57,853 nucleotides of DNA from an uncultured Gammaproteobacteria bacterium (lineage in GTDB: Bacteria; Patescibacteriota; Microgenomatia; Daviesbacterales; UBA10151): NCBI GenBank assembly GCA_964406775.1, contig CAYOSW010000006.1:1-57853 (forward strand), read 5' to 3'. Of this stretch, positions 1 to 57,853 are shown piece after piece (within the stretch, counting starts at the first letter, position 1; the number at the start of each line of letters is the position of its first letter). A program made the position numbers and the translations under genes. The notes beneath the pieces were generated by a model. That model saw only the letters and a list, made by a program, of their open reading frames with translations. It made no database searches and had not been told where the DNA came from.

Positions 1-353
1 CCCATCAGCAGGCTGGAGATCCGTGAGAATCCTCATAGTCCCGCCAGGGCAAATCCGGCAGCTGATGAGATAATAACCTGAGCCAGCGAACCGATAACAA
101 TCGGTTTCCCCAAAAGCCTGATTTCCCGGAGATCAAGCTCCATTCCGATCAGAAACAACACAAATGCGATTCCTAAATCAGGCAGAACTTTAAATATGCC
201 CAGGGTTTTGGCATCAAACTGCCCCACCATTGCCAGAGTAACACCGCTAATAAGATATGCCGTAATCAGGGGTAACCGGAATTTATGAACAAAGAAACCG
301 AAAAAACACGACAAAGATAGGACTAGGGCAAGTTGCAAGAATATATTATCCAT
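1..353 (-). pseudogene. Cation:proton antiporter (CPA2/Kef-type), N-terminal part; in-frame TGA at 33-35, frame continues to window edge
   Basis: CPA2-like TM segments (LPLITAYLISG; LGIAFVLFLIGMELD). After TGA the same frame reads GFSRISSLLMG, the expected continuation. Confidence 0.75.
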
Positions 354-358
354 TAATC

Positions 359-1123
359 TTAAGTTTCTCTCTCGAGCATCTCCAGGGACTTTTTCAGATC
401 TTCAGACAGCGGACTTTCAAAAACCATCCTCTTCCCTGTTGCGGGATGATTTATTTCCAACTTGAAAGCGTGCAAAAACTGCCTAGGACACCAGCGGTGG
501 TCCAACCGGACGGTTTTCCTCCCTCCGTACTTTTCATCTCCGACAATCGGAAAACCGGTATGTTTTAAATGTACCCTAATTTGATGTGTCCGTCCAGTTA
601 AAGGAAAACAATTCAGCAAAGTAAAAAATGAATATTTCGAAGAGTTCAGTTTCCTGTACTGAATCTTAGAAAAGTCAGGAAAAATTTCAGCTAAACGCTC
701 CTGACTGAGCTCTAAATGCCTAGCGGGTACAAATTTTGTTTCAGCCTCCTTCCCATCCTCATCCCAGACTATAAATTTCTCGCGGTTAGCTGGGTTTCTG
801 GCGATTGCTCCGGAAACTGTTTTTTCTTCTTTAAAATCCCCGTGTACTAAAGCTATATATTGTTTTTTTACGTCCCTTTCTTTAAATTGGGATTGTAAGT
901 TCTCAAGAGATTCCTGGGTTTTTGCCACCACTAAAACCCCGGAGGTGTCTTTATCCAGCCTATGCACCACCCCTCCCCTGTCCAGGGTAATCTTAAATTT
1001 TTCGGTTAGAATATCGGAAAGAGTATCATCGCGGATGGTATCGGCGGGGGTTACGACAAGACCAGCCGGCTTATCAACGACTAAAATATCGGAATCTTCG
1101 TGAATTATTTTCAGATCCGGCAT
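359..1123 (-). CDS. rluD: RluA/RluD-family pseudouridine synthase
   Basis: VVDKPAGL, HRLDKDTSG (catalytic Asp), TGRTHQIRVH, QFLHA motifs. Confidence 0.9.
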   Translation of the reverse strand: MPDLKIIHEDSDILVVDKPAGLVVTPADTIRDDTLSDILTEKFKITLDRGGVVHRLDKDTSGVLVVAKTQESLENLQSQFKERDVKKQYIALVHGDFKEEKTVSGAIARNPANREKFIVWDEDGKEAETKFVPARHLELSQERLAEIFPDFSKIQYRKLNSSKYSFFTLLNCFPLTGRTHQIRVHLKHTGFPIVGDEKYGGRKTVRLDHRWCPRQFLHAFKLEINHPATGKRMVFESPLSEDLKKSLEMLERET

Positions 1124-1127
1124 CAGC

Positions 1128-1523
1128 TCAGGTTATCAGATTGGAGATTTGAAGATAATTATGGATTTCCTGTAAAACCTGATCCGGATTAAGCGCCGAT
1201 TTAATCATATAACCCGCTGCACCCGCATCAAAACAATTTTTAATTATGGCATCCTGGCCGATATTAGTTAATACAACTATCGGACCGTTCGGTTTTACCG
1301 GAGGACTGATTTTTGTTTCGCGCAGGATAGACAAGCCATCTTTTTTAGGAAGCATTATATCGAGTAAAACCAGGTCATATCCTCCTTCGTGGATTTTTGC
1401 AACCGCAGTTTCGCCTTCAGCCGCCGTATCAACGGCCATACCCTCCGATTCCAAAAGCTCCTGATAAAACTCCCTTAAGAATTGATCGTCTTCTACAATT
1501 AGCACCCTTTTATTTTTGTCCAT
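1128..1523 (-). CDS. Single-domain response regulator (receiver)
   Basis: VLIVEDD, DLVLLDIMLP (phospho-Asp), YMIK motifs. Confidence 0.93.
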   Translation of the reverse strand: MDKNKRVLIVEDDQFLREFYQELLESEGMAVDTAAEGETAVAKIHEGGYDLVLLDIMLPKKDGLSILRETKISPPVKPNGPIVVLTNIGQDAIIKNCFDAGAAGYMIKSALNPDQVLQEIHNYLQISNLIT

Positions 1524-1564
1524 ATACTTTGAATTATCTTAACTATTTTAACCCCTTATGTAAA

Positions 1565-2956
1565 CTAGCTCTTAAAAATAGTCTCTGCCGGTTCGTTCGG
1601 AAAAGCCTGAATTGCAACCGGCTCCAAGAGCTTCGCTCCGCCCTCAGGTTTATAATGATATTTTTCAGCCTCTTGTAACACCTCGGGAGTTGCCACCGGT
1701 AGGGTGAATGAGAAAGTTGCCCCCTTATTTTCCCCGTCGGATTTAACCCAAATTTTCCCCTTCATAAGCTCAACCAGGCTTTTACAAATATAAAGCCCGA
1801 GCCCCGTTCCTCCGGTTGATGAAGCAGCTATATATGAATTATCCAGCCGGGAGAACTTCCTGAACAATCTCGGAACATCGGTAGCGGAAATCCCCACCCC
1901 ATTATCCTGAATGGAAATTTCTACAAAATTTCCGTCATTGAAATAAGTAAGGCTTATTGCTCCGTTTTGAGGCACAAATTTAAGCGAATTACCCAAAAGA
2001 TTCAGCAAAATCTGGTTAAATTTATTTGGATCTGCAAACACTTTCGGCATGCTTACCGCTGTATTTGTAATATGCAAAGCTTTTTATTTCGATTTAGCAT
2101 CAATCTCGACTAAAACTTCACCGACTAAATTTTGGAGATCAAACGCCTGCGGAGTAATTTCAATCCTGCCGGATTCAATTCTTGAAACGTTTAACATATC
2201 GTTAACTAAGTTAATAAGCCGTTCGGTTGAAACCAGGGTCCTTTGTAGATATTTCTTTAGCTTATCCGATAAGGGAACATCGGCCCGGTTTAACGCCATC
2301 CAGGCATATGAGCGGATGGCAGTCATCGGTGTACGCAGTTCGTGAGAAGCAATCGATACAAAATCATCCTTTAGTTTATCCAACTGATGTAGCTTGGAGT
2401 TCATCTTGTATACTTCCTCAGTCACTTTGGATAACGTAATTTCTGTATCGTGGATCTTAAATGCAAAGTTGATCAGACTTGTAATAAGCATCGCCAATTC
2501 TTTTTCCTCCTCAGTCAAAGCTAAAGCCTCTCTTTTTGTACCCATTGTTAGTACACCGATCAGATTATTTGCCCGCATAACCGGACACAAAACAAGTGAC
2601 TTAATCTGGGGCATCGGTTTAACCAGAAGACTCATATCCTCGGTTACAAAAATCCTTCCCCAAAGAAGTTCTTTTTCCCAGTCATTATGGTTGTCCAGAA
2701 GCAAATCTATTCTTATAACGGTCGGAGGCAAATCAACTTGGGTGGTTAAATAACTTGAATCGGCAAAATAAGATTGGCTTATTTTCGCACCACCCTCAAC
2801 AAAAACCACATCAACAAATTCGTAAGTTATTCCAATCGAGAGAAGCTGAAGTAAAATTTGCGGGAGTATATAATTGAAGACTGATTTTGAATCTTCGGAC
2901 GCCATCAAAATCTGCTGAAGCCTTTGATATGCATTAACAGACGCGGATGAGAGCAT
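1565..2956 (-). pseudogene. GAF-like + HisKA + HATPase_c sensor histidine kinase split by an in-frame TAA at 2084-2086
   Basis: H-box ASHELRTPMT lies in 2084..2956; N/G boxes (NLLGNSLKF, DNGVG, GGTGLGL) lie in 1565..2077. Same frame: DAKSK-TAA-KALHIT. Confidence 0.88.
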
Positions 2957-2962
2957 AGGCTT

Positions 2963-2968
2963 ATGATA
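2963..2968 (-). promoter_or_regulatory. Extended -10 (TG-c-TATCAT) 6 nt upstream of the kinase ATG
   Basis: Minus strand TTAAAC-17-TATCAT-6-ATG. Confidence 0.45.
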
Positions 2969-2980
2969 GCACTTTCGCGT

Positions 2981-3256
2981 CTAGTGTTTAAGAATATCCG
3001 GGATATCAGTTTGTGGAATTTTTTCAGAGAACTGATCGAAAGCATCCCTGCAAACCTGAATCGAGGCTTGACCGAAAAGCTTCTCAAACTGCCTAACTAA
3101 ATTCTCAAGAACCTGCCTTTTATTTCCGGTTATTTTTACGCTATCCCCTGCTATTGCGAGCCCGCTTACCTTTTTTGCTTGGTCGAGAGCAATCGGTCCG
3201 ATGATCGCTTGCTGTTCCTTAATTATTTTGCTGGCTGCCTGGGCAACAGGGTCCAT
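2981..3256 (-). CDS. Small conserved-looking helical protein (91 aa) in the two-component operon
   Basis: Clean ORF 2 nt after the 7TM gene stop; IIKEQ..IIGP.A...AKKV..LFGQAS..VC pattern. Confidence 0.8.
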   Translation of the reverse strand: MDPVAQAASKIIKEQQAIIGPIALDQAKKVSGLAIAGDSVKITGNKRQVLENLVRQFEKLFGQASIQVCRDAFDQFSEKIPQTDIPDILKH

Positions 3257-3258
3257 TT

Positions 3259-4086
3259 TTAATTATCTTTTAGCTGCTCGTACACCGCATTGAAATTTAT
3301 CAATGCAAATGTCATAACAAAGTAAGAGATTAGATAAATGAGATCGTTAACTCCGCTATCAGACCACGTCCCCCTAGATGTCTGATAAAGAAAAGTATAA
3401 TCAGCTAAGAACTGTACAAGAAGCGCAAATATTACAAATAATATTTTGCTTTTCATAATTCCGCCTAAAACACCCTTGGATAATATGTAAGTACTTATGC
3501 CTAAAGATATATAAATTGCGGCTCCCAATGGATATCCGAAATCTAAAAATACCTTGACCGGATTCGACCAATCAAAAGTATATTCCTGTAAAAATAGATA
3601 GTACCCTAGCCCAAGCAAAGCAAAAGTCACAATAGAAGCAGGCACTATTCGCTTTATCGATTTTATGTACAATCCAACCCCCGAAGCTTTGGCTAAGAAA
3701 AGAATCCCTAGACAATAAAACGGAATCGTCCCGAAAAATCCGACATCACCAAGTGAAGGATAGTCCGCTGTTTGAAGATTTTTCACAATGTAATAGTAAG
3801 AATACGTCAGCTGACCAAATTCCTGTAGCAATAGACCGATCGAAAACATAACAAGCGACTTACCAAGGACACTTTTTATACCACCCCACTTCTGAGCCAC
3901 CAATATCCCACAATACGCACCCCATAAAGCCGTCAGCCCATACAATGTGCTGAATGTGTAGATCTGATGGTGATGATTATCCTGTCCCGCAAAAAAATTT
4001 TGAAATACTATCCAATAAACCACAAAAAATGCAAAGATAAAAATCGCCCCGAATTTCAATAGATTAGAATTAATTTTTTTAATCAT
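3259..4086 (-). CDS. Stand-alone 7-TM membrane sensor-like protein
   Basis: About 7 hydrophobic segments; YPSLGDVGFF motif of the type seen in membrane sensor domains N-terminal to kinases/GGDEF proteins; no catalytic domain. Confidence 0.7.
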   Translation of the reverse strand: MIKKINSNLLKFGAIFIFAFFVVYWIVFQNFFAGQDNHHHQIYTFSTLYGLTALWGAYCGILVAQKWGGIKSVLGKSLVMFSIGLLLQEFGQLTYSYYYIVKNLQTADYPSLGDVGFFGTIPFYCLGILFLAKASGVGLYIKSIKRIVPASIVTFALLGLGYYLFLQEYTFDWSNPVKVFLDFGYPLGAAIYISLGISTYILSKGVLGGIMKSKILFVIFALLVQFLADYTFLYQTSRGTWSDSGVNDLIYLISYFVMTFALINFNAVYEQLKDN

Positions 4087-4093
4087 CTATTTA

Positions 4094-4123
4094 AGATTAC
4101 GGCCAAGCCTCACAGAGTGTCAA
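4094..4123 (-). promoter_or_regulatory. Sigma70 promoter for the 7TM/kinase operon
   Basis: TTGACA-18-TAATCT-7-ATG. Confidence 0.7.
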
Positions 4124-4157
4124 GCGTTAAATAGTTATTGTAGAATTAGAGTTATAT

Positions 4158-5075
4158 ATGAGTAATCCTCTTTTTCCAATTTTTAAAAAACTTGAACTTT
4201 CCGATCAAAAAATTATTTCAGAGCATACTGAGAAATTTTTACCTTACTCTGATTTTGATTTTACAAGTCTTTGGAGCTATGATGTTGACGAAAAAGTAGA
4301 GTTTAGCTGGCTCAATACTAACCTTGTTGTAAGGTTTAGCGATTATCTTACCGGAGACCCTATTTACTCCTATCTAGGAAATTCGCAGATTAAAAATACC
4401 CTTGGCTCGCTTTTCGATTTTCTTAATAATCAAGGTCTTGAAGGAGAATTATCCTTAGTACCTGAAGATTCAGTTCAGCCATTATTAAATTCAAAAAACT
4501 CAGAATACAGACTTCAAGAGTTAGCTGATCAGAATGACTATATTATTCCACTCCAAGAATCCTCAGAGTTAAAAAATATTAATGATCATAAGGTTGAAGC
4601 CTACGAAAATTTTGTTAAATCAAATCCCGGATATAAAATTTTGGAGATTGATATCAGTAGCGAGAAAGTAAGAGAGGACATCTTGTCACTTTTCGATACC
4701 TGGGCAAAACAGAGAAATAAGTCCGGAGATGATGTCAGAGTAGAAAGAATGGCGGTTTTCCGCTTACTTAAAAATCATTCTTTGTTTAATTTAACAACAC
4801 TGGGTCTTTATATTGGCAATTCTCTGGTGGGCTATATTATTGATGAGAGAGTAAAAAAACCTTTCGTAATTGGCCATTTTATTAAAGCAAACTTTAATTA
4901 CCCTGGAGTTTATGAGGTTCTAAATAGAGAATCAGCAAAGAAGCATTTACTCGAAGAGTATAAATATATTAATATTGAACAAGATTTAGGCATTAAGGGT
5001 TTAAGAATTTCAAAAATGCAAAGAAGCCCTGTCTTTTTCTTGAAAAAATACTCAGTAATAAAATTAGCTAACTAA
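4158..5075 (+). CDS. DUF2156 / phosphatidylglycerol lysyltransferase C-terminal-like (double GNAT) protein
   Basis: YSDFDFTSLWSY, DYI, GHFIKAN..YPGVY, YINIEQDLGIKGLRISK motifs. Confidence 0.85.
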   Translation: MSNPLFPIFKKLELSDQKIISEHTEKFLPYSDFDFTSLWSYDVDEKVEFSWLNTNLVVRFSDYLTGDPIYSYLGNSQIKNTLGSLFDFLNNQGLEGELSLVPEDSVQPLLNSKNSEYRLQELADQNDYIIPLQESSELKNINDHKVEAYENFVKSNPGYKILEIDISSEKVREDILSLFDTWAKQRNKSGDDVRVERMAVFRLLKNHSLFNLTTLGLYIGNSLVGYIIDERVKKPFVIGHFIKANFNYPGVYEVLNRESAKKHLLEEYKYINIEQDLGIKGLRISKMQRSPVFFLKKYSVIKLAN

Positions 5076-5963
5076 AATAATTCCTACGAAAGCTATAATT
5101 CCAAATACTCCTTTTTTTAGAAAACCTTTAAAAGATATGTCTTCTTTAAATACTCCAGGCACTAGCAGAGATAGAATTATTCCGAGGATTATACCGAAAA
5201 ATATTTGCGTGCTTCCGAGAACGGATACTAAGGCAGCAGGGCCGATAGCAACTGCCAAATAAGTTAAAATCTTTCCTCCTAAAAATAAAGACTCATTAAT
5301 CATCACTAGTCCTAAAACAGACTGCTTAATTTTACTGAGAGTTTTCGTAAAAGCTTTTTTGATTTTCGGAATAAGAAGCAAAAGTATTATGCCTCCGATA
5401 AAAACTCCGAGACTTTCATAAGCGATCAAACTGCGGAATGATATTGAAGAAGAAGCATATTTGATAAAAATATAAGGCAACGCCCAGAGAATATCTGCGA
5501 CGAGCATATAAAAAATAGCATTTGATAGTTTAAATTTATTTTTTTCCTTTTTAAATGAAACAAACACTGAAGATAAGGTTAATAAAATAAATCCCACCAG
5601 CTGTTTGTTCGTTATTGTTTCTCCAAGGAAAAGATAGGAAAGCAAAAGGACAATCACCGGAACGATCTGGATCATTATTATGATCAGACTGGTTTCCTCT
5701 TTAATTAAAGCCTCCAGATATATCGAAAAAGCCCAGATTGTAAATACGCCGCTTAAAATAACTAGTAAAGCATCGGTAAGACCTAAAAACATTCCCCCGC
5801 TTAGGGACAGTACAATAAAAACAGGAAGTGCCAAGATTGCACTAAAGATCGGAAGCGCCCGGTAATCCGGAAACTTTGATTCAATCAGGTATTTATCGAG
5901 GAAAACATTAACCGCATAAACAAAAGGAGCGAGTAAAGCTAAAAAAACCCAATTCATCTCCAA
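5064..5963 (-). CDS. EamA/DMT-family transporter
   Basis: 10 TM in two EamA-like halves; ALVSVLGSTQ. Confidence 0.85.
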   Translation of the reverse strand: MEMNWVFLALLAPFVYAVNVFLDKYLIESKFPDYRALPIFSAILALPVFIVLSLSGGMFLGLTDALLVILSGVFTIWAFSIYLEALIKEETSLIIIMIQIVPVIVLLLSYLFLGETITNKQLVGFILLTLSSVFVSFKKEKNKFKLSNAIFYMLVADILWALPYIFIKYASSSISFRSLIAYESLGVFIGGIILLLLIPKIKKAFTKTLSKIKQSVLGLVMINESLFLGGKILTYLAVAIGPAALVSVLGSTQIFFGIILGIILSLLVPGVFKEDISFKGFLKKGVFGIIAFVGIILVS

Positions 5964-6448
5964 CCTTCAGATTGATAAACAGCCATCACTAAAACACTTG
6001 CCGGGTGCCCTTTTACCTGGTCTATGGAGACCTCCAGTTTCATTCTTTCTTCCTCAAAATTAATGCCCCTGAAAGTACACAAATCTTTAAGAGAATTTTT
6101 AATTCTAAAATGAAGCTCGGACTCAACAGCAACCCGCGTATCCCCTATTAAGTGGTGTTCGACAAACAATCCCCTGCCATCATCAAGCTGATACCAACCT
6201 ACCCCGGCTGCTATAAATTTACCTGCCTCATTGCTCCTCTCCTCTGCCATAACGCAATAAAGTCTGTGTCCCCACTCATTTTCGGGTGTTTCAAAACGCT
6301 CGGATTTATGAACTCTGGAGGCCGGAGGAATTACGGAAGATAATGTAATTAAGTTGTAGTTATATACACCTGCGTCTTTTAGTGCCGCATCGAATGCTGA
6401 AAGCGGTGTCGAAGCCTGACCCACACCTTTAACTATTTTTATATCCAC
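5954..6448 (-). CDS. pdaD: Pyruvoyl-dependent arginine decarboxylase
   Basis: LSAFDAALKDAGVYNYNLITLSSVIP with the Ser-Ser self-cleavage site; IAAGVGW; ASVLVMAVY. Confidence 0.88.
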   Translation of the reverse strand: MDIKIVKGVGQASTPLSAFDAALKDAGVYNYNLITLSSVIPPASRVHKSERFETPENEWGHRLYCVMAEERSNEAGKFIAAGVGWYQLDDGRGLFVEHHLIGDTRVAVESELHFRIKNSLKDLCTFRGINFEEERMKLEVSIDQVKGHPASVLVMAVYQSEGWR

Positions 6449-6454
6449 AGATAG

Positions 6455-6483
6455 ATATTACCTAAAGGCTCAATCAAAATCAA
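6455..6483 (-). promoter_or_regulatory. Sigma70 promoter, leaderless, for pdaD-EamA
   Basis: TTGATT-17-TAATAT-6-GTG. Confidence 0.6.
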
Positions 6484-6612
6484 TTTTGCTTTATGTCTAT
6501 TGATTCACTAGTATGGAAATGTCCCTTGCATTCGGTATAGGGATTTATAAGCGGATTGCGAAGATTTGATGTCCCACCTTGTCCTTAATTTATAAAGACC
6601 ACCAGGTAGTTT

Positions 6613-6906
6613 TTAGCCTCTTAAGTTCGGATAATGGGTCTGGATATAAGTCTCGGTCTCCAACCCTGAGCCAAGCCTTTCCCACTGACCAAAGGATGGA
6701 CAATAGTTCAGAGGATCCGGGTTTATACTACTCGGGGCATTATTTCCATCAATATTACAGACCAAGGGTCCATCTACCATAGGACTCGCGTATGAGATTG
6801 ACGCCATCGTGTATAAAGCTAGCAGTGCAGCTAATAAGGCTCTAGAACCAATCTTGGCTCTGCTACCGCTTTCTATAGAAAATCTTCTAGTCTCAACACG
6901 ATGCAT
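6613..6906 (-). CDS. Hypothetical secreted protein
   Basis: Hydrophobic signal-like stretch (ALLAALLALYTMASISYA); promoter TTGACA-16-TATACT-8-ATG upstream. Confidence 0.55.
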   Translation of the reverse strand: MHRVETRRFSIESGSRAKIGSRALLAALLALYTMASISYASPMVDGPLVCNIDGNNAPSSINPDPLNYCPSFGQWERLGSGLETETYIQTHYPNLRG

Positions 6907-6938
6907 ATGACGTTAGTATAGTGACTATAAGCTATTTG

Positions 6939-7388
6939 TCAAATTTTCCCTTTATTCGGATTTGATGGTTTAGCAATTGATGAAGGAGGTAATGAGGGAG
7001 GCGGATTAATATACTGGAGCGATACGATTTCATATCTATCTCCAACCATCTCAAGCTGTATCAGCACCTCTCTCCCCGCTTGAAGTTTTAAAAAATTATT
7101 TTCTGATTCAACGCCTCTCAGGCCGCTTACAACTAATTTTTCCGAAACAGTAAATTCAGCTTCAGTTTGGAATTTTAAGTTGCGGACAATGGCAGTTTTA
7201 TCCCCCACCTTCACTATCTGCCCGGTTATTGATGCACTTTGAGATGTATAGAAATCGGAAGGCATTTTTTTGATAGCAGTAGAGGTCAATTCGGGTGAGA
7301 CATTGTTTCTCACCAGGAAAAATCCTGCGAATATCCCGATAATAAGCAATATTCCTGAAGCTATATAAATTTTGATATCAGCCGTCAT
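6939..7388 (-). CDS. Membrane-anchored hypothetical protein with beta-rich ectodomain and Pro-rich tail
   Basis: One N-terminal TM; 7 nt downstream of the surface-protein stop. Confidence 0.75.
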   Translation of the reverse strand: MTADIKIYIASGILLIIGIFAGFFLVRNNVSPELTSTAIKKMPSDFYTSQSASITGQIVKVGDKTAIVRNLKFQTEAEFTVSEKLVVSGLRGVESENNFLKLQAGREVLIQLEMVGDRYEIVSLQYINPPPSLPPSSIAKPSNPNKGKI

Positions 7389-7395
7389 TGTTAGT

Positions 7396-9195
7396 CTATT
7401 CTGTTTTTAAATTTATCGATTCATTCGTATGAAAATCTCCCTGGAATTCGATATATGGGTTTCTTAATTGCTGAACAGTTAAGCCGACACTGGCGCTTGC
7501 GGATATGGCGCTGTTTACCGGGTTAGTGCAGGTTAACGTAAAGTCATAGGTGCCTTTGGAAATTATCGTATTAACTCCGAAACTGTGTGTACCTGAAACA
7601 GGCTTGGGGTTTACGAGCCAGGCACCGCTGACTGCAGGAGTCAGAGTTTCGCTTCCCGGTGCAGCTGTCATAGTGGCAGTACAGGATGAAGTATTTGTTA
7701 CGTTCCATCCCATATCAAAAGCTTCTGCCTGTTTAATAGTTAACGGAGCATTCCCGGGGGACGTGCTTCTGCCTCCGCTGGATATGGTGAAAGTGGTGAA
7801 AGTCGGAGGTGCACAGTTGGGGATTGTTACCGAACCTACCCAATTACCGTTAGCATAGGTTTTGTATGGATTTACATTTCTGTTTGCTTCAACGAGGAAT
7901 ACATACGGATCTCCTGTGGTAAGACCGGGTATATTGTATGTTCTTGCTCCTCCCACATTAGCCTGTCCTTGTGCACCTGTCCGCTGATTTGCCCAGGTGA
8001 CTATATAATAATCAGCCAATGCTGAAGGATCCCAGCTCAGTTCTACCTGTGAATTTCCTGCACTGGGACAAGTTGCTCTGGGTGTACCTGAGTTCATATT
8101 AAATGCGCCGGGAGGGGCGCAGTCGGGGAAAGTAGTAAAACTGCCAAATTTAATATGGCTCCATACACCATTATCAGAGATCGCCTCGGGAAGCTTCTTC
8201 CCCGCAGCATAAACTATAAAACCGTATTGATTGCCCATCTGCAAATCAGAAAATATGTCAAGATAACTCCTCCCGCCAGAGGACCATCCGCCGTTTAACC
8301 CACCCGCCGGAGTGGTGTAATACACCCTATAATCAGAAGCCCCAGCTGAATCCGTCCACGAAACCCTTAAATGAGGACTGTTTTGAGAAGCACAGCTTAC
8401 AACGAGAGAATTTTGATAGAAAGGCCCTGGAGGAGGCGGATCCTGTACCATACCGAACCTAACATACTGACTGGTACTCATTGTTACTGATGCTTCACGG
8501 GGGCTTGTCCTTACCCAATATTGCCATAAAGGCTCTCTCCAGTGTCTGACAATGAAAGTACCGTTATATGGCAGGTTATTAACAACATAAAATCCGGTTG
8601 AATCGGTCTGCGCTGATGTATAAATGCTTTCAGGTGTATACACCTCCGGATGATAAACAGCAGGATAATCAGCCCAACCAGTCGGATTTCCATTATCATC
8701 AGTACTTGTAACTTCCTGCCGAGCTGGATCAGTCCAAGCAGGGGTATATGAGGCCGGACGGACCACCTCAATCAACTCGGAAGCTATCCCGGTATCGCCG
8801 GAGTTGAAACTCCCACTTCTGTCCAGATCGTTATAAACAAACCCGGAAAGAGTTTTAGGTCCTGTTCCTCCTCCTCCGATAGAACCACTATTGTCCTGAT
8901 TGCCGCTTGAATTATTCCCTTCATCCCCAGAATCGTTCTGGTTAGAACCGCCGCCGGAACCTCCATCTGTAGCATTGCCTTGACTAACTGAGGTATCCGT
9001 CCCATTCCCGCTGTTATTGTCTCCGCCTGAGTTTCCCGATGAATCACCCCCTCCTGTTGACCCTGAATCACCATTGGCAGGTGATGCATTAACTCTTAAA
9101 ATATCCCCTGCCAGGAATGATGTTCCGAGAAGAAAAACTCCAAAAAAAAGGAGCAGAACTAATGATATGAGAGGATCAGACAACCGCTTAAACAC
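7396..9195 (-). CDS. Secreted surface protein: G/S/N/D low-complexity linker, SdrD-B-like domain, two FN3-like repeats, Ig-like C-terminal domain
   Basis: Signal peptide; TLSGFVYNDLDRSG..GDTG SdrD_B-like motif; repeated VSW/LSW..SA.A.DY.V...T..G..YGF.V.A pattern. Confidence 0.75.
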   Translation of the reverse strand: MFKRLSDPLISLVLLLFFGVFLLGTSFLAGDILRVNASPANGDSGSTGGGDSSGNSGGDNNSGNGTDTSVSQGNATDGGSGGGSNQNDSGDEGNNSSGNQDNSGSIGGGGTGPKTLSGFVYNDLDRSGSFNSGDTGIASELIEVVRPASYTPAWTDPARQEVTSTDDNGNPTGWADYPAVYHPEVYTPESIYTSAQTDSTGFYVVNNLPYNGTFIVRHWREPLWQYWVRTSPREASVTMSTSQYVRFGMVQDPPPPGPFYQNSLVVSCASQNSPHLRVSWTDSAGASDYRVYYTTPAGGLNGGWSSGGRSYLDIFSDLQMGNQYGFIVYAAGKKLPEAISDNGVWSHIKFGSFTTFPDCAPPGAFNMNSGTPRATCPSAGNSQVELSWDPSALADYYIVTWANQRTGAQGQANVGGARTYNIPGLTTGDPYVFLVEANRNVNPYKTYANGNWVGSVTIPNCAPPTFTTFTISSGGRSTSPGNAPLTIKQAEAFDMGWNVTNTSSCTATMTAAPGSETLTPAVSGAWLVNPKPVSGTHSFGVNTIISKGTYDFTLTCTNPVNSAISASASVGLTVQQLRNPYIEFQGDFHTNESINLKTE

Positions 9196-9266
9196 GTCTT
9201 ATTAAATATTCCTTATCGACTACTATTGGACCTGAATAAAACGTATCGCAAAAATTTATCTGCAGA

Positions 9267-9282
9267 TGTGATACATATCACA
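9267..9282. promoter_or_regulatory. Perfect CRP-type box TGTGA-tacata-TCACA at -41.5 of the surface-protein promoter
   Basis: Exact palindrome; minus-strand -10 TACGTT at 9245..9240 gives class II geometry. Confidence 0.8.
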
Positions 9283-9297
9283 TTATCTTTGGGTATC

Positions 9298-9630
9298 TTA
9301 CTTTTTAGAACAGGAGATGCACAGAGTTGCAGTCGGCACAGCTTCAAGCCGTTCCGGTTCTATTTTCTTCCCGCAGTTTTCGCATTTGCCATAGCTTCCC
9401 GAGGATACTGACTGGAGAGAGTGCTTTATTTTAGCAAGCATATCGGTAAGGGTCTTTTTAACGGCAACTGTTCTTGTGTGGGTATCGGCAACCCAGGAGT
9501 CGGTTCCGGGCTCGGAGCTTTCCGCAATGTCCGAATTAACCGGATCATCCTGATCCAAAAGCTCTATTTCTTCCTCAACTTTTTTCTGTTGTTTAATCAG
9601 CTTATCTTTTATTTTTGTTAGAGTTGTCAT
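9298..9630 (-). CDS. dksA: DksA/TraR C4-type zinc finger protein
   Basis: SYGKCENCGKKI.PERLEAVPTATLCISC; DTDSW-like acidic tip. Confidence 0.88.
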   Translation of the reverse strand: MTTLTKIKDKLIKQQKKVEEEIELLDQDDPVNSDIAESSEPGTDSWVADTHTRTVAVKKTLTDMLAKIKHSLQSVSSGSYGKCENCGKKIEPERLEAVPTATLCISCSKK

Positions 9631-9631
9631 G

Positions 9632-10555
9632 TTAAAACTTTTCAGGATTTGAGCGGATATTCAATAATTTAAAAATCCGCTTTTTAGCCTTTATCAGGCT
9701 TATCCTTAAATTAACCCAGTGATTATACCACCCCTTTGAGATTTTTGTCACGGCTTGACTTCGGGCTTTAGAATCCGAGAAAAGTTTGCCGAATGAGGCT
9801 AAATCCTTAAGAGGAGTCTTCTTATTCACCCTGTAATACATCCAGATCCCCGCAAACAAAACAACCAGCGGGAAGACCAGATCCAGGTTTAAATTAAATC
9901 CCGATACCCTCAAAACCGTATTCGGGGATTTGAAAAAAGCCGCAATCAGTTTAATACCCGATAAGATTATTATGCCCTTGGCGAATAAATCTCCCTGGAC
10001 GTGGAATCTTAAAATCGCTTTCCAGAAAACGAGAAAGCTTAGCAGAAAAGCCGCTGACTCAAATAGCTGTACAGGGATTCTTTTTCCGATCACCCCCACC
10101 TGATCAACTCCAAAAAACAGATTCGTCTCCGCACCGATTCCGCAACCGCCCAAAAGACACCCGATCTCGGCAACAAATGCACCAATGAAGAATCCCGTTA
10201 CCGCAAAATCACCCGATTGAAGGAAGGAAATTTTAAATCTTTTCGCAAGCCAGGATAAGACGAGTATTGCACCGATTAAACCTCCCCAAAATGAAAAACC
10301 CGGATAACGGTTCAGAAAAACTATTTTCGTTATGCTGTCAAAAACGTTTATGTTTATGAGCACGAAAAAAAGTCTGGAGAAAATAAAACCGGCTCCGACG
10401 GTAAGAAAGATAACATCCAGGATTTTTTCGGCATCAAGGTCGTATCCCCGGCCGATCCGCCAGACGGTAAATCCCCCCAAAAAAATCCCCAGAGCGAGTA
10501 ATAAACCGAAAGACGAAACCGGGAAACTGCCGATACTCAATAAAACCGGATACAT
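9632..10555 (-). CDS. lgt: Prolipoprotein diacylglyceryl transferase-like membrane protein (start moved to MYPVLL)
   Basis: MYPVL N-terminus, GFSFWGGLIG, IPVQLFES; TG-g-TATATT-8-ATG supports the 10555 start. Confidence 0.75.
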   Translation of the reverse strand: MYPVLLSIGSFPVSSFGLLLALGIFLGGFTVWRIGRGYDLDAEKILDVIFLTVGAGFIFSRLFFVLININVFDSITKIVFLNRYPGFSFWGGLIGAILVLSWLAKRFKISFLQSGDFAVTGFFIGAFVAEIGCLLGGCGIGAETNLFFGVDQVGVIGKRIPVQLFESAAFLLSFLVFWKAILRFHVQGDLFAKGIIILSGIKLIAAFFKSPNTVLRVSGFNLNLDLVFPLVVLFAGIWMYYRVNKKTPLKDLASFGKLFSDSKARSQAVTKISKGWYNHWVNLRISLIKAKKRIFKLLNIRSNPEKF

Positions 10556-10632
10556 TTGCAGATAATATACCATTTCAGGAGGTCTGTTTGCTAATTATTG
10601 ACACCTGTTGCTATACTGGGGAGACTAACTAT

Positions 10633-11079
10633 ATGACTGCTACCGCACACGCATTAGTAGGAGGCGCCATCGCCTACTCTGTTCACGATCCGGTTTTAGG
10701 CATCAGCCTATCTCTTCTTTCCCACCCCATACTTGATTTCATCCCTCATTGGGATTTCGGCTGGGGCTGGAGAAAAAAAACTAAACTTAAGCTTTTTTGT
10801 GAGGCAAGCCTTGATTTAAGTCTGGGCGTTCTTCTTTCTTATGCAATGTTCGGGCAATATATGAACCTAACTTATTTTCTGGCTTGTGTCGGTGCATCTC
10901 TGCTTTGGGATTTTATGGAAATACCTTATTGGTTTTTCAACTGGAGGTTTTTCCCCTTCTCTACTCTTCATTCCATCCAGCACCATATTCAGGGAAAAGC
11001 CCGTTTGCCTTGGGGAGTTTTAACTCAGGTTGCAACAGTCGGAGTGGTACTTATTATCCTGAACAGCTTCAGTTTCTAA
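10633..11079 (+). CDS. Conserved membrane protein with His/Asp motifs (YdjM/metal-dependent hydrolase-like)
   Basis: MTATAHAL..SHPILDFIPHWD; GGGGAG RBS before the ATG at 10633. Confidence 0.7.
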   Translation: MTATAHALVGGAIAYSVHDPVLGISLSLLSHPILDFIPHWDFGWGWRKKTKLKLFCEASLDLSLGVLLSYAMFGQYMNLTYFLACVGASLLWDFMEIPYWFFNWRFFPFSTLHSIQHHIQGKARLPWGVLTQVATVGVVLIILNSFSF

Positions 11080-11088
11080 TTAAGAGGA

Positions 11089-11988
11089 CTAATTCTTCTG
11101 ATCCATTACCAGATTTTCGAGGTAATTTTTAAAATCGTCGCCGATGTCTTCGTGCTTTAATCCGTACTCAACTATTGTCTTCAGATATTCCAATTTATTT
11201 CCGGTATCGCGGTAAATGGCATTTTTAATTTCAACTGCGTGCACTGGTATCCCCTGATCGATTAAATCCTGAACCCCGAAGGTATAGACAAGTTCCTGTC
11301 CGTCTTCCAAAGTTTTTTCCGCCCGCTCCAGAGGTTCGTAAATATCGGGTGTAAAAATATACCCTGACATAACCGCATTGTCAGACGGCGAGGCAGCCGA
11401 ACTTCCGGGTTTTTCAACAATACTTTTAACGCGGATTACACCATTTTCAACTTCGTCTCCGCCTACAAATCCGTATTTTTTATAGTCGCCTTCGGATTTA
11501 GCTTTACCGGCGGCCAGTATTGTTGAACCGTATTTTTCGTAAGCTTCAATAAGCTGTTTTGCCCGGCTGGGTTCGGCATCAATAAAATCATCGCCGAAGA
11601 AAAGCATAAACGGATCATTCCCCATAATATGCTTGACGTTTAAGATCGGTGTCGCATTTCCCTGGGGTCCTTTTTGGCGGATATAAACAAATTCCGCGAG
11701 GTCGGAAATTTTTCTTACCATTTCGAGGGCCTCGGTTTTTCCTCCGCTTAACAGTTTTTCTTCAAGTTCAAAATTATTATCAAAATGATCCTCAATCGAG
11801 CGCTTATTCCAACCCGTTACGATCACGATTGTTTCTATTCCTGCATCGACCAACTCTTCAACAACTCTTTGGATAATCGGTTTATCAACCAAAGGCATCA
11901 TCTCTTTCGGCATTGCCTTGGTTTGAGGTAAGAATCTGGTTCCGAACCCTGCTGCAGGAATTAATGCTTTAGTAATCTTTTTGCCCAT
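11089..11988 (-). CDS. galU: UTP-glucose-1-phosphate uridylyltransferase
   Basis: KALIPAAGFGTRFLPQTKAMPKEM; VEKP; RDTGNKLEY. Confidence 0.93.
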   Translation of the reverse strand: MGKKITKALIPAAGFGTRFLPQTKAMPKEMMPLVDKPIIQRVVEELVDAGIETIVIVTGWNKRSIEDHFDNNFELEEKLLSGGKTEALEMVRKISDLAEFVYIRQKGPQGNATPILNVKHIMGNDPFMLFFGDDFIDAEPSRAKQLIEAYEKYGSTILAAGKAKSEGDYKKYGFVGGDEVENGVIRVKSIVEKPGSSAASPSDNAVMSGYIFTPDIYEPLERAEKTLEDGQELVYTFGVQDLIDQGIPVHAVEIKNAIYRDTGNKLEYLKTIVEYGLKHEDIGDDFKNYLENLVMDQKN

Positions 11989-11996
11989 ATCTTATT

Positions 11997-12203
11997 TTAA
12001 AACCTTACGGAATTCCTTTCAATTCCTCTCGGGTTTCTGAATGCTCCGTCTATAGACTGAAGTCTTGTTGTTAATATGCGATGAGTTCTTTCCGGATCAT
12101 CTGAGTGCAGGGGTACCATATATGCCAAAGCTCTTTTTATAAAACCCGGGAGCATCCTGCTTCCATTTCTTTTTTGGGGTTCGCTTCTTATCGGTTCTAT
12201 CAT
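11997..12203 (-). CDS. Small hypothetical protein
   Basis: ORF fits the gap between efp and galU; TTGATT-17-TAATCT upstream. Confidence 0.5.
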   Translation of the reverse strand: MIEPIRSEPQKRNGSRMLPGFIKRALAYMVPLHSDDPERTHRILTTRLQSIDGAFRNPRGIERNSVRF

Positions 12204-12251
12204 TTGCAGTTCTTTTACAAGATTACTTTATAGAAATTCTTTAATCAAGAT

Positions 12252-12818
12252 CTATTTCACACGTTCAACGTAAGCACCTGTTCTTGTATCAACTTTTACT
12301 TTATCACCGTTATGCATAAACATCGGGACTTTAACGACCAGTCCGTTTGCGAGCGTTGCTTCTTTATAGACATTGGACACGGTATTTCCCTTTTCCTCAG
12401 GTCCGGTGTCGGTAATTTCGTAGATCAGATTATTCGGAAGCTCTATCCCTAATGCTTCGTCTCCCGAAACAAGCAGAGAAACTTCCAGTCCTTCGTATAA
12501 AAATTTGGCGTTATCCCCTAAAACTTTTTCGGAAATCGTAAATTGCTCAAAGGATACAGGATCCATAAAATTATACGTATCCCCCTCTATATATAAGAAT
12601 TGGGTTTTCTTCTTTTCAACGTCCCCTTCTTCAACCCTTGCACCGGTGATGAAGGCCTTCTCCGTTATCGCACCTGAGCGGAGATTTTTAGCTTTTACTT
12701 TTATAGTGCCCGAACCCCGGCCCATTTTGATGTGTTCGTAGGTTATAACCTGCCAAAGATTCCCGTCTTCAACAAAGACAATTCCTGCGCGTAATTCTGA
12801 TGCGTTAAGTTGTGCCAT
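12252..12818 (-). CDS. efp: Translation elongation factor P
   Basis: ELRAG, HIKMGRG tip loop, DTRTGAYVERV. Confidence 0.96.
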   Translation of the reverse strand: MAQLNASELRAGIVFVEDGNLWQVITYEHIKMGRGSGTIKVKAKNLRSGAITEKAFITGARVEEGDVEKKKTQFLYIEGDTYNFMDPVSFEQFTISEKVLGDNAKFLYEGLEVSLLVSGDEALGIELPNNLIYEITDTGPEEKGNTVSNVYKEATLANGLVVKVPMFMHNGDKVKVDTRTGAYVERVK

Positions 12819-12819
12819 A

Positions 12820-14274
12820 TTAGGAAACTAATTCTACTAAAGTTTTAACTCCAACTCCAGTAGCTCCTCCTCCGCGGTATGGTTTCGGCTTCATATCCCA
12901 GGCTGTTCCTGCAATATCCAGATGAACCCAATCCGTTCCTTCTTCAATACCGGCTTCAATAAATTTCGCGCCTGTTGTCGACCCTGCCGCGCTTCTGTGC
13001 GATCCTCCGTGACCTAAATTGGCAATATCGGCCATATCGGATTTAATCATTTCGTTAAACTCCTCGTGCATCGGCATCTCCCACATCTTATCCCCGAATT
13101 TTTCTGCTGTATCAATTAATTTCCTACTGAATTCCCGGTTATTTCCGAAAACTCCCGTTATGTGATCACCTAAAGCTACGATGATTGCACCCGTAAGGGT
13201 CGCCAGATCGATAATTTTTTTGGCTTTGAAATCTTTTTGGGCGTAAGAGACCGCATCAATCAAAACGAGTCTGCCTTCTGCATCGGTGTCCAAAATTTCT
13301 GCAAATTTACCGCTGTAAGTTTTAACGATATCTCCGGGCCTTTGGGCTTTTCCGCCGGGAAAATTCTCCGTAACCGCCATAACAGCAACGACGTTAGCTT
13401 TCAGGTTAAGTTTTGAGACAACGGCAATTGCATTCATAACCGCCGCCGCGCCCGACATATCGTATTTCATCTCGTGCATCGAAGAAGAGGGCTTAATCGA
13501 AAGTCCTCCGGTGTCAAAAGTGATGCCTTTTCCGACAAATCCCCATTTTTCTTTATTTTTAATATCGCCCGTATATTCCAATGCGATCATAAAAGAGGGC
13601 TCTTCGGATCCCTGGGCGACGCCCGTAAAAGCTCCCATCCCTTTTCTTTTAGCCTGTTTTTCATCAAGAATGGTAATTTTTAATTTGTTCTCTTTTGCGA
13701 TCCTTTTTGCTTCGTTCAGGAAGTAAGTAGGCGTCATAATATTGGCGGGTAAATCCCCGAGTTTGCGGGTTAAATTAACGCTTTCTGCAACAATTTGTCC
13801 TTTTTTCAAACCTTCCTGCAACCCCCTTTCGGTTCTGTCTACCAGAAGCTCGACCGTTCCGAGAGTTACGGGCTCGTGTTTGGATTTAAATTCTTTTGTC
13901 GGATCATAGGAGGCAATTTCAATTCCTAGGCTCGCTGCGTAGGTTTTATCCTGCTCATCGAGTTTTATATCTTTAGGTAAAACAAAACTCAAAGATTTAG
14001 CCTTCCGTAACAATTTCCTGACAACACTTCCTGCTAAATTCTGCAAAGTAATAAATTCAAATTTTTCCTTTTTACCGGCACCGACGAGTAATATTTTTGT
14101 GCCTGCAGAATACAGAAGCTGGGATTCAAATAATTTGCCGAATTTAGGATTATCCGCTAAAAAGTTTTTAACCAGCGCAACCCCGTAATCTTCAGACGAA
14201 TTTTCAAAAACCGGGAGGACAAGAAAGCCTTCTTTTATCTCCGATAAGGGCTTTATGGCGATCTGAATTTTCAT
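12820..14274 (-). CDS. pepA: Leucyl aminopeptidase (M17)
   Basis: GKGITFDTGG, MKYDMSGAA, TDAEGRL, DLATLTGA, HLDIAG. Confidence 0.96.
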   Translation of the reverse strand: MKIQIAIKPLSEIKEGFLVLPVFENSSEDYGVALVKNFLADNPKFGKLFESQLLYSAGTKILLVGAGKKEKFEFITLQNLAGSVVRKLLRKAKSLSFVLPKDIKLDEQDKTYAASLGIEIASYDPTKEFKSKHEPVTLGTVELLVDRTERGLQEGLKKGQIVAESVNLTRKLGDLPANIMTPTYFLNEAKRIAKENKLKITILDEKQAKRKGMGAFTGVAQGSEEPSFMIALEYTGDIKNKEKWGFVGKGITFDTGGLSIKPSSSMHEMKYDMSGAAAVMNAIAVVSKLNLKANVVAVMAVTENFPGGKAQRPGDIVKTYSGKFAEILDTDAEGRLVLIDAVSYAQKDFKAKKIIDLATLTGAIIVALGDHITGVFGNNREFSRKLIDTAEKFGDKMWEMPMHEEFNEMIKSDMADIANLGHGGSHRSAAGSTTGAKFIEAGIEEGTDWVHLDIAGTAWDMKPKPYRGGGATGVGVKTLVELVS

Positions 14275-14282
14275 AACAAGTA

Positions 14283-14311
14283 AATATAGCCTGAGCCTCT
14301 ATGTTTGTCAA
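14283..14311 (-). promoter_or_regulatory. Sigma70 promoter for pepA-efp
   Basis: TTGACA-17-TATATT-8-ATG. Confidence 0.75.
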
Positions 14312-14340
14312 TGGATCCTACCTTTAAGCAAGAGATTCCT

Positions 14341-14547
14341 GAAATTGCGCAGCAATTTCAAAAGGAGGAGTAGCGACGAGTTTGATTTGCAAAGCAAACA
14401 AACTCTAAACCAGTCTCTAACGCGTGGCGAAGGAGAGACAACACACCCTTTGCTCCGCAAAGGCGAACTAAATCGGAGATTTTGATCGATTCTTATTCCT
14501 GTGACAAAACTTTTCAAAATCGGCTGAAGCCAATCCCGAAAAGTTTG
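14341..14547. repeat. Cluster of palindromic hairpins downstream of tRNA-Leu, three with a TTGC-NNN-GCAA core
   Basis: 14341-14359, 14378-14405 and 14447-14463 share the core; further stems at 14413-14439 and 14505-14547. Confidence 0.7.
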
Positions 14548-14630
14548 TGCCGAAGGAGAGACTCGAACTCTCAAGGCCTTGCGACCAATAGTTTTTGAGA
14601 CTATCGCGTATACCATTCCGCCACTTCGGC
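14548..14630 (-). tRNA. tRNA-Leu (CAA), CCA not encoded
   Basis: GCCGAAG acceptor, GGAATGGTATAC D arm, ATAGT-CTCAAAA-ACTAT anticodon arm, long variable arm, GTTCGAGTC T loop; TG-g-TATAAT promoter at 14645-14650. Confidence 0.97.
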
Positions 14631-14809
14631 AAAAGACTTTTTGAATTATACCAAGCTTATTTTATCTTTGCGAGCGTCACAAAACTTCCGTTTGACTCTC
14701 CCCCCTTTTTTCTGCTACGTTTTTCCTGAAAGGAAAAAGGCAAGCTTCTTCGAGCGCGAAGTATAATTTCTTTATTGAAGCGCGAGAAGGTGCTTACAAA
14801 TTCTTACAT

Positions 14810-15364
14810 ATGATTTTAATCGGACTTGTCGGAGAAAAAGGCTCGGGTAAAGATACCTTCACAAAATTCCTTCAGGCAATATCCAACAAAAAAATCGAAC
14901 ACATTCGTTTCTCCGATTTGCTTAAAGAGACATTGGAAATCTGGAATCTTCCCTTAACGCGTGCCAATCTGCAAAAATTAGCTCAGATTCTGGAGGAAGG
15001 ATTTGGACCGGGTACTGTGGCTCACGGTTTAGAGCAAAAAATTAAAGCTACAAGCGCCGAAATAATTATTCTGGACGGGATCCGCTGGAAGCCAGATGAA
15101 GAACTTCTGGAAAAATTCCCCGATCATCTCCTTGTTTACATAACAGCAAACCCCGAGCTCAGGTTTAAAAGGTTAAAATCACGCGGGGAAAAAGACGGCG
15201 AATCGGAAATGACATATGAACAATTCGCGGAGGAAGAAAAAGCCCCTAACGAATTGCTTATAGGTAAAATCGGAGCCAAAGCCGGAGTAAAAATAACCAA
15301 TGACGGAACGATTGAGGATTTTGAGAAAAAGATAAAAGAATTTTTTGATTCTAAACTTTTATAG
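14810..15364 (+). CDS. P-loop nucleotide kinase (dephospho-CoA/adenylate kinase-like)
   Basis: GEKGSGKDT Walker A, IILDGIR, RFKRLKSR, ITNDG. Confidence 0.85.
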   Translation: MILIGLVGEKGSGKDTFTKFLQAISNKKIEHIRFSDLLKETLEIWNLPLTRANLQKLAQILEEGFGPGTVAHGLEQKIKATSAEIIILDGIRWKPDEELLEKFPDHLLVYITANPELRFKRLKSRGEKDGESEMTYEQFAEEEKAPNELLIGKIGAKAGVKITNDGTIEDFEKKIKEFFDSKLL

Positions 15365-16277
15365 AACCCATCGCTTTTTTACTTTTTAAGAAGAAGAATC
15401 CGACCGTCCCTACAGTTACAATCGGCGACACCCATTCCGGAATTTCATAGTGAAAAGCGTGGAGAATCATAATAAGACCGAGGAAAAAGACCGAATACAT
15501 TGCGCCGTTTTTTAAATATGCGTATTGTTTAATTCTGTCAATATTCCTTATCGTAAGTTCGCGCACGACGAATGCGCCGATTCCGTTACCTACTAATATA
15601 AGCGGAACGGATAAGGTAAATGCGAAAGCTCCCAAAACTCCGTCTATCGAGAATGTTCCGTCTATCGCTTCTAGATATAAAATCTTGCTCCAATCGGAAG
15701 CTGAGGTTTTGCTTTTTAATAGTTCCTGCTCCGCTTTGGCAGCATTTTCTTTAAATCCGTGAGTAATAAAAAACACCGTAGAACCGATCACCGCGCCGAA
15801 GGCCATTAAGGGATTTTCCTGCAGTCCGAACCAGACCACAGCCGCCAGTATTATCGAAACAACAGCATAAAACCATACGCCCTGACTATAGATAAACCTT
15901 TCGCCCCGCAGACCGAAGTTTTTAGGCTCGAGAAAAAGCCAGTGGAAGAAAATAAACACCATAAAAATTCCTCCTCCGGCCAAAAGAATCGGTGTCGTAC
16001 TTTTGATGGCCTCAAGTACGTGAGGGTCATTTGAAAAAGTTGCAGTTATCGCACCGACCGGACCTAAAGAGGGATTAACTCCCCAAACAATAAGAAAAGG
16101 CAATAAGCCGCGGAGAGCGAACACCGCCACCAAAAGTCCCCAGGTTAAAAACCATTTCTTGGCCTTCTCGCTCATTGTGGTGAGCACTTCGGCGTTGATG
16201 ATGGCGTTATCTATCGATGTAATTGTTTCAAAAAGTGCGAGCCCCGCGACGATGAGAATAATTGAGACTAAATCCAT
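15351..16277 (-). CDS. DUF475 / TerC-like membrane protein
   Basis: FETITSIDNAIINA, LYLEAIDGTFSIDGVLGAFA, YLKNGAMYS. Confidence 0.88.
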   Translation of the reverse strand: MDLVSIILIVAGLALFETITSIDNAIINAEVLTTMSEKAKKWFLTWGLLVAVFALRGLLPFLIVWGVNPSLGPVGAITATFSNDPHVLEAIKSTTPILLAGGGIFMVFIFFHWLFLEPKNFGLRGERFIYSQGVWFYAVVSIILAAVVWFGLQENPLMAFGAVIGSTVFFITHGFKENAAKAEQELLKSKTSASDWSKILYLEAIDGTFSIDGVLGAFAFTLSVPLILVGNGIGAFVVRELTIRNIDRIKQYAYLKNGAMYSVFFLGLIMILHAFHYEIPEWVSPIVTVGTVGFFFLKSKKAMGSIKV

Positions 16278-16867
16278 TAAAGCTTACTGATTACCTCCTT
16301 CCAAGATTTTACCCTAACCACATTGTCCGGTAAACTGCCGGTTTGGTTCCAGGGCGCATCCATCAGAAAAACTTTAATTCCGTTTTCCGCACAATCCAAA
16401 GCATTTTCAATATAATCATCAATTAATATTTCAGCTCCAATCGACTTACAAATTTCCGATTTTTTAAGAGAGGGCATACCTGCATCCCTGTGGGTAAAAT
16501 ATACCGGAAATTCCAAATCTTTAAAATATTTCTTAAGCCAATCCCTGGTTTCCTTTTCGAGTGTTTCCGGCCTGGCAGTTACAAAATGCGGGAAGTATCC
16601 CATTTCCAATAACTTTTTTATTCCTTCGACTGCTCCTTCTGCAGGCTCAACTCTCTCAAGAAGTTTCAAAGACCGGAATTCGGCAAGCCTTATCCCCATT
16701 TCTTTTTTATCGATATCAAAAGCTTCATAAAGATAGTAGCTTGAGACTTCATCTTTTTTCATCTCGGTTTTATACATCAGATTATGAAAATAAAGGAAAT
16801 AAGAAATAAAATCCGCAGTTACCTCATCAAAATCCACAGCGATAACTTTCCCTGAAGGTTTTTTCAT
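16277..16867 (-). CDS. 5'(3')-deoxyribonucleotidase-like HAD hydrolase
   Basis: IAVDFDEV, FVTAR, LIDDYIENA, DAPWN. Confidence 0.85.
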   Translation of the reverse strand: MKKPSGKVIAVDFDEVTADFISYFLYFHNLMYKTEMKKDEVSSYYLYEAFDIDKKEMGIRLAEFRSLKLLERVEPAEGAVEGIKKLLEMGYFPHFVTARPETLEKETRDWLKKYFKDLEFPVYFTHRDAGMPSLKKSEICKSIGAEILIDDYIENALDCAENGIKVFLMDAPWNQTGSLPDNVVRVKSWKEVISKL

Positions 16868-16885
16868 ACACGAAGTATATCAAAA

Positions 16886-18304
16886 CTAGGCGGCGGCGGG
16901 TGCGGATTTGGCAGGTACTTCTTTAGGAGGCTGGGAGACCCGCCGGGTTTTCTCCATACCGTAAAATTTAAGACGGTCTCCCCTAAAAATTAAATCAATC
17001 TCCCCCGTTGAACCGTTACGGTGTTTTTGGATGTCCAGTTTTACCGCCTCAAAATTATCCGCTTCCTCGCGGTAAATAAACATAACCACGTCCGCATCCT
17101 GCTCTATCGCTCCAGATTCACGCAAATCCGCAAGCTGAGGTTTTTTTACACCTCTTGATTCAACGGCCCTCGATAACTGGGAGAGTGCAAATACCGGAAT
17201 TTTAAGTTCACGGGCCAGGTTTTTTAAGCTTTGTGAGATTTCCGAAACTTCCTGGACACGGTTTTCCAGATTTCTTCCTTTAATAAGCTGAAGATAATCA
17301 ACTATTAGCAGCCTCAATCCGTGCTCCGCCTGAAGACGCCTGGCCTTGGTCCTCATCTCGGACATTGAGAGTCCGGGCGTATCGTCTATAAAAATCGGGG
17401 CTTCCGCAAGCTGTCCCATCGCGTGAGATAACCTATCAAAATCCTTATCATCAAGCCTGCCGGTTTTTAATTTCCAGGCGTCAATATCGGCCTGAGCTAC
17501 AAGCAATCTATCCACCAATTCCTCCTGACTCATTTCAAGGGAAAAAATTCCGACCGGAAGCCCCGCAACTACTGCCGCGTGCTGGGCAATATTTAAAGCA
17601 AAAGAAGTTTTACCCATACCCGGGCGCGCGGCGAAAATAATCAAGTTAGAATCCTGCATTCCGGCGAGTTTACTGTCCAGATCACGGAAACCCGTCGGAA
17701 CTCCGCGCAATTTTCCCGAAGTTTTTTGAAGCTCATCAAGTCTGTCAAAGCTTTGCGCCAGCGCGTCTTTTAAGTGGATAAAATCCCTTTTAACGTGCTG
17801 TTGGGAAATTGCAAAAACCGACTGTTCGGCCTCTTCTAAAACATTGGACACTTCGATCCCCTCGTCGTACGCCATATCGATAAATCTGGTTGAATTTGAA
17901 ATGAGCCTTCTTCTTACCGAATGCTCACGAATAATCCGGGCGTACGACTCAACGTGAGCGGCGGTCGGGACTTTATTAACCAGTTCCGCAAGATAAGCCG
18001 AACCCCCGGCTTTATCCAGACTCCCCGCCTGTCGGAGTTTTTCTGTAACTGTAACCAGATCAATCGGCTCCCGTTTTTCAAAAAGCTCGAGAATCGCCAT
18101 ATATATTGAGCCGTGCTGTTCCGATTTATAAAAGTCGTCAATATGCAAAAGTTCGGCAACCGCCACTATTGCATCTTTGTCTATCAGAAGCGCTCCGAGC
18201 AATGATTGTTCGGCATCGATATTTTGAGGCGGTAGTTTATTTATGACACTCGAAGTTTTCTTGTAAACTTGTGCCTCACGCGATGATTTGGAAGAAAAAG
18301 CCAT
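16886..18304 (-). CDS. dnaB: Replicative DNA helicase
   Basis: PPQNIDAEQSLLG, AARPGMGKT, VDYLQL, LSQLSR, DLRESGAIEQDAD; no intein. Confidence 0.97.
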   Translation of the reverse strand: MAFSSKSSREAQVYKKTSSVINKLPPQNIDAEQSLLGALLIDKDAIVAVAELLHIDDFYKSEQHGSIYMAILELFEKREPIDLVTVTEKLRQAGSLDKAGGSAYLAELVNKVPTAAHVESYARIIREHSVRRRLISNSTRFIDMAYDEGIEVSNVLEEAEQSVFAISQQHVKRDFIHLKDALAQSFDRLDELQKTSGKLRGVPTGFRDLDSKLAGMQDSNLIIFAARPGMGKTSFALNIAQHAAVVAGLPVGIFSLEMSQEELVDRLLVAQADIDAWKLKTGRLDDKDFDRLSHAMGQLAEAPIFIDDTPGLSMSEMRTKARRLQAEHGLRLLIVDYLQLIKGRNLENRVQEVSEISQSLKNLARELKIPVFALSQLSRAVESRGVKKPQLADLRESGAIEQDADVVMFIYREEADNFEAVKLDIQKHRNGSTGEIDLIFRGDRLKFYGMEKTRRVSQPPKEVPAKSAPAAA

Positions 18305-18336
18305 AAATAAATCCTGTGCTTGCTCGGTGTTGAGTA

Positions 18337-18978
18337 TTACACCTTATTTAATACCACAACCTGCAGTTCGTCTGGAAGCTTGTCGCGGGTTACGGACAAT
18401 TTAGGCAGGGGCTCGGTTGATTCAAAGCCCATCTCTTTTAAGAAATTTTCGAGGGGGTCAAGCTCAAATTTCAACCCGGGCAATTGATAGTGCATAGGAA
18501 TTACGATCTTCGGCTCAAGTTGGGAAACAATATCTGAGGCAGTCTTACTGTCGATTGTATAAATCCCTCCAACCGGTACCAGTAAAATATCCGTTGATCC
18601 GATTTCATCAACCTGCTCTTCAGTCAACTTATCACCTAAATCACCGAGATGAACAATGTTTAATCCGTCAACTGAAATGTTATATACCGTATTTTTCCCC
18701 CTCTGCTCGCCTTTTTCTTTATCGTGGTAAGTAGAGACTCCGGTTATACTCACTCCCCCGACCTCATATTCACCGGGTCCCGTTACCAAAAGTTCGGCTC
18801 CCGTAATAACTCCCAGATTATTGTGGTCGTCGTGATTGTGGGTTGAAATTCCGACTATTGCCGATAAGTCTTTCGGTAATTTAAGCCCGGTAAAATCTTC
18901 CTTGTACGGATCAATTACAACCGAAGCGGTCTTGCCTTTTAATTTAAAACAAGCTTGTCCGTAGAAATAAATATCCAT
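18337..18978 (-). CDS. MBL-fold hydrolase (Lactamase_B_3 type); start moved to MDIYF
   Basis: GQACF, STHNHDDH, HLGDLG, IPMHY. Confidence 0.88.
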   Translation of the reverse strand: MDIYFYGQACFKLKGKTASVVIDPYKEDFTGLKLPKDLSAIVGISTHNHDDHNNLGVITGAELLVTGPGEYEVGGVSITGVSTYHDKEKGEQRGKNTVYNISVDGLNIVHLGDLGDKLTEEQVDEIGSTDILLVPVGGIYTIDSKTASDIVSQLEPKIVIPMHYQLPGLKFELDPLENFLKEMGFESTEPLPKLSVTRDKLPDELQVVVLNKV

Positions 18979-19040
18979 TGAGGCATTAATATAGCACAAG
19001 ACTTGAAAGAGCATCAAGTAATGCTAATATATACGGACTG

Positions 19041-19478
19041 ATGAAATTGCCCAAAGACGTCGTTCTCTCCACCAAGACTTTTGTCATTTCCCACATAGTA
19101 ATTCTGACACTCGGACTTATTTTTTTCGGGGGCCTTTACTATATTTTGTATCAGGATAAATTCCAACCCGCTTTTTTAAAATATAATCCGGTTACAAGAG
19201 AGCCTGTAAGCCTATTTTTAGAAGTTTCAGCACCGGAAGACGAAATTTTGGTGGCTGATGACAGCTTATTGATATCAGGAAAAACCGGTCCTGATTTTAC
19301 CGTGATAATTTCGGATAACGACACAGATGCCGGACTTCAGTCCGGAAAAGACGGCGGATTCAGTAAAGTAATCACCCTGGATGAAGGCGCAAACATTATT
19401 GAAATCACCGCCTTCGATACGGAAGGAAACCGTAAAACCGTAACGCGCTCGGTTTATTACTCAAAGGAGAAACTATGA
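19041..19478 (+). CDS. Membrane-anchored protein with an Ig-like (glucodextranase-B type) domain
   Basis: One TM; ISGKT..G.FS..ITL.EG.N.I.ITAFD..GN. Confidence 0.75.
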   Translation: MKLPKDVVLSTKTFVISHIVILTLGLIFFGGLYYILYQDKFQPAFLKYNPVTREPVSLFLEVSAPEDEILVADDSLLISGKTGPDFTVIISDNDTDAGLQSGKDGGFSKVITLDEGANIIEITAFDTEGNRKTVTRSVYYSKEKL

Positions 19479-20221
19479 AGAAAAGTAAAAAGTACGAGAC
19501 TCGAAGTATGAAAAAATATTTAGTTGTTATATCCCTAATTCTTACTTCATACTTCATACTTCATACTTCCACATCTGCCCAAACTGCAACACCCTCAGGA
19601 TCATTAATTGAAAAGCTGGATGCATTAAAGAAAGAAATTGCCTCAAAAGCCGCTGAAATTAAAACTGAGATAAATAAAAAGGTTCAGGACAAGGCAATAA
19701 TGGGAACTATTTTAAAGATTGAAGATTCGCAAATTGTGATTGAATCATTAAACGGCAATAAAAACGTTAAGTACGATGAATTTACGGAAGTTATCGGACT
19801 AGGTAATAAAAAAATAAAGATTCAGACTCTTGAGGAAAAAGACGGTATTGCTGCCCTCGGAGATGTTGATGATAAAAACACTCTTGTCGCAAAAAGGCTG
19901 GTTTTCCTTCCTGATTTCGCGACTGGTTCCGCTGAATTGGTTTGGGGACAGATTCAAAAATCTTCCGGAGGCACTATTACAGTAAAGACAAAATCCGGCC
20001 AAACCGATACGGTTTTAACTAACGGACAAACGGAATTTTTCCTCGGAAATAATGAATCCTCTTTTGCTGATGCCAAACCGGAAAAATTTATGACCGCCCG
20101 GGGAATCAGACTCAAGGACGGGAGTCTCCGGGCAAGATTTATTTATTTCATACCGTCTGTAGGATTTGTTAAACCTGATAAAAACAAAACGGCAACCAAA
20201 AGTTCTGAGGCTAAAAATTAA
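19475..20221 (+). CDS. Secreted protein: coiled coil plus two DUF5666-like OB-type repeats
   Basis: Signal peptide ending TSAQ; repeated G.I.K..G..I.V...... motif; likely start at the second ATG (19508). Confidence 0.7.
   Translation: MKKSKKYETRSMKKYLVVISLILTSYFILHTSTSAQTATPSGSLIEKLDALKKEIASKAAEIKTEINKKVQDKAIMGTILKIEDSQIVIESLNGNKNVKYDEFTEVIGLGNKKIKIQTLEEKDGIAALGDVDDKNTLVAKRLVFLPDFATGSAELVWGQIQKSSGGTITVKTKSGQTDTVLTNGQTEFFLGNNESSFADAKPEKFMTARGIRLKDGSLRARFIYFIPSVGFVKPDKNKTATKSSEAKN
19543..19569 (+). repeat. Heptamer tandem repeat (TACTTCA) x about 4 inside signal-peptide coding sequence
   Basis: tacttca tacttca tacttca tacttc. Confidence 0.9.
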
Positions 20222-21330
20222 AGATATTTATCTTTTTGTTCTTCCTTCAATTTTTCAACAACTTTTTTAACATCCTGAGTCGCATTATTCTTGGCAATGA
20301 GAAGGGTGTCGCCGGTATCGATAATAATCAAATCCTCGACACCTACCGCCGCTACCAGTTTTTTACCGGCATCGATAAGTAAGTTTTTACTTCCGATATT
20401 CACAACCTCAGTCTCGCCGTTAACGGCCAGTCCGTGCATATTTTTTTCCCGTAGATCAAATACAACTTTCCAATCCCCTACGTCCGACCAACCGAAATCG
20501 CCGGGAATGACAACCAGATTCTTAACTTTTTCCGAAACTTCGTAATCGATCGAATCCGGACTGCCTAATTTTCCATAGACTTCTTCAAGAAGTTTATCCA
20601 GATTTTCTTTCCCGGCTTTTTCGGATATTTCCTTAACGCCTTTATACACTTCCTGTGAATACTCCTCGAACGCTTTCATAATCGAATTAGTCGACCAGCA
20701 GTATAAATTGGCGTTCCAGAGGTACTGACCCGAGGCAACAAAAGATTGAGCGGTGACCAGATTCGGTTTCTCTTTAAATTCAACCCCTTTAAAAACAAAT
20801 CCTTTTTCGGCAACTCCAGAAAGTTCTTCTAGCTCCTTTCCTATTTTTATATAACCCAAACCGGTATGGGGAAATTCAGGCTTAATCCCGACCGCCACAA
20901 TATAGTCACCCGAGGAAGCAACACGTAAAGCCGCGAGAGCATTCATCCGGAAGCGTTCTTCGTTCTTAATCACGTGATCCGCGGCAAGATAAATTACAGA
21001 AGCATTCGGATTTCTGGAATGGATAACCGCGGCTGCAGTACCCATAGCCATCGCAGTATTTTTAGCAACCGGCTCCCCTATGATATTTTTTTCAGGGATT
21101 TTAGGAAGCTGCTCAGCCACTTCCTTAGCGTGTGCCTTATTAGTAATAACGTAGATGTTTTCTGCAGGAACAAGACCGTCAACCCGCTCGTAAGTAGTCT
21201 GAACTAAAGTTTTATCTCCCAAAAGTTTTAATAAATGTTTCGGATGTGCTTTGCGGGATGCAGGCCAAAGGCGTGTTCCTCCTCCTCCGGCCAAAATTAC
21301 AGCATAATAATTTTCGGTATTTTCACTCAC
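20218..21330 (-). CDS. manC: Mannose-1-phosphate guanylyltransferase
   Basis: ILAGGGGTRLWPASR..PK, FKEKP, WNANLY, SIDYEVSE, WSDVGDW. Confidence 0.92.
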   Translation of the reverse strand: MSENTENYYAVILAGGGGTRLWPASRKAHPKHLLKLLGDKTLVQTTYERVDGLVPAENIYVITNKAHAKEVAEQLPKIPEKNIIGEPVAKNTAMAMGTAAAVIHSRNPNASVIYLAADHVIKNEERFRMNALAALRVASSGDYIVAVGIKPEFPHTGLGYIKIGKELEELSGVAEKGFVFKGVEFKEKPNLVTAQSFVASGQYLWNANLYCWSTNSIMKAFEEYSQEVYKGVKEISEKAGKENLDKLLEEVYGKLGSPDSIDYEVSEKVKNLVVIPGDFGWSDVGDWKVVFDLREKNMHGLAVNGETEVVNIGSKNLLIDAGKKLVAAVGVEDLIIIDTGDTLLIAKNNATQDVKKVVEKLKEEQKDKYL

Positions 21331-21396
21331 AACATAAAATACTGTATAACTTTAGATATCAAAATACAAGAATCGCCTGATAACTTATAGTAAATA

Positions 21397-21425
21397 TTGA
21401 CAAATTAAATCCTGTTTGCTAAACT
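21397..21425 (+). promoter_or_regulatory. Sigma70 promoter of the hisG leader
   Basis: TTGACA-17-TAAACT. Confidence 0.85.
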
Positions 21426-21448
21426 TTATTTCTTAACATTTAAATACA

Positions 21449-21635
21449 AGCGCTATTACCGGAGTCACGATCCGGGAGCTGAGGGCCAAATACCCTACGG
21501 AAGTGAAACCGTAAAATATCACAGACGATGTCACAGTAAACTGCGGAGTCGCCACTAAGAGTCTTAAGAAAGAAATTTTTTAGGAAACAAGGATGGGACC
21601 GCGGGAGCGGTCTTTTTTTGACCCTTCCGTTCCTT
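21449..21635 (+). ncRNA. T-box riboswitch, histidine-specific (predicted)
   Basis: Stem III CTTAAGAAA-gaaa-TTTTTTAGG, then AAACAAGGA-TGGGACC-GCG. Antiterminator: AAGGA/TCCTT and GCGGGAG/CTTCCGT around a 7-nt bulge at 21594-21600. CAC codons at 21466-68, 21520-22 and 21532-34. Confidence 0.88.
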
Positions 21636-21680
21636 GATCACTACTTTATTTGTAGTGGCCAAAGAACGGGAGGTTTTTTT
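21623..21680 (+). terminator. Intrinsic terminator mutually exclusive with the T-box antiterminator
   Basis: CCTTCCGTTC...GAACGGGAGG stem followed by a T run; shares CTTCCGTTCCTT with the antiterminator. Confidence 0.9.
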
Positions 21681-21707
21681 ATCTTTAAGAATTAGACAAA
21701 TTTTATT

Positions 21708-22628
21708 ATGTTAGATCAGGAACAACGACTAAGATTATCTATACAGAAAGGCAGCAGACTTGGAGAAAAATCCGAGGCGATTCTTCGTGCTGGTGGGTTA
21801 AAATTTCAGGGATTTGACGGAAGTGCAAGGCTTTTTAGCCCCGTATCGGGATTTCCGCTTGATATTTATTTTGACAGACACAACGATATTGCGGAAAACG
21901 TCGAAGCTGGCGTAACCCATTTAGGAATAGTCGGGCAAAACATAGTTACGGAATCGAGAGTGAGAGTTACGCAGCTTATGACTTTAGGATTTGGAAGGTG
22001 CCGCTTAGTAGTTGCAGCTCCCAAAGGAATCACATCAGTCGAACAATTAAGCGGAGGCACGATAGTCACTAGTTATCCAAATTCTGCAGACGACCACTTC
22101 GGTTTGCGAGGAGTCAAAGTAAGCGTGGTAGAGAGGTCAGGATCTATAGAATCATATGTCGGACGCGGATATGACGGGATTGTGGATTTAGTAGATACAG
22201 GGCGAACCCTTAGGGAACAAGGATTGTTCGAGGTAGAAGAAATATACAAATCAGAGGCTGTTTTAGTAGCCGATCCAAATATTAAGAATATAAAGGGCGC
22301 GGAGCGGGTTGTTTTGAGCGTAGTAAGAAGAATATTATCCGCGCAACGAGCTGAGGGCAAAACTTACATAGCCTTGAACGCGCCAACGAAGGCAATCCCA
22401 CAGATTGCTGAGAGAATCCCCGGGGAAACATCCCCAACAGTGAGCCGTTTAAAAAAGAGGGGCTGGTCAGCAGTGTCCGTAGTGGTTCCGAAAGATCAGC
22501 TTGATGAGATCGTTGATGATATTCAAGAATGTGGAGCAGAAAAAATAGTAGAACTTGCAATGCCCAGAATGTTTCCTGATAGAAATGATCCAGAAGTTTT
22601 GGCAATCATGAGTAAGCTTAATAAATAA
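21708..22628 (+). CDS. hisG: ATP phosphoribosyltransferase, long form with C-terminal regulatory domain
   Basis: LSIQKGSRL, LGIVGQN..E, LGFGRCRL, TSYPN, GSIE, IVDLVDTGRTL; HisG_C (LNAP..PTVS.L..W.AV). Confidence 0.93.
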   Translation: MLDQEQRLRLSIQKGSRLGEKSEAILRAGGLKFQGFDGSARLFSPVSGFPLDIYFDRHNDIAENVEAGVTHLGIVGQNIVTESRVRVTQLMTLGFGRCRLVVAAPKGITSVEQLSGGTIVTSYPNSADDHFGLRGVKVSVVERSGSIESYVGRGYDGIVDLVDTGRTLREQGLFEVEEIYKSEAVLVADPNIKNIKGAERVVLSVVRRILSAQRAEGKTYIALNAPTKAIPQIAERIPGETSPTVSRLKKRGWSAVSVVVPKDQLDEIVDDIQECGAEKIVELAMPRMFPDRNDPEVLAIMSKLNK

Positions 22629-22638
22629 TCCGGATTTG

Positions 22639-22667
22639 TTTACTAAAAAAATTAAACTTGTTAAGAT
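22639..22667 (+). promoter_or_regulatory. Internal promoter for hisS
   Basis: TTTACT-17-TAAGAT, then GAGG RBS and ATG. Confidence 0.55.
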
Positions 22668-22678
22668 TGAGGTAATTT

Positions 22679-23896
22679 ATGAAACTGCAAACACCAAAAG
22701 GATTCAGGGATTTTTTGCCGGTAGACGCGCTGAAGCGCGAGGCTATTCTTGAGAAAATCATAGCGGTCTATAAAAAATTCGGTTTTGAACCTCTGGAAAC
22801 GCCTACTCTCGAGTTTGAAGAAACTCTGATGGGTAAATACGGTGAAGAAGAAAAACTTATTTACAGCTTTGAATCCAAGGGCGGTGATAAATTAGCGCTA
22901 AGATACGACCAGACAATTCCTCTTGTGAGAGTCATAGCCCAATGGGGTCCGGTGGGCGCTCAAAAAATAATTCTGCCATTTAAACGCTACCAGGTTCAGA
23001 GCGCTTTCCGCGGAGAAAATACCCAAAAAGGCCGGTACAGGGAATTCCTGCAGTGTGATGCGGACATAGTCGGAGTCTCAACTCCTCTTTGTGATGCGGA
23101 AATTCTGGCGCTGGTTTATGAAATTTATAAAGCTTTAAATATCGAAGTTGTAATAAAGGTCAACGACAGATCATTAATTTCCGAATTTGAACCAAAATAT
23201 TTATCAGCTATCGACAAACTTAACAAAATCGGCACCGAAGGGGTTATTGCCGAACTTTCCGCAAAGGGAATGACCGGGACCGAGGCTGCCCAGACTATGG
23301 AGAAAATTAAACAGCTTAAGCCGTCGGATAATTTACAGGAATCAATTACCACTTTTGAAAAAATGGGTTATCCTGCCGAGGCATTAGAGTTCTCCCCCAC
23401 TTTAGTACGCGGACTGGATTATTACACCGGGATAATACTCGAAGTTGTATTAAAAAACGATCCGAACGGTTCATCCATCGCCGGAGGCGGACGGTACGAT
23501 AAGATTATCGGACAATTCACAGGAATTGATATTCCGGCTGTCGGTTTCTCTATCGGTTTTGACCGGACTTTGGAAATTCTCGAGCAGTACAACCTAATGC
23601 CGAAAGTGCAAACCCCGACTCAGGTTATGGTCGTCTTCAATTCGGCAGATTTTGAGACAAAAGCATTATCGATTCTTGCAAATTTAAGAAATTCAGGGAT
23701 AAACGCCGAGATTTGGCTTGATCCGGCTACAAAACTTGAGAAGCAGCTAAAATACGCCGATGCAAAAGGCATAGGATTTATGGTTATTGTCGGACTTTTG
23801 GAGAACGAACCGGAGAATCAGGTTATATTAAAGAATTTGAGCGAAAGATCCCAGGAAACTGTTGAAATTCCGCAACTGATCGAAAAATTGAAGTGA
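22679..23896 (+). CDS. hisS: Histidine--tRNA ligase
   Basis: PKGFRD, LRYDQT, FRGENTQKGRYREFLQCDAD, RGLDYYTG, GGGRYD, GFDR; C-terminal anticodon-binding domain. Confidence 0.95.
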   Translation: MKLQTPKGFRDFLPVDALKREAILEKIIAVYKKFGFEPLETPTLEFEETLMGKYGEEEKLIYSFESKGGDKLALRYDQTIPLVRVIAQWGPVGAQKIILPFKRYQVQSAFRGENTQKGRYREFLQCDADIVGVSTPLCDAEILALVYEIYKALNIEVVIKVNDRSLISEFEPKYLSAIDKLNKIGTEGVIAELSAKGMTGTEAAQTMEKIKQLKPSDNLQESITTFEKMGYPAEALEFSPTLVRGLDYYTGIILEVVLKNDPNGSSIAGGGRYDKIIGQFTGIDIPAVGFSIGFDRTLEILEQYNLMPKVQTPTQVMVVFNSADFETKALSILANLRNSGINAEIWLDPATKLEKQLKYADAKGIGFMVIVGLLENEPENQVILKNLSERSQETVEIPQLIEKLK

Positions 23897-24837
23897 ATTC
23901 GGAAATTCTAAAAAAACCGGTCTTTTACTTAGCTATAATTGCTGCCCACGCTATTTGGGGCGGGAATTATGTTTTTGCCAAAATTACCCTTGAGGAAATC
24001 CCCGTAATGTCACTCGGTTTTTTGCGTTACGGACTTGCCAGCCTTCTCATAATCCCCTTTCTCTTAAGTCTTGAGGGGAAGGATAAAAAAATCAGAATTG
24101 ATCATCTTCCGAAACTGGTTTTCGGAGCATTGCTTATTGCCTGTATAAACATCGCGTTTTTCTATATGGGTTTAAAACGCACTACGGCTATCGACGCATC
24201 AGTCCTCGAATTATCAATTCCTGTTATCTCGGTAATCGCCGGATGGTGGTTTTTAAAGGAAAAAATCTACTCCGCTAATTTAGTCGGAATTATCATCAGT
24301 CTTCTCGGAGCTTTATCGGTTATCGGAATCCCTCTTTTATTTTTCGGCAACTTCTCAAGCAAGCAACTTTCGGGCAATTTATTAATACTTGCCTCCTCAG
24401 TCTCTTTTGTAATCGGATCGATGATTTTTAAGTCTATGCTTAAAACTTATAAACCCGTCGTTCTTACGGCAGTAACTTTTCTTATTGCCACAGTTGCCTT
24501 TGCACTTCCGGCTTTTATGGAATATCTGCAAAACCCCGGTTGGATTTTAAAGGTTAGTATATTGGGGATTTTCGGTTTGATTTATATTACGGTCCTCTCT
24601 TCAATTTGCGCGTATTTCCTGCTTCTTTGGGGTCTTAATAGGATTCCGTTGTCCCACGCCAATATGATTCAATATCTGGAACCGGCTGTTGCCGCAACCC
24701 TCGCTGTCCCACTTTTGGGCGAGCGTATTTCTTTTTCTTTTATTATCGGCACCTGCCTGATAATTTTAGGCGTATATTGGGGTACGCTAGGTAAAGACGA
24801 ACACCACCATATCCGCCACAAACACCATAGAAGCTAG
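23893..24837 (+). CDS. EamA/DMT-family transporter with His-rich C-terminal tail
   Basis: 10 [19 protein letters not shown]; GTGA overlap with the hisS stop; ends [12 protein letters not shown]. Confidence 0.88.
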
Positions 24838-24889
24838 TCTAAACAGACACTTTGTTTTTACGCTCGTTTTCTGTTATACTAACAGCCGT

Positions 24890-25216
24890 ATGAAACAGAA
24901 TATTCATCCTGGCTGGAATAGCAACGCTGTTGTCACCTGCGCTTGCGGTGCGACTTTTACGACCGGTTCGACTATGGATTCTATTCGCGTTGATATTTGC
25001 TCCAAATGTCACCCACTTTTTACAGGCCAGCAGAAATTGGTTGATACTTTAGGTCAGGTTGATAAGTTCAAGAAATTTACCGAAAAAGCTCAGGTTAAAG
25101 GCGAGGAAAGACGCAAGATTCAGGAAGCCAGAGCTCAAAAGAGAGCAGTTGAGAAAACAGATAAACCTTCGCTTAAAGATTTACTAATGCAGGCCCGCAA
25201 AAACCTCCGCAGTTAG
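24890..25216 (+). CDS. rpmE: 50S ribosomal protein L31 (Zn-binding type, C-terminal extension)
   Basis: [19 protein letters not shown]. Confidence 0.95.
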
Positions 25217-25269
25217 ATACTCCCAAAAATTGTACAATAATTACAGGGTTTTAGCGCCCGGTTAAAAGT

Positions 25270-26211
25270 ATGGACGATTATTTAAAACAGCAAATTACCG
25301 ATATTGATACCAGAATTGAAGAAATTAAGCCTCTGCTTGATGATCCGGAGATGGCGGCTCTCGCTAAAGCTGAGATTGAAGATCTGGAAAAACAAAAACA
25401 GGAATTAACCGATTCCGCCTCAACTCCGATGTCCGATTCCGACTCTGAAGAATATGAGGATGATGATATAAATCCGAATATTGCCATATTGGAAATCCGT
25501 TCGGCAGCCGGAGGCGATGAGGCCGGCCTTTTTGCCGGAGATTTACTCAGGATGTATTTAAGATACGGCGAGGGGAAAAACTGGAAATCAACCGAGCTTG
25601 ACCGCTCAGAAGGAAATTTAGGACAAATCAAATCGGTTACTGTTGAGATAAAAGGTAAAAATGCTTATACCGATTTACAATACGAATCTGGAGTGCATCG
25701 GGTCCAAAGAGTCCCTAAAACTGAATCGGGAGGAAGAATTCATACTTCCACTGCTACTGTTGCAGTTCTGCCTGAAGTTAAAGAATCCGAGATTTATATT
25801 AACCCCGCAGATATTTCTTTTGAGAGCTTTAGATCAGGAGGCGCCGGAGGCCAAAACGTTAATAAAGTTTCAACTGCAGTCCGCTTGATTCATAAACCGA
25901 CTGGCATCGTTGTAACCTGCCAAACAGAACGTTCCCAGCTTCAAAACCGGGAAAACGCTATGAATTTGCTGCGTGCTAGAATTTGGGAAGCCGAGCAGAA
26001 AGAAAAGTTCGCTGAAGTTGATTCGGCCAGATCTTTAATGGTCGGTGCCGGAGATAGAAGCGAGAAAATTCGTACCTATAATTTTCCACAAAACAGAATT
26101 ACCGATCATAGGATCAATAAATCCTGGTATAATCTCGAACAAATTATGGAAGGCGGACTAGATCCCGTTGTCAAAGCGCTTCGGGACGCAGCGTCAGAAG
26201 GAGCTGAATAA
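25270..26211 (+). CDS. prfA: Peptide chain release factor 1 (short N-domain)
   Basis: PKT anticodon-mimic in [19 protein letters not shown]; GGQ motif; [15 protein letters not shown]. Confidence 0.93.
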
Positions 26212-26212
26212 T

Positions 26213-26911
26213 TTGAAAAAAGGAGAGAAAATTAAGGCTGTTAAACCTAAACAATACGAGCAGGGATGGACAGAATTTTATAAATTAAAGTTTTTCCTGA
26301 CACCCGATGCACTTATCCCCCGTCCCGAAACCGAACTTTTAGTGGATGAGGTTTTAAAACTTTCAAAAGAGATTAAAGCGGGTGGAAAAGTCCCGACTAT
26401 TATTGATATGGGAACAGGATCGGGAAATGTCGCGATTGCTATAGCCAAAAATTTAGATGAAGTCGGAATAGTTGCAACGGAAATTTCACCTGAAGCCTTG
26501 GAGATTGCAAAAAAGAACGCGAAATTTCACAACGTAGACACAAATAAAATTGTTTTTATAGTCAACGATTTATATGAAAAATTTACGGTTGCACCCGATA
26601 TAATAGTAACGAATCTTCCTTATATTCCGACAGCCCGGCTTATGTATATTGATCCGATGGTAACCGATTGGGAACCGAAAGTAGCTCTCGACGGAGGGGA
26701 AGACGGATTCGGACTCTACAGGAAACTGTTCGCCCAAATCGCAGAAAAGAAGTTATTCCCGAAGTATATTATCGGCGAGATTGATTATACCCACGCTGAA
26801 ATAGTAATGCAGGAATCAAGAAGGTTTTTCCCTCAGGCAAATGCGGACGTCAGGCACGATCTTGCAAAAAAACAGCGCTATTTTGTTATCAGTTTTCCGG
26901 AATCTCTTTAA
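26213..26911 (+). CDS. prmC: Release factor glutamine methyltransferase, N-terminally truncated (likely TTG start at 26213)
   Basis: LIPRPETE, DMGTGSG, NLPY (NPPY variant), ALDGGEDG. Confidence 0.85.
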   Translation: MKKGEKIKAVKPKQYEQGWTEFYKLKFFLTPDALIPRPETELLVDEVLKLSKEIKAGGKVPTIIDMGTGSGNVAIAIAKNLDEVGIVATEISPEALEIAKKNAKFHNVDTNKIVFIVNDLYEKFTVAPDIIVTNLPYIPTARLMYIDPMVTDWEPKVALDGGEDGFGLYRKLFAQIAEKKLFPKYIIGEIDYTHAEIVMQESRRFFPQANADVRHDLAKKQRYFVISFPESL

Positions 26912-27020
26912 TAATTCTTAGATAATACTATATCCGCTGACTAAGTTTTAATTTTTCCCGCCCGGATCAGGGCTGTTGTTTCAACAACTTTATTAACATC
27001 ATCTGGAAATTATAATGAAA

Positions 27021-27272
27021 TTAAGAACCGTTTGCAGCTAATTTTCTTTTTTCGCGTATAGTCTTTTCAGACATACCCCCGCCGATAACTCTTCCTCCGA
27101 CAGTCTTTATCGGGCTTGGAGAGACTTCAGTATAAGGACCCACGATTCTCGCGGCCTCAGGATTCGTTACCGGAATAAGAGACAGACCGGGTCTATCGGG
27201 GCGGTTACTGACAGGCCCACGATTCTCTTTTGTTGAGGGAATAACCCTCATATGCACTCTATCAACTCCCAT
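27021..27272 (-). CDS. Small hypothetical protein
   Basis: ORF with TTGAAA-17-TATATT upstream; no recognisable domain. Confidence 0.45.
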   Translation of the reverse strand: MGVDRVHMRVIPSTKENRGPVSNRPDRPGLSLIPVTNPEAARIVGPYTEVSPSPIKTVGGRVIGGGMSEKTIREKRKLAANGS

Positions 27273-27385
27273 ACTTCATAAAATATAGAATAACTACCGG
27301 AAGTTTTCAAGACGGTATTTATTATTCAAACGAAATACTCCTGGCATTAAGTCAGGAGATGAAGTTTTTGCGAGTAAAGCGAGCA

Positions 27386-27400
27386 CACTGCGAAGCAGTG
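27386..27400. repeat. Short palindrome CACTGC-GAA-GCAGTG (same TGC-NNN-GCA core as the tRNA-adjacent hairpins)
   Basis: Intergenic, downstream of htrA. Confidence 0.5.
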
Positions 27401-27438
27401 GAATAAGAAGATACCATATGCGTAAGCTTATGGGAGAT

Positions 27439-28566
27439 TCATTCTTTATTGGCTTCCTCGAGTGTAGCCTCAATAGCCTTAGTTTCACCCTTGCCCGTTC
27501 CCCCGTCTTTCCAAACTTCAATCTGAATTTTATCCCCGGGTTTTTTACCTCTTATAAATTCAGAAATAAAATTTTGAGTATCAACATTTTTGCCCTCAAT
27601 TTTAGTAATAATATCGCCGGTTTCGATTCCCGCCTTTTGAGCGGGACTGTCTTTCACAACCTCCTGAACATAGGCCCCCTGAGGAACATCGTTAAGCAAT
27701 GCCAAATCCCGAGTAATAACTTTATAACCTACTCCCAGAAACGCCCTGGAAATTTTACCGGTTGAAACGAATTCGTCGATAACCGCTTTTACCGAATTGA
27801 TCGGAATTGCAAAACCGATATTTTGAGCGGAGTCAGAAACGGCAACATTTACTCCGATTACCTCACCGGCGGAGTTTAAGAGCGGCCCTCCGGAATTACC
27901 GGGATTGATTGCCGCATCAGTCTGGATTAAATCATCAAGAAGCTCAACTTGTCTTCCGAACGGATCGCCCGCGCCGATTGAACGCCCGAGTCCCGAAACG
28001 ACCCCAGTGGTTACCGTATTTGAAAACTTCCCTAATGCATTACCGATCGCAATTACTGTTTGGCCTACCTTTAATTTTGACGAATCCCCCATTTTTAAGC
28101 CTTTTAGGCCATCTTGTTTTGTTTTAACTAAAGCCAAATCGAGTGTCGGGTCAAGGTAAATTTTTTCGACTTCCAGCTTTTTGCCGTCTTTTGTAACAAC
28201 AGTATAGTTGGCACCCGTATCTGAAACAACGTGACGGTTTGTGACAATAACACCATTTTCCGAAGCTACAAATCCGGTTCCAATAGTTTCCTGACGGCTC
28301 CGGGGCAAAGCCTCCGGATCGAAAGGGTTAATCACCCTTTGAGTAACACCTATGGCAACCACGGAAGGAGAGGAATCTTCAACGGTCTTAATAACCGCAT
28401 TTTCTTCCTTAACCAACGTCCTTGTTTCCTGGGTCGTATTGCCAGCCTGAGGCAAAGGATTAAGATCGATCTTTAATCTCCCGCTTTTAATCATTCCGGC
28501 GACACCGATGCCGAACAATGTAACTATAAGAAGAGCTATGAGTATTTTTTTTATATTTCGGTCCAT
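27439..28566 (-). CDS. htrA: HtrA/DegP-family serine protease with one PDZ domain
   Basis: TNRHV, TDAAINPGNSGGPL, PDZ (VKDSPAQKAG..GD.I); N-terminal TM. Confidence 0.93.
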   Translation of the reverse strand: MDRNIKKILIALLIVTLFGIGVAGMIKSGRLKIDLNPLPQAGNTTQETRTLVKEENAVIKTVEDSSPSVVAIGVTQRVINPFDPEALPRSRQETIGTGFVASENGVIVTNRHVVSDTGANYTVVTKDGKKLEVEKIYLDPTLDLALVKTKQDGLKGLKMGDSSKLKVGQTVIAIGNALGKFSNTVTTGVVSGLGRSIGAGDPFGRQVELLDDLIQTDAAINPGNSGGPLLNSAGEVIGVNVAVSDSAQNIGFAIPINSVKAVIDEFVSTGKISRAFLGVGYKVITRDLALLNDVPQGAYVQEVVKDSPAQKAGIETGDIITKIEGKNVDTQNFISEFIRGKKPGDKIQIEVWKDGGTGKGETKAIEATLEEANKE

Positions 28567-28617
28567 AAACGTATAAGAGATTAATTATTGATCCTGAGAT
28601 ATTGCTGAGAGACCGGA

Positions 28618-29859
28618 TTAAAGTTTATCTACCTCTTCCAGTGCTCTCTCAAGCTGGAAATCCTTAAGGGTTGCAATTTCTTCTTTAATCTGGTCATCGG
28701 TCAACTTCACAACTATATCCGGGGTTAGACCGGTCTTGTGGATCCAACGGCCTAAGGGAGTCAGCCATTTAGACGTTGTTATATGAATTCCGGTCTTCTC
28801 AGGCAGATCCTGGGATTCCTGAACGGTTCCCTTACCGAAGGATGTTTCCCCGATTATTTTGCCGCGCTTATCATCCTGAATTGCACCGGCAACTATTTCC
28901 GAAGCTGAAGCAGAACCTTTATTAATTAAGACAATCAGCGGGAGATTTAAAAGTTTGCCCTCGCGATTTACTTTAAAAGGAATTTTTTCGCCTTTTGCAT
29001 CTTCCTGAATTACGATATCCCCCGATTTAATAAATTCAGAACCTATAAATACGGCCCCGTCCAAAAATCCTCCCGGATTATTCCGTAAATCTAAAATAAT
29101 CGCCTGAGGTGCTATAGCTAAAGCACTGGAAACGGCCTCGGTCCATTCCCCATTCGATCTTTCTCCGAATTTAGCGAGTTTGATCAGCGCTACCCGTTTA
29201 CCTGAAGGGGATTTTTTTTCCGCAAACTCAACGCTTTTTACTATAACCGTGTCTCTTTTCAGCTCGATAGTTTTAGTTTTACTGTCACCTTCGTGATAAA
29301 TCTCAAGAGCAACAGTCGTACCTTTCGGTCCGCGGATCAAATTAGCAGCCTCCGGAAGAGACATACTCATAGAATCCTTATTATCGATCTTTACAATCAC
29401 ATCACCGGGCATAATTCCCGCTTTGTCTGCCGGCGCTCCCTTAACCGGAGCGATCGCTGCAAGCCTGTTTTCCTTATCGTATCCGATCTGAAGTCCTACA
29501 CCCTCAAAACTACCGTTCAAATCTTCGGTTGTCGCCTTCTGCTCTTGAGGAGGGAGAAAAACTGTGTATGGGTCACCCAAGGAAGCCACCATTCCCTGAA
29601 TCGCACCATAAAACATTTTTTGAGGATCAACAGCTTTTTTATCAACATAATTAGAAGAAACAAGATCCCAAACCTGCCAGAAAAGTTTAAAATCAACATT
29701 TTTATCTTTGGGGATTTCCTGGTTCTCAAAATTAACTTTTGGAGTGAGTCCGCTGAGTTGCACCTGGAAATTCTGCTGTCCCAATCTCCATCCTACAATG
29801 AAGGTCAAAATAGCAATAACCAAAGTCACTGCGTTTATTTTGTTAAAAATATTTTTCAT
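28618..29859 (-). CDS. ctpA: C-terminal processing protease (S41)
   Basis: LGDPYT, PDZ, DLRNNPGG, SASASEI, SFGKGTVQ. Confidence 0.94.
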   Translation of the reverse strand: MKNIFNKINAVTLVIAILTFIVGWRLGQQNFQVQLSGLTPKVNFENQEIPKDKNVDFKLFWQVWDLVSSNYVDKKAVDPQKMFYGAIQGMVASLGDPYTVFLPPQEQKATTEDLNGSFEGVGLQIGYDKENRLAAIAPVKGAPADKAGIMPGDVIVKIDNKDSMSMSLPEAANLIRGPKGTTVALEIYHEGDSKTKTIELKRDTVIVKSVEFAEKKSPSGKRVALIKLAKFGERSNGEWTEAVSSALAIAPQAIILDLRNNPGGFLDGAVFIGSEFIKSGDIVIQEDAKGEKIPFKVNREGKLLNLPLIVLINKGSASASEIVAGAIQDDKRGKIIGETSFGKGTVQESQDLPEKTGIHITTSKWLTPLGRWIHKTGLTPDIVVKLTDDQIKEEIATLKDFQLERALEEVDKL

Positions 29860-30998
29860 TAATTAAAAATTATCTCGATATTACTTGAGGGGACCCTGAT
29901 TTTCCTAGCCTTGGTATCCACAGTCAAGAGATATGTTGATATTCCGGACTTTAAGGTAGTCGGCGTTTCATCAACCGCACTGACAATCCCTTGAGCCCCA
30001 AAAAAAGGAGGCCAGATTAACCTGACCTTCGCTCCGGTCTTTATTTCCCCGATCGTGATTTCAGGTTTCACACCTTGGGCACCGCCTTCGGGCAATCCGA
30101 CTTTCCTGCAAGACAGTATACTATTTGGGTCATCCGATGGCAATAAAATTCTACCCAAATTTCCACTAATCATAGCAAATCTCCCGTTATGTTTATTCAG
30201 CACATCCTGAAAATCCTCACCTATAGGTACAAGTCCGAATCCTTCCGAAGCGACAATCGAGATGCCTATTTCCGTACCAACTCTTCTGCTGGGCACAAGC
30301 GATGTTGCCATAGACAAGTAATCATCCAGATTAAGCCCTCCGCAAATTATTCCATTAACATTGCAGGTCAAAGCCTTTTTTATTGTCTCCTGCAAAACTA
30401 GCGAGCCTGCAACCAGAATCTGTCCCCGGTGTTCAGGAGTAACTTTATAAGCATTAACTAAATCGCCAGGTCCCGAAATGACATTTAAAAAACCTTCCTT
30501 CTCGCTTCCGGTACCGATCACTCCATATACTTCCGTACACATACACCTAACTGTGACTTCACCCTGCTGCTGATTTACATTCTCAATGACTCCGAACACA
30601 CCGGAAGTTAGAGATACATCTTTAGGAATTAACTTAAAAGTCGCCTCACCGGTATTTTTATCCAAGGTTTCAAAAATTGAATCAGTAGGCGCAATTATTT
30701 GGCTGGTTCCGAAAAACCCCTTTTTGAATGCTAAAAGCTCACCTTTAAAAACAGTTTGGCCAACATCTTTTTTCATATATTTAGAGATTTCCCCCGGGGA
30801 TACATTCAGTTCTTTAGAAATATTTACCTTAGTAAAACCTGCTGTAATTTTATAATGGCCTAAAATATCGTGAGGAGAAACTTCCGTATTTTTCTGGACA
30901 GAAATCTGCCCCGGGCCTTTTAAAGTTCTTTTTATTAAGCGGCATATACCGGGTCTGATCCTTATCCTTTGATTTGCGAACAATGCCTGTCTATTCAT
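29859..30998 (-). CDS. Conserved hypothetical with barrel-sandwich-hybrid-like repeats and KOW-like C-terminus
   Basis: V.KGELLA..KG.FG...APTD, GVFGVI, EGFG motifs; resembles the uncharacterised partner of GlmL/MutL-like genes (recall, not searched). Confidence 0.7.
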   Translation of the reverse strand: MNRQALFANQRIRIRPGICRLIKRTLKGPGQISVQKNTEVSPHDILGHYKITAGFTKVNISKELNVSPGEISKYMKKDVGQTVFKGELLAFKKGFFGTSQIIAPTDSIFETLDKNTGEATFKLIPKDVSLTSGVFGVIENVNQQQGEVTVRCMCTEVYGVIGTGSEKEGFLNVISGPGDLVNAYKVTPEHRGQILVAGSLVLQETIKKALTCNVNGIICGGLNLDDYLSMATSLVPSRRVGTEIGISIVASEGFGLVPIGEDFQDVLNKHNGRFAMISGNLGRILLPSDDPNSILSCRKVGLPEGGAQGVKPEITIGEIKTGAKVRLIWPPFFGAQGIVSAVDETPTTLKSGISTYLLTVDTKARKIRVPSSNIEIIFN

Positions 30999-31587
30999 CT
31001 GAAGATAATCTGAGATCAATTATTACGCCAAGTTCGCCGCCGAAAACTTTATACTCTGTGTCTTCAATTTTGATTTTCACCTCAGGTGATGCTATCGGCG
31101 ATATCGAAATCGTATCCACATTCAGCCTACTCTCTACTCCGTCAACAAGAACTTTTACAATCTTTTTGTCTTTTAAGATTTTTGATAGATCCGAAGGACT
31201 GACTAAAGTTCCTACAAGCTTCACCTGATTGCGGTCTTTAATATAAATTTGGCTTATGCCTTTTGGAGAAAGCGCTTCAATTAAAACGCCAGCCAATCTT
31301 GAAAGAGGCGGAAAACGTGTAACCATATTTTCAGGTATAAAGAGTTTATTTTTTTGAGGCTCAGAAACTATGGCGGGCTTTTGCTTAATTGCCTCCCTTA
31401 AAATAGCCAGATCAATTTCCAAATCCAACTCGTTTACCGCAACAGTTTGGGGATATAGAAGTCTGTTTCCGAAGAAATTGGAAAGCGTGTGATTCTCAGG
31501 CTTATTCGTAAGCCAGGAAGCGATTTGAGCTATGGTAACTTTATCAAGTTCTGGGAACTCCTCAAAAACACCTGTCAGGTGGGGCAT
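30991..31587 (-). CDS. Truncated GlmL/MutL (glutamate mutase L)-like protein, C-terminal part only
   Basis: N..LYPQTV....L.I..A..RE.. and GGELGVIIDLR patterns; own TG-t-TATACT-6-ATG promoter. Confidence 0.55.
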   Translation of the reverse strand: MPHLTGVFEEFPELDKVTIAQIASWLTNKPENHTLSNFFGNRLLYPQTVAVNELDLEIDLAILREAIKQKPAIVSEPQKNKLFIPENMVTRFPPLSRLAGVLIEALSPKGISQIYIKDRNQVKLVGTLVSPSDLSKILKDKKIVKVLVDGVESRLNVDTISISPIASPEVKIKIEDTEYKVFGGELGVIIDLRLSSDE

Positions 31588-31605
31588 AAGGGAAGTATAA
31601 CAAAT

Positions 31606-31824
31606 TTAGACTCGGGTAATGAAGGGAAGCATCGCCAAGTGTCTGGCGTATTTAATCTGAGAAGTTAGCTCTCTCTGGTGCTTACTACAAACTCCCGAAC
31701 GCATTTTAGCTATAATTCTTGAGCGGTCGGAGATAAACTTACGTAAAGCGGACGCATCGGTAAAATGCGGTTCTTTTCCGTTCTCACAGAAGAAACAAAC
31801 TTTTTTCTTAATTACATCAGCCAT
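31606..31824 (-). CDS. rpsR: 30S ribosomal protein S18 (Zn-binding type)
   Basis: KKVCFFC, LRKFISDRSRI, GVCSKHQR, ARHLAMLPF; own promoter TTGATT-18-TATAAT-7-ATG. Confidence 0.95.
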   Translation of the reverse strand: MADVIKKKVCFFCENGKEPHFTDASALRKFISDRSRIIAKMRSGVCSKHQRELTSQIKYARHLAMLPFITRV

Positions 31825-31870
31825 AACGGGTATTATATAACTTACAGGCTCAAACAATCAACAGATAAGA

Positions 31871-32647
31871 TTATACGGGTATATTTTCCGAAGAATCCAT
31901 TACCGACTCCATTTCCCTATGAAAAACTGCCTGCCCGTCGGGATATAAAGTAAGCGTATTTTGAGAAATGGCATAATAAACATTCTGGTCAGGGTGTTTA
32001 TAAACAATCGGGGGAGCCGGAATATCTGCAATTAAAATTGTATTTCCCTCATTCCCTCCGCTTCCGGGTAAAACAGGAGTACGGGCTTGCATTGTTTGAA
32101 TAAAAGGTTCTTCATCTTCCTCAGGTTCTGCCAGCATATCCGTAAATTCAACATCTTTAGCTCTCAGCCAGGTTTTAATACCTTCCGCATATTGATCCAT
32201 CGTCCGCGTTCCTCTATCCGCAAATATTGTTGCTTCTCTAATTAAACCCTTGGGCCGGTTTACAAAAAAGCCAAGAGTATACGGTAAACCATCTGAGCCC
32301 CGTACTTCAAAAGTTGTCGCCGTACCGCCACCTCTTAGATCCCTATTCCTGACTTTTATATAATCTTCCGGCAGTAATCCTTGATTACCAAACATCTCCA
32401 GTGCCTTAGGCGTAACAAATTCCCCTAAAAATCCCTTGAGTTGCTTAATCCTAAACTCGCGTTCTTTACCCTCAATAACATCGGGATCCTTATCTTTTTG
32501 CTGTGTTTCTGCCGCTTGGGCTGTAGGTATTAATGGAGCGAAAGGCTTTAGGGCCTCGTTTGCAATAACCAGACCTGCGCCAATACCGGCATCACGCAGT
32601 AAACGTCTTCTGGAAATCTTTCGGGGAGGGGCAGACTTGTTCTCCAT
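31871..32647 (-). CDS. Hypothetical exported protein with twin-arginine-like signal peptide
   Basis: ISRRRLL..G.GAG..; AQA cleavage site; inserted between ssb and rpsR. Confidence 0.7.
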   Translation of the reverse strand: MENKSAPPRKISRRRLLRDAGIGAGLVIANEALKPFAPLIPTAQAAETQQKDKDPDVIEGKEREFRIKQLKGFLGEFVTPKALEMFGNQGLLPEDYIKVRNRDLRGGGTATTFEVRGSDGLPYTLGFFVNRPKGLIREATIFADRGTRTMDQYAEGIKTWLRAKDVEFTDMLAEPEEDEEPFIQTMQARTPVLPGSGGNEGNTILIADIPAPPIVYKHPDQNVYYAISQNTLTLYPDGQAVFHREMESVMDSSENIPV

Positions 32648-32655
32648 CTATCGGG

Positions 32656-33171
32656 TTAAAAAGGTAAATCGTCTAAATTCTCTACTTCTTCTTTTTCCGG
32701 CCTGGGTTTTTTCTCTTCTTCGCTTGCTTCTGATTTCTGACTTTTACTTTCCGTCTTCTTTGCGGGCATCTCGTCTGCGCTTCTTGACGGTACTCCGGCA
32801 GGTTCCGCATCGTGGGAGAACTCACCGAATTCACCGTTCTTGTTGGTCAGAAGAATCATATCTTCTATTACAATCTCGGTAATATAACGGGTCTGCCCTT
32901 CGGGGGTTTCCCAGTTGCGGTTTTGGAGTCTTCCGGAAACAAACACCCTGTTGCCTTTCTTTAAAAGCTGGTTGCAAAGTTCGGCGAGTTTATTCCAAGC
33001 CACACAGCGGTGAAAATCTGCCTCTTCTTTTTTCTCTCCGTCTGAAACAAATGTGCGGTTGGTTGCGATTGTGAAAGTAACTACTGCAGCGCCACTCGGC
33101 GTATAACGCATTTCAGGATCACGGGTCAAATTACCTATTAACTCTACTCTATTCCAAGAACGACTTGCCAT
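32656..33171 (-). CDS. ssb: Single-stranded DNA-binding protein
   Basis: NRVELIGNLTRDPE, FHRCVAW, C-terminal DDLPF. Confidence 0.97.
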   Translation of the reverse strand: MASRSWNRVELIGNLTRDPEMRYTPSGAAVVTFTIATNRTFVSDGEKKEEADFHRCVAWNKLAELCNQLLKKGNRVFVSGRLQNRNWETPEGQTRYITEIVIEDMILLTNKNGEFGEFSHDAEPAGVPSRSADEMPAKKTESKSQKSEASEEEKKPRPEKEEVENLDDLPF

Positions 33172-33187
33172 TTTTTAATTACACTGC

Positions 33188-33568
33188 TTATTTTTTCTTA
33201 GCCTTGCCTTTAGTTTTATCTTCTTCTTTTATTTCCTCTTTTTCAATAACTTCAACTTTCTCTTCCTTTTTAGCCGGCTTTACTTTTTTTCTCTTCTCTT
33301 CGATTCGGACGATTAAATACCTGATAATATCCTCAGTTAATCTGATATTTTTGTCAAGAGTGATGATTACTGCAGGTTCTGCTTCGAATTCAAAATGAGC
33401 AAAAAATGCCCGGTCAGCGTGCTTTATAGGATATGCAAGAGATCTCATTCCCCAGAGCTCTTCTTTAATTAAATTGCCGAAATGTTTTTTCAGTCCGTCA
33501 AGAACACCGACTCTATCGGTTTCCGAAACCTTCTCGTTAATTAATACGGTCAGCGAATATTTTTGCAT
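33188..33568 (-). CDS. rpsF: 30S ribosomal protein S6
   Basis: WGMRSLAYPIK, IIRYLI; upstream of ssb. Confidence 0.92.
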   Translation of the reverse strand: MQKYSLTVLINEKVSETDRVGVLDGLKKHFGNLIKEELWGMRSLAYPIKHADRAFFAHFEFEAEPAVIITLDKNIRLTEDIIRYLIVRIEEKRKKVKPAKKEEKVEVIEKEEIKEEDKTKGKAKKK

Positions 33569-33574
33569 TGGGTA

Positions 33575-33603
33575 ATTTTAACCGTTTATGGGGTAGAATT
33601 CAA
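33575..33603 (-). promoter_or_regulatory. Leaderless sigma70 promoter of rpsF-ssb
   Basis: TTGAAT-17-TAAAAT-6-ATG. Confidence 0.75.
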
Positions 33604-33620
33604 CACCCGCTTGAGATTGC

Positions 33621-33998
33621 TTATTTTTTGTTAACTGAGGCGGCGTTATTAGCGGAAAAGTCTCCGGGCCTGGTTGTATCTATTGTATTTTGTCCTTTAC
33701 CTAAAACTGTATCCGCCATTCCTGAATTCTGATCAACCCCAACTCCGCTTAAACCGGGTTTGGGATTTCTTTTTTTGTTATCAAGCAGCCTGCGGAGAGG
33801 GAAAGGGTCTCTCGGCTCTTTTTTATTTAGATCCACCATTTTCGGCCCCTCGTCACCTTTTTCACCTTTGTCGGGGACGGTAGTCCGCACAAAACTACTG
33901 CCCTCAGTTCCGGCTCTTTTAGCCTTTAAAACTTCTTCTTCTGCCTCTCCGGGGGCTGAAATTGTACCTATTTGAACTTCCGATGATTCACCTGCCAT
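33621..33998 (-). CDS. Hypothetical, probably disordered protein (start moved to MAGES)
   Basis: TTGACG-17-TAGTGT-8-ATG supports the 33998 start. Confidence 0.6.
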   Translation of the reverse strand: MAGESSEVQIGTISAPGEAEEEVLKAKRAGTEGSSFVRTTVPDKGEKGDEGPKMVDLNKKEPRDPFPLRRLLDNKKRNPKPGLSGVGVDQNSGMADTVLGKGQNTIDTTRPGDFSANNAASVNKK

Positions 33999-34085
33999 AT
34001 AAAAGTACACTATCAGAATAAAATTAGAGCGTCAAGGCACGGATATTTTACTTCAGATTAAGTTTATTATATACTATAGGACTCT

Positions 34086-34763
34086 ATGATGTATTCGCCC
34101 GAGGTTATTAATTTACTTACAGCCGGTGAAAAACAGTTAAATGTTTTCGAGTCAAAAGTCCGGGAGCGCGGAGGGAAAATTTCTGTTCTGGTCCATCCGT
34201 TTTTCCAGGAAGATAATCCTGAACTTTGGTACTCCCGCAGACCGGAAACATTCGGTAAAGACAGGGAGCAGTTTTTAAGATCAAGCCTCGTAAACGGTAA
34301 TCCGCTGGTAATTTTTGAAGAAAGAGGGTTTGCCTGGCAGGCTTTACCTAAAAGACTGGGCGCAATTTACCCTGGAGGAACTGTTTATGCGGTAAGAACC
34401 GAACTGGTTACCCCTACCCCTTACAGACCTTATGATATGAATGATGTTACGCGTCTCTTCCGCAGAACGGGCGTCAGATCTATAAAGGTCGGCGGAATAA
34501 TTATGGAACTAATGCCGCTAGACGGCCGGGACGCGGACGAGCATCCGTTTATCGATATGTTTGACCAGCAGCTTTATGACCGCGGAGAATCCGCCAATGA
34601 ATTCTTAAAGCACGGGCTTTTACCTGACGGCTGTGCCGGAATTGCTGCCTGCGAATTTATTCAGGCAGGATTTGAAGTCACACTTCATCCGGTTAGTTCA
34701 CCCTCAAATAAATTGGAAGCGCTGAATTTAAGAAAGAATGCTCGGAAAAATTTAAAGGCTTAA
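34086..34763 (+). CDS. Hypothetical soluble alpha/beta protein
   Basis: Long ORF with TTTACT-17-TATACT promoter and AGGA; ISVLVHPFF motif. Confidence 0.7.
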   Translation: MMYSPEVINLLTAGEKQLNVFESKVRERGGKISVLVHPFFQEDNPELWYSRRPETFGKDREQFLRSSLVNGNPLVIFEERGFAWQALPKRLGAIYPGGTVYAVRTELVTPTPYRPYDMNDVTRLFRRTGVRSIKVGGIIMELMPLDGRDADEHPFIDMFDQQLYDRGESANEFLKHGLLPDGCAGIAACEFIQAGFEVTLHPVSSPSNKLEALNLRKNARKNLKA

Positions 34764-35254
34764 CCTTCATTATAGTAACTGTAGATTTTCTGCTGAGCCC
34801 TGTACCGTAAATATGCACCCTGAACCGCAAAGGCAAACCCCAGAGCCATTCCTACTGCGTCTCCCAGTAAGCGGTTCTTAGGCTTGGTCAAATCGCCGTC
34901 ATAACTTCTAACACCGGCTTCAACCTCTTTTTGATATCTGACATCATTAAAAAATCCCTGAACAGCCATCAGTCGTTTATCTGCCGCATCTGAAGGCAGG
35001 TTATTTCTTCTGGCGATATATAAATCGATCAGGGCTGATTCTCTCTCAATGCTTGCGGCAATTATCTGAGTTTGGGTAGCGCGTACTGGAAGTACCCTGT
35101 TAAGTTCTTTTTGGATATCATATTCACCCCAAAGCGCATCAACCGCACCCATCACAAAAAGACCGGCGCCTATGGCCATTCCCCATCTGCTATGTTCTTC
35201 AAGCTCAAAAGCTCTATCAAGTTCTTTCTCGGGATCACTTTCCTTTTTCGGCAT
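34760..35254 (-). CDS. Hypothetical protein with two hydrophobic segments
   Basis: ORF fills the gap downstream of ychF. Confidence 0.6.
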   Translation of the reverse strand: MPKKESDPEKELDRAFELEEHSRWGMAIGAGLFVMGAVDALWGEYDIQKELNRVLPVRATQTQIIAASIERESALIDLYIARRNNLPSDAADKRLMAVQGFFNDVRYQKEVEAGVRSYDGDLTKPKNRLLGDAVGMALGFAFAVQGAYLRYRAQQKIYSYYNEG

Positions 35255-35293
35255 TTGAATATTATAGGATATTTGATGCGGATATACAAATCT

Positions 35294-36391
35294 TCAGGAG
35301 CCAATTAAAAACTCAACTACATCACCGTCTTTCATCTCATAATCTTTTCCCTCTGTCCTGACCCATCCTTTTGCTTTAGCGGAAGCCATACTACCGGCCT
35401 CAATTAATTGATCATAAGAAACAACCTGCGCCCTGATGAATTTTTTAATAAAATCTGTATGAATTACGCCTGCAGTATCGGGAGCCTTCATACCCGTTTT
35501 AAAAGTCCAGGCCTTCACTTCTTTTTTGCCTGCGGTTAAAAACGAAGCGAGTCCCAACAGCGAGTAAGCTTTTTTAATTAGTCTTTCTAACCCGGGCTCC
35601 TTAATCCCGAGCTCCGCTAAATATTCTTTTTTCTCCTCATCCGAAAGTTCGGATAACTCCTCTTCTATTTTTGCCGAAACCACCATCTCGTTACCGTTTG
35701 CCGTTTCGTGCTCCATCCTATGCGCGTAAGAACCCTCATCAACGTTAAAAACGTAAAGGATTGGTTTTATTGTTAAAAGAGGTAAGGTCGAAAACCATAG
35801 TTTTAAACGCTCATCCCCTACTTCGTATTTACCCAACATCCTCCCCTGCTCAAGCTCCCCTTTTATTAAATTTAAAATTTCCAGTTTCTGGGTTTCAAGC
35901 GGATCTTTTGAGCCACGCATTGTTTTTTCCTGACCTGTAATTAATTTTTCCAAAACCTGAAGATCTGCTAAAGCCAGTTCGGTTTCTATTGTCTCCCTGT
36001 CATTTTTCGGATCGGTGCTCCCCTCGCGGACGATATTTGCGTCGGTAAAATCCCTTAAGACGTGGATTATTGCGTCGACTTCGCGGATGTGCGAGAGGAA
36101 TTGGTTTCCGAGCCCCGCGCCCGTTGAGGCGCCCTTAACAAGCCCGGCGATATCCACAAACTCGATCGTCGCATTGATAACCGGAGGAAGCGAATCCATC
36201 TTCTCCTCGGTTTTAGTAATTTCCGCCAGCTTCAAAAGCCGTTCGTCAGGAACAGCCACAATCCCGGTATTCGGTTCAATAGTTGCAAATGGATAATTCG
36301 CACTAAGTGCCACCCGCTTCTTCAAAAGCGAGTTAAACAAAGTACTTTTACCAACATTCGGGAGACCCACAATCCCAACTTTTAAACTCAT
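35294..36391 (-). CDS. ychF: Redox-regulated ATPase YchF
   Basis: GIVGLPNVGKST, NYPFATIEPN, DIAGLVKGA, GVIHTDF, GKDYEMKDGDVV. Confidence 0.97.
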   Translation of the reverse strand: MSLKVGIVGLPNVGKSTLFNSLLKKRVALSANYPFATIEPNTGIVAVPDERLLKLAEITKTEEKMDSLPPVINATIEFVDIAGLVKGASTGAGLGNQFLSHIREVDAIIHVLRDFTDANIVREGSTDPKNDRETIETELALADLQVLEKLITGQEKTMRGSKDPLETQKLEILNLIKGELEQGRMLGKYEVGDERLKLWFSTLPLLTIKPILYVFNVDEGSYAHRMEHETANGNEMVVSAKIEEELSELSDEEKKEYLAELGIKEPGLERLIKKAYSLLGLASFLTAGKKEVKAWTFKTGMKAPDTAGVIHTDFIKKFIRAQVVSYDQLIEAGSMASAKAKGWVRTEGKDYEMKDGDVVEFLIGS

Positions 36392-36460
36392 TCGTGAATT
36401 TTAACAGGAATAATAAGAAAACAGAACTCATCTGATATACTTATTTTCTGCCTATGATCA

Positions 36461-37324
36461 ATGAGATTTATTTATCTTCTGGCAATTATTATAGCCTTCG
36501 CTCAATTTGCCATTGTAGTTTTATTGGTTAATGTTCTCCACAGCTTTTCTACTCAATCATTCAACATCACATCAGGATTTGTCAGCGAATGGTTAACTGC
36601 ACTGGCAACATTATTTGCTGCAGGTGTTGCTCTTTTTGGTATTTTTTATACTAACTCAGCAGAAAGTAAACGCAGACGCGAAGAGAAACGCACTGATAAA
36701 TTCTACGATCATCGAAATACGATCGTCCAACTCGAACACGAAATTATTCCCATTCGCGTCAGAATGTTTCGGAATCTAAGTGTTTTAAAAGATGCCCTTG
36801 ATAACACCAATCCTTCTCGTACGCGATTGATTCTGAGATTCGATAAACTTAATATAAGCGCTGGCTTAAGTTTAAAACTACTTAGCTTAGATCTTATAAA
36901 TAAGTATTCTGAATTATATTCATTGCTTGAAACTATAAATTCAGATTTTGATTATATCGAACGAATGGTTACATCACTTCAAAACAGGAAGGAGTTGACT
37001 ATAGAACAAACATTAAGTTTAGAGCAAGCATATATAACTATGCTCCCGTATATTCTTGATCAATGCGAAAGAGCTGACAGTAAGTCTCTTAAGCTGCTTA
37101 CCATATGTAAACTAGCTTTAGCAAAAGATACTGAAACTCAGCTTAAAAATTATCAAAAGAAAGGGGGTGAGATTATTTACAGCATAAGAGAGGAGGAGCT
37201 TAAGTTGAAAAATGCTGAAATTGAAGAAGAGGAACAACTTCCTGAAAAAGACGGCGAGCCGCGTCCTAAGTTTGTCTCTCTTTACTTAGATATAGTAAAA
37301 GTCCCCTTACCTAACCCTGTCTAA
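36461..37324 (+). CDS. Hypothetical protein, two N-terminal TMs plus helical cytoplasmic domain
   Basis: 287-aa ORF, visibly AT-richer than its neighbours. Confidence 0.7.
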   Translation: MRFIYLLAIIIAFAQFAIVVLLVNVLHSFSTQSFNITSGFVSEWLTALATLFAAGVALFGIFYTNSAESKRRREEKRTDKFYDHRNTIVQLEHEIIPIRVRMFRNLSVLKDALDNTNPSRTRLILRFDKLNISAGLSLKLLSLDLINKYSELYSLLETINSDFDYIERMVTSLQNRKELTIEQTLSLEQAYITMLPYILDQCERADSKSLKLLTICKLALAKDTETQLKNYQKKGGEIIYSIREEELKLKNAEIEEEEQLPEKDGEPRPKFVSLYLDIVKVPLPNPV

Positions 37325-37334
37325 TATTTCATAG

Positions 37335-38938
37335 CTATTTACAAACGCGAATCGTCTGGCCAATTTGAAGAACCGAAACCCCGGGATTTAAACTAACCAG
37401 CTCCCCAAACCTGCTCCCCCTGCCTAGCTCCTTCTCCGCAATCCTCCAAAATGAATCCCCTTCCTGTACAACATAAGAGCAACTCTCCGGAGTCTTAGAA
37501 ACCCCCGCAACCGCTTGCCCCGAAGACTTAGAAGTAATCAAGGACGGATTAGAACTAAACGGATTTAAATTAGCAAAAAACTGCGTAATATTAGCCTCTC
37601 TTCCTTTAGTTTTAATAGACTTCACACTGCTCCAACCCCCGGCATTACAACCATTAACCGCCTGAACTTTAAAGTAGTACGTCGTATTAGGCGAAAGGCC
37701 GGAAACAGTCCTTCCTATAGTCCAAAGGTTACCGGAATATCCAAACAAATCCCCATATTGATTTGCATTAGAATCCAGTCCATAACTTACGTTATATCCT
37801 GAACTTCCGCTGACTGTTGAAAAATACAAATTTGCATAAGTTCCTGCCGTATCAATTTTAAAAAGGTCCGGCACCCCGGCGGGAGTGGAAGCATTACAAT
37901 TCGGAGGATCAGTTGTAGACGGAGGATGGTAAACGGGTTGGGATGGAGGATATGGATTAGAGCCTAAATACGCCCTACCGTCGCAGACAACTGCAACCAG
38001 CACCTGACCATCTCTGGAAATAGCACCTCCATTCCAAGTTTGATCCGTATCACCCAAAGGCTGAGTCTCAGTCCAGGTGCCCCCTGTGTCTGTTGATATA
38101 TAAAGCCTTAGGCTGTTTGAAACAAACATAGTTCTTCCGTCTGAGGAAATGGACGCGATACTCCAAGTTGCATCATTATCTCCTGCAGGCTGAAGCTCTT
38201 CCCAGGTATCTCCACCGGTTAGTGACCGGTAAAGCCTGCCGTTAAGAGCGCCTGCCAAAACTGTCTGGCCGGTAAGCCCAAGCGAATTCCATTGAACATC
38301 AATATCTCCTGCAGGCCTGACCTCAGCCCAATTATCCCCACCATCAGTTGATCTATATAATCTGGAACTATCTATTCCTGCAAACATTGTCTGTCCATCG
38401 GAAGACACAATACTAGTCCTCCATTCCTGGTTGGTATTTCCAACCGGCCGTACTTCTGCCCAATCACTACCGGCATTAATCGATCTGTACAATCTACCAT
38501 TATTAACACCCGCCAAAAGAATTTGGCCATCAGAAGACATACTTGTGGTATACCACCTCAGATCACTATCCCCTCCCGGCCGGGTCTCAGTCCAACTATC
38601 TCCACCGTTAGTTGTTATATAAAGCCTATTATTTAGTACGCCGGCTAATATAATTTGACCGTTTGAAGACATACTTACGGGAAGCCAATTCCAATCAAAA
38701 TCACCGTCAGGCTGAGTTTCTGCCCAAGTATCCCCGCCATCTTCTGACAAGTAGAGACCTCCGTTTTGGGAACCAACAATTATTATCTGGCCGTCTGAGG
38801 ACATAGCTACCGGAGTCCAGGGATTATCGGTATTTCCGGCCGGTTGTTTTCGAACCAAGTTACGGCAGCCTGAACAGAAGTAGTAAAAAAGATTGAGATT
38901 AATATAAAGGCTAAGGAGAGTAAAACAATTTTCCTCAC
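37335..38938 (-). pseudogene. Secreted 7-bladed BNR/Asp-box beta-propeller + FN3 + LysM protein; frameshift near 38850 separates the signal peptide
   Basis: GTG 38938 (TATACT-6-GTG) reads MRKIVLLSLAFILISIFFTTSVQAAVTWFE; the repeat frame continues KQPAGNTDNPW. Adding one A to the A4 run restores WFEKQP. Seven S.DGG.TW-type repeats; YVVQEGDSFWRIA LysM. Confidence 0.85.
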
Positions 38939-39098
38939 AATTTCAGTATATAAAACGGCCTTCAGGTAATACAACAGTATCAAACCGGAACGTATTCCAT
39001 TCGCACAGAATTTAAACAAATATAAGGTTAAATTCTAAGGTTGGGACTGCCTAGTATTATTTTGGAGATACAGGACATAAAAGGTATAATTAAAATTT

Positions 39099-41324
39099 AT
39101 GAAGCAAATTATTGCCGCCGTGCTAATAATTGTCGCTATCATAAGCCTGATTGTTATCGCCTTTACAGTTAACCAAGTCAGTTATGAGCAGCAAAGACTT
39201 CAATCCGATCTTCAATACCGTTCTACCCTTCTGGCTGACAGTTTAAAAGAAACGATTGAGCCTAACTTCATCAATAAATCCGATGACTATCTTCAAAGTG
39301 TTGTTGAACGGTTTACAAGTAAGGAGCGATTTGCAGGGCTAGGTATTTATGATAATAAAAACCAGATAATAGCTCTCTCTTCAACCCTTCCCGAATCGAC
39401 GTCTGCAGCTTCTGAAATAGTAGCTAATGCAATGGATGAAGATAAGCCAAGTGGAGATTTCGCCTCACTAGATAATAAAAAAATTTATCTCCTTGCAGTT
39501 CCTTTACATAATAACAAAAGTGTTGTCGGGGCTATGCTTATTGCCCAAAATGCAAATTACATTGATGACCGACTGTTTGAAATTTGGCGAAATAATCTGA
39601 TCCGTCTTTTGATCCAGGCATCACTTTTATCTTTGGCTACGATATTACTAATCAGGTGGATTATTTATGAGCCTATTAAAGGACTTGTAGATAACATCAA
39701 GTTAGCCCGTATGGGTCAAGCCGGTAAAAATCCTAAAAATCTAGCCGGATCATTTTTCTTCCGTCCGTTGATTAAAGAAATTTCCAATATGCGCGATAGT
39801 CTTATGGAAGCAAGGGGGTCTGCCAGCGAGGAAGCCAGGTTGAGACTCGAGAAACTAGATTCTCCTTGGACCTCGCAAAGATTGAAGGAATTTATTAAAG
39901 ATATCTTAAAAGGCAGGCAAATATTTATGGTCTCCAACCGAGAGCCATATATTCATACAAAGAACGGGGGTAAAATTACTTACTATTTTCCCGCCAGTGG
40001 AATGGCAACTGCGATCGAGCCTGTTATGCAGGCCTGCGGCGGTACTTGGATAGCTCACGGTAGCGGAGATGCTGATAAATTAGTCGTTGATAAGAATGAC
40101 CGGATAAGCGTTCCGCCTGATGAGCCTAAATATACTTTAAAACGGGTCTGGCTTACACCGGAGGAAGAAAATGGTTATTATTACGGATTCTCCAATGAAG
40201 GTTTATGGCCGTTATGCCACATAGCCCACAACAGGCCGATCTTTAAAAAAGAGGATTGGGTTGAGTATCAAAGAGTAAACCGCAAATTTGCCGAGGCTGT
40301 ATTAGCTGAAACAAAAAATCAGGACAGGCCAATTGTTTTGATTCAGGATTTCCATCTTAGCTTAGTTCCGAGGATGGTTAAGGAGAAAAAACCCGGCGCA
40401 GTTGTTGGAATATTTTGGCATATCCCCTGGCCTAATCCCGAATCATTCAGCATTTGCCCCTGGAAAAAAGAGATTTTAGACGGAATTCTCGGTGCTGACC
40501 TCATAGGGTTCCATACTCAACTCCACTGTAATAATTTTATAGAAACAGTAGGCCGCGAATTAGAATCCTTGATTGATTTTGAACGATTTACCATAACCCG
40601 TAACAATCATAGCTCTTATATCAAGCCCTTCCCTATTAGTATTTCCTTCCCAAACGGCAATAAAAACTCTCCTGAACCTAATGAGAAAGCCGATCTGATG
40701 AAGGATTTGGGTATTAAAAGCAAATATATCGGCTTAGGTGTTGAGCGGCTTGATTATACGAAAGGAATTTTAGAACGTTTTAAATCAATTGAGATATTCT
40801 TAACAAAATATCCAACCTACCGCGAAAACTTCACCTTCGTCCAGATTGCTGCGCCTAGCCGAACTAAAGTTAAAAAATACCGTGATTTTGCGGTTGAAGT
40901 CAGGGATGAGGCAAAGAGAATTAATCAATTATTTGAAACTGATAAATGGAAACCAATCTTACTTCTGGAAAAACATCACAATCATGAAGAAATCCAGAAG
41001 TTCTTCAGGTCAGCCGATTTCTGTATGGTTTCGTCACTCCACGATGGAATGAATTTAGTAGCTAAGGAATTTGCTGCCGCCCGGGATGATGAAAAAGGGG
41101 TTCTAATTTTAAGCCAATTCACTGGTGCCTCAAGAGACCTAAAAAGCGCTTTAATTGTCAACCCTTATAACGGTGAACAATCGGCTGATGCCATTAAAGA
41201 AGCTCTAGAGATGCCGCTTAGAGAGCAAACTAAAAGGATGCACGAGATGAGAGAAAATATTAAAAACTACAATGTATATAGGTGGTCTGCCGAACTTCTT
41301 AAAACAATAGTTGGTTTGGGTTAG
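39099..41324 (+). CDS. otsA: Trehalose-6-phosphate synthase (GT20) fused to an N-terminal TM-periplasmic sensor-TM-HAMP-like module
   Basis: [49 protein letters not shown]; first ~250 aa have two TMs flanking a ~140-aa loop. Confidence 0.9.
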
Positions 41325-41339
41325 TATGAAAGATTCCCT

Positions 41340-42554
41340 ATGACAAATGACCTAAAAAAAACAATAAGTAACTTAATGCTTTCCAACAGAAGACACAAGG
41401 AAAGGTATTTTTACACTGTTCCTTCTCCTGAATCGTACCCATATCAGTGGCTCTGGGATTCCTGTTTTCATTCGATAATTCTTTCCCACTTTGATATGAG
41501 TTCCGCGAAGCGAGAACTTCTATCCTTATTTGTCAGGCAATTTGAAAACGGTATGATCCCGCATATGATTTATTGGCAGAAAAAAACCGCAAGCGATTTT
41601 CCTGTCATCGAGTGGGGCAAGGAAGATACAAGTTCTATCACTCAACCACCTATGCTTGCCTACTCTGTTTGGCAAATTTACCAAAAAGATAAGAGTAAAA
41701 AATTTTTAGATCAACTTTATCCGAATTTAACTAAATTTTACCGATATTTTTTAGAATACCGCGATTTTAGAGGAAACAATCTAATCAGTATTATTAATCC
41801 CGATGAATCAGGTGAGGACAACTCCCCTAGGTTCGATGTTGTTCTTGGACTTCCCCCAAAACACAATTTAAAGGAGAATTTTAAGAAGCGTCTTGAGTTA
41901 ATTCAGAGAAACCGCGAGTGCAAATTTAATGCCCGAACTTGTATGAAAAACTTCTTTTGGGTTAAGGATGTTCCGTTTAACTCTATCTTAGTAGAGAACC
42001 TAAAATGCCTCTCGGATATAGCATCCGCCTTGGGTAAACACGAAGATGCAGATTTATTTTTTGATCAAAGTAAATTAATTTCTGCAGCAATGAGAAAACA
42101 TATGTTAGAGGACGGGGTATTCTGGTCACTTCATTCCAAAATGGATATTGTTGGAGAAAAAATCAACTACAAAAAAATTAAAACAAAAACCTGGGCAATT
42201 TTTGCTCCTCTTTTTGCTAAACTCTATACTAAATCCGAAGCTAATAAGATTATAAAAAAGTATTTACAAAATGAAAAAGAATTTAACGCGCCGTTTTTAG
42301 TCCCGACAGTATCACGCTCGGAAGAATCCTTTAACCCTGACGGTTTTTGGCGGGGGCCCGTTTGGATGGCAACAAACTGGTTTATCTATAAAGGATTACA
42401 AAAGTACGGATATGAAACATTGGCCGAAAAAATTAAGCGGTCAAGTCTTAATCTAGTAATAAAAAGCGGTTTTCGGGAACAGTACAATCCTTTAACCGGA
42501 GAGGGATACGGGGCAAAAAATTTTACTTGGGGTGGTTTGGTAATTGATATGTAG
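41340..42554 (+). CDS. GH63-like (alpha/alpha)6 glycoside hydrolase (MGH1 / trehalase-like)
   Basis: YPYQWLWDS, GMIPH, ITQPP, ESGEDNSPRFD, FWRGPVW, FREQYNP..G.G. Confidence 0.85.
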   Translation: MTNDLKKTISNLMLSNRRHKERYFYTVPSPESYPYQWLWDSCFHSIILSHFDMSSAKRELLSLFVRQFENGMIPHMIYWQKKTASDFPVIEWGKEDTSSITQPPMLAYSVWQIYQKDKSKKFLDQLYPNLTKFYRYFLEYRDFRGNNLISIINPDESGEDNSPRFDVVLGLPPKHNLKENFKKRLELIQRNRECKFNARTCMKNFFWVKDVPFNSILVENLKCLSDIASALGKHEDADLFFDQSKLISAAMRKHMLEDGVFWSLHSKMDIVGEKINYKKIKTKTWAIFAPLFAKLYTKSEANKIIKKYLQNEKEFNAPFLVPTVSRSEESFNPDGFWRGPVWMATNWFIYKGLQKYGYETLAEKIKRSSLNLVIKSGFREQYNPLTGEGYGAKNFTWGGLVIDM

Positions 42555-42558
42555 AATT

Positions 42559-43389
42559 ATGCTTAATTTTTGGGGAAATAAAGAAAATTTAGAAGGTCTT
42601 CTTAAAAAAAATAAAACAACTCTTTTGTTTCTGGATTTTGATGGCACTTTAGCGCCGTTTGCACCCATACCGACAAGTGCCAGTCTGCCGAGAAAAACGG
42701 GATTAGTGTTAGAAAAGCTGGTAAAAATCAGGTCATTATCAATTATCATAATTAGCGGCAGAACCCTGAACGACTTAAAAGACAAAATTAATCTAACCGG
42801 ACTTAATTATTCTGGAAGCCACGGGTCGGAATGGGTTATCAACAAAGAAAGTTTTAGTGCAGAAATATCATCAGAAACAACCCAAATTCTTCAAGATATC
42901 AAGCGGGATATGGAATTAATCTGTACTGAGTTTGAAGGTGCTTTAGTTGAAAGGAAAATTTTTTCTGTTGTAGCCCATTATAGACGAGTTAGACAAGACA
43001 GAAAAAAAGACTTAAAGTGGGCGTTGCAAAATACAATGGCAAAATATTTGGATACCGGTCTTGTTTCTTTAATTTGGGATAAAGAGGCATATGAATTACG
43101 CACAGAAACCGGCTGGACAAAAGGTGTGCTTGCTAAGAAATTACTACCAAACGGGGAGGAATGTATTTTTATAGGAGATAGCGAAACCGACGAGGAAGCT
43201 TTTAGACAACTGCCTGATTCTCTAACCATCAGAGTCGGCTTTTCAGAAAACTCTTCGGCAAAATACTTTTTAAGGGATGTTCAGGATGTCCATAAATTTT
43301 TAATCTGGCTACTGAGCGCCTATCAGTCAAAAAAACTTTTAAAAGGATCCGGCAGCAATAATAATCAGAAATATCCCAATAGTATTTAG
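42559..43389 (+). CDS. otsB: Trehalose-6-phosphate phosphatase (HAD IIB)
   Basis: LFLDFDGTLAP, ISGR, GSHG.E, KG, IGDSETDEEAF. Confidence 0.9.
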   Translation: MLNFWGNKENLEGLLKKNKTTLLFLDFDGTLAPFAPIPTSASLPRKTGLVLEKLVKIRSLSIIIISGRTLNDLKDKINLTGLNYSGSHGSEWVINKESFSAEISSETTQILQDIKRDMELICTEFEGALVERKIFSVVAHYRRVRQDRKKDLKWALQNTMAKYLDTGLVSLIWDKEAYELRTETGWTKGVLAKKLLPNGEECIFIGDSETDEEAFRQLPDSLTIRVGFSENSSAKYFLRDVQDVHKFLIWLLSAYQSKKLLKGSGSNNNQKYPNSI

Positions 43390-43914
43390 AAGGAAGGTCA
43401 AGCTTAAAAACTGCCAATTTTTCAATTTTGAAGCTCCTAATAGACCTATGCCAACTTCATCCGGAAATGGTGAAGCAATAATAAATGCCCCAAATAAAGG
43501 CAAAAACCAGGCAAAATAGGGAGTCTTAAATAACTTGACCAAAACACTCCCTCCGTTACTTAAGAATAACGGTTTAAGCTCATCGAAGACTCTGTCCCGT
43601 AAAAACCTAAATATTAAGTAATCTCCTATAACTGCTCCCGCACCTGCGCATATTGCAACTAATAATGGGTTTAAAGTTTCTGCCAAAAAGAAGAGAACTA
43701 CTGCCGCCGGAGCAACCGTAAAAATGGAAACAAACAGGATACCAGAAATAAATGCTCCAATATAACCAAAACCATTTATCAAAGAAATTGTATTTTTAAC
43801 AATGGGATGTTCTGCAAACCAAAAGAAAAGAGCCAAACTTAAAATTAGCAGTGCTGTGTTTTTGTAATTCCAATGCCTCCACTTCTTAGTAATTTGTTTA
43901 GCCAACTCATCCAT
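43339..43914 (-). CDS. DedA/VTT-like membrane protein
   Basis: FTVAPA, GAVIGDYLIFRF, IIASPFPDE. Confidence 0.7.
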   Translation of the reverse strand: MDELAKQITKKWRHWNYKNTALLILSLALFFWFAEHPIVKNTISLINGFGYIGAFISGILFVSIFTVAPAAVVLFFLAETLNPLLVAICAGAGAVIGDYLIFRFLRDRVFDELKPLFLSNGGSVLVKLFKTPYFAWFLPLFGAFIIASPFPDEVGIGLLGASKLKNWQFLSLTFLLNTIGIFLIIIAAGSF

Positions 43915-44034
43915 TATTTAATGCTAACATACTATGAAAGCCATTTCAGATTATTACAGACTTTATGTACTTATGGTTTTAAATATGCGATTTTCAGCAA
44001 TAAACTACAGATGAAAATCAAGTAAGATTAAAAT

Positions 44035-45516
44035 ATGCTTAACCGAAAATATTTAGTCATACTTTTTCTAATCGGGATTGTTTTAATTTCTTCACTTTTT
44101 TGGAGATTTGTAAACTACGGTGAGCGTTGGACTTTAAGCCAGGATCAGGCAAGAGACGGAATAATCGGGCTTTACTCAATAAGTCACGGAGTTTTGCCCC
44201 TGGTCGGACCACCTTCTTCAGCCGGACTATTTTCTTTCGGACCCTTCTATTACTGGCTGATTATTTTGTTTACATTAATAATCCCGGCAGTTAACGGACC
44301 TTGGGTCGGTTTTACTCTTCTTTCCGTCTCGACCGCCTTAATCTTTTTTTATCTCGGATACTTAAACGGCGGAAAATCATCCGGATTTATTTACGGAATA
44401 CTGGCCGCTTTTTCAAGCGGTTTGATTTTCCATTCCCCGGATATGCTAAATCCGGTTCCGGTTTCATTTTTGACTTCCCTGTCATTTTTGTTTATCTATT
44501 TACTGAGCAGAAAAAAGAAAATCATTTATGCTTTCTGGACGGGACTAATTTTAGGAATTGCCGTTAATTTCCACTATCAGGCTCTGGGGCTTCTTATTTT
44601 AATTCCGCTTGTTTCAATAACTAATAACTCCGATTACCTCAAAAAGTTATATGTTTTTATTTTAAGTATTCTCGGGCTTCTGGCTTCGTTTTTACCTCTG
44701 ATTTATTTTAACTTTACTCACCAGAGTGTTTTATTTAATAACTTTCTTCAGTTTTTAATGAATGGCCCGGACGGCGCGGGAAACAGCAGTAATTTAATGA
44801 GCGATTTGTTTATTTTTTGGCCTCAATTTTGGGGAGAAACTTTAATTAATATTCCCTTTTCTGGATACTTGTTTTTATTACTTTTCCTTACAGCTTTGTT
44901 TTTGAGAATTGGAAACAATAAAAGTTTTGATAAGCCGTTTTACACAATTTCATCAGCTGCTTTATTTCAAGTAATCTTCCTATTTACATATAGCGGAGTA
45001 AGGCTTCCTGTGTATTTAATTGTTTTTCAACCGTTTTTAATTTTTCTTACCGGCTGGTCTGTATCGGTTTTATTTAAAACAAATAAATATCTAGGTTTAG
45101 GAATTTTAATCCTCATAATTCTTGTTTCTATTCCCGGAAATTGGCAGATTGTAAATAACAATAAAAGCCAGGTGGCGGATATACTCTCTATGAAAAATTC
45201 ACTCGATTCAAAAATAACCGGACCAGTACGGATCTACAGCGATGAAAAATCCAGTATGGTCGCCCTCCCTCTTTATTATTTATATCTCAAGGAAAACCGC
45301 ATTTCGGATTCCGGACAGGAAATAGTAACCTGCGAAAACCGGATAATTTACGGAGGAGATGCATCGGAGTCGAGATGGAGCTGTCCTGAAAATATTCCGG
45401 TCATTACTGAACTAAAAAACTTTAAAATTTACAGGAAAAACGAAATTGGTCTGATTTCGGAAAAAGAGGTTACTGAGGAAAATATATATGCCTGGTTGTA
45501 TAGCTCTTACAAATAG
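44035..45516 (+). CDS. GT-C membrane glycosyltransferase (PMT/ArnT-like, GT39-type)
   Basis: DQARD, LVGPP, GPFYYW, multiple TMs. Confidence 0.8.
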   Translation: MLNRKYLVILFLIGIVLISSLFWRFVNYGERWTLSQDQARDGIIGLYSISHGVLPLVGPPSSAGLFSFGPFYYWLIILFTLIIPAVNGPWVGFTLLSVSTALIFFYLGYLNGGKSSGFIYGILAAFSSGLIFHSPDMLNPVPVSFLTSLSFLFIYLLSRKKKIIYAFWTGLILGIAVNFHYQALGLLILIPLVSITNNSDYLKKLYVFILSILGLLASFLPLIYFNFTHQSVLFNNFLQFLMNGPDGAGNSSNLMSDLFIFWPQFWGETLINIPFSGYLFLLLFLTALFLRIGNNKSFDKPFYTISSAALFQVIFLFTYSGVRLPVYLIVFQPFLIFLTGWSVSVLFKTNKYLGLGILILIILVSIPGNWQIVNNNKSQVADILSMKNSLDSKITGPVRIYSDEKSSMVALPLYYLYLKENRISDSGQEIVTCENRIIYGGDASESRWSCPENIPVITELKNFKIYRKNEIGLISEKEVTEENIYAWLYSSYK

Positions 45517-45518
45517 AC

Positions 45519-47009
45519 TTAATTTTTTATCGGAGCTGCGGAATGATCCATCATCATCCCGCCCATACCTTCTCGGGCAGGTAGTCCATTATGCGGGGTT
45601 GTCGAGGCACCGGGCTTAACTACTTCGACAACCTGCATCATACCGTGATCTTCGTGAAATAAAATATGACAATGGAGAACATATTTTCCGTCAAAGTCGG
45701 TGTATTTAGTGCGGATAATAACCGTACTCATAGCCGGAACGGGAAAGGTATCATCATAGCCTTTCCTGTCGACATCGATTCCATTGACGGAAATAACCTG
45801 AAAAGGATTAATGTGAATATGGAAAGGGTGCGTTTCTTTACTTTTATTAACTAGATGCCACTCTTCGGTTGAACCGAGCTCCATAACCTGACTGATAACA
45901 TTAGGGTTAAATTGCTTTCCGTCTAGCAGAAATGTCGTATTTTGAGGAGTTCCTCCTTCGGAGAAAGTTAGCGTTCTTATATTATCAATTTTAGCGTTGC
46001 GGAAGTCATCATAAGGTCTGAGCACTGTCGGGAGCGGTCTTGGCAAAACCGGTATTCCCGCAACCTTTATCTTCATAAAAGTATCCTCGGGGAAAGTGAA
46101 AAATCCCGTGTCATAAACCAATGACTTAACATCAAACTCTCCACTCCATCCGGCTTTAAATAAAATCTGAACCCGATCCCCAGGAGCCATTAATTCGGAG
46201 TCCACATCATCAACTTCGGACATCATATTTCCGTCCCGTGAGATGACGTGGAGCTTTGTTCCAGGAATCGCCAGGTTATAAAAATCATCGGATGCCGCAT
46301 TAAAGATTTCCAGTCTGACGGTCTCAAACGGACGGATATACAATACTGGATTTGACTTATTATTAACCAGTCTGACCACGGCGTCTGAGGTTGTCGGGTC
46401 ATTAGTGGTTAAAACCAGTTGCCTCTCCTCTAAACCTTTTAAAGCGGGTAATTCGTCTGTATCGCCCCGTACAATAATTGCCCCGGCCATACCTCCGTTT
46501 ACCTGATCATCGGTATAGGTGTGCATATGCGGGTGATACCAATAAAGTCCTGGAGGGGGATTTTCAGGCAGATTATATTCATAATCGAAAGATTCTCCTG
46601 GATTTACAGCAAGAAGAACATTATCTGAATTGCCTTTAGGAGAAACGTGCGAGCCGTGGAAGTGAAGATTTGTCGGCTGATCTAAATCGTTTCTCAGATG
46701 CACCTTAATCGTATCCCCGCCTTTAACAACCCAGGTATCTCCTAAATATTGACCGTTATAAACCATAGACCCTGTTGCCTCATTACCTCCGATACTGACC
46801 GGAGACTTTTTAGCATTCAAGGTAACATCCAATATCCCGTTTTTGCTTACTAATTTCTCGGGCTCAATCCACGAAGGATTGGGTTTTAAGAAACGGCTTA
46901 ACAATAATACGATAATGATTGCAGCGAATGCGATAAAAAAAGAGTTTCTATGAAAAAATACTAACCCTGATTTGTTTGAAGCTTTGTGTGAAGATTTTTT
47001 CTTGGGCAT
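45519..47009 (-). CDS. Three-domain multicopper oxidase with N-terminal membrane anchor
   Basis: TNLHFHG, YWYHPH, HPFHIH, HCHILFHEDHGM (all Cu ligands, axial Met). Confidence 0.93.
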   Translation of the reverse strand: MPKKKSSHKASNKSGLVFFHRNSFFIAFAAIIIVLLLSRFLKPNPSWIEPEKLVSKNGILDVTLNAKKSPVSIGGNEATGSMVYNGQYLGDTWVVKGGDTIKVHLRNDLDQPTNLHFHGSHVSPKGNSDNVLLAVNPGESFDYEYNLPENPPPGLYWYHPHMHTYTDDQVNGGMAGAIIVRGDTDELPALKGLEERQLVLTTNDPTTSDAVVRLVNNKSNPVLYIRPFETVRLEIFNAASDDFYNLAIPGTKLHVISRDGNMMSEVDDVDSELMAPGDRVQILFKAGWSGEFDVKSLVYDTGFFTFPEDTFMKIKVAGIPVLPRPLPTVLRPYDDFRNAKIDNIRTLTFSEGGTPQNTTFLLDGKQFNPNVISQVMELGSTEEWHLVNKSKETHPFHIHINPFQVISVNGIDVDRKGYDDTFPVPAMSTVIIRTKYTDFDGKYVLHCHILFHEDHGMMQVVEVVKPGASTTPHNGLPAREGMGGMMMDHSAAPIKN

Positions 47010-47017
47010 TAAAGAAG

Positions 47018-47206
47018 TTAATGCTTGTGCAGTTTATGGCTAAGCATATTACCGCCCCAAACGACCGCAAATACTATTAGTCCCAAAGCCACTACTCCGG
47101 ACAGGAGATATGCGACTCCTCCGCCTAAGGCTGAAGGTAAAAGGTGGTGTTTGTAGTGGGCGAAATCGGAAGATTTTGAAGAAGTTACCGATCTCTTTTT
47201 GGGCAT
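47018..47206 (-). CDS. Small His-rich membrane protein upstream of the oxidase
   Basis: TTGACA-17-CATATT-6-ATG fixes the start at 47206; HYKHH..2 TM..HKLHKH. Confidence 0.7.
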   Translation of the reverse strand: MPKKRSVTSSKSSDFAHYKHHLLPSALGGGVAYLLSGVVALGLIVFAVVWGGNMLSHKLHKH

Positions 47207-47245
47207 ACAATAAATATGAGGCATTTTAAAATCGGTGTCAATATA

Positions 47246-47623
47246 TCAGTTTTCCTCAATTAAATTGAAGTGATAATAGAGCTTACTACGTACGAATGCG
47301 CTCACTTTTTTCTCTAAATTAGCCTCAGTTATTACTGTTACTGATTCCTTTGCCGACCTTTCAACAAAATCAAACCAATCTTCCCCTTTATTCCGTTTTA
47401 CCTTCCAGGATAAAACACTTTTATCACCGTTTTTGAGCGGAATTACCCCGAAATATTTATCCCCTTCGGCAATCCAGGCTTCCCCGCCTAAAATGGCAAT
47501 ATTGCTTTGCATAAGTTCCTCAAAAAGTTTATCCAAAACCGTTCTTTTAAAAGCATAAATAAACATCGAGGGATTATAAGCCGCAGTCCGGAATCTTTCT
47601 GGAAGTTTTTCTTCAATTTGCAT
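47246..47623 (-). CDS. Hypothetical, Imm40-like immunity protein
   Basis: NIAILGGE.W and W.DFVERS patterns; TG-TATAAT-7-ATG. Confidence 0.45.
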   Translation of the reverse strand: MQIEEKLPERFRTAAYNPSMFIYAFKRTVLDKLFEELMQSNIAILGGEAWIAEGDKYFGVIPLKNGDKSVLSWKVKRNKGEDWFDFVERSAKESVTVITEANLEKKVSAFVRSKLYYHFNLIEEN

Positions 47624-47680
47624 ATGCAAAATTATACAGTTAAATTGATTATTTAGCCTTACTATAATATACTATGGGTT

Positions 47681-48256
47681 ATGAGAATTATCGAAACAGG
47701 TGCGCGATTTCCTTGGGAACCGAGTTCGTTTCCCCCAGCTTTTGAGGCAACATCGCTTGGAGATGTAAAAAACTTTACCGGCAGTGCGGTTGAGGCAATC
47801 CTGGAAGCCCGCAAACAGGCTTTAGGCAGAATGCCTGCAGCTTTACGGATGTTTTACCCGAATACTCAATCCGGCAATATTTATACCTGTTATTTTGAAG
47901 TGCCAAGCGTAAACCACCGCCCCGGACTCTCGAATACCCGCGACGAAGAAGCGATTTTGTTAAGAGATTCCCGACTTAACGGCCTCGAAGTTGGTCCGAG
48001 TACTCCCACCGAAAGACTATTATCCCCTTTTCCGGTAGACGGCATTGCTTTCCGCTGGGACAAGGCGAGACGGGAGCCTTGGAATGCGGATGTGGTCGGC
48101 TTACAGGCGGCTTATTCGGAAATAAACGGGCTTACAGAAGCAAGATATACGCTTGTTTACCTGCTTAACGATGACCTGCTATTCTTAAAATTGCCTTCTC
48201 CGGGAATTCATTTTCCCGGCCAGTCCCCGCAGCTGCACATCGGTCACCGTGCGTGA
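47681..48256 (+). CDS. Hypothetical protein
   Basis: 191-aa ORF with TTGATT-17-TATACT-7-ATG. Confidence 0.65.
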   Translation: MRIIETGARFPWEPSSFPPAFEATSLGDVKNFTGSAVEAILEARKQALGRMPAALRMFYPNTQSGNIYTCYFEVPSVNHRPGLSNTRDEEAILLRDSRLNGLEVGPSTPTERLLSPFPVDGIAFRWDKARREPWNADVVGLQAAYSEINGLTEARYTLVYLLNDDLLFLKLPSPGIHFPGQSPQLHIGHRA

Positions 48257-48267
48257 TGTAAAACACA
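48252..48267. promoter_or_regulatory. CRP-like box CGTGA-N6-ACACA at -40.5 of the EamA-cupin promoter
   Basis: TG-c-TAAAAT at 48288-93, 6 nt before the ATG; left half overlaps the upstream TGA stop. Confidence 0.45.
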
Positions 48268-48299
48268 ATTTCTTCCTTGATATTTGCTAAAATAAATCT

Positions 48300-48722
48300 A
48301 TGAGTTGGCTCACATTCGCTCTACTTTCCGCGTTTTTTGCATCACTTACAGCGATTTTGGCTAAAGTCGGAATCAAGGATATTAATTCCAATCTGGCAAC
48401 TGCAATAAGAACCATAGTCATTTTAATATTTGCCTGGGGAATCGTTTTCTTTCAAGGAACACACAAGCAACTGAGTTCAATTTCCAATTTTTCTTTGACT
48501 TTTCTTGTCTTATCGGGAATCGCGACCGGACTGTCCTGGCTTTTTTATTTCCGGGCACTTCAGCTCGGCCAAGCTTCGCAAGTTGCTCCGATTGATAAGC
48601 TTTCGTTGGCTCTAACGGTCATACTCGCCGTCATTTTTCTGGGTGAGAAAGTAAATACTTCTCTCGTTATCGGAGTTATTTTTATGACGATCGGCACTTT
48701 TTTAATTGCCTTCGGGAAATGA
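48300..48722 (+). CDS. Single-repeat EamA-family membrane protein
   Basis: SAFFASLTAILAKVG, SQVAPIDKLS. Confidence 0.9.
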   Translation: MSWLTFALLSAFFASLTAILAKVGIKDINSNLATAIRTIVILIFAWGIVFFQGTHKQLSSISNFSLTFLVLSGIATGLSWLFYFRALQLGQASQVAPIDKLSLALTVILAVIFLGEKVNTSLVIGVIFMTIGTFLIAFGK

Positions 48723-48732
48723 GGTGATTTAA

Positions 48733-49116
48733 TTGACAGGATTTATCGGAAATATCGAAAAGTTAACGGCAGAGAATAATAATTTCAGACAGGTGCTTTA
48801 TACAAGCCAGCATACTCAGCTGGTTGTTATGAGTATTGAACCCGGGGGAGAAATCGGAACGGAGATTCACGAAATCGTTGATCAGTTTTTAAGAATCGAA
48901 TCGGGAGAAGGTAAAGTCATTATGAACGGCGAAGAGACTTCCATAAAGGACGGAGACGCTATTGTTGTGCCGGCAGGTGTTCAGCATAACTTTATCAATA
49001 CTTCCCAAACCGAACCTTTAAAACTTTACACGCTTTACAGTCCACCTCATCACAAGGACGGAACGGTTCATAAAACCAAAGCGGAAGCCGAAGCTGACAC
49101 GGAAGACCATATATAA
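48733..49116 (+). CDS. Cupin domain protein (mannose-6-P isomerase-like)
   Basis: IGTEIH..DQFLRIESG.G, VPAGVQHN, PPHH. Confidence 0.9.
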   Translation: MTGFIGNIEKLTAENNNFRQVLYTSQHTQLVVMSIEPGGEIGTEIHEIVDQFLRIESGEGKVIMNGEETSIKDGDAIVVPAGVQHNFINTSQTEPLKLYTLYSPPHHKDGTVHKTKAEAEADTEDHI

Positions 49117-49131
49117 AGAAGTTATCTCCGG

Positions 49132-49599
49132 TTACCACACTTCAACCCTAGTCCCCAGAGGCGCCCAATCGTAAAGCCACTTAGCGGCAACGAGAGGTGT
49201 ATTTACGCAACCGTGTGAGGCAACACGCCCGAAGTTATTATGCCAATAAGCTCCGTGGATCGCGTAACCCTGATAAAAATACATAGTATCTGGAACATCC
49301 TCTACCAGATATTTGCCCGAGGGGTAAATATCCTTATAGGGCGAAGGACCGCGCATATCGGTTAGTGGGGTTTTAAAATAAATCTTAAAGCTCCCTTTTA
49401 CTGTCGGCGTCAGCTTCATTCCCGTCGAAACTTTTGTTTCATAAACTACCTTCCCCCCGTCCCAGGCGGTTAATTTTTGAGCTCCGGTATCAATGGTTAT
49501 TAACTTATCGGTCGTGAGAATTTGAGCGGAAGCAGGTTTAGGCGGAAAGAATAATACTAAAAGAAAAAACGAAAAAAGCAAAAGAAGTATTTTACCCAT
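49132..49599 (-). CDS. L,D-transpeptidase (YkuD)
   Basis: VSTG..TPT..G, AIHGAYW, SHGCVN; signal peptide. Confidence 0.92.
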   Translation of the reverse strand: MGKILLLLFSFFLLVLFFPPKPASAQILTTDKLITIDTGAQKLTAWDGGKVVYETKVSTGMKLTPTVKGSFKIYFKTPLTDMRGPSPYKDIYPSGKYLVEDVPDTMYFYQGYAIHGAYWHNNFGRVASHGCVNTPLVAAKWLYDWAPLGTRVEVW

Positions 49600-49617
49600 A
49601 CTTCTATTTTACACATA

Positions 49618-50151
49618 TTATTCTTCGGGCGGAGGCGGTAAAAACTCCTCACCTGCAGAACTTACGGGTACCTCGCCGGGTTTGAGCCATTTAATATAAG
49701 TGCATCCCGTCGCTTTTCTCGCTTTAGGATCCCATCCTGCAGTTGAACACTTCTCGGCCTTTTTACCCGAAGAAGTTGTAAAAAGCACCAGTTTATTTCC
49801 ACACTCGGGACAATCGGAATCAAGAGCTTCGGTTTTTGAGCCGTTTATCCATTCAACATAGTCGCATCCTGTCGCTCTCTTTTCTTTAGCGTCCCAACCG
49901 CCTGTTGAACATTTTTTCATCCTTTTCCCGAACCGGGTAGTCTGCATAACTAACGGATTTCCGCATTTCGGACATTTTTCATCTAACTCCTGGGGCTCTT
50001 CCTGAATCCACTTTACATAATCACAACCTTCGTTTTTACGGGTTTCCTTATTCCAAAATCCTGTTGAACATCTTTGGAGTTTTTTACCGGTCGGAGTTTC
50101 CTGAATTTCGCTTAGCGGCGAACCACACTTGGGACAAACTTGTTCATTCAT
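49618..50151 (-). CDS. Stand-alone topoisomerase-type C4 zinc-ribbon repeat protein (3 repeats)
   Basis: Three CPxCG..L..T..GK..C..W..R..GC.Y..W units; start moved to MNEQVCPKC. Confidence 0.8.
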   Translation of the reverse strand: MNEQVCPKCGSPLSEIQETPTGKKLQRCSTGFWNKETRKNEGCDYVKWIQEEPQELDEKCPKCGNPLVMQTTRFGKRMKKCSTGGWDAKEKRATGCDYVEWINGSKTEALDSDCPECGNKLVLFTTSSGKKAEKCSTAGWDPKARKATGCTYIKWLKPGEVPVSSAGEEFLPPPPEE

Positions 50152-50239
50152 ATTTATTACCTTACTATATTGTGCTCGTTGTGACAAGGATGAACTACCT
50201 TGTAACTGAGATTGAACTGGCAATTTCCGGTGTGGCAGA

Positions 50240-50572
50240 AACAGTTATCCGGTTACTTGAAGCGCTTCTGGCAATAGCGTATACAGTCACTTTTCAACTT
50301 GTTTATTAACAAATAGTATCACGCCTCCGAGAACAATTATAAATACCTGTCTTTCGGCGTTTTTTAATATAGAGTTTAATGTCCCACAACGGGGACATTT
50401 AATATCAAACGAAGGATAAAATATGGACTCCTAGAAGTTTGTCGCAATGCTTACAGCGGTGCTGGGCTTTTAAATCAATTTAGTCTTTAGTCCTGACGAT
50501 AATTTCGAGCTGTTTATCTCGGTTATAATCAGATTTCTTGCTCGTAAAACTATTCCTCTTATTGAGTTTCAT
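50240..50572 (-). pseudogene. Decayed Com-type zinc ribbon + PAS-start gene (absent from the ORF track)
   Basis: ATG 50572; TAA 50480-82; RCKHCDKLL; frameshift; DIKCPRCGTLN..VFIIVLGGVILFVNKQVEK; degenerate VT(G)Y. Confidence 0.7.
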
Positions 50573-50632
50573 AAGCTTCTAAAGTTGGCTAAAATTAGTC
50601 TATAAATTTCTTTTAGGTAATACAAGAGATAA

Positions 50633-51016
50633 CTAGTTATATTGTGTAGCTTCCTCGACCTTTTTCGTCAGCTCTTCAAGCGAGGTATCACTTTTCATCA
50701 AATAATAAAGTGGCAGACCCTCGACTACTTTACTTGTCATCTGCTCATCAAGATCTAAGTTAGTTAAAAACATAACTTTGATCGTTTTCCCCAAATCTTC
50801 CTGTCGTAACATTTTCAACATTGTCATTCCGTCAAGATTAGGCATCTTAATATCCAAAATTACTAGATCCGGTTTCTCTCTTTTTATTGCTTCAAAACCT
50901 TCGATTCCATCATGGGCATCAATTATCTGGTAACCCTTTAAGGCTAAATGTTCGTGCAGCGACTTCAAGAGCATCTGTTCATCCTCGACAATAAGGATTT
51001 TCTTTATTCCAATCAC
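50633..51016 (-). CDS. Single-domain response regulator (receiver)
   Basis: ILIVEDE, DLVILDIKMPNLDG, YLMK. Confidence 0.92.
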   Translation of the reverse strand: MIGIKKILIVEDEQMLLKSLHEHLALKGYQIIDAHDGIEGFEAIKREKPDLVILDIKMPNLDGMTMLKMLRQEDLGKTIKVMFLTNLDLDEQMTSKVVEGLPLYYLMKSDTSLEELTKKVEEATQYN

Positions 51017-51040
51017 CTCCTAAACTACCTGATTTTAGTA

Positions 51041-51058
51041 TTGACAAATTATTGACAG
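51041..51058 (-). promoter_or_regulatory. 11-bp-period direct repeat CTGTCAA-taat-TTGTCAA (OmpR/PhoB-box-like)
   Basis: Two TTGACA on the + strand at 51041 and 51052, upstream of the receiver gene. Confidence 0.35.
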
Positions 51059-51084
51059 ATTTCAATTAGGACTATTACTAAAGG

Positions 51085-51450
51085 CTAAATCCCCCGTTTT
51101 TCAAGCTCTTTATCGTTCATTCCAAAATGATGGCCGATTTCGTGGAGAACGGTTTTTTTGATTCTTTCCGTAGCGTCTTCTAAATCTTTTGAAACCATAA
51201 GAATCGGTCCTGCAAAGATAGTTATTTTATCGGGTAAAGCCGAATATAAGGAGGCCCGTTTAGTTTTAGGAATTCCGCGGTAGAGTCCGAATAGCAAGGT
51301 ATTTGAAGGATGCGCTTTAATGGTTTCCATCTCAAAATGATCCGGCCAGGCTTCAACAACAAATCCGACATTGTCCAAATTTGAAGAAAATTCTTCGGGT
51401 AATTCCTTAATAGCCTGTTCTACAATATCTTCCACTTCCTCAAGAGTCAT
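51085..51450 (-). CDS. Zincin-like metallopeptidase (Zincin_1/DUF1025)
   Basis: LLFGLYRGIP, PDKITIF, VLHEIGHHFG. Confidence 0.9.
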   Translation of the reverse strand: MTLEEVEDIVEQAIKELPEEFSSNLDNVGFVVEAWPDHFEMETIKAHPSNTLLFGLYRGIPKTKRASLYSALPDKITIFAGPILMVSKDLEDATERIKKTVLHEIGHHFGMNDKELEKRGI

Positions 51451-51497
51451 CGGAAAATTATATCAAAAATTAGCAGTAAGATAAAGAGATTGCTAAA

Positions 51498-51821
51498 TTA
51501 TTCCAAAGGGAAACCTATTGCTCTCCATCCCAATAATCCATTTTCCATATTGAATATGTTTAAGTACCCAGCCTCAATAAGGCTTTGGGCGGCTACAACA
51601 CTCCTTGAACCGCTTAAACAATAAACAACGATTTTAGTTTTTTTATCGGGAACTAACTCCCCTATATCTCTTGTAATCGTTTCGTATGGAAGATTTACAC
51701 TCTTTTGAATCCTATTTCTTGCATATTCTTCGGGAGACCTGACATCCAGCAATACTAAATCCTGGTTTTGATCTATCATATTCTTAATTTCCTCTGCCTT
51801 TACTTGACTAAACGTATTCAC
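51498..51821 (-). CDS. Rhodanese-like sulfurtransferase
   Basis: LLDVRSPEEY, VYCLSGSRS, GLLGW. Confidence 0.9.
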   Translation of the reverse strand: MNTFSQVKAEEIKNMIDQNQDLVLLDVRSPEEYARNRIQKSVNLPYETITRDIGELVPDKKTKIVVYCLSGSRSVVAAQSLIEAGYLNIFNMENGLLGWRAIGFPLE

Positions 51822-51854
51822 CTGTCCAATCTAGCATCTAATCTTAGGAAATTG

Positions 51855-51870
51855 TGTGATCTAAATTACA
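51855..51870. promoter_or_regulatory. CRP-type box TGTGA-N6-TTACA at -41.5 of the leaderless rhodanese promoter
   Basis: TG-c-TAGATT-6-GTG; box centre 51862.5. Confidence 0.7.
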
Positions 51871-51873
51871 CCC

Positions 51874-54336
51874 CTAACCGAGTTTTTGTTCCTGTTCGTG
51901 GACTTTGATTATGGTTTTAATTACCGTATCGGGATTGAGAGACATACTGTCTATCCCCGCCCGGACTAGGAATTGGGCGAAATCGGGATAATCGGAAGGC
52001 GCCTGTCCGCAAATACCGATATATTTATTCCGCTTTTTGCAGACTTTAATAACCTCGCTGATCAACTCTTTTACGGATTTATCGTTCTCGTTGGCAATCG
52101 ATCTGATCCTCTCATTGCCGTCGCGGTCTATACCGAGCGTTAGCTGGGTTAAATCATTGGAACCTATACTCATTCCGTCAAAGATATCCAGGAATTCATC
52201 AGCCAAAATAACGTTTGAGGGAATCTCACACATTACATAAAACTTGAGACTTTTATCTTTTTTCCTGGACAATCCGTTCTTCTCCATTATTTCGATGACT
52301 TTTCTGCCTTCTTCCGCCGTCCGGCAAAACGGCACCATCACCATACAATTTAAAAGCCCGAATTCTTCCCTTACTTTTCTCAAGGCCCTTATTTCCAGCT
52401 TAAATGCCTCGATAAATTCCGGAGAATAATATCTTGATGCACCTCTCCAGCCGATCATCGGATTTTCCTCTTTCGGCTCGTATAAATCCCCTCCCAAAAG
52501 CGAACGGTATTCATTAGTTTTAAAATCCGAAAGTCTCACCAAAACCTGGTGCGGTGCAAATGCTGCGCATATTTTAGCTACACCTGAGGCGAGTTTATCA
52601 ACATAAAACTGCAATTTATCATCATAGCCTTCCGTCTCTTTATCAATTTTTTCCTTTAAATCTAAGGGGAGTTTCCCGTAATTAATTAAAGCGTTAGGGT
52701 GAATTCCGATATCGGAAGCGATAATGAATTCTTCCCGAGCCAGTCCGACTCCTGAATTGGGTAGAAAAGATTTTTCAAAAGCCGTGTCTGGAGTTGCAAT
52801 ATTGACCATTATTTTTGTTTTGGTTTCAGGAAGTTTTTTAATATCGATTTCGTCAATTTTAAATTTTAATTCCCCCTCAAAAACTATTCCGGCCGAACCT
52901 GTGGTATCGACAGTAATTATATCCCCCGTTTTAATTTTTTTGGTGGCATCGTCGGCCCCGACAATACAGGGAATCCCCAGTTCACGGGAAACAATTGCCG
53001 CGTGTGAGGTTCTTCCCCCTTTATCGGTAACGATACCCGAGGCAATCTTCATAACGGGTTCCCAATTCGGATCGGTAATTTCGGTAACAAGTATTTCGCC
53101 CTTTTCAAATTTATTAATATCCTTAACGTCCAGTATCACCCGTGCTTTACCCGCTGCAATTTTATTTCCGACAGAGGAACCCTTAACAATCTCCTTACCC
53201 TCCTGAGTCCTGACATATTCGTGAATTTTTGTTAAATCCCTTTCGGCGTGAATTGTTTCGGGTCTGGCCTGAACGATAAACAACTCCCCTGTTTCGCCGT
53301 CTTTTGCCCACTCCATATCCATCGGCGTCCATTTTCCCGCTTTCGCTGTGTAGTGCTTTTCTATTTCTACAGCCCAGGAAGCGAGTTTCAAAATTTCTTT
53401 GTCCGTTAATACAAAGTTCTTAAATTCCTTTCCTGTGGTTTCAATAATTTTAGTGGGTGTATCCTTTCCGTAAATCATTTTCCTGTTTTTACGTCCCAAA
53501 GTTTTACTGATAATAGGCGCATAGATTTTTCTGTTCAGAAGATGTTTTATCGGGTGCTGTTTAACAGTTTGCCCTAAAGTCGGCTTATAAATTACAAATT
53601 CGTCCGGGGTAACAGCTCCCTGAACAACCATCTCACCCAAACCCCACGATCCGTTGATGATTACAACATCCTTGAATCCCGACTCCGTATCCAACGAAAA
53701 CATAATCCCGGAGCAGGCCAAATCCGAACGGACCATTTTTTGAACCCCGACCGATAAAGCCACCTTAAAATGATCAAATCCCTTATCTACGCGGTATGAG
53801 ATTGCCCTATCATTAAATAGAGAAGCCATCGCTTTTTTAATGGCAATAAGTGTGTTCTCCAGACCCCTCACGTTCAGATATGTTTCGTGTTCACCGGCAA
53901 AAGAAGCCCCGGGGAGGTCTTCAGCAGTTGCAGAAGAGCGGACTGCAAAATCGGCATTTTTCCCATATTCCCCCTCCGCCTCCTTATGGGCTTTTTCAAT
54001 AGCTTGTTTTAAGTCTTCGGGAAACCCGGTTGCGACAATTTTTTCCCTAATTTTTTTACCCTTTTCTTCTAAATCCTGAATATTTTTGGTATTTAAATTC
54101 TTAAGTGTTTCTTTGATGAAGATATCCAAACCGCTTTCTTTTAAGAAATGGCGGTAAGCTGTGGCCGTGACTACATATCCTCCCGGAACGGGAATTCCTT
54201 TTTTCTTAGTTAATTCCCTGATCATCTCGCCTAAAGACGCATTTTTTCCTCCGACTTCAGGCACGTCTTTAATTGAAACTTCGGAAAGTTTCTTTATGAA
54301 CATAGATTGCCTGTTTACCCCATTAAAACCGTTCAT
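51874..54336 (-). CDS. ppsA: Phosphoenolpyruvate synthase
   Basis: VGGKNASLGEM, VRSSATAEDLP.ASFAG, IVQARPET, GGRTSHAAIVSRE, GSNDLTQL. Confidence 0.97.
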   Translation of the reverse strand: MNGFNGVNRQSMFIKKLSEVSIKDVPEVGGKNASLGEMIRELTKKKGIPVPGGYVVTATAYRHFLKESGLDIFIKETLKNLNTKNIQDLEEKGKKIREKIVATGFPEDLKQAIEKAHKEAEGEYGKNADFAVRSSATAEDLPGASFAGEHETYLNVRGLENTLIAIKKAMASLFNDRAISYRVDKGFDHFKVALSVGVQKMVRSDLACSGIMFSLDTESGFKDVVIINGSWGLGEMVVQGAVTPDEFVIYKPTLGQTVKQHPIKHLLNRKIYAPIISKTLGRKNRKMIYGKDTPTKIIETTGKEFKNFVLTDKEILKLASWAVEIEKHYTAKAGKWTPMDMEWAKDGETGELFIVQARPETIHAERDLTKIHEYVRTQEGKEIVKGSSVGNKIAAGKARVILDVKDINKFEKGEILVTEITDPNWEPVMKIASGIVTDKGGRTSHAAIVSRELGIPCIVGADDATKKIKTGDIITVDTTGSAGIVFEGELKFKIDEIDIKKLPETKTKIMVNIATPDTAFEKSFLPNSGVGLAREEFIIASDIGIHPNALINYGKLPLDLKEKIDKETEGYDDKLQFYVDKLASGVAKICAAFAPHQVLVRLSDFKTNEYRSLLGGDLYEPKEENPMIGWRGASRYYSPEFIEAFKLEIRALRKVREEFGLLNCMVMVPFCRTAEEGRKVIEIMEKNGLSRKKDKSLKFYVMCEIPSNVILADEFLDIFDGMSIGSNDLTQLTLGIDRDGNERIRSIANENDKSVKELISEVIKVCKKRNKYIGICGQAPSDYPDFAQFLVRAGIDSMSLNPDTVIKTIIKVHEQEQKLG

Positions 54337-54375
54337 AAATCTAGTTTACCTCTTAATTGGTCTTTTGTCATTTGC

Positions 54376-54792
54376 TTACTTGTTCAGCTTTGCCAAAACC
54401 CAACCCGCAACTACTGCCTCTATAAATCCACTGAGCGTCCAGCTCATAACCAGCACCAAAGAGACTTGAAAACTTGAGTAGGTTATGAACATACCCGGCA
54501 TTGTGGTTGCCATAAAATAGATCAAACCGAAATTCAAACCTCTGGAAGTTATAGTTTTACCTGCTACCGAATTTTTTACCTTATCCCAAACAAAAGCTAA
54601 GATAATACCCAGCACAAACGGGTAGGCGAAAAACATCTGCATCAGCGGATCCGACCACGGCCTGAATATAGCCTCATTTACATACTCGGCAGTTAAGGAA
54701 GGGAAAATGAATCCCGCCGAAAAACTGAAAACCAAACTTACAAGAAGCATCGCAACTCCTGTAATTAAACCTTGGACCAGAATTTTATTCAT
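54376..54792 (-). CDS. Four-TM hypothetical membrane protein
   Basis: Hydrophobic; last gene of the hpf-led run. Confidence 0.75.
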   Translation of the reverse strand: MNKILVQGLITGVAMLLVSLVFSFSAGFIFPSLTAEYVNEAIFRPWSDPLMQMFFAYPFVLGIILAFVWDKVKNSVAGKTITSRGLNFGLIYFMATTMPGMFITYSSFQVSLVLVMSWTLSGFIEAVVAGWVLAKLNK

Positions 54793-54801
54793 TTAATTCA
54801 C

Positions 54802-54954
54802 CTACTTTCTCTCTAAAATAATTTGTTTTAATTTATCGGGCATAGCACGGCATTTACAATTCTCTTCGTGACTTTTGTGCCAAATTATCCTCTGGTCAAT
54901 TGTCGGATTTTTTGGCATTTTATTTGCTTGATGCCATATCACATTAATCTTCAT
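54802..54954 (-). CDS. Small protein (50 aa) with a His/Cys cluster; absent from the ORF track
   Basis: MKINVIWHQANKMPKNPTIDQRIIWHKSHEENCKCRAMPDKLKQIILERK; ATGA overlap with the upstream stop. Confidence 0.75.
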   Translation of the reverse strand: MKINVIWHQANKMPKNPTIDQRIIWHKSHEENCKCRAMPDKLKQIILERK

Positions 54955-55145
54955 CGCTTCTTCCTATAAATCAACAAATAAATGATTGGCAATATTCCGA
55001 TTGTATTGAGAGTCAATAGTCCAACAAACCAGTATTTTTGTCCCCGCCTGGCAGAAAACCAAAGTGCTATCCCCTTCCAAGTAACTTCCCAAACTATTAT
55101 CAGTATTAGTACTGCTGAATTTTGTTGTAAAAAATTTATATCCAA
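54951..55145 (-). CDS. DUF5652-like small membrane protein
   Basis: WKGIALWFSAR..QK.WF..LL..NT.GILPIIY. Confidence 0.8.
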   Translation of the reverse strand: MDINFLQQNSAVLILIIVWEVTWKGIALWFSARRGQKYWFVGLLTLNTIGILPIIYLLIYRKKR

Positions 55146-55147
55146 GG

Positions 55148-55495
55148 CTATCTCCTTTCTTTAGGGAAGAAATGCCCCTTTATGATAAACAAAGCTCCAA
55201 TCAAAAACAGCGGACCAAACAAAGCAAGGTTTACCCAAAAAGGATTATTAAAAAATGCCGACATCAAAAGCGAAAGTAGTATAAAAATTAACCCTCCCAG
55301 TTTTTCAATTTTATAAGCCAAAATTAAAACAATTATTAATATGAAATTAGGCATCAGGTGAATTAAAAGTCCTGTTAAAATTTCCAATAGCGACCTCCCG
55401 GGCTCAAATATATCAAGGGCAAAAACTCCTAGAAATATAATGTAACCAATAGCCAAAATTCTAGGCAGCCAGTAGAAAATTTTATACTTGTTCAT
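55148..55495 (-). CDS. Conserved hypothetical membrane protein
   Basis: YWLPRILAI..FLGVFALD.F pattern; 4 TM. Confidence 0.75.
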   Translation of the reverse strand: MNKYKIFYWLPRILAIGYIIFLGVFALDIFEPGRSLLEILTGLLIHLMPNFILIIVLILAYKIEKLGGLIFILLSLLMSAFFNNPFWVNLALFGPLFLIGALFIIKGHFFPKERR

Positions 55496-55859
55496 TGATA
55501 CCTTCCTTTCTTATTGTGTCTTGATTCGGGTATTGGCTTTGGGATTTAAAATGAAGATCCTTATATTTCTTGATTTCCCTGTTTAAATGTTTCATACCGC
55601 CGTGAATGCACTCACTAACCGTCACTCCCTTAAAGTGGGTATAGAGTGCTTTTTTGGGCAAAATCAATCTCATCCATCCTTCGTAATTAGCCTGAATTGT
55701 TTTAGTTTTTGAAATATTCCGTTTGATAAAAAAATTAAGGGAAGTCAGATCAGGGTTGAGGTGAGGCAATAACCTGCTTATCTTTTCCAGATTTTTGTTA
55801 AGAATTTCAAGAGCCTCTCCGTCAACTTTCACTCCTTTATCGGCAACATTTACTCTCAT
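55482..55859 (-). CDS. HPF/RaiA-like ribosome-associated protein (start moved to MRVNV)
   Basis: Beta-alpha-beta-beta-beta-alpha pattern ending L.REIKKYK. Confidence 0.65.
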   Translation of the reverse strand: MRVNVADKGVKVDGEALEILNKNLEKISRLLPHLNPDLTSLNFFIKRNISKTKTIQANYEGWMRLILPKKALYTHFKGVTVSECIHGGMKHLNREIKKYKDLHFKSQSQYPNQDTIRKEGINEQV

Positions 55860-55892
55860 AACCCTTTTTAGCACTCCCGGGGATTACTTTTC

Positions 55893-55908
55893 GTTGACTT
55901 GGGTCACA
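55893..55908. promoter_or_regulatory. CRP-type box (minus strand TGTGA-N6-TCAAC) 41.5 bp upstream of the hpf-like ATG
   Basis: Centre 55900.5; TG-c-TAAAAA at 55870..55865. Confidence 0.6.
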
Positions 55909-55909
55909 A

Positions 55910-56557
55910 TCAGGGATTCAGTTCTTTTTCCAGATTTTCAAGATTATTTATGACAACGGTGTTATTCTCGAATGTAATCAGGTTATTTTCCTTTAACTTA
56001 CTTATGAGTCTGCTGACTGTTTCCCTCGCGATACCGCTGTGAGAAGCCAAATCCTTTTCAAATATTTTAAAATCTATCGTCACTTTTCCGTTTTCGTTTT
56101 TACCGAAGCGTTTGGCAAAAATTAATAATTCGGTAATAAATTTCCCGTATGCGCTTCCGGACATCGAATACTCGAGCCTCTGCCACATCCCTTCCATCCC
56201 CCGGTAAATTCGCCTGAGCAAGTCGAGTAATATCTCGGGCTCGTTTTTTAAGAAATTGAGAAATTCATCAGCCGGAGCTTTAAAATACTTACCGTCAGCC
56301 ATTCCTTCAAAATAATGAGGAATCGTTTTCTTATTTAAGACCCAGGGCATAGGGAAAAAAGCATCGGGTTTAAAAAGGTTTAAAACTACTTCAACTCCCT
56401 CGGCATTTACGGAATATTCCTTTACAACGCCTTCGGTTAAATAATAGACACCGCCGGGATCCTGATCGGCCTCAATCAACGGTTCTCCTTTGGAGAAATA
56501 CGAAGATTTATATTTACCGAAAAAAATGTCCAGTTTTTCCTTCACAGCGGGTTCCAT
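55910..56557 (-). CDS. Crp/Fnr-family transcriptional regulator (start moved to MEPAV)
   Basis: cNMP-like domain (GVYYLTEGVVKEY); HTH with RETVSR; TTGAGC-17-CATAAT-7-ATG. Confidence 0.92.
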   Translation of the reverse strand: MEPAVKEKLDIFFGKYKSSYFSKGEPLIEADQDPGGVYYLTEGVVKEYSVNAEGVEVVLNLFKPDAFFPMPWVLNKKTIPHYFEGMADGKYFKAPADEFLNFLKNEPEILLDLLRRIYRGMEGMWQRLEYSMSGSAYGKFITELLIFAKRFGKNENGKVTIDFKIFEKDLASHSGIARETVSRLISKLKENNLITFENNTVVINNLENLEKELNP

Positions 56558-56596
56558 CTGTCCAATTATGCCACGCCTTGCATTTAAGCTCAAGCT

Positions 56597-56612
56597 AGTG
56601 ACCTGCGTCATT
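56597..56612. promoter_or_regulatory. CRP-like box AGTGA-N6-TCATT in the crp/DUF4342 divergent region
   Basis: At -41.5 relative to TATATC at 56634-39 on +; abuts the crp -35 on -. Confidence 0.5.
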
Positions 56613-56665
56613 GATATTTCCATTCTTCTGCTTTATATCAAGGTTGAAAAGTGAGGTGAGGCAAA

Positions 56666-56965
56666 ATGACAAAAAGAACTGAGGAATTCAAAGTTTCGGG
56701 AAACGATGTTGTTAATAAAATTAAGGAATTGATTAAGGCGGGCAATATCCGAAAGATAACAATCAAAGATAAAAAAGGTAAGGCTTTTGCCGAATTTCCT
56801 TTAACTATTGGCGTTGTAGGGACGGTAATCCTCCCCGTGGCCGCGGCGATAAGTACCATTATTGCTCTGGTCGCAGAATGCACCATTTCCGTTGAAAAAG
56901 AAGCTGTGGATAAAGAAGTTGTTGAGACTGAGGAAGCGGAAGGAAAAGATAAGTCTGACTCTTAA
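56666..56965 (+). CDS. DUF4342 domain protein
   Basis: TEEFKVSG.DVV.KIKELIK.GNIR.I.IK, EFPLT.GVVG, AEC.I.VEK. Confidence 0.9.
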   Translation: MTKRTEEFKVSGNDVVNKIKELIKAGNIRKITIKDKKGKAFAEFPLTIGVVGTVILPVAAAISTIIALVAECTISVEKEAVDKEVVETEEAEGKDKSDS

Positions 56966-56980
56966 TAGAGTTTTAAGGGG

Positions 56981-57310
56981 GTGATAATAATGTATTGGTT
57001 AACAGCAGTTTTAGGGTTGTCGTCGCTTATTGCTCCGTTTGTTTTAGGATATAACGCAGATGCTTCAGCCCTTTGGACAAGTTTAACAATCGGACTGGTT
57101 TTAATGGGCGCATCTGGGTTTGAGTGGGCAGCTAAAGACCGGGAAGCCTGGGAATACTGGGTTGCGGGTATTGCCGGGGTAACTGCAGTACTTGCCCCGT
57201 TTGCTTTAGGTTTTACCGGAGTTACTATGGCTGTTTGGACACTAGTCACAATCGGACTCATAACAGTTATAGCCGCAGGAATAAAACTTTTTCCTGGACA
57301 TCAACTCTAG
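56981..57310 (+). CDS. SPW-repeat membrane protein
   Basis: Two repeats ending IAPFVLGY and LAPFALGF. Confidence 0.85.
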   Translation: MIIMYWLTAVLGLSSLIAPFVLGYNADASALWTSLTIGLVLMGASGFEWAAKDREAWEYWVAGIAGVTAVLAPFALGFTGVTMAVWTLVTIGLITVIAAGIKLFPGHQL

Positions 57311-57330
57311 AGTCTTTCGGGTAAATTAAA

Positions 57331-57362
57331 TCCCGGCATCTGCGGGTTTACGGGTGCCGGGA
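57331..57362. terminator. GC-rich hairpin between convergent genes
   Basis: TCCCGGCA...TGCCGGGA stem. Confidence 0.5.
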
Positions 57363-57371
57363 AAGGACTGA

Positions 57372-57542
57372 CTACATTTTGAACATCTCAAGAACTTTAT
57401 AAACAAATACTCCCGGCCAGAATATTGCCAGAAATACTCCGATGAGCCCGTCTGTAAATGAGGACGCGTGCTGGATAAAGTAGACTAGTGCTCCGAGCAT
57501 TCCTAACCCGTATATCGCACTAGTTCCGGCATTATTCTTCAT
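57372..57542 (-). CDS. Small 2-TM membrane protein (56 aa); absent from the ORF track
   Basis: MKNNAGTSAIYGLGMLGALVYFIQHASSFTDGLIGVFLAIFWPGVFVYKVLEMFKM; TATAAT-6-ATG. Confidence 0.8.
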   Translation of the reverse strand: MKNNAGTSAIYGLGMLGALVYFIQHASSFTDGLIGVFLAIFWPGVFVYKVLEMFKM

Positions 57543-57574
57543 ATATGCATTATACTCCTAACCGTTTTTATGAA

Positions 57575-57590
57575 CTTGATAAAAATCACA
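57575..57590. promoter_or_regulatory. CRP-type box (minus strand TGTGA-N6-TCAAG) at -40.5 of the 57542 leaderless promoter
   Basis: Centre 57582.5; -10 TATAAT at 57554..57549. Confidence 0.65.
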
Positions 57591-57761
57591 GACCTAATAT
57601 AACTTATGTTTTATATTCTATGGGCAATCAAGGAAGGAGGCAGGGATTTCGGTTTCTGCTCTTTAGGACGGGATTTGTTAGAGTTTTTGTCTTAGAGAAA
57701 AAGTTCTTCCCTGGTTGCAACCTCCTTGACAACCGCTCCCCTTAAAATATTTAATTAGTTA

Positions 57762-57853
57762 ATGCTCGGATTATCTCAGCGCGGAGCAAGCACAATAATG
57801 CTTGCCTTTATATTAGTAATCGTTGTTCTTTCGGGATTTGTGTTTTTTAAGCT
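57762..57853 (+). CDS. Partial ORF with a prepilin-like N-terminus, truncated by the window edge
   Basis: MLGLSQRG|ASTIMLAFILVIVVLSGFVFFK. Confidence 0.5.
   Translation, partial: MLGLSQRGASTIMLAFILVIVVLSGFVFFK

Follow-up and report, generated by a model that had tools for sequence, protein, structure and literature searches.

A transmembrane Cache-HAMP receptor module fused to trehalose-6-phosphate synthase in a Daviesbacteria operon, with predicted direct receptor control of trehalose synthesis

The window analyzed here, a whole stretch of 57,853 nucleotides of DNA from a member of the Daviesbacteria (CPR), contains a tight operon of three genes that run in the same direction: a sensor-OtsA fusion gene, a GH63/MGH1-like hydrolase gene and otsB. 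The first two are separated by 15 nt, and the hydrolase gene overlaps otsB by 11 nt; an alternative otsB start, the ATG at 42559, would give a protein of 276 aa and replace the overlap with a 4 nt spacing. The features are as follows.

39063..39090, + strand: promoter-like site TGGAGA-16-TATAAT, 8 nt before the start codon; weak, matching at 10 of 12 positions
39099..41324, + strand: sensor-OtsA fusion gene, 741 aa (ORF, Pfam, NCBIfam, full-length AlphaFold2 model)
39105..39170, + strand: first transmembrane segment, TM1 (aa 3-24; hydropathy), in a model helix, 2-58, that runs on into the outside-facing domain
39171..39593, + strand: extracytoplasmic Cache/PDC-like sensor domain, WalK-like (aa 25-165; AF2 and Foldseek)
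39594..39665, + strand: second transmembrane segment, TM2 (aa 166-189; hydropathy), within model helix 153-204
39666..39812, + strand: HAMP-like domain (aa 190-238; AF2), with AS1 at 190-205, connector at 206-218 and AS2 at 219-238
39813..39866, + strand: signalling-helix extension of AS2 (aa 239-256; alignment), with an A238/A242/A246 stripe and EEARLR
39867..39914, + strand: W-T-x-x-R-L helix (aa 257-272; alignment and model), entering strand 1 of GT20
39921..41306, + strand: GT20 trehalose-6-phosphate synthase domain (aa 275-736; Pfam and active-site alignment)
41340..42554, + strand: GH63/MGH1-like glycoside hydrolase, 404 aa (Pfam PF22422)
42544..43389, + strand: trehalose-6-phosphate phosphatase (OtsB, HAD-IIB), 281 aa from a TTG start

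An earlier note on this DNA had begun the fusion ORF at 39085. This start is wrong: the ATG lies at 39099, and nucleotides 39085-39090 are the TATAAT-like hexamer. Promoter-like sites showed no excess in the region (12, vs 14.1 in shuffled sequences), and an Rfam search of 38700-39200 returned no match. The GH63-like gene and otsB that had been placed downstream of the fusion were both recovered, by PF22422 (E 2.7e-79) and by TIGR00685 (109.9 bits, over the 68.05 cut-off), respectively. OtsB also matched Pfam Trehalose_PPase (PF02358, E 8e-28), and its translation contains the HAD motifs DFDGT and GDSETD; it is the operon partner predicted to convert the synthase product to trehalose.

The catalytic portion of the fusion protein is a complete GT20 domain, as had been claimed, with residues 276-736 matching positions 4-470 of the 473 in PF00982 (E 9.9e-116), and its best solved relatives are Tps1/OtsA enzymes (E 3e-74). 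In E. coli OtsA we take R9, Y76, W85, D130, H154, R262, K267, R300, D361 and E369 to be the substrate-binding or catalytic residues. MAFFT alignment with the E. coli K-12 protein showed that the counterparts of all ten are intact (R281, Y361, W370, D417, H441, R550, K555, R588, D649 and E657) and invariant in 31 homologues. The loop after strand 1 bears R281, which corresponds to Arg9, the residue that binds glucose-6-phosphate in the E. coli enzyme; G21-G22 of E. coli OtsA correspond to S300-G301, with serine in place of the first glycine. The domain is predicted to be a trehalose-6-phosphate synthase, an assignment indirectly supported by the adjacent T6PP.

The hydrolase carries both the family match and a catalytic Asp/Glu pair. 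Among PDB proteins it matched TTHA0978 of Thermus (E 9e-54) and the glucosylglycerate hydrolase of M. hassiacum, MhGgH (E 1e-28), with D160 and E380 aligned to Asp182 and Glu419 of the latter. It shares with these GH63-type enzymes the PF22422 fold family, the catalytic pair, which is invariant or near-invariant among CPR homologues (E380 is kept in 49 of 50), and the -1 sugar subsite (Y33, W37, W39, D40, W337), but the glycerate contacts are changed. Relative to MhGgH, the +1 positions Tyr88, Trp177, Tyr222 and Tyr375 have become D86, D155, F181 and F336, with D155 invariant in 50 CPR homologues, and the alignment gave no counterpart of the MhGgH cap segment that carries Arg216. The score against the GgH equivalog NF047898 was 173.5, far under the 550 cut-off. 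Because the +1 subsite is without the glycerate-binding residues of the characterized relatives, and given the equivalog score, we argue against a glucosyl- or mannosylglycerate hydrolase. Trehalose or another neutral sugar is plausible, though unproven, as the substrate. The proposal that the hydrolase is co-encoded for turnover held for some CPR lineages, close relatives of the hydrolase having the fusion gene at 9 of their 29 well-flanked loci, but not for the fusion at large, as the hydrolase was near the fusion gene in 1 of the 80 best fusion loci.

These details bear on whether the GT20 domain uses a different NDP-sugar or acceptor and makes some other product, for example glucosylglycerol-phosphate, on which the hydrolase would act if it did not act on unrelated sugars. 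Such a reading could draw on the OtsA equivalog score (TIGR02400, 421.8 bits, under the 564.85 cut-off), on the additional match of the GgpS model at 281 bits, and on the characterized relatives of the hydrolase, which cleave glucosyl- and mannosylglycerate. However, OtsA-type models are still the top-scoring NCBIfam matches, with GgpS lower, all residues that contact glucose-6-phosphate and UDP-glucose in E. coli OtsA are invariant, and the adjacent phosphatase scores over the T6PP equivalog cut-off. The phosphatase gene, downstream of the fusion in at least 36 of the 80 best loci, is also the commonest conserved neighbour, together with a TreT-like glycosyltransferase and DUF5752 (36-37 of the 80). 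With the hydrolase lacking the glycerate-binding Tyr88, Tyr375 and Trp177 and the Arg216-bearing cap, we consider a different product very improbable.

The fusion protein shares the full GT-B GT20 domain and its active-site residues with OtsA/Tps1 (E. coli 1gz5/1uqu, Candida 5hut, Mycolicibacterium 5jij), and the adjacent OtsB with OtsA loci. OtsA is normally soluble, as had been stated, and this was true of all solved OtsA proteins that we matched (455-693 aa), which align only from residue 271 of the fusion protein; in contrast to the matched bacterial enzymes, the latter adds 270 N-terminal residues that constitute a transmembrane sensor. Hydropathy of the 741-aa protein revealed exactly two hydrophobic segments (residues ~1-24 and 166-189), which flank a 140-aa domain in the order proposed by the earlier note. 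K2 before TM1 and the R/K-rich stretch after TM2 place residues 25-165 outside and the remainder in the cytoplasm.

The full-length AlphaFold2 model, a monomer like all our structure models of the protein, had a mean pLDDT of 83.6. The model of the N-terminal module was confident (pLDDT 86), with 81-96 per 10-residue block across residues 25-165. These residues form a long helix, a short helix, two strands, a helix and three strands. A long helix continuous with TM1, an alpha/beta PAS-like core and a five-stranded sheet, all between two transmembrane segments, identify a Cache/PDC fold, which had been raised as a possibility for this region. In Foldseek searches the top match of the N-terminal module was the full-length WalK model 9a5d_A (265 columns, E 4e-11, TMq 0.69), and the outside-facing domain matched the WalK crystal structures 7dud, 4ywz and 5is1 (E 1e-6 to 3.5e-6; TM 0.72-0.77 on the target, rmsd ~3 A), with further matches to KinD, Mlp24, Tlp3 and DctB. 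The NCBIfam WalK model matched residues 2-241 (E 5e-8). Pfam Cache models were sub-threshold on the fusion protein itself (sCache_3_2 E 0.11, dCache_3 E 0.08); among 35 relatives, sCache_3_2 matched 13 (best 1.3e-5), dCache_1 matched seven (8.5e-7) and Cache_WalK matched four. Polar residues R41, S48, K/R75, E76 and Y154 of this domain are conserved across phyla in the homologue alignment.

TM2 leads into the HAMP-like helices that the earlier note had described. The AF2 helix runs to 204/205, a loop spans 205-218 and a second helix begins at 219, which is the HAMP layout of two helices and a ~14-residue connector, and the TM-HAMP region of WalK superposes on that of the fusion protein (Foldseek). 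Alignment by hhalign with the Tar/Tap/Tsr/EnvZ HAMP domains gave a probability of 84.6% (E 6.8e-6), with P192 and G206 aligned to the canonical HAMP Pro and Gly, and the invariant E227 one heptad downstream of the canonical Glu. With the Pfam HAMP model the fusion protein gave no match at a threshold as loose as E 10, and matches among relatives were weak (6 of 35 within E 0.1, the best of them 0.0035).

In 71 species-level homologues A238, A242 and A246 are invariant, as are W257, T258 and L262 of the W-T-x-x-R-L linker, a motif already noticed in the single sequence, and R261 is kept in 97%. Within the N-terminal module the signalling helix is conserved best (mean majority-residue frequency 0.73, vs 0.76 for GT20); values for TM2, HAMP and the signalling helix ranged from 0.59 to 0.73, vs 0.52 for the outside-facing domain. 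The model helix 259-270 is followed by strand 275-279, and four residues join the W-T-x-x-R-L helix to strand 1 of GT20. W257 and S279 (of SNREP) lie 22 residues apart in 248 of the 249 homologues that are full-length, and positions 218 to 300 have almost no indels. Our analyses thus support an anatomy in which a transmembrane receptor, consisting of a WalK-like Cache domain, HAMP and signalling helix, is fused to a catalytically intact OtsA.

This TM-Cache-TM-HAMP order is the chemoreceptor- or kinase-type architecture previously proposed, with WalK as the best structural match. The histidine kinase WalK (YycG) has in common with the fusion protein TM1, a single Cache/PDC outside-facing domain, TM2 and HAMP, at a sequence identity of only 16-17%; its output is a PAS-DHp-CA kinase, whereas that of the fusion is a glycosyltransferase with no phosphorelay. 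The diguanylate cyclase DgcN/YfiN has the same one-polypeptide order of periplasmic sensor, TM2, HAMP, helical linker and catalytic domain, and the model of its N-terminus weakly matched the fusion protein (NCBIfam, E 3e-4). Mycobacterial Rv3645, a HAMP adenylyl cyclase, is another HAMP-coupled receptor enzyme of this layout. The outputs of DgcN and Rv3645 make second messengers, whereas the output here is a metabolic enzyme making a compatible solute or storage sugar. Our literature search found no paper describing a sensor-OtsA fusion, and no report in which a HAMP domain has GT20, or indeed any glycosyltransferase, as its output.

With the N-terminal 274 aa as query, we found 633 representative proteins at E<1e-3, far beyond chance, and 296 at E<1e-10. 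An N-terminal relative occurs in at least 499 species-level genomes and is contiguous with GT20 in all of the best 80 loci. The fusion is therefore no peculiarity of one lineage: its hosts span ~10 phyla and include Patescibacteria, Acidobacteriota, Elusimicrobia, Omnitrophota and Nitrospirales. Relative to the nearest relative (L090), dN/dS was 0.038 for the outside-facing domain, 0.037 for GT20 and 0.058 for HAMP. The same cassette is attached to a GCS2 ligase in five CPR protein clusters, and the W-T-x-x-R-L motif is absent from that fusion; as it has also been recruited to GCS2, the cassette is a portable module.

The N-terminal module might instead be a mere membrane anchor or dimerization scaffold that keeps OtsA near a transporter, channel or glycolipid pathway and leaves catalysis unregulated. 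No ligand site was identified, the Pfam Cache and HAMP models fall below threshold on the fusion protein, and membrane placement alone could matter if trehalose were exported or used for envelope glycolipids. Yet an anchor needs neither a folded, 140-aa outside-facing domain held at the selective constraint of the enzyme nor a HAMP-like bundle, and would not call for an invariant signalling helix of fixed length, conserved like the active-site domain across ~10 phyla. Moreover, the cassette is that of signalling proteins (WalK) and has moved whole to another enzyme. These data support a strong constraint on the outside-facing domain and on the coupling region alike, which an anchor would not require, and we regard the anchor as unlikely. 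Based on the spread of the fusion, the conservation of the linker, the match in dN/dS between outside-facing domain and enzyme, and the reuse of the cassette on GCS2, the best reading of the gene product is a receptor-type trehalose-6-phosphate synthase whose activity is probably under direct receptor control.

The earlier note had proposed gating by an external signal, which is perhaps too narrow, since WalK-type outside-facing domains can act via partner proteins rather than small ligands. The module may respond to conditions inside the cell or in its membrane (ionic strength, turgor, membrane tension, the integrity of the envelope or a partner protein) and not to an external chemical, a sub-case of the receptor-OtsA explanation that is compatible with it. 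WalK, the closest structural relative, is an envelope-homeostasis sensor, Acidobacteriota operons hold MscS-like and compatible-solute genes, and conservation is higher from TM2 to the signalling helix than outside. On the other hand, the outside-facing domain is under strong purifying selection and its polar residues are conserved across phyla, as expected of a binder; we rate such a physical stress sensor, in place of a ligand receptor, as less likely than not.

The wider gene neighbourhoods provide circumstantial evidence. A mannosylglycerate synthase gene lies by the operon in 3-4 of the 80 best loci and an MscS-like gene in 3, and both occur also at locus L009; these neighbours and the TreT-like gene, all from loci in other phyla, fit compatible-solute or stress physiology. 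Post-translational control of trehalose-6-phosphate synthase has been described for the Thermoproteus tenax TPSP-GT-MSC system, whose operon also encodes a glycosyltransferase and a mechanosensitive channel; activation there comes from the glycosyltransferase, a soluble protein of its own, and synthase and phosphatase form one fused polypeptide (PMC3634074). This operon resembles the TreT-like and MscS-like genes near Acidobacteriota fusions, but, unlike the fusion, the T. tenax complex is without a membrane sensor or HAMP.

Under receptor control, the fusion protein would act as a membrane dimer, as other HAMP receptors do. A change sensed on the outer side, in the envelope or in the membrane itself would pass via TM2, HAMP and the signalling helix to shift the N-terminal lobe or acceptor site of the synthase, or its oligomeric state, and trehalose-6-phosphate synthesis would thereby be switched without transcription. 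In the Daviesbacteria lineage, the presumably co-transcribed hydrolase, with its unusual aglycone pocket, might free glucose for turnover from a neutral alpha-glucoside, trehalose being the most plausible.

Rapid trehalose build-up under drying, osmotic or envelope stress is usually attributed to transcription and to the action of ions on soluble enzymes; with OtsA coupled directly to a transmembrane receptor, the response would take another and faster route, and the few known HAMP outputs would come to include a glycosyltransferase. As one polypeptide with an easily assayed product, the fusion suits the study of how a HAMP signal reaches a non-helical catalytic domain, and the portable cassette could serve to engineer sugar synthesis under ligand control. 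The hosts belong to lineages that dominate soils and aquifers and in which genetics is hard; Acidobacteriota, Patescibacteria, Elusimicrobia and Omnitrophota are among the major soil and groundwater phyla concerned. In our judgement the case is evenly balanced that Cache-HAMP receptor glycosyltransferases are widespread, unrecognized one-polypeptide switches that gate protective-sugar synthesis without second messengers or transcription. That a GCS2 ligase carries the same cassette suggests that receptor gating of metabolic enzymes may be a wider principle among bacteria with small genomes.

Pfam and NCBIfam searches bore out the earlier note's claim that a GH63-like gene and otsB follow the fusion gene. 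Its coordinates stood overall, except that sensor-OtsA starts at 39099 and not at 39085. Going by the names on its closest homologues, the window comes from a Candidatus Daviesbacteria genome (Microgenomates, Patescibacteria/CPR). The three ORFs are tightly clustered on one strand:

Genes of the sensor-OtsA operon
39099-41324, + strand: sensor-OtsA, 741 aa; GT20 domain at residues 276-736 (E 1e-115), OtsA-type models as top matches (Pfam, NCBIfam)
41340-42554, + strand: MGH1-like/GH63 hydrolase (GH), 404 aa, 15 nt after sensor-OtsA; E 2.7e-79
42544-43389, + strand: trehalose-6-phosphate phosphatase (OtsB), 281 aa from a TTG start; TIGR00685 above cut-off

Initiation of otsB at the TTG gives an 11-nt overlap with the GH ORF, and initiation at the ATG at 42559 places the start 4 nt downstream of it. 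Position 39085 falls inside a promoter-like site, in its TATAAT-like hexamer; the site was statistically undistinctive against shuffles, and promoter and terminator scans gave results no better than those from shuffled sequence. For a riboswitch or leader RNA 5' of the operon there was no Rfam match; the sole Rfam match in the window was a tRNA (14548-14630, -). The product of the divergent gene upstream (37335-38858, -), 507 aa long, combines Sortilin/BNR repeats and an FN3-like domain with a LysM domain at its C terminus, and is probably secreted or cell-wall-bound. Directly 3' of otsB are genes for two polytopic membrane proteins without a Pfam match (43339-43914, -, 191 aa; 44035-45516, +, 493 aa), the first of which overlaps the 3' end of otsB convergently by 51 nt. 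The window also encodes a multicopper oxidase of three domains that is anchored in the membrane at its N terminus (45519-47009, -), notable for a small-genome bacterium of the Patescibacteria (CPR), and an 820-aa protein of the pyruvate phosphate dikinase/PEP synthase type (51874-54336, -).

The enzyme was checked by alignment with E. coli K-12 OtsA and 31 homologues from CPR and Acidobacteriota, at the positions that contact glucose-6-phosphate and UDP-glucose in the E. coli structures. Counterparts were all present (R281, Y361, W370, D417, H441, R550, K555, R588, D649 and E657) and were invariant in 31/31 homologues; the sole difference seen at the aligned binding residues was S300-G301 in place of G21-G22 of E. 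coli OtsA. The score for the NCBIfam OtsA equivalog was below its cut-off (421.8 versus 564.85), with OtsA models still the top matches, and a full-length model of sensor-OtsA reached a pLDDT of 83.6. The GT20 domain, already described as complete, keeps all of its substrate-binding residues, which points clearly to an intact, catalytically competent enzyme.

By hydropathy, two stretches are hydrophobic, at about residues 1-24 and 166-189; the charge distribution places residues 25-165 on the outer side of the membrane and all that lies beyond TM2 in the cytoplasm. When residues 1-274 were searched alone, Pfam returned LptF_LptG, SMP_2, dCache_3 and sCache_3_2, all sub-threshold, and no match to HAMP; the module was therefore assigned by structure prediction and profile comparison. 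The NCBIfam model of the WalK N-terminus matched residues 2-241 (E 5e-8). Searching with residues 1-274 recovered 633 relatives among 1.8 billion representative proteins (296 at E<1e-10), and 35 relatives scanned singly gave matches to SMP_2 (15), sCache_3_2 (13), dCache_1 (7), HAMP (6), CHASE8 (5) and Cache_WalK (4).

The possibility of a Cache fold, raised in the earlier note, was addressed with AlphaFold2, using an alignment of 35 diverse relatives, and the result was a confident model (mean pLDDT 86). In it, helix 2-58 comprises TM1 and continues into the ecto domain, where a short helix, two strands, a helix and three strands follow; helix 153-204 returns via TM2 to the cytoplasm, and after a 14-residue loop come helix 219-254 and a last helix, 259-270. 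The best Foldseek matches were WalK/Cache-type sensors, with the full-length WalK model 9a5d_A as the top PDB match (E 4e-11, 265 aligned columns, TM 0.69 on query), the WalK extracellular-domain crystals 7dud, 4ywz and 5is1 next (TM 0.72-0.77 on target), and the KinD, Mlp24, Tlp3 and DctB sensor domains after these. For HAMP, the hhalign reference consisted of E. coli Tar, Tap, Tsr and EnvZ; DgcN was left out, as the chosen segment misaligned. The profile of residues 184-250 matched this reference at 84.6% probability (E 6.8e-6), aligning P192 and G206 with the canonical HAMP Pro and Gly. Equating the invariant E227 with the canonical HAMP Glu was dropped, because hhalign puts it one heptad downstream. 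The order TM1, ecto domain, TM2 and HAMP-like helices proposed from the sequence is borne out; the module thus consists of a Cache/PDC domain of the WalK type between TM1 and TM2, and of a HAMP-like domain after TM2, with structure plus moderate profile evidence as the basis for the last. One relative, P0135 (913 aa, Logan contig), has the ecto domain doubled in tandem, as two Cache-like repeats before TM2-HAMP-GT20, and a Pfam HAMP match (E 1e-3).

The second HAMP helix extends through 239-256, and before strand 1 of GT20 there is a separate helix (257-272, the WT helix) that carries the W-T-x-x-R-L linker noted earlier. A scan of GTDB representative genomes supplied 71 species-level homologues, in which R204, E227, L235, A238, A242, A246, W257, T258 and L262 are invariant, and the mean majority-residue frequency is 0.73 for 239-256, 0.76 for GT20 and 0.52 for the ecto domain. 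The single common indel from 218 to 300 in this set is one residue at position 250. L250 (window 39846-39848) is an extra signalling-helix residue of Microgenomates members that 88% of the homologues in other phyla lack, and amounts to a one-residue register shift within a linker otherwise free of indels. W257 and S279, the latter in the SNREP motif that carries R281, are 22 residues apart in 248/249 full-length homologues; four residues connect the WT helix to strand 1, and R281 is at the strand end. Invariant residues, fixed spacing and few indels are what one would expect if the length and register of a signalling helix matter. The receptor output would then be placed beside the acceptor site.

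The fusion is widespread. The 120 best matches to the window protein all range from 713 to 779 aa, with identities of 65% or more, and an acidobacterial-seeded search yielded, among the matches listed, another 120 full-length fusions (748-836 aa) from Terriglobia, Blastocatellia and Acidiferrales. A scan of GTDB representatives, with the N-terminal alignment extended to residue 300 as query, detected an N-terminal relative in at least 499 species genomes; it was contiguous with GT20 in 80/80 best loci, all from metagenome-assembled genomes. Carriers include the Levyi-, Davies-, Taylor-, Uhr- and Nomurabacteria within Patescibacteria, many Acidobacteriota, and Elusimicrobia, Omnitrophota, Verrucomicrobiia, Methylomirabilis, Nitrospirales, Syntrophus, Ignavibacteriota and Planctomycetales.

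The same TM-Cache-TM-HAMP module is fused to a GCS2-type carboxylate-amine ligase in P0182 (690 aa; L001:3373-5445). A dedicated search found such fusions in five CPR protein clusters (P0182 and P0417-P0420; 682-717 aa, 72-100% identical); their many relatives in CPR and DPANN archaea are soluble proteins of 440-480 aa. The GCS2 (glutamate-cysteine ligase family 2) case is a second receptor-metabolic-enzyme fusion. The cassette is thus portable, and the WT helix, which the P0182 fusion lacks, is specific to the GT20 fusion.

Selection on the parts was estimated against L090, the locus of the closest relative with DNA (dS about 0.9) and the sole usable partner, because synonymous sites are saturated in more distant relatives. 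Values of dN/dS were 0.038 for the ecto domain, 0.058 for TM2 and HAMP, 0.025 for the signalling and WT helices, and 0.037 for GT20. In this pair, the ecto sensor domain is constrained as much as the enzyme, which speaks against the N-terminal module serving as an anchor only, an explanation we consider improbable. A receptor-type OtsA is the best-supported reading, and the module probably regulates catalysis.

Downstream of the fusion gene, OtsB was detected in at least 36/80 best loci, with a tblastn threshold that overlooks divergent copies, and a DUF5752 gene together with a TreT-like GT1 in 36-37/80. The order sensor-OtsA, OtsB, DUF5752, TreT-like GT1 is found at L008:8334-11073, at L009:3927-11070 and in those 36-37 loci (of L010-L089), and the OtsB-DUF5752-TreT-like GT1 arrangement occurs in Acidobacteriota, Elusimicrobia, Omnitrophota and others. 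A mannosylglycerate-synthase-type GT is near the fusion in 4/80 and an MscS-like gene in 3/80; in a few such loci the two lie just upstream of sensor-OtsA, and the L009 fusion is flanked by both. Together, these genes look like a compatible-solute island. Only 1/80 best loci has a GH63-like gene nearby. Within Daviesbacteria the order varies (OtsA-GH-OtsB in the window and L090; OtsA-OtsB-GH in L002), and Curtissbacteria have OtsA-OtsB without GH.

Among solved structures, GH is closest to Thermus TTHA0978 (E 9e-54), followed by the M. hassiacum glucosylglycerate hydrolase MhGgH (E 1e-28), whose residue roles (PMC6608630) were mapped through phmmer alignments and 50 CPR homologues. GH keeps the catalytic D160 and E380 and the -1 subsite (Y33, W37, W39, D40, H75, G158, W337, W342), all invariant in the 50 homologues except E380 (49/50). 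In contrast, the MhGgH glycerate holders Tyr222 and Tyr375 are F181 and F336, Tyr88 is the variable D86, and the cap insertion with Arg216 is absent from GH, in a region of low-confidence alignment. Because the glycerate-holding residues are changed, the aglycone is probably not glycerate, and a glucosylglycerate or mannosylglycerate hydrolase was judged unlikely from the +1 subsite. MhGgH Trp177 is replaced by D155; the invariance of this Asp across the 50 CPR homologues suggests that the CPR clade has a substrate specificity of its own. Among 80 close relatives from metagenomes, 29 had 3 kb or more of flanking sequence at either end, and in 9 of these sensor-OtsA lies within 5 kb; overall, 19/80 have sensor-OtsA or OtsB nearby. 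This linkage of GH to sensor-OtsA is far above chance for a genome of about 1000 genes. Several of five scanned unlinked loci have a hexokinase-like gene and/or a GT4 adjoining GH, neighbours that fit a glucose-releasing enzyme; Hexokinase_2-like genes (L092:3998-4960, L096:3615-4562) and convergent GT4 genes (L092:6206-7276, L100:6205-7263, L113:6188-7225) were seen there. Trehalose is the most economical guess for the substrate, and only a guess; GH would then serve its turnover.

In full-text literature searches, no account of an OtsA linked to HAMP or Cache turned up. Databases label the fusions as plain trehalose-6-phosphate synthase, with occasional automatic double names; on some, the automatic JGI name is 'trehalose-6-phosphate synthase/HAMP domain-containing protein'. 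The closest functional precedent for a controlled prokaryotic trehalose synthase is the TPSP-GT-MSC complex of Thermoproteus tenax, where control is post-translational (PMC3634074). In sensor-OtsA, dimeric HAMP signalling would act on the acceptor site of GT20 in response to a candidate cue that may be chemical, envelope state or turgor; if the module does regulate, an external ligand seems about as probable as a physical or envelope cue. HAMP receptor enzymes are themselves already known, and what is new here is a metabolic output: a membrane sensor of the histidine-kinase, chemoreceptor or cyclase kind would directly control the metabolic enzyme OtsA.
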